This document shows positions 1 through 27,712 of a stretch of DNA of 27,712 bases, one piece after another. Below the pieces are notes generated by a model that was not told where the DNA came from, searched no databases, and saw only the letters and a program-made list of their open reading frames with translations. The stretch is from Anthoceros angustus. Taxonomy: Eukaryota; Plantae; Anthocerotophyta. The translations under genes and the position numbers were made by a program. Location: NCBI GenBank assembly GCA_010909165.1, contig VJWM01000376.1, positions 1 through 27,712 on the forward strand. Reading direction: 5' to 3'. How positions within the stretch are numbered: the first letter of the stretch is position 1; each line of letters starts with the position of its first letter.

Positions 1-1103
1 TTATTTCCTCCAGTTCCGCTCTTCCTTGCTTGGCCTCCTCTTCGTCAAACGGCCTTCACCACCTCCTCCGCGACATCGAGCTGTGAGAGCCGCTTGATCC
101 AACCCGCTGGTCATCGACGTGGTCGCCTCGCAAGTCCACTTGTTGTGTGACGCCATCCCTCCGAGAACTTTCCTCCCCAAGGCACACCTCACCCGGTTGC
201 ATCCACCTCTGCTGGAGTCCCTTGAAAATCTCTTCCATGAGGAGGGTCCGCCTCGAGGTCACCCTAAACCCTCCGGAGTTGATTCATCCGCATCCAGTCG
301 AAATTGTCCTCGGATCGCGCCTCCTCTTCGCCACCTCCAACCGCCGCTTGGCTTTCATTTCAGAAGGCGCCTGCTGACCGTGACGCGCATCCGCCTCACC
401 TTTTCCCGATGCCCGCCTTCACCCCTCTTCCTCCTTTTGGTGGGAATTTCCTTCTCCTCCTCCCGTCGCCACCGACTCCCTATCCGATTTTTCCTCCTTG
501 GGCTCCTCCGCCTTCCATTTCACCTCCCTAACCGGCTTCCACATGTGGAGGAGGCTACAATCTCCACCGGCGGGGCTTAGCGTAAACATAAAGATGGACC
601 AAAATGGTGAGATTAGAGAGGCCGAGGCGAGGAAATCAAGTTCAACCTCTCTTCACACAACTTGTCAAGAGAATTCGCCTCAATCGATCTTCGCCCCTTG
701 ACCACTTCATGAAGGAAGCAGAAGTGGTCGACAAATAATCCCGCTTCTGTCATAGAAACATAGGAGCCATCCGCTGCACATCAATCAAATCAACCTCGTC
801 AACCACCCGTTGGGTTCGAATTACGCCTTTAACTCGCCGTGCTTCTTTTCTGGACGGCTCCATCACCAACCGCCCGCCTCCTCTTCGCCCATACACCCTT
901 CTAACCAGCTCCAGGTCCCAATCCTGCGCCGCTCTAAATCCTTTGGTTGTCTTGTGTGACGCGCACACTCGCACCCCAGTTCATGTAATTCCACCGCTCT
1001 TCCATGAAACCCACCAGCTCCTTCACCAGCCCCCACCGAACTTTCCAATGATCCATGTTCGGCCATTGGGCAAGCACAATTCGGTGGTGACCTTGGGCGC
1101 CAT
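1..1103 (-). mobile_element. Degenerate retroelement ORF1/gag-like coding region, copy 1 (DUF4283-like LINE ORF1 suspected); runs off the window start
   Basis: The minus strand gives frameshifted pieces MAPK..GRTWIIGKFGGGLVKELVGFMEERW..LERPQDWDLELVRRVYG..RLVMEP..IDVQRMAPMFL. It is an inverted homologue of 1915-2383 plus 4065-4911. Motif spacing loosely recalls plant L1 ORF1. Family assignment is inference. Confidence 0.4.
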
Positions 1104-1259
1104 CCTCTCACCTTCCTGGTCTCGCCACAACCCAACGCCACCTGAATTTCCCGGAGGGCCGGGCCTGTGGTTCCTACCTCCTCACTTGAGCCACGTCTGT
1201 CACGCTTCCGCCGCTCCCGGCCCGCTGCGCCTCCGTTGTTTGAACGGGATCATCATTTC

Positions 1260-1600
1260 CTAGGGTTAAGTTTCCTGTGTTCCCCTACTCCCCTGCTCGA
1301 CCTCACGACCGCTTCCCACATCCCAATCCACAACCTCACACTCATTCACCCCGACCCCAACTTATAGACTCTAATTATTCCAAACTTCCTATCTCACATA
1401 TATAGACTTTTTAGGGAACATTCCGAGTCCATGGGCCAAGGAACACCAAATTCCGGACCATTTATTTTCTAACCTAGGCAATAAAACAAAAGAACTCCAT
1501 AGGCCAAGGACATTTTTACTATGAATATCCCCAACCACCGTCAATCGACTTATTTTCACACCACTCATACCAAAAAAAAACAAAAAAATTCACTTGTGGC
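1260..1600 (-). repeat. Promoter/LTR-like module upstream of ORF copy 1, homologous to ~7390-7830 (+)
   Basis: The reverse complement shares tgtccttggcctat, tccttggcc, ctatata and taaccctag/taaccctaag, in the same order, with 7390-7830. Confidence 0.55.
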
Positions 1601-1914
1601 ACATTTTAATGTGGGTTTTAGACTAGATCGCTTTCAGGGCATCAAGAGGATGGAAGTGGGATATCTTCCCACACTTCCCTAGGTGGTGAGGGGTCCGCCT
1701 GCACGATGGAGTCCCAGATCCTTCCTCCTCCTCCGACCTGGCTATCCCTAGGGGTCGGGCCTCACCCAGCGCCTTTGCCCGCTCTGCTTCTAGTAGGGCC
1801 GCCAACCCTTTCCGGAGCGCCCGCTCTACCTCCCCATCCTTCAGGAGTTCGTAACCCATCTGCGACATCGCGAGTCGCGACGCTAGAGGAGGAAGGCGCT
1901 ACGAGCGGCGACGC

Positions 1915-2383
1915 GGTTGGCTGAGGAGGTAGGAACCCTGGAGACTGACCCCGCCAGGTAATTCGCGGCGAACTGTCGCTGATTTGAGGCGCAAGACCCG
2001 GGAGACTACTGTGGAGGGATGGCGCCCAAGGTCGCAGCTGAGATTGTGCTTGCTCCATGGCCAAACATGGATCATTGGAAAGTTCGAGCTGGGGAATTGG
2101 TGAAGGAGCTGAAGCTTGGCTTCATGGAAGAACGTGGAATTACATGAACTTGGGACTGTGTGGAGTGTGCGCCACCAAGGACAAACAACAGGGTGGGAAT
2201 TAGAGCGGCCGCAGGATTGGGACCTGAATTAGGGAGGGTGTATGGGCGCAGTAGCGAGGAGGCAAAGCGTTTGGTGATGGAGCCGTCCGGAAAAGGAGCT
2301 CAAGGCAGCAGCCGCCATGGTTAAGGCGGCGACGAACCCAACGGCCGACGCGGATTTAACAATGTCATAGCTTGATGGGTCTA
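1915..2383 (+). mobile_element. Retroelement ORF1/gag-like region, copy 2, 5' part (interrupted by the TIR element)
   Basis: tgaggaggtaggaacc...atggcgcccaagg (ATG at 2019)...acatggatcattggaaagttcg...gcaggattgggacctg is an inverted homologue of ~810-1190. Confidence 0.6.
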
Positions 2384-4064
2384 ACAATGCCTCGCTAAAA
2401 GGGTTTCTCCGCTGTGGTTTTGAAAAATCCCAACCCTATTTCACGGAACCGTTGGTTTGGTTTTTTGTTGGTTTTGTAGGTGTTCATCCATCGGCATTCT
2501 CCGCACCACTTCTCGAGTCATTTACACCGCTACGCCTTATACTCGTTCATGGCGATTTAGTTTGGTGTGATGAAGGGCTGACCTCATTGTTCCATAATTT
2601 CGCCATGTCCGTAGTTTCGCATTTGTGTGGTTTTGTATGTTTGTATATACCAGAGGGCCTAGGCGCGCGTGTGCGCCTAAACAACGCTTATGTGCAAACT
2701 TGTGCATGCAAAAAAAGAACGCGAAAAATGATCTTCTAATGGGGAAGCATGTCCTTTTGGCTCGAGGATGCCGAACTCCCGAGCAAAATAACAAGTAGCG
2801 TACATCGTGGAGGTTCACCTAGACCACTTTATATACCTATCCTATGCCCTAATGCGCGTTTAAGAACACCCTATCCCTTTTATTCCTGACGGTGTTTGCC
2901 TCTTTCGTGACCTAGTACCGGGTTATCATCAAACATGCGGGGCCACTGGGTGAACAAGTGCATGCACCAAGGGGCCGGTGTGCATATTGACCACGGGCAA
3001 GGGACTGGGTGCACACGTGGGGCAAGGAGGGCGGCGCGCACCAGGAGCGCACCGAGGAGCCGGTGTGCGACTTGTGCGCGCACTGGAGCAATGCCTGGTG
3101 CCGCTGCACTGTGGCAGGATGCCCAGTGCGCTGCATCAGCGCTGCACCGGGCAAGGAGGCGCAAGTGTGCACACAAGTGCACGCACCAAGGTCAAGACCG
3201 AGAGCATGAACCCAAATGGTTCATGCCTCCTAGTGCATTCTGACGGTTCATCCAAAGAAAAAAGAGCAAAACTTCTTAAAAATCCTAAAACATCTTAAAA
3301 ATTACAAAAATTCCAGTTTTTGAGGCAAGTGCAGCATTGGGCACAAGATTTGCTCTAAAATTTTGACAAATTTTGCATTTTGTATTTTTTGATATTTTTG
3401 TTTTAAAGGGTTCCTTTCGACGCTTTTCAACCTTTTTGTGCAGCACCCTAGTGTGGATATGTTCTTATCTTTATTTAACCTCATCTTTTTCTAGTAGTTA
3501 AAACTTTGAACTAGTAGTGAGAACCTTTTGCATCTTTTGAATCTTGAGGCGTTTGGCGTGGGCCCGACTCTAAGTCGGACCATGCCACTCTCATTCTCGC
3601 ACTAGGCGTGGATCAAGAGCATCGAGGCCAAAGAAGATATTATTGTCCCAATGTCTAAGGAACAAAGTCCTGTAAAATTCTCGGGCGAGTATAGTCATAG
3701 GATTGACTAGTATGAATGAAAGGTAGGTGCGCAAACAAGTTTGCGGACTGAATTGACAAGCCCTAAAAACTCTAAATGTTTGTATCGTCCAACACATGAT
3801 TGCGGATGTTGGAGCTGTTAGATGTCGCATAAGTTTCTTGTGTGCAATTCGGTTGAAAAAAGCGAGCGAGAATGGGACTTTAGGTTTGCCACGTGCTTGC
3901 AATCTCTCAAATAACGTGTATCAAAACAATTATTCAAAAGGTTGGGTAACATGTATATGAGAAATATCAAAAGCGATTATAGTGCGGATTTTCAAGTGCA
4001 AAAAGGGGTCCAAGTCAGTGTGCAAAAAGGGGTTTCGGGAGAAACCCTTCTAACAGAGCATTGT
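2384..4064. mobile_element. Non-autonomous TIR element (~1.68 kb), superfamily unassigned
   Basis: Left end acaatgcctcgctaaaagggtttctcc matches the reverse complement of the right end, acaatgctctgttagaagggtttctcc, at 22/27 (all mismatches are transitions). The two flanks rejoin into the sequence seen uninterrupted in copy 1 at ~760-810. No transposase was seen. Confidence 0.7.
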
Positions 4065-5649
4065 TGTCAGCCGATGGTTCCTATGTTTCCGCAGACAAGA
4101 AGCGAGGATTATTTGTCCGACCACTTGCTGCTATTCCTCCATGAAGTGGTCAAGGGGCGATTGGGGATGAATCCTCTTGACAAGTTGTGTGAAGAGAGGT
4201 TGAAATTTCTCCTCGACCTCTCTAATTTCACCATTTGGTCCATCTTATGTGCATGCTAACGCGGAGGTGGAAATTGTGGCCTCCCTTCATGTGGAAGCCG
4301 GTTAGGGAGGTGAAATGGAAGGCGGAGGAGCCCAAGGAGGAAATCGAGGAAAATCGGATAGCTGGGAGTCCGTGGCGGCAGGCGATTCGAGAGAAGGAAA
4401 TTTCTACCGGCAAAGAGGAAGACCGGGGTGGAAGGCAGCCTCGTGAAAAGGTGAAAGCGGGCCACGCGTCACCAGCAGGCGCGCTAAAATGAAATAAGGC
4501 CAAGATTGAGGTGGCGGAAGAGAGGCGCGATCCAGGAGGACAATTTTTGCGACTGGATGCGGATGATGAATCAACCCGGAGGGTTTAGGGTGACCTCGTG
4601 GCGGACCTCCTCGATGGGAAGAGATTTTCAAGGGGACTCCACTGCAACAGAGGTGGATGCAACCAATTGGTGAGGGTGCGCACCTTGCCGGGAAGGAAAG
4701 TTCTCGATGAGGATGGCGTCTCAGGGCCGCCACAAAGTGGGATTTGCAGTGAGCCGACCACATCGATGATCCGCCCAAGCGATTTGTTGGATCAAGCGGC
4801 TTTAGCTCTCACCGCAGCAAGGGCGACGGAGGAAGTGGTGAAGGCCAGTTTGACGAAGAGGAGGCCAAGCGCAAGCAACCGGAGGAAGACAAGCGGTCCT
4901 AGAGGAAATAAGGGCCAAGATCTGTGAAGATTTGTGTGGCCTGTGAGAAGTTGCAGCGACGAGTACAGGAAGCGCCATGGCTCAAATTAAGGATGCCCAC
5001 GAGACGAACCAGGAGATGCAGGGGAGTTGTTATGAGCCCAGAGCAGGAGGCGGCCTCGTGGAGAAGGCCCATGAAGTCGCGAGTGGTATAAACGGAGCGG
5101 ATGAGGCACGTGGTCGAGCCGTAAAGGACAAAGGGAAGGGAAGCGAGGGTGACCACGACGGTAGTGGAAGGAACTAACGAAGGAAGCAAGAACCGAGGTA
5201 GTCAAACACCTACCGTGGTTGCCGAAGTGATCGTGGAGTCCACTACCGCAGTGGAAGTCGCACCGACATTGGCGCGCCAACTCGGGCGGCCATGAGCGGA
5301 GCAGACGCGACGCTGCACCCGCGAGGACATGGACCAGGCAACCAGGTGTAGCCTACGGGAGGAGGGGGTAAGCACCTCAGCTACAGCAGGAGGTCCCATT
5401 ATGTTGCGGCACATGGATGAGGAAACTTATGTTCCTGGTCTATATGTGAATGGGGAACGCGTGCTTAACTTCACTGTCCATGTGCGTGTGGAAATAGGAG
5501 GGATCAGGGCCTACCTACTGCAAGTGAGGACTCGAAGTGCATACTTCTACCACTGCGCCCGAGTGTGGGGGTTGGCCCCCTATTATGCGGAGGCGACTTT
5601 GGAGGAGTTAAGTGAGGAGGTCCAGGCTTGGGTGGACGAGGAACCGTAA
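4065..5649 (+). mobile_element. Retroelement ORF1/gag-like region, copy 2, 3' part, with stops and frameshifts
   Basis: 4065-4911 is an inverted homologue of 1-780 (PMFPQTRSEDYLSDHLLLFLHEVVKG..LDKLCEERLKFLLDLS; REVKWKAEEPKEE). The broken frame continues to a terminal open piece at 5329-5649. No RT motif was found. Confidence 0.5.
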
Positions 5650-6907
5650 TAATCCTCAAGAATACAAGCTAAGACGCTAAGCTCCAGGCAGGTACACCTC
5701 AAATTAGGACGCCCAAGAAGGATGTGAGGTGGAAGTATTGTGGGAAAACCTGGCTGACTGGGCCGGCAAGGAGAGCTCTGGCGTGGAGGACAAGGCGGTG
5801 GCCAAGTCGAGGGAGGGCGCGCAGATAGCGAGGGGCGGATAGGTGATAGCATCCAAGGATAGATTTGGTTAGGATGTCGACTAGACCTAGGAACAAGTGT
5901 GCCCCTTCGATAACCATCGAGGACCTAAAATCATGCCTGTATAAGAGGGGCGGATTATGCCTCCCAGCAGAGACGTTGAGATCCCCACGCCTGTGGCTGG
6001 TTGGAGACGCCCAATAGGAGGTGGTGTAGACGCCCTAGGAATGGTCGAGAGCTTGCTCCGGGAGGAGGAAGGGCGATCGGGGCCTTGGCCGACAAAGGGA
6101 AGGAACTAAGGGATTGGGCGGGTCCGAGCGCTCGTAACGCCGTGACGCCTGGGCTCCTTCTCGCTTCTTTCCTCGTTGTTTCAATTGAGGTCCGTGTGGA
6201 GTGAGTGGATGCCTGAAGGGCGAATCGAGAGAGAGGGAGAGAAGGAGTGAGAGCAGATCGGGGAGAGATTAAATAGTCAGATGGCGCGAGGTGCTGAATC
6301 GTGAGTAGGGAAGGAAGAGAAAAACGCGTGGAGAGGTCATGGTCGAAATTGTTGTGTAAGGATCGAATTGAGTGCCGTCTCAAGGAAGTGCACGGGGAAC
6401 GTTGTTTCGGAGGAAATAAGGTGGTGTGGCGCCTCGTGTGTGTGTGTGCATGTGTGGATTGAAGGTAGAGGCCTAGGAATCCCGGTCGAATCCGCGGCTG
6501 GGGTAGAATATCACCCAGACTACGGGTGGAGACAACCCCGTATCGGAAAATCCGTGGCGCCGAATCAGTCGCTAGGGTTTGGTGGGACCCACCTCGGCGT
6601 TCGTTCCACTACCCGGTAGTGGTGCGGCTACCGCGGTAGTAGAACGGGAGACGAGGTTGGGGAGTTAGATCCGTGGTAGTTGGACAAGACGGGAGGTAGT
6701 AGTAGTTGAGTAGATAGGTGTGAGGTGGTAGCAGGTAAGACCTGACTTAGCTAGGCGAAGGTCGGTAGTGATAGAAGATAGCGTCTCTTGGCACAAAACA
6801 TTCCCTTGGGAGCGAATCCCAGGACTACAACGACAATGAGGGTGAATGTGGACCTCACTGTATCTCATGATACGAGATTCCACTCCACATGAACTCGGGC
6901 GGATGAA
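5650..6907 (+). repeat. LTR-like sequence, diverged direct repeat of ~7815-8960
   Basis: Shared blocks in the same order: gtataa(g/a)ggggc TATA-like box, gttgagatcccc, ggtcgagagcttgctccg, gtggtagttggacaag, ggtagtagtagttgagtagatagg, attcccttgggagcgaatcc, gagggtgaatgt, ttccactccaca, ggatgaa. Confidence 0.7.
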
Positions 6908-7253
6908 GCTCAGCGCCAACATTGAATCGTTCGGATCACTCAGGTAACGGTAACTTGGCTGCTCTCTCCAGCTTGATTCGGAGATCCTCGCTATGTTCCG
7001 GAGATACTGGAGCTGTTTTTGGGGCACACACATCCACCACCCGATGCCTCACGCCCAGAGCAATCTCACCACGCCTGTGGAGTATCCGTCCGCCGGCGCT
7101 CGCTCTCGCAGACGATCGCTTGCCTCCAATACCTTAGCAGCAGGAAGATCGCGATTGCCAGGGTGCACAAATTCACGGCAAGCACGATTGTCCCCACCAT
7201 CTCCACAGTCTTGCCAAACAACTCCTGTTACTACATTAACCAGCGACGTGGTT

Positions 7254-7260
7254 AAGGGGG
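7254..7260 (+). other. Polypurine tract preceding an LTR
   Basis: aaggggg is followed immediately by TGTGTCAAAC, the canonical PPT-TG junction. Confidence 0.55.
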
Positions 7261-8963
7261 TGTGTCAAACCCTCTAGGGTTGACCCGCGAGGCTTGTTTA
7301 TATAACCACGGCCACAGGTTAATTGTTCAGGGTTTGTCTACCGAAAGGTCTGTAAACGATCTGGTATTTGGAAACTCCTTGTTGGATTGTGTCTTTGGGT
7401 GATTTTTTGCTTTTTTTGCTAAGTTTGGTGTCAAGAAGAGCTAGGTTGTCAGTAGGAAGGAATATTTATACTAGAAAGTGTCCTTGGCCTATGAGTTTTG
7501 GGTTGTTTTCTGGGTTGGATAATAATCGGTCCTTGGACTATGAACTTGGTACTCCTTGGCCTTCGGTCTTGGAATATTTAATAAAAAGCCTATATAAGGG
7601 AAAGGGGGTCCTCATATTTAGCAGAGGAAATCAAGTCCATAGGCTAGTTGTTGAACCAGCTAGGGCGGTAGTTGAAATTAGTGTGTGGTCATTGACCGGG
7701 GTGTGTGGTGGCTATGTTCCGAAGGCGGTAGAGGAACTGGAAGGGCGGTCGCTGGAGGAAGAAGTGGTAGCGGAAGCCGGTTGGCGGTCGTGGAAGAGGA
7801 AGAGTTCCAGGGGGAATATAACCCTAAGGGAACTCGGAAAGGCTAAGGGCGCAGGTAGCAGTGGAAGCGAGGCGGAGATTTTATGGGAGGATACCAGACC
7901 AGCGACGAGGAAGAAGGGCCCATGGATTCGGCAGCACAGGACGAAGGGCCAGGCGACCAGATCGGAGGAGGGCGTGGAGATAACGTAGGCAAGGAGTAGT
8001 GGCATCCTAGGAATAGAACTTTGGATAGGATTAGGTAGGATGCCATCTTGGACCTAAGGCCGTCCGAAATTGTAGGGGCGTCTCTTCGCGTTCAGCCGGT
8101 TTTAGGACCTATTAACTCTGGCGGGCTATGACGCCCCCATCCGTTGTATAAAGGGGCTTGGTTGTGCCCCTCGCATCAGATAATTCCTGGTTGAGATCCC
8201 CACGCTGCCTGTGGTTGGTTGGAGACGGCGGATCGACGGAGGCGGTGTGCGCGAGACGCTCCTAGGGGTGGTCGAGAGCTTGCTCCGCAACCGGTGAGGG
8301 AAGGGTGATAGAGCGTTGCTCGCTAACAATGGAGGAGGAAATTGAGGGATTGGCGCAGGGCGGGTCTGGAGCGTGCTGTCGGTGGAAGTGTGCACAAGAG
8401 GAAATAGAGCTCCATTGGGGGAATCGTGTGAGTGTGGTGCCCTTTGTGTCTGTGTGAAAGCGGGTGTGAGGGATCCGAGGGACTTTGGTCCCTAGAAATC
8501 GGTGTGTGCATGGAGTGTGGAGTGCAAAATAAAGTCTGATCTGTGAGCAGTGGTAGCCCTTCGTGGTAGGAATCCGCGGCACCGCGCGCCAGAAATAAGT
8601 TGCTAGGGTTTGGCGTAGGACCCACCCCGGTTGCCGTAGCAACTACCCGGTAGTGATGAGAGCCACCGTGGTAGTAGGTGGGGAACGGGAGTTGTGGAAT
8701 AAGATCTGTGGTCGGGAAATAAGATCTGTGGTAGTTGGACAAGTTGGGAGGTAGTAGTAGTTGAGTAGATAGGTAAGAGGAGTGATAGCAGGTAAGTCCT
8801 GACTTAGGCGAAGGTCAGTAGCGATAGAAGTTAGTGTTCCTTGGCACAAACCATTCCCTTGGGAGCGAATCCTAGGCCTACAACGACGTTGAGGGTGAAT
8901 GTAGACCTCATGGTGTCTCTAGACAAAAGTTTCCACTCCACAAGGTCACTTAGAGGATGAACA
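7261..8963 (+). mobile_element. Long (~1.7 kb) LTR, probably the 3' LTR of a non-autonomous Gypsy-type element
   Basis: Starts TG right after the PPT and ends GGATGAACA at 8963, where homology to 5650-6907 also ends. It contains TATA-like boxes near 7590 and 8145. Confidence 0.55.
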
Positions 8964-9898
8964 CTTTTGTACATAAGACATTCTCTTGATCTTATTAACT
9001 ACTACTTATTTTACATATCAAGTTTGTTCTTGTCTGCTCTTCCTAGTAACTCTAGAAGATTGACACACGAGGGAGGTCGGCATGCTCGAATACTGGGATG
9101 ATTTTCAAATTTTTCCAAACCACCAAGGGGATGGTACCTAATTTTCATATCCGTGATATGTTCCTAAACCCCATCACATGTACTAACGCTTGCGTTTCTA
9201 CAATTGACACCGCTCTGTTTATTGTTGATGAGCATTGTGCAAAGGTGTTATGCCCTTTGCCATCATGGTGGGCCATTCTTTGCGGATGAAAGAAAAGAGG
9301 ATGAAAGAGGTGGTCAATTTTCAACTCCTATGTCATTGGGCTATGGTGTACAAGGTTGAGGCTCATGTTTTGTTTAAGGCTAGCCCCAGTATCATTTGGC
9401 AGCAGATGCTTCTTTCTAGGGAAGCTTCGTAGGCATGCTAGCCTATGCCAGTTTAACTTAAGATTCCCAAGGGTCCATTTCCCTGAAATGAGCCCTAGAT
9501 GGTTTTAGGATTCTTTTCTTATGTAAAAGGTTTTTGAATATTTGAGAAAAATTAAGAGCAACAGCCCCAAGTGAGCCCATTTGATATAGTGGCTCATTTT
9601 GATATGTTCACAACTATTAGTGTCAAAGAATCTCTGTAGAAGAAGAAGAAGAAGAATTTTATTTTAGTCCACTAAGGACGGATTTCCGTCATGGGAGTGA
9701 AATATGATAACTACATAGATTGCGGTAAACTGGTCTGGATGAATGTAAAGGTAAAATTCAAACAAGACAAATAATCTTCAATCAATCAACAATGTCAATG
9801 AAATTGCGTGAAAGAGGGCCAAACACCACCAATTCATCCCCACGAAAGAAAGCCACTTGACCTGCAGCACGAGATGCTCTGAAAGTAGGTAACTTCAA

Positions 9899-10797
9899 AA
9901 AACCCTTATCAACGGAACCACAAGAAATGAGAAGACCAACTAGGAGGTTCCACACGCACCAAAAACCATCAACACACCTCTCCCTTTCTTTAATCCCAAA
10001 TTCCCCAGCCCACTCATATTGAGTCTCTAATTCTCTTTTTTTCCTTTTTCTCTCAAATTTTTGATGTATGAAATTCTAGAAAATATGCCCCTTGTTGCAG
10101 CTTTTTGAGGTCTATTTTGTGATGCTAGTTTTACATAGATTTTGTCATAAATTATACATCACCCTCTAAGAATCCTTAGCCTTCTTTAACATTTCATCGG
10201 GTTTACCAAACAGACCGTGGTTCGCAAAGTTACGATCCTGGGCTCTCCCGCCATCTACGTCCCACATCCTAGCCCGGCTGTAGTGGAGGCGCCCGTTTTT
10301 TGAGGTGGTGCACGAGGAGTTTAGCATGCGCTAGGAGTTCCTTTTTGTTCACGCAGAAAGCCCATTTGTCGAATATCGAGATTTCTTGATTCATTGTCCC
10401 CCACCTCTATATAAGTTTCTCCGTCTCCAGGTTCTCTCCTCCCCCTTCTCCATACTTCTATTATACAGATGATAGTGATACTAGGGTGAGTCAGTACTAC
10501 TAGAGGCATTTCCCTATGCTGCATAGGGCACGCTAGTTTTCCAAGTGCGTGTAATAAACTTCATGCATCTATCTGCTGCGGAGCGGCCATCTAGTTCTAG
10601 TTGTTGCGCCAGTGAGATAGGCTGTTTGAGAAACTTTGTGAATACCCGTAACCCATTTTTTAATTGGCAAGGTAGATGGCCTTTGTTTTGAGTTCAAAGT
10701 TTTTGTCTCCATTTGCTCCATTGTGTTACTAAGTATAGAATGCAAAAAAGTGGATGGAGAAAACCAAGAGGAAAAGGCATGGTGGGAAAGAAACTCC
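9899..10797 (+). repeat. Segment Y (~0.9 kb), present inverted at 24241-25138
   Basis: Reverse-complement match throughout, e.g. cactcatattgagtctct / agagactcaatatgagtg and ggtgggaaagaaactcc / ggagtttctttcccacc. Confidence 0.9.
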
Positions 10798-10809
10798 TAC
10801 TCCTATAAG

Positions 10810-11003
10810 CTAGAGGTCCATGTGGTCGTTCCTCGAGCCTTCTGGCTTGGAAAGGATCCTAGTAGGGAGCGCATATTGATTATGACTTTTCATTCTATGT
10901 ATGATCGCCTCCAGGTTATGAAGGCTACGTCTATGTTACGGATAACTCAGTTATATATCAATGAGGATCTTACACCATTGCAATGGAAGACTAAGAAGGA
11001 GAC
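10810..11003 (+). mobile_element. LINE ORF1 fragment (RRM / Transposase_22-like C-terminal part)
   Basis: AFWLGKDPSRERILIMTFHSMYDRLQVMKATSMLRITQLYINEDLTPLQ fits the RLGK..RPI.V.F....R..V.....L....I.I.EDLT pattern of LINE ORF1 proteins. Confidence 0.55.
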
Positions 11004-12614
11004 TTGTACATTCATAGGCCATGGTTCCTAGTAGGTTCCAAATTTGGTATTGGCGGATTTTGGCTTTGTGGCGGTGTCCTTGTGATGATTTGGAGGTTTT
11101 TGGTTTTCGATCACTGGCGGGGGCTTTTGGCTCGATTCTGGCTCTTCTGCTGGTGTTCTGCGGTAATCGATGATGGTGCCCGAGTCTGAGGTTAATTTTG
11201 TCTACAAGTTACATTTGGTATGAGGGGTTTGTTTTGCTCCTCGCTTGGCAAGGGAGGCTATTTTGATCTATGGAGGATGAGGTTCGGCTTCTCTTAGTAT
11301 CATTTTTTTCTCAATTTGCGGTTTCAAAATAAAGCGTGATTTTTTTCACAAAATAAAAACCATGCTCCCGCTTAACGGATGAGTCCACCCCAATACCTAT
11401 TAGAACTCACGATGTCTCATTTGAGGAAGCCAATGTGCCTTTTCCAAGAGGCACTTATGTAGTTATTTGGGTTTCTTCCTTCTAGCGAGGAAATTGCAAG
11501 ATATATATTAATACATATTTATTTATAGATCATTAGGCGATGCAGCCATGAGGCTATGATGCCTCTATTTACATTTTTTTTCACCAGCAATGCTTGCAGT
11601 AGATTTTTCAAATTCCTAATTCTAATATTATAATAGCGAAAGAGGTTTTGGTCCTATGGAGCTTGTTGTGGTGTATATTAATACATATAGACCACAATAA
11701 GTGCATTTAAAACCCTACAATTTGGAAAGTCTACATTTTAGATAAGCCTATGGAGGTAGTTCTAGATGGAACATACATCCAAGATAAAGTCGCCAAGTTG
11801 AAGAGATGTGGCAAAACATTAAAACAAGGTCCTCATTTCAAGACACTATCACCAAGTCATTCAAATACCTTGATGGAGCTAGCCCTAAATGGAACACATA
11901 CCCAAAGACGAAGGCCCCTTAACAATCATCAAGTATTTATGATAACCTTGTGGAGTTTGCTCGAGAAAACAAACGCTCAAGCACGCTTCCTTGAAGAGAG
12001 TAGGTTCCCATTATAACATTGTACCACCAAGTATGTCAAATCACCTTGTGGAGTGTGACCGAGAGGAACATATGCACAAGTACAAAGTCCTTGAAGAAAC
12101 TAGGTCAAATACCTACAATCAAACTTGGGTAGGTACCCATCCATTATTCTTCCGTTGACGTGAAGAGTCAAGGGTATCAAATTTGAGGTTGGTATATTAT
12201 CCTAGCATTATTCTAAAATGTCGAGATAAGAAAGGTAATTTCAAAGAAAAATAGAAGTGTAGGAGAGGGGACAATGTGTGTGGGGGGTAACTAGTGGAGA
12301 AAGTGATTGGGAGCAGAGAGTATGGGGTGCAAGAAGAAAAGAAAAGGAAGGAGGGACAAGATTTATGAGTAAAAGGAAATATTATAAAATAGAAATAGAT
12401 TGAAAAAATAAAACATAAAATATGGAAAAGAGTGAAAAGATAGAAGATAAAAAGAAAAAAGAAAAAGTGAAGAAGATATCAAACAAAAAATTTGAATACC
12501 TAGTTGAAATCTTCTTTGATATTATGTATTGAAGAAGAATAAAGTCATTGAATTTAGGTAACATGGATCGACAAGAAAAAGATTGTATATCGAGAAATAA
12601 ATGAGTTTGTTCTC

Positions 12615-12915
12615 TATATATGTACAAGTCCTCTCATCACAATTTCACATATTTGACTGCACTTGCTATCTCGTGAGTTATTCTCTTATTAGGTACATTT
12701 GTTTAGGTTTGATTGTAGTAGATTTGCTTAGGTTTGATTGTAGTAGATTTGCTTAGGTTTGATTGTGATATTGCTCTTAGATTTGCTTAGATGTGATTGT
12801 AATTTTGGTCTTAGACTTGTTGTGCATTGAAATGGGTAGAGTATTGGCGAAGATCTTTTGTATAGAAAATGTAATCGATTGCTTGATGTTGCTTGGTTTT
12901 GTGTAGCTAGAGAAA
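12615..12915 (+). promoter_or_regulatory. Putative TATA box and intron-containing 5' UTR of the peptide-precursor gene
   Basis: TATATAT at 12615-12621, GTGAGT donor at 12673 (alternative GTACAT at 12693), TGTGTAG acceptor ending 12906, then GAAAATGGCG start context. The same layout is present in copy B. Confidence 0.45.
12699..12803 (+). repeat. 25-bp tandem repeat, about 4 copies (ttgcttaggtttgattgtagtagat)
   Basis: Read directly from the sequence. The paralogue at ~26860-26945 has about 3 copies. Confidence 0.85.
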
Positions 12916-13521
12916 ATGGCGACATCTATGGGATTTGGACGATCTTTCCTTGCTATTTTCCTTGCTCTTCTACTCATGTTTCCAAGCATATTGCTAGGCG
13001 TACTTAGGGAGTCACTTGAACGTCAAGAGGATAGATATATTGATGACATATTGAGGGCTCCACGAAAACCGCCTAGTGGTCCTAGCCCAATGAGCCGTGG
13101 ATGCCTCCTCTAGATCCAAAGGTGATTGTTCGAGGAGACGAAGGCATCTTGAGGGCTCCTAGAAAACCACCTAGTGGTGCTAGCCACAGTAATGAGCCCG
13201 GGATGCCTCCTCTCGATGTAGAGAAAGTGACTGCTCAAGGAGACGACGCATCTTGAGGGCTCCAAGAAAACCACCTAGCGGTGCTAGCTCCGGCAATGAG
13301 CCGGGATGCCTCCTCTAGAGGCAAAGAAAGTAAGGGCACAAAGGCATCTTGAGAGCTCCAAGAAAACCACCTAGTGGTGCTAGCCACGGCAATGAGCCCG
13401 GGATGCCTCCTCTAGATCCAAGGTGACTCTTGAGGAGACGACGCATCTTGAGGGCTCCACGAAACCACCTAGCGGTGCTAGCCCTGGCAATGAGCCTGGG
13501 ATGCCTCCTCTAGATCCATAG
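12916..13521 (+). CDS. Secreted multi-module peptide-hormone precursor (CLE/IDA-like), 5 peptide repeats; frameshifted as assembled
   Basis: Signal peptide MATSMGFGRSFLAIFLALLLMFPSILLG, an acidic spacer, then five repeats (gag(g/a)gctcc at 13053, 13151, 13255, 13351, 13450) encoding ILRAPRKPPSG(P/A)S(P/H/S)xNEPGMPPL(D/E). It ends MPPLDP-TAG at 13521. Indels between modules break the frame, so the assembled ORF stops at 13113. Confidence 0.7.
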
Positions 13522-14326
13522 AGAGTCATTTTTCAACTTGTCGGTATTGAGTGTAGAAGTAATGGCTCATACAAGGCACAAGTGGGAATTATAATGTGCA
13601 TATGTCGTTCACCCTTGGACACCCTTTTTGTTGGGAAGGTGTGGTATTGAAACGGGGAGATATTTTCTTGTCGTATATTTATTGAAGAATTTAACTGAAC
13701 TTATTATGTTAACAATAAACAATAATTCGGATTTACTAACTATTGATCTTTTTGATGTCAATACGACATTAAAGGGAATGTGTTACTGACCCCATCATTT
13801 CACTCCGGGAACAAGGATGTGGAAATGCATGTCACACCATTTGGTCTACACCTGTGGCTTTAGCTGCATCTGATACGAAGACGATCCCCAGACTGATGGG
13901 CCCCATTGCATATAGCACGATCATTGCATATAGCACCAGCCCAAGTGAGAGGGATGGGAGAAAAGTGATAGCAAGCCTGTCTACACAGCACCAAGCAGCA
14001 GGTGGAATTGAAGGACAAGACTACCGCACCAGTGTGAATACGCAAGTTTACTGAGGAGTGGCAGAAATGGTCATGTGCAGCAACTTTCAGGCAGCATAAT
14101 CCCACAACTGAACACCCTCAGCAGAGCTGAGGCTTGGCAGGTAGCTGGAAACCAGTGAGCACTGCATCTTGCAGCATGATAGACCCGAGCTCGCGATGGA
14201 GAAAGAATTAGGACACAGGACTTAGAATATCTAGGAGATTGGAGACACAGGGTAGCCGCAAAAACCCCTTAGGTTGAAAGGTCCTCTCATGTTACAGCAC
14301 ATTGGTATGCCAAAAAATGAACCTAC

Positions 14327-15495
14327 CTAGCTCAGCACCGCGAGGACATCTGAAGCCCTCAGGACAACGTATTGGGTCCCATCCTTTCCTTTGAAGTCGT
14401 TTCCTGCATACTTGAGTACAAAACGCTGTTGCCAGAGGAGATCTGCAACGGCTTCCGCACACCGTCTTCACCGAGAGGTCCAGGCCCAGACGCTACAACC
14501 TGCTCACAATCGCAAAACAGAAACCAGATAGAATTCAGTTCAGCATCACAATTCCAATACCGGGCAGGTAGCTAGGGTTTTAGCTTACTCACGGTCCCAA
14601 TGACAGGCTTCTCCTTGGCACTGTCTGTGAGCAACACCCCGCCCGCTGTTTTGTCCTCTGCTTCTTGAATCTGACATCCGCAGAGGCGTGAGCGGGCCCC
14701 GAGCACAAAGATAGTGTAAAAGAGAAGATTCTGCTGATACATCACCTTAATGAGCACTCTGTCGTTCAGAGGCTGCAAATCCTTGATGTCATCAGTTTGC
14801 AGAAGCCCGACAATATCATCTTCCTTCAGCAAGAGGTGGTCTTCGCCGTTGAACTCCACCTCTGTTCCAGCGTACTTCGAGTACACAATGGAGTTACCGG
14901 TCTGCGCAGATAACGGATTATTCCCCCGGAAGCTACAGCCAACAGGTTTAAGGATATCCAAGCCAGCAGCAGCAGATTGACTGGGGATCCGAGTTCGGCT
15001 TAGGGCTGCACAAGCGAATGAATGGAATCCAACCTGAACGCTGAGTGCAACCTTTTTGTCGCCGAATGTCTTCCCGTCCCCGACGGCAACAACTTCGCCA
15101 CCTTGAGGCTTGGTCTGAGCAGTGGTCGGGAGAAGAATTCCGCCGCTTGTCTTCTCCTCAACAGTCTCGATCTTCACCAGAATACGGTCTCCCAGCGGCT
15201 TCAAGGTTTTGAACTGATGCAACAAAACAGATAGTGACAATCCTTCCGACACTGCAGAACACTCGAGATTGCCGCAGCTCGCCAATCAAGCAAAATTAGG
15301 TTTCTGTCGCCAAACCTTAGGCGCCACTGCAGTGGCGGCTCTGACGCACCCGCCGTTGCATCGTCGACGCAATGGAACCAGAGGCAGTTGAATGCGCACA
15401 GGTGTGGCCTGTCGCAAGCCCTCGAACGAGCTAATGCTCCAGGTTGCCGACGCCTGCAGAGGCGAGCGCAGCTGGGAACAGGCAGCCATCGACAT
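14327..15495 (-). CDS. CPN20: Chloroplast 20-kDa co-chaperonin (tandem cpn10/GroES domains). Exons 15495-15316, 15213-15034, 14901-14746, 14670-14593, 14499-14327; ~255 aa
   Basis: Transit peptide (SFEGLR...VRAATAVAPK), domain 1 KPLGDRILVK..KTSGGILLP..YSKYAGTEV, domain 2 QPLNDRVLIK..KTAGGVLL..GPGPLGEDG..YAGNDFKGKDG..VLRASDVLAVLS*. Four GT-AG phase-0 introns. One base is missing in exon 5 near 14413. Confidence 0.96.
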
Positions 15496-15570
15496 TGCCG
15501 GAAGGATCACAAGCACCGATACGTACAGCAGGAGCACCTCCTGAAAAAGGAGGAGGTGTCGAAGTTTCCA

Positions 15571-16110
15571 GAACTCAGTAGGGGTATTCCATCCTCACAC
15601 CATTTGCAGGGCAAACGGATATTATGTAAGTTTGTTGTAAGGAAATTGGAGAGAACTCAGTAGGGGTATTCCATCCTTACACCATTTGCAGGGCAAATGG
15701 ATATTATGTAAGTTTGTAGTAAGGAAAGAGGAGAGAACTTGGTAGGGGTATTCCATCTCACACCACCCTGCAAATGGATATTATGTAAGTTTGTAGTAAG
15801 GAAAGAAGAGAGAACTCAGTAGGGTATTCCATCCTCACACCACCTGCAAATGGATATTATGTAAGTTTGTAGTAAGGAAAGAGGAGAGAACTCGTAGGAG
15901 TATTCCATCCTCACACTATTTGCAGGGCAAACGGATATTATGTAATTTTGTAGTAAGGAAAGAGAACTCGGTAGGGGGTATTCCATCCTCATACCATTTG
16001 CAGGGCAAACGAATATTATGTAAGTTTGTAGTAAGGAAAGAGGAGAGAACTCAGTAGGGGTATTCCATCCTCACACCATTTGCAAGACAAATGGATATTA
16101 TGTAAGTTGT
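15571..16110. repeat. Minisatellite, about 7 units of 76-83 bp
   Basis: Units start gaact at 15571, 15653, 15735, 15812, 15888, 15964 and 16047. Consensus gaactcagtaggggtattccatcctcacaccatttgcagggcaaa(c/t)ggatattatgtaagtttgtagtaaggaaagaggaga. Confidence 0.95.
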
Positions 16111-16147
16111 AACAAAATGCAAAGGCGAGAGCAAGAGAGACTTCGCG

Positions 16148-16287
16148 TGTTCAGAACAGGTGTCTATAAATTAATGAAAAGAGTCTTAAGTATAAAACTA
16201 GTGTCGGTTCATAATTAACTAAACATTAACTAGCTTGCATAAATAACTGTGCTGTATTTTATATATAACGACGATAATTATTGAACA
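16148..16287 (-). mobile_element. Copia 3' LTR (140 bp)
   Basis: The minus strand begins TGTTCA directly after the PPT and ends TGAACA (perfect 6-bp inverted termini). It has an internal TATATAAAA and lies downstream of Copia RNase H on the same strand. Confidence 0.85.
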
Positions 16288-16317
16288 CCTCCCCTCCCCT
16301 CCCCTCTCCTCCTCCCC
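16288..16317 (-). other. Polypurine tract of the Copia element
   Basis: Minus strand ggggaggaggagaggggaggggaggggagg abuts the TG of the LTR. Confidence 0.85.
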
Positions 16318-16346
16318 GTAAACAAAGCACACTGAGAGAACAGAAT

Positions 16347-16673
16347 ATGCGCACAATGACAAGCTCCTTCTCACAACTCCTCGCACTGTGCGCCTTCACG
16401 ATTGCAATATACCTACTGTATCAACATGGAGTGGAAGAGCAGCGCATGCGCAAAAGAAAAACGAGAAGCAGGACGCCAGGGCACGAACAACAACGGAACA
16501 CACCACGGGAGTACACAACCGAGCAGAGGTATTGCATAGCTAACTGGGAGCTGCGATTCCTTATGTCAGTGGCCATAACATACATGACTAGTGAGATTGG
16601 AAGTTGGAGTGAGGAGGCGCTAGCAGAGCAAATGAAGCAAGCTGCCGCCAAGCCACTGCCTCCAGATGAATAG
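16347..16673 (+). CDS. Antisense ORF (108 aa) inside the Copia 3' region; putative membrane-anchored protein of unknown function
   Basis: Open ATG-to-TAG frame: MRTMTSSFSQLLALCAFTIAIYLLY followed by basic RMRKRKTRSR. It lies between pol and the PPT on the opposite strand. Confidence 0.35.
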   Translation: MRTMTSSFSQLLALCAFTIAIYLLYQHGVEEQRMRKRKTRSRTPGHEQQRNTPREYTTEQRYCIANWELRFLMSVAITYMTSEIGSWSEEALAEQMKQAAAKPLPPDE

Positions 16674-16813
16674 CGCACATGATTCAAATGCAGCGATAAC
16701 CGTTTAGGTAATAGTAGGAGCTTCTTCCACAATATCCTGCAGCATAGTTGGCCTGCAAATCTGCCAATGACTGTGGAGCACATATTTGTATGCAGGATGC
16801 CAGCAAAAAACAG

Positions 16814-17592
16814 TCATGGCTGATGCAAAGGGCAAGCCCTAAGTCCCATGGATTCCATGTGGAAATAGTGCTTGTGCTTGGGTAGGTGCTTAGTAAGGAG
16901 GTCCGCAATATTGTCATATGTAGAAACATACTGAATCTTCACAATCCTCCTTTCCACATAGTGTCGAACAAAGTGGTGATGTACCTCTATATGCTTGGTA
17001 CAAATGTGAAAACGCGGATTTGCGACCAAGGCTATAGTAGACATATTGTCGCAATAGATTGTGGTAGGGTTAGACTGCTTGAAACCTAAACCCAGGAGAA
17101 AACTTCTCTCCCATTCTGCTTCTTTTGCTGAGTCTGTCAGGGCCTTATATTCAGCCTTAGTAGAGGATAGTGCAAACAAACCCTTGCTTCTCAGAGCTCC
17201 AATAAACAGCTGCATGTGCCATGGTAAAGCAATAAGCAAATATACTACGACGTATCTCAGGGTCTGTGGCCCAATCTGCATCGGCATAACCACATAAGGT
17301 GAGAGCATCTTCACCTCCTTGAAAGCACAGGCCATATTTAACAGTCCCCTTTAAATATCTGAGAACTCTTATGACTGCTGCCATGCTCTCTGCCTGGATT
17401 TTTGTCAATGCCTTGTACCACTCCCTAGCACTCTGTTTAAGTGCATAAATTGTCTTCTTCAATCGACATACTCAATTTGGGTGTTCAGGGTCCAAAAAAC
17501 CTTCAGGCTTCTCCATGTAGATATCTTCTTTGAGTTTCCCATACAAGAATGCGGTATGGACATCCATTTGCTGTAGATCCCACGCATTTGCT
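16814..17592 (-). mobile_element. Ty1/Copia pol remnant (RT and RNase H), 5'-truncated and internally deleted
   Basis: WDLQQMDVHTAFLYGKLKEDIYMEKPEGF, LKKTIYALKQSAREWY, RVLRYLKGT, GYADADWA, SSTKAEYKAL, IYCDNMS, TKHIEV..HFVR, NIADLLTK. It contains a stop and a frameshift. Confidence 0.95.
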
Positions 17593-20401
17593 CACTACTA
17601 GGAAAACCAGCACTTTACTACCCCTTCAAAACTAGAGAGAGGCGGTTTTTAGATGTCTGTTCGTATTACAACGGGGGTTTTCAGTCCATGTATTATTTTT
17701 GTATAGATTTTAGCACTTTACAACATGGGTTTGATGTTTTACAATGTGGGGTATTTTTTTATGGTATATTTTGACAACGTGGTACTCTTTAGGAGCTTTT
17801 ACAAAGAGGATTTGCAAGATTACAACAAACTATAGTTTTCAACATGGGGTTTATACAACGCGGGCTGCCATAATTACAACACAATGTCTATTTACAACGA
17901 TAGCGGGTTACTCGGGGTTTATAACGTCGTCAACTCTAATTACAACACGGTGTCTTTTACAACATTGGCTCATGTTTAACAAAATGATTTTACAACAACA
18001 GAATACGCTTTTTACAATGGGGCTTCTTTTACAGCAATAGCTTCAATTTTACAACACATGAATGTATATTTACAACACAATATTTTATTTTTAAAATATT
18101 TCTAATTTAGCTTTGTAATTTGCATAGTAAAGAGTTTCTGTTGTATAGGGCCACGTCCATTTTACAACTAGGGTCATTATAATTTTAAATAATTTAGATT
18201 TCTCCTTGTAACTTGCATTGTAAAATGTAGATGTTGTAAAATTATCCATCTTTTTTACAACAAGTATCAATAAAATAATTTCATAATCAAAATTTCAATT
18301 TTAAACCACATTGTAAATCGTGGGACATAGTTTGCTAGTGCAATGTTTCGTCTTCTTACAACACTTTCTTTTTCTTAACTAATGAACTTAAAGGTTTTAA
18401 ACAAACCGTTTTACAAGAGATCAAACTCAAAGAGAGTGTATGGGTTACATGGACAAGCTATTAAAGCTGGAACCACTAACAGAATGTACTTATTCTTTCT
18501 AAAAAAAGTCATTTTCCTCGTGCACTAGTCCCGACAACCATCTTATTGTCATAGAGATCCATCGACGGATGGGCCGCACTTGCGGACGTGAAGTGGTGCT
18601 GGGCTTATTCAACATAGTAAAAAAATAAGGACATGGAGGTAGTACCGTAGTGAAAAAATAAAGACGTAGAGGTGATGTTGTGGTTAATCTACAAGATAAA
18701 TCAAGTAGCATTTACTACTTAAATGAATGACATGAGCTGCACAAATGTTCACTTGCCTGAAGGCTTCCCGTATCATAGTGTCCTACGGAGGAGATGGGTT
18801 TCGAGCTCCCACCCCCGTACACTCTACCATTAGGCTCCACCACTCCAGTAACTCATTGCTTGGAACTTATGAATTTTCATTAATTTTATTAGAATTTTAA
18901 ACTGCGAAACGAGTTTAAAATTATTTGTCCAGATGTTAGACTTGAGTGCGAGGCTGGATCGCGTGCGCGGGCGCTGCGTGTGGAGGCGGCCGGGGAGCTG
19001 GAGGAGGGGTGTGGAGCTGCATCCGGCACGGCAGTAGGGTTTGGCGGCTTAGGGAGATGGCGGATGATGCATCGCCGCACACAATGCCTCAGAGCTCTTA
19101 CTACCAAGGCGGTACTTTGTTGGACTCCCTCTCATGATGTGGTCCAAGAGCTACAGGAGCTGCATTGTCTAGCATTTTGAGATGGTGGTGAAGGTATCTT
19201 GCTAATTTTCCATGGCTATTCTGCAGGCTCGCCTTGAGCCGGAGGAAGGATCCGCCACATGAGGCGTGATGTGTGACGCTGCAATGTCTCCCGCGAGGAC
19301 CTAGCCGATTTGAGGCGAGCTCGCCACATCTCCGCTGACAGGTGATCTTGAGGCCGGTATACCTGATACTGATTTCAGCTAGCAAGCAACCGGTGCAAGG
19401 ATGAAGTCAAGGCAACAACAAGGTGCTTGGACTTGAGGGTCTCTTGTGGGAGCTCTAGGTCTTGCTATGAGAAGAGAAGACATCATCAATTATGGGAGAC
19501 CGTGGACTCAACGCTTTGCATTTGAAGGTAACACATAAATTGCATGTGCTAATTGGGGCTTGTTGCTAGTTGCAGCTTGCTACTTTCCCAAGCTACTTCT
19601 ACTGATACCTCAGCTTCTTGCACAGGATCATTAGGCTTATTTATCCCTTTCCAAGAACTTGATGTGGATGTCTCATAGATTCTTAGAATAGCCTTCCGAT
19701 GTTTTGGCCGTGTTGTTGCAACAGAATGGGCAAATGTATCCATCGTTGAAATGTTCACAGTATGACTCCGCAGTATCCCTACCCTTGTTTAGTCCTGTAG
19801 GTAGTATTTGAATAACTTATATTGTTATTTTACAACGATAGCTTTTATAAGGGTTTTAATTATTTGGCGGGAAAAGGTATACAACGGTTTGCATTTTTTG
19901 GCAGGAAAACGTTTACAACAGTTTGAATTTTTTGGCCGGCAAAGGTTTGCAACGGTTAGAATTTTTAGGGGAAAATATTTACAATGATGGAAACCATTAT
20001 AATGGTTTGAATTTTTTTTGGGGGGAATATTTACAATGATTTGAATTTTTTGGGGGGAAATATTTACAACGATACAAACCATCTACAACAGAATTTACAC
20101 TGGTTAATAAACCCTAAATACTTAACTAAAATATTTAACTGTGGTTAATAGAACCCCAGTTATAATACCAGAGTTAATATACTGTAGTTACTTAACCTGA
20201 GTATAATGACTATGGTTAGCCTGTACAATACGATAATATAAAATACTTGTATATCATACGTAGGAATATATACATCTAGTATATACACTTTGAGAAAATT
20301 ACAACGCAAATTACGAAGGGGTGTTTACAACAGTCATTCTACAACGGTCATTGTAATGTTGTTGTAAAGTCCGTTGTAAAAGGCTATTTTTCCTAGTAGT
20401 G
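17593..20401. mobile_element. Non-autonomous CACTA (En/Spm) element, 2809 bp
   Basis: Perfect 14-bp TIRs CACTACTAGGAAAA ... TTTTCCTAGTAGTG. Dense subterminal (T)TTACAAC-type repeats at ~17660-18420 and ~19825-20385. No transposase was recognised. Confidence 0.93.
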
Positions 20402-20794
20402 GAGGAATCCTTCCGTTCTGGAGGAAACCCTGCTTTCAAGCGGCACCCATTTTCATCCCTGAACTCTAGTGCTTGGTTTTCAAAGGAGGAGGTGGGGATA
20501 CGAGTTGTAGTGCACGAGCCTGGGAGGGGACTGGACCCCTTCCTCGAGAAGGAAGCATCTGGGGAACCGCGGGCTATCTCCCGTGACCTACAAATGGCTG
20601 AGGAGGAGCTCACAGCAGCGAAGAGGACTCTTCGCAAGTTCAGGCCCTACATGGCAGTGAAGGCTGAAGATCGGGAGCTTTCCCAAGAGGAGAAGGATGT
20701 CAAGATGCGTGGTCGAGAAGCGGCGAGGAGTTGGCCCTTTGCCGCCAAAGCACCGCGAAGTGAGGGAGCTTCCATGAAGACTGAGCCACAGTGA
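20402..20794 (+). other. Open frame of ~130 codons, probably TE-derived, unidentified
   Basis: Stop-free frame with a charged helical stretch RDLQMAEEELTAAKRTLRKF. Its 5' end is cut by the CACTA terminus and no family motif was recognised. Confidence 0.2.
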
Positions 20795-21849
20795 ACACGA
20801 CACATAGGCATGCTGCTTTTGTATGCTCCTCTTGATGCATTTGTATGCTTTAGCCCTTGGTCTTGTGTATGCCGGGTCGACAATGTAGCCGCTGTATAGG
20901 ATCCTGCGTCGAAGGGACCTGTGTACAGCATAGATTAGGAAAGTCGGACAAGTTTTGGGTAGGCACATGTGACATAGATAATCTGGTCTTTTGTTCACAT
21001 AGGAACTGTCTAAGTTATGTGGGACTGAGTTGAGGGTGAGCTCAAGGAGCTCCATCCACGGTTATTTTCACGTCTGCGGGATTGTGTGTGAGGTTATGAT
21101 CGGGAAGTTTTGATCACCATGTTTTTGATACTTGTATGTCATGGGGAATTAGACCGATTGTTTTTCAGACAAATGCGAGGCAAAGCGTGAAGGACAGCTT
21201 TTCCGAAATGGATACTTGAGCCTTTCGGAAAGGCAAGAGAAGGGCCACAGCACCGGACGTCCGGTGCCACGACAGTTACTGGGAATAGTTATTACTTCCC
21301 TTGCTCCTTGCTTTTTCTATGACATACGATTCCGAGTGTGTACATGTGGATATGTTGGTTTGAAATTATGGAGATATTTACAATCAAATCTGATCTGTTT
21401 CCTTGGAACACAATTTTTTTATAAATAGCATCGGCAGCGTATACAGCTTGCCTAAACCAATCTATAAAATAGCCTTCAGTCGTTAATGTTGGTCAAGTGC
21501 GGGGTTTGCAACGAGGCATATATTCAGTACTAACGCTACAAATGTGCCGATTAAAAAAAATTGCCCACTGTGGTTGGAATCCGCTAAAAAAAACGTCAAA
21601 AAAACGCTTTTTTCCAATCCAGGTTCACTCCTGGATCATTTCGAGTAGGGTCCGTTGGCATGGGGAACCTGTCAAAGGAGATTTTCACAATGCCGGGGCC
21701 TCCGAAAAGTGTGTTTTTGGGCCTTGGTTGGGGGCAAACCCTTAAAATAGGGTTTTTGTTTTCATTTTAGAGGTCACATTTGGCCAAAACGACCTCGGTC
21801 TCTAAAAAGTGGAGCCTGTCTCCACTTCTTAGAAGACCTGTTCTATGCC

Positions 21850-22590
21850 AGAGCAAAAACCGATCTCAAGAACGTGCACTTAGAAGCAAGGAGAAGAGTA
21901 AGGAAGAAGCATCGAAGTCTAACCTCAGTTCACAGCTGCTCAAGGGGCTCTCAGAGTTGAGAGCGGTCGTCCAAAAGCTGGAAGTTCAAAAGGAAGAAGC
22001 ATTCAATCGGTTGTCAAAGCCAAAGGGGGCTATGCAAGAAGTACGGAGCATCAGAACATACAACTAGCTGCTGCCTCAAGGTCTGTAGCTATTGTGGGGG
22101 CAACGGACATCTAGAGTGGAGGAGTGCGAAAGCATCGCCTCGGAATGGCAACTCGGAACTACGAAGAGGAATTCCAAGCCACCGCCCATGCATCCTTGGG
22201 GAGGCCCACTCACAATAGTCTCGGAAACCAAGGAGAAGGGTAAGAGCAAACTGGTGAACCGCGTTGCCCTCACTGATGAAGAAGAGGAACATATTGCAAA
22301 TGTGACGAAGGACAAGCGCTAGCGAGACTCTACTTCATTTGCCGAGGACAAACGCAAAGCCAAAACTCAGAAGAAGGCAGAGCAAGTTCAGCCAGAAGTT
22401 GAGATGCAAAAAGCATCGACCATCAAGAAGAAGAAGGCAAGAAGGAGAGGCGTTGTTCTGACACCAAGTGTCAAGGCAATGCCACGCTACTCCCTGATTG
22501 AGGACATCGCTGGAAGAGAAGTAAAAATGACGTTCGGCCAGCTGCTCGGTTTGGTATCATCTATGAGGCGAGAAATGGCATCCGCTCTAA
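21850..22590 (+). mobile_element. Ty3/Gypsy gag-like remnant
   Basis: Interrupted frame with a coiled-coil-like segment (SQLLKGLSELRAVVQKLEVQKEE) and PRYSLIEDIAGREVKMTFGQLLGLVSSMRREMASALS, resembling the gag-to-protease linker of Gypsy polyproteins. Confidence 0.5.
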
Positions 22591-23081
22591 GTACCTATGG
22601 ATGGACTTTCGTTGGCGGACCAGCCATAACTATGTCCCATATCGCAAGCAAGATGCGTGATTCATCCCACAAATGTATCGCCGCACCGCCAACCTACTAT
22701 TTCTAACTACTTGGGAAGGGGTCCCATCTAGTCCGTACCAATACTAATGAACTTACCTGGCCACTGATCACAACTCGGTCCAATGACCGCGTCCACCAAG
22801 ATTGAGTATTCAATGGACCCCAACCGCCGGAGCTCTACTACACTTTACGAAGACGGACGCCTGGTCCTTCATCAGCGAGGCTGGCCAGACTTGCGTGATC
22901 CCGCGCTAAACCTCCTTATGTCAAGGGGAGAAATTCCATATAGTGCAAGGAATCGATCTCCGATCTTCAGAGGTGTTCTCCTAGGACGCTTAGAATCGTG
23001 CTACTATCTAAGAGTTTGATTCTATAGGGATTTTTCAACTCACTGCTTTGAGGTGATCAACACTTTTAGACCAGACTTGCT

Positions 23082-23666
23082 CAAAGACGAAGGCCCCTTA
23101 ACAATCATCAAGTATTTATGATAACCTTGTGGAGTTTGCTCGAGACGAAACAAACGCTCAGCGGCTTCCTTGAAGAGAGTAGGTTCCCATTATAACATTG
23201 TACCACCAAGTATGTCAAATCACCTTGTGGAGTGTGACCGAGAGGAACATATGCACAAGTACAAAGTCCTTGAAGAAACTAGGTCAAATACCTACAATCA
23301 AACTTGGGTGGTACCCATCCATTATTCTTCCGTTGACGTGAAGAGTCTGGTATCAAATTTGAGGTTGAGCGTTATTATCCTAGCATTATTCTAAAAATGT
23401 CGAGATAAGAAAGGTAATTTCAAAGAAAAATAGAAGTGTAGGAGAGGGGACAATGTGTGTGTTGGGGGGGTAACTAGTGGAGAAAGTGATTGGGAACGAG
23501 AGTATGGGGTGCAAGAAGAAAAGGAAGGAGGGACAAGATTTATGAGTAAAAGGAAATATTATAAAAATAGAAATAGATTGAAAAAATAAAACATAAAATA
23601 TGGAAAAGAGTGAAAAAGATAGAAGATAAAAAAAAAAAGAAAAAGTGAAGAAGATATCAAACAAAA
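23082..23666 (+). repeat. Partial third copy of segment Z (equivalent to 11903-12488 and ~26055-26645)
   Basis: Near-identical from caaagacgaaggcccc to gaagatatcaaacaaaa. Confidence 0.92.
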
Positions 23667-23768
23667 TAAAGGTGTAGCACTAGCGACCACGAGGTCCTAG
23701 GATATGCATCAGTCTGCAATGTATGAAGCGGGTAATCAATCTACAAACATTCGAATCGAGTACTTGGG

Positions 23769-23948
23769 GCTATGATACCATATTAATAAATAAAACTATA
23801 GAGAACTTGTACAATTGAATAAGTGCAACTAATCGAAATTACAAAAATTATCCTAAATACTTGTGTGGTGGTATTGTGGTGTATGTTCAAAATTAACCTA
23901 AATGAATAAATAATATTGGATAGGTTAAATCAACCCTAACCTCTAATA
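23769..23948 (-). mobile_element. Second Copia-type 5' LTR (~168 bp, 23781-23948) with tRNA-iMet PBS (23769-23780)
   Basis: The minus strand reads TATTAGAGG...TTATTAATA (decayed TGTTAG...TTAACA) followed by TGGTATCATAGC, one mismatch from the canonical PBS TGGTATCAGAGC. It is unrelated to the LTR at 16148. Confidence 0.6.
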
Positions 23949-23962
23949 AGTAGCTAAAGAAA

Positions 23963-24179
23963 ATGGCAACATCTATGAGATTTGGATGATGTTTCCTTGC
24001 TAATTTTCTTGGTCTTCTACTCATGTTTCCGAGCATGCTACCGGGATATACTAGGAGTCACTTACCAAACATCAAGAGGATAGATATCGATAATAGCTAG
24101 CATCTATCTTGAGCTAGCTCCAAGAAAACCACCAAGTAGTGCTAGCCGTAATGAGCCCCGAGAAGCCTCCTCCATTTAG
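23963..24179 (+). pseudogene. Degenerate copy C of the peptide precursor, with one module
   Basis: MATSMRFG* (CGA to TGA), a decayed signal-peptide sequence, then APRKPPSSASRNEP. Confidence 0.75.
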
Positions 24180-24240
24180 AATATTTGAGAAAAATTAAGA
24201 GCAATTTCAAGTGAGCCCATTTGATATAAAGAATCCTATG

Positions 24241-25138
24241 GGAGTTTCTTTCCCACCATGCCTTTTCCTCTTGGTTTTCCATCCACCTTTTGATTTTTGT
24301 ACTTAGTACTTGACACGATGGAGCTAATGGAGACAAAACTTTGAACTCAAAACTAAGGCCATCTACCTTGCGCATTGAAAAAATGGGTTGGGGCATTCAC
24401 AAAGTTTCTCAAACAACCTATCTCACCGGGCGCAACAACTAGAACTAGATGGCCGCTCCGTGATAGATGCATGAAGTTTATTACACGCACTTGGGAAACT
24501 AGCCCTATGCAAGATAGGGAAATGCCTCTAGCAATACTAAGTCACCCTAGTATCACTATCATTTGTATAATACAAGTATGGAGAAGGGGAGCAGAGAACC
24601 CGGAGACGAGGAACTTATATAGAGGTGGGGGACGATGAATCGTCCGAGAGCACCGTGAACTTCGCTATTGGGAGCGTATGGTCGCTCCGCAGCTGAACAA
24701 AAAGGAACTCCTAGCGATGCCAAACTCCTCCTCAAAGACTCAAAAATGGGCGCCTCCGCTAAAGCCGGGCTAGGATGCGGATGTAGATGGCGAGAGACCC
24801 TAGGATCAGAATTAGCGAACCACGGTTCGCTTGGTAAACCCGATGACATGTTAAGGAAGGCCAAGGATTCTTAGAGGGTGATGTATAATCTATGACAAAA
24901 TCTATGTAAAAGTAGCATCACAAAATAGACCTCAAAAGTCAGCAATAAGGGGCATATTTTCTAGAATTTCATACATCAAAAATTTGAGAGAAAAAGGCAA
25001 AAAGAGAACTAGAGACTCAATATGAGTGAGCTGGGAATTTGGGGTTAAGGAAAGGGAGAGGTGTGCCGATGGTTTTGGTGCGTGTGGAACCTCCTAGTTA
25101 GTCTTCTCATTTCTTGTGGTTCCGTTGATAGGGGTTTT
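24241..25138 (-). repeat. Inverted copy of segment Y (9899-10797)
   Basis: Reverse-complement homology; it abuts the Z copy at 25139. Confidence 0.9.
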
Positions 25139-27212
25139 ACTTGTACACTCATAGGCCATGGTTCCTAGTAGGTTCCAAATTTGGTATTGGCGGATTTTGG
25201 CTTTGTGGCGGTGTCCTTGTGATGATTTGAGGTTTTGGTTTTCGATCACTGGCGACGGGCTTTTGGCGATTCTGCTCTTCCTTGCTCGGTTCTTGGTGCG
25301 GCAATCGGATGATGGTGAATTGGGGCCCGAGTCTGTGAGGTTAATTTTGTCTAAGTTACATTGGTATGAGGGGTTTGTTTTGCTCTCGCTTGGCAAGGGG
25401 AGGCGCTATTTTGATCTATGGAGGATGAGGTTTCCGCTTCTCTTAGTATCATTCGGTCTCAATTTGCGGTTTCAAAATAAAGCGTGATTTTTTCACAAAA
25501 TAAAACCATGCTCAAGCCGCTTAAAGGGATGAGTCCACCCCAATACCTATTAGAACTCACGATGTCTCATTCGAGGGAAGCCAATGTGCCTTTTCCAAGA
25601 GGCACTTATGTAGTTATTTGGGGTTTCTTCCTTCTAGCGAGTAATTGCAAGATATATATTAATACATATTTATTTATAGATCATTAGGCGTATGCAGCCA
25701 TGAGGCTATGATGCCTCTATTTACATTTTTTCACCAGCAATGCTTGCGCAGTAGATTTTTCAAATTCCTAATTCTAATATTATAAAAGGTAAAAGGTTTT
25801 GGTCCTATGGAGCTTGTTGTGGTGTATATTAATACATATAGACCACAATAAGTGCATTTAAAACCCTACAATTTGGAAAGTCTACATTTTAGATAAGCCT
25901 ATGGAGGTAGTTCTAGATGGAACATACATCCAAGATAAAGTGCCAAGTTGAAGAGATCAAGGCAAAACATTAAAACAAGGTCCTCATTTCAAGACACTAT
26001 CACCAAGTCATTCAAAATACCTTGATGGAGCTAGCCCTAAATGGAACACATACCCAAAGACGAAGGCCCCTTAACAATCATCAAGTATTTATGATAACCT
26101 TGTGAGTTTGCTCGAGACTTAAACAAACGCTCAAGCACGCGGCCTTGAAGAGAGTAGGTTCCCATTATAACATTGTACCACCAAGTATGTCAAATCACCT
26201 TGTGGAGTGTGACCGAGAGGGAACATACGCACAAGTAAAGTCCCCTTGAAGAAACTAGGTCAAATACCTACAATCAAACTTGGGTAGGTACCCATCCATT
26301 ATTCTTCGTTGACGTGAAGAGTCATGGTATCAAATTTGAGGTTGAGTGTTATTATCCTAGCATTATTCTAAAAATGTCGAGATAAGAAAGGTAATTTCAA
26401 AGAAAATAGAAGTGTAGGAGAGGGGACAATGTGTGTGTTGGGGTAACTAGTGGAGAAAAGTGATTGGGAACGAGAGAGTATGGGGTGCAAGAAGAAAAGA
26501 AAAAGGAAGGAGGGACAAGATTTATGAGTAAAAGGAAATATTATAAAATAGAAATAGATTGAAAAAATAAAACATAAAATATGGAAAAGAGTGAAAAAGA
26601 TAGAAGATAAAAAGAAAAGAAAAGTGAAGAAGATATCAAACAAAAATTGTCAATACCTAGTTGAAATCTTCTTTGATATTATGTATTGAAGAAGAATAAA
26701 GTCATTGAATTTAGGTAACATGGGATCGATAAGAAAAAGATTGTATATCGAGATATAAATGAGTTTGTTCTCTATATATGTACAAGTCCTCTCATCACAA
26801 TTTCACATATTTGACCGTGACTTGCTATCTCCCGTGAGTTACTCTTATTAGGTACATTTGTCGTTAGGTTTTGATTGTGCTCTTAGATTTGCTTAGGTTT
26901 TGATTGTGATATTGCTCTTAGATTTGCTTAGGTGTGATTGTAATTTTGGTCTTAGACTTGTTGTGCATTGAAATGGGTAGAGTATTGGCGAAGATCTTTT
27001 GTATAGAAAATGTAATCGATTGATGTTGCTTGGTTTGTGTAGCTAGAGAAAATGGCGACATCTATGGGATTTTGGACGATCTTCCTTGCTATTTTCCTTG
27101 CTCTTCTACTCATGTTTCCAAGCATATTGCTAGGCGATTAGGGAGTCCGAACGTCAAGAGGATAGATATTGATGACAAGATATTGAGGGCTCCACGAAAA
27201 CCGCTTAGTGGG
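25139..27212 (+). repeat. Second copy of segment Z (11002-13085)
   Basis: Direct homology up to the first peptide module. Confidence 0.92.
27052..27212 (+). pseudogene. Copy B of the peptide precursor, broken by indels and truncated in module 1
   Basis: MATSMGFWTIFLAIFLALLLMFPSILLGD*, then ..ILRAPRKPLSG before homology ends. Confidence 0.7.
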
Positions 27213-27572
27213 CCAATCATTGCCCTCGTTTTAGTGATGTTGTCATTTCAAGCCTGCACCTATAAAACAAATCCGGTTAAAACCCCACCACGCCCTGCTA
27301 CATTTATTGTGGTGGATGGCATGGGCAATATTCTTAAAAGACAGATTCTCGCTATTGGCCAACAGGTAAATTATACCCAAATTACCCGTGCATTTACGCC
27401 CAATCAACGCAAAATCTCCTTTATCGTTTTAACAGCATCCCGCCAAAATTATTATGTAGCTCCAGCCTATACCCTACATTCCCTAAAGGTACTTATTGCA
27501 TTTACAAAAAAAGTTTTGGTACTGGCAACACAGCAATGGACTATTTATTTAGACGAAACCTATTACCGATAA
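27213..27572 (+). CDS. Partial ORF in foreign-looking DNA, possibly a bacterial lipoprotein
   Basis: About 120 stop-free codons in AT-rich DNA beginning IIALVLVMLSFQAC (hydrophobic stretch plus lipobox-like FQA-C). No start codon for the putative signal is present before the junction. Confidence 0.35.
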   Translation, partial: PIIALVLVMLSFQACTYKTNPVKTPPRPATFIVVDGMGNILKRQILAIGQQVNYTQITRAFTPNQRKISFIVLTASRQNYYVAPAYTLHSLKVLIAFTKKVLVLATQQWTIYLDETYYR

Positions 27573-27577
27573 TATGC

Positions 27578-27608
27578 ATTGTTGCAATGAATAGCCATTT
27601 GCAACAAT
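27578..27608 (+). terminator. Stem-loop just after the stop codon of the foreign ORF
   Basis: attgttgcaa-(11 nt)-ttgcaacaat, a perfect 10-bp stem 5 nt after TAA. There is no U-tract, so terminator function is uncertain. Confidence 0.3.
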
Positions 27609-27712
27609 CAGGAAAAATTTAACAGCCCTTATGATGCTTAAAATAAATAATTGTTTAATTTTAAAATCGTTGTGAACATCGTTTAAAAGCAGTAATTTTA
27701 AGAACAACTATC

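Follow-up and report, generated by a model that had tools for sequence, protein, structure and literature searches.

A locally duplicated array of proline-rich modules in Anthoceros angustus, possibly encoding a secreted pre-pro-protein

A five-module array and its surroundings

The stretch of DNA analysed here (the window) is a 27,712 nt contig from Anthoceros angustus that carries plant nuclear DNA and transposon debris. On its plus strand, between positions 12916 and 13521, a start codon and a classic signal peptide are followed by five tandem units of approximately 98 bp (Table 1), and the gene for CPN20 lies directly downstream on the opposite strand. From position 13048 onward, each unit contains a 24-codon core that reads ILRAPRKPPSG(P/A)S..NEP(G/W)MPPL(D/E). 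The five cores carry the sequences RKPPSGPSP, RKPPSGASHSNE, RKPPSGASSGNE, RKPPSGASHGNE and (R)KPPSGASPGNE, and their tails read PGMPPL(D/E), with the variant PWMPPLD in module 1. The signal peptide, modules and tails quoted in the initial annotation are thus all present in the DNA, as is the direct reading RRRRILRAPR ahead of modules 3 and 5 (frame 1, at 13235-13264 and 13430-13459).

Three-frame translation yields a 65 aa open reading frame (ORF) at 12916-13113 whose N-terminus is MATSMGFGRSFLAIFLALLLMFPSILLG and whose stop codon, at 13111-13113, falls where it had been reported. The hydrophobic core of this N-terminus spans residues 10-29, with a mean Kyte-Doolittle hydropathy of 2.3-2.9, and a charged stretch comes next. 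Downstream, the spacers that separate the cores vary in both length and sequence, whereas the cores are constant.

Tandem Repeats Finder (TRF) describes the array either as 4.8 copies of a 98 bp period or as 2.4 copies of a 200 bp period. The 200 bp period scores slightly better, which indicates that the array expanded through duplication of units of two modules. A 21 nt core pattern matches five times in the array and once more, at 24126, in a second copy of the gene. The number expected from shuffled sequences is 0.00, and the array is therefore not a product of chance.

Table 1. Positions in the window of the array, its neighbouring copies and associated features.
Feature	Position	Strand	Basis and remarks
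Start codon and signal peptide, 28 aa	12916..12999	+	Translation; hydropathy (R9 in n-region, 18-residue hydrophobic core, charged stretch)
Acidic/basic pro-region VLRESLERQEDRYIDD	13000..13047	+	Translation
Module 1 core, ILRAPRKPPSGPSP / NEPWMPPLD	13048..13115	+	4 nt shorter than the others; break at ~13087/13088 by a CCC run
Spacer 1, 30 nt, PKVIVRGDEG	13116..13145	+	Sole junction in frame on both sides
Module 2 core, complete, ILRAPRKPPSGASHSNEPGMPPLD	13146..13217	+	Translation, core alignment
Spacer 2, 32 nt	13218..13249	+	Module 2 frame VEKVTAQGDDAS*; module 3 frame ..SRRRR; 1 nt short at GACGA.CGC, ~13246/13247
Module 3 core	13250..13320	+	1 nt deletion in the run CC(C)GGG, ~13302/13303
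Spacer 3, 25 nt	13321..13345	+	Out of frame, between the two indels of unit 3
Module 4 core, complete, ILRAPRKPPSGASHGNEPGMPPLD	13346..13417	+	Translation, core alignment
Spacer 4, 27 nt, P R * L L R R R R	13418..13444	+	In-frame TGA at 13424-13426; GACGA.CGC shortfall as in spacer 2
Module 5 core, then DP and TAG stop (13519-13521)	13445..13521	+	1 nt deletion in the run CGAAA(A)CC, ~13461/13462
TATATAT motif, possible core promoter	12615..12621	+	By eye; ~295 nt 5′ of the ATG; conserved in copy C
25 nt and 34 nt tandem repeats in the leader	12693..12819	+	TRF
AATAAA, possible polyadenylation signal	13714..13719	+	By eye; ~195 nt 3′ of the last stop
Copy B: signal-peptide exon and a single degenerate module (..APRKPPSSAS.NEP..)	23963..24187	+	Nonsense change at codon 9, CGA>TGA (23987-23989); further stops
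Copy C: leader, signal peptide and start of module 1	27052..27212	+	Many 1 nt indels; cut off at ~27212 by unrelated sequence
Upstream flank duplicated with the gene, ~1.9 kb	11000..12915	+	Copy C flank 25137-27051; copy B flank 23042-23666, partial
Chloroplast CPN20 co-chaperonin gene, two Cpn10 domains	14330-15285	-	Pfam E = 6.7e-35; PDB 7ekq Cpn20 E = 2.5e-38

The tandem repeats of the leader may lie inside a 5′ UTR intron, as judged from a splice-like donor motif (GTGAGT at ~12675) and an acceptor-like motif (..TGTAG at 12905). The copy number of the 25 nt and 34 nt repeats differs between copy A, the five-module array (12693-12819), and copy C (26860-26935).

The gene and approximately 1.9 kb of its upstream flank are present three times in the window, as copies A, B and C, and no copy within the window is intact. 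In its signal-peptide exon, copy B differs from copy A synonymously at five codons and non-synonymously at seven, and it is dead by a base substitution that converts CGA to TGA. Copy C breaks off at a shared CCAAT at ~27212. From there an ORF (27030-27572) continues into AT-rich sequence with a lipoprotein-like start (..LVLVMLSFQAC..). A Pfam search with this ORF gave no match, and the contig end beyond copy C (27213-27712) has the appearance of plant DNA joined chimerically to non-plant DNA.

Several further repeats surround the gene. Copies A and B lie in a segment flanked by an inverted repeat of ~800 bp (9899-10703 and 24335-25138), whose arms are 87-97% complementary in pieces. At copy C this repeat directly adjoins the duplicated flank, an arrangement suggestive of a mobile element or of a segmental duplication that has been rearranged. 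Just upstream of CPN20, a ~78 nt unit occurs in seven tandem copies (15578-16124). The regions 1-2000 and 4000-9000 form GC-rich blocks (51-57% GC versus 34-45% nearby), in which the GC skew is strong and both strands contain long stretches free of stops; Pfam gave no match for two ORFs taken from the 4000-9000 block. By eye, ORFs at 10723-11031 (plus strand) and 16814-17462 (minus strand) resemble the tail of a LINE ORF1 and of a copia-type polymerase, respectively, and Pfam is silent on 10723-11028 and 16817-17335 at E ≤ 0.01.

Coding constraint and frame breaks

The five cores were aligned by codon and their differences were counted for each of the six frames. The peptide frame has a pS of 0.249 and a pN of 0.043, giving a pN/pS ratio of 0.17, and contains no stop. 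For the other two plus-strand frames the ratios are 1.03 (9 stops) and 1.88 (17 stops), and the minus-strand frames range from 0.39 to 5.4. A minus-strand reading was rejected, as even its best frame (0.39) comes without a start or signal context. Third codon positions account for 10 of the 16 variable columns (binomial p = 0.016). A parsimony count gives 11 synonymous and 6 non-synonymous events (p = 4e-4 if ~24% of sites are synonymous, p = 0.003 if 30% are), and this selection signal is one of small numbers, namely 17 events among five related units. The non-synonymous changes cluster in two adjacent codons (H/S/P, then S/G), to which P/A, W/G and D/E changes are added. The cores evolved under protein-level constraint, and the module was still being maintained as protein once the units had diverged. 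Codon-level constraint, whose absence the initial annotation had named as grounds for abandoning its proposal, is thus present.

As assembled, the array has no single frame that is open from end to end. Module 1 is in the frame of the ATG, an uninterrupted stretch of 56 aa at 13086-13253 reads ..NEPWMPPLD-PKVIVRGDEG-ILRAPRKPPSGASHSNEPGMPPLD-VEKVTAQGDDAS*, and the deletion in module 3 is offset by a change in the 25 nt spacer 3. A five-module ORF of approximately 200 aa would need 5-7 single-base corrections in 606 nt, and a single correction in module 1 would give a 113 aa protein with two modules. The three breaks that are internal to cores (~13087/8, 13302/3 and 13461/2) are 1 nt deletions in or beside C or A runs, and for these the initial claim that the breaks fall mostly in homopolymers holds. 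It does not extend to the spacers, where the breaks comprise the GACGA.CGC shortfall, the altered length of the 25 nt spacer 3 and the in-frame TGA in spacer 4. Specifically, the GACGA.CGC shortfall, seen by comparison with GACGAAGGC at the junction of modules 1 and 2, is common to the junctions of modules 2 and 3 and of modules 4 and 5. Because both of these junctions precede the second module of a 200 bp unit, the shortfall was probably copied rather than generated by two chance events, and it is probably a real mutation or a systematic error instead of a random one.

The neighbouring CPN20 gene provides a useful calibration of assembly quality. At ~14413 it reads tactcaagtatgc where caaag is expected, and the conserved sequence GNSVLYS|KYAGNDFKG is split at this point. 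This 1 nt shortfall in an A run, which had been correctly described as a homopolymer break, splits a conserved exon and is most likely an assembly error. It represents one break in ~750 nt of CPN20 exons, and the rate of correction needed in the peptide gene is approximately 10 times higher.

The duplicated flanks are themselves noisy. Between copies A and C there are 27 substitutions and 73 gap events, 37 of which are at homopolymers. When ~590 nt of flank is compared among all three copies, private gap events number 7, 7 and 10 and private substitutions 5, 7 and 11 in copies A, B and C, respectively. Indels that are at least as frequent as substitutions make a non-biological ratio, which points to unpolished long-read noise in repeated DNA. 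For copy A, the indel noise in the flank is ~1.2%, near the 0.8-1.2% needed in the gene. A reasonable reconciliation would be that short-read polishing reached unique genes such as CPN20 but not multi-copy DNA.

These data permit the main alternatives to a functional coding array to be weighed. That the array is a non-coding minisatellite with an accidentally open frame is most improbable: the lack of a frame open across the whole array as assembled is what such DNA would exhibit, but substitutions are biased toward synonymous changes in a single frame, that same frame is free of stops within the cores, and an ATG and signal peptide lie directly 5′ in the frame of module 1. Far more weight, only a little short of an even chance, must be given to the possibility that copy A is a pseudogene in a decaying tandem family, with real frameshifts and a real stop in modules that once were coding. 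Its product would then be at most truncated, with 65 aa as assembled or 113 aa if the run error in module 1 is corrected. The end of the ORF at 13113, the shortfall common to two junctions related by the 200 bp duplication, the in-frame TGA at 13424-13426, and the single break in the CPN20 exons are all consistent with decay, as are the nonsense change in copy B and its neutral-looking proportion of synonymous to non-synonymous codon differences (5:7). However, the breaks in the cores carry the homopolymer-deletion signature of assembly error, the excess of indels in all three flank copies is not biological, and the cores still exhibit a pN/pS ratio of 0.17, such that any decay must be recent. 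We conclude that the failure of copy A to read through as assembled is probably due in part to assembly noise, and in part may reflect real decay. An intact copy A in the organism is possible but doubtful. The initial description of the gene as probably intact at ~200 aa is overstated given the 5-7 corrections, the shared shortfall and the dead sister copy.

Module junctions and comparison with known peptide families

The initial annotation also proposed that RRIL sequences ahead of the modules serve as cleavage sites for S1P. The sequence RRRRIL occurs at only two of the four junctions, and there it is read in a frame that is shifted from the preceding module (junction of modules 2 and 3) or stopped after it (junction of modules 4 and 5). 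At the junction of modules 1 and 2, which is continuous, the reading is RGDEG-ILRAPR. Likewise, the corresponding sites read DEGIL at that junction, HKGIL at the junction of modules 3 and 4, and DDIL in the pro-region. The bases AGGAGACGA give (R)GDE at the junction of modules 1 and 2 and would give RRRR one position off that frame. Furthermore, when the module 2 frame is followed into spacer 2, it gives VEKVTAQGDD (VEKVTAQGDDAS*), a clear homologue of the PKVIVRGDEG of spacer 1. This homology indicates that RRRR is a +1 reading of an ancestral GD(E/D), produced by the 1 nt shortfall, and is not itself ancestral. S1P is reported to cut RALF23 at INRRIL-ATRRY, and replacement of RRIL by GGIL to abolish the cut (PMC13082318); by this measure S1P would not be expected to cut at the ..EGIL and ..KGIL junctions. 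The case for a general S1P site, as read from these junctions, is weak, and the proposed role of RRIL is not supported.

The modules were also compared with the CLE and IDA peptides CLV3 (RTVPSGPDPLHH), MpCLE2 (KEVPNGPNPLHN), IDA (PIPPSAPSKRHN) and MpIDA1 (EVPPQGPSPIHN) (PMC8462819). Among the CLE motif positions, R1, P4 and G6 are found in all modules, P7 only in module 1, and P9 in modules 1 and 5. None of the five modules contains HN or HH, and positions 11-12 are N-E in modules 2-5. The IDA core PPSGPS is present in module 1 only, with modules 2-5 reading PPSGAS and so carrying Ala at the central Pro. The C-terminal (R)-H-N anchor that lies five residues past this Pro in IDA is absent from the modules. 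Their sole conserved Asn is four residues past the central Pro position, one residue nearer than in IDA, and leads into a conserved EPGMPPLD. The sequence GxGH, characteristic of PIP/PIPL and CEP, is absent from all frames of 12916-13521, and the 65 aa ORF as assembled would end with RKPPSGPSPMSRGCLL, which is not a known motif. Judged by the defining features of these families, the gene is not a member of CLE, IDA, PIP or CEP, and the suggested CLE/IDA affinity fails on the missing HN/HH and on a central Pro that is confined to module 1.

Individual likenesses to these families can nevertheless be listed beside the differences. Multi-CLE-domain precursors occur in some plants and in cyst nematodes, and the gene shares with them a layout of repeated motifs. 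Module 1 also has the CLE register R-x-x-P-S-G-P-x-P (R1, P4, S5, G6, P7 and P9 as in CLV3). Unlike CLE peptides, the modules lack H11 and N/H12, modules 2-5 lack P7 and N8, and the conserved unit is 24 residues long as opposed to 12-13. With IDA/IDL, for example Marchantia MpIDA1, the gene has in common a secreted pre-pro-peptide design and, in module 1, the core PP-x-GPSP, and both presumably rely on proline hydroxylation and subtilase processing. In contrast to the single motif near the C-terminus of IDA/IDL and CLE precursors of ~70-110 aa, the gene has five internal modules. It further differs from IDA/IDL by the absent His-Asn anchor, the Ala in modules 2-5 and the conserved NEPGMPPLD tail after the core, and no homology to that family is detectable by sequence search.

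Small secreted precursors, some of them multi-domain, with Gly/Pro/Ser-rich motifs are also typical of CEP and PIP/PIPL, the latter with an SGPS core, but the C-terminal GxGH of these families (PMC8462819) is absent here. CEP arose in seed plants (gymnosperms) and PIP/PIPL in angiosperms (PMC8462819). In its presumed way of working, the gene most resembles hydroxyproline-rich systemin (HypSys), which is listed among plant peptide families (PMC11756074). Both would be lineage-restricted, secreted multi-peptide precursors, although they share no sequence similarity and the repeats of the gene are near-identical. In HypSys, which is known from Solanaceae and Convolvulaceae, one secreted precursor gives rise to several Pro/Hyp-rich peptides of ~18-20 residues with PPS-type motifs, and these peptides are not near-identical repeats.

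Searches for relatives of the module were made with its separate stop-free pieces. Three such pieces matched nothing in Pfam at E values up to 1 other than a sub-threshold chance match to the signal peptide, a weak test for CLE and IDA as Pfam may hold no model of either. A word search with the 65 aa ORF among proteins of 36-114 aa gave no match. HMMER with the 56 aa piece (13086-13253) returned a single match (P0001, E = 4.4e-5) from 1.84 billion representatives. This 1155 aa repeat protein, built of ..GNGTQDGNEPNMPNVDVE.. units, was rejected as a chance match because it aligns only with GNEPGMPPLDVE, through eight repeats. The ESM Atlas gave no usable match to the module pieces. In metagenome DNA, a first scan with the core pattern gave 0 matches, and three matches from a second scan were rejected as unrelated GC-rich genes. 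A literature search located a single one of the module motif strings, PPSGPSP, which occurs in one paper on CLE and in another on IDA of tomato.

The earlier statement that the module fits no named family is in agreement with these Pfam and HMMER results. The best matches of CPN20 in the protein collection are 53-56% identical (streptophyte algae, ferns and mosses) and none is near-identical, which indicates that the species and its close kin are absent from the collection. In addition, gene callers often overlook small peptide genes. For both reasons, the finding that the module has no relative is weaker than it sounds. On the basis of the undetected relatives and the absent C-terminal His-Asn, we classify the gene as an orphan family rather than a CLE or IDA member.

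Possible nature of the gene product

The anatomy of the locus, coupled with the constraint on its cores, leads us to favour, with moderate confidence, a lineage-specific and locally duplicated plant gene family that encodes, or recently encoded, a small secreted Pro-rich pre-pro-protein. After a signal peptide and a short charged pro-region, the product would carry five modules of 24 residues, separated by variable charged spacers of 8-11 residues. Such a precursor is predicted to enter the secretory pathway, where hydroxylation, and perhaps arabinosylation, would be expected on the prolines of its KPPSG and GMPP motifs. Cleavage by subtilases in or beside the spacers could then release several near-identical peptides that would act outside the cell. 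A signal peptide followed by repeated conserved cores and variable spacers is the layout of polyprotein-type precursors, and we count the alternation of constant cores with variable spacers in favour of this reading. A polyprotein peptide precursor seems the most likely mode of action. If the family is now or was recently functional and secreted, there is about an even chance that its product is processed into several extracellular peptides in the style of HypSys or of multi-CLE/CEP precursors. From the original proposal that one precursor releases several peptides, the secreted multi-module architecture and the constraint on the cores are retained, and RRIL as the cleavage site is not. Points against a polyprotein hormone are that His or Asn is never the last residue of a module before its spacer and that the collections searched (1.84 billion representatives) contain no predicted protein with the module.

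Two other secreted products merit consideration. It is unlikely, though not negligibly so, that the gene encodes a structural or matrix Pro-rich repeat protein of the cell-wall or mucilage HRGP/PRP kind that acts whole and uncut. Such a protein would have a signal peptide and Pro-rich repeats with KPPS and MPP motifs as seen here. The usual plant peptide hormone has 12-15 residues, and the conserved 24-residue module, long for a CLE or IDA type, would be at home in a matrix protein, as would the missing terminal His/Asn anchor. Yet there are only five repeats, their conserved cores alternate with variable charged spacers as in pro-peptide precursors, canonical wall motifs such as SP3-5 or PPVYK are lacking, and the search of 1.84 billion proteins matched no HRGP or PRP. 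We consider it decidedly improbable that the gene is a divergent multi-copy member of IDA or CLE that is perceived by HSL- or CLV1-type receptors. The RKPPSGPSP of module 1 does have R1, P4, G6, P7 and P9 in common with CLE, and PP.GPSP in common with MpIDA1, but HN/HH is missing from every module, four of the five have Ala at the central Pro, the displaced Asn runs into the conserved EPGMPPLD, and no sequence search ties the module to any protein.

The polyprotein reading can be taken one step further, to a proposal that we regard as quite unlikely in its full form. A bryophyte-lineage tandem-array family might encode a polyprotein that yields several hydroxyproline-type peptides, derived from or convergent on the IDA/CLE core but without the His-Asn anchor. 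Because these peptides would lack the anchor, their receptor engagement would be unlike that of all known LRR-RK XI ligands.

Should every copy be broken, the array would represent an ordinary, short-lived orphan family, whose main value would be as a marker of the poor polishing of repeated DNA in this assembly. If at least one copy is intact and expressed, it would constitute a peptide family not previously described, organised as a polyprotein and present in a non-seed plant. Here an IDA/CLE-like PPSG core would work, in nature, although it lacks the His-Asn anchor by which ligand binding is defined in the known receptor clade, and this would bear on the origin and diversification of peptide ligands in early-diverging land plants.
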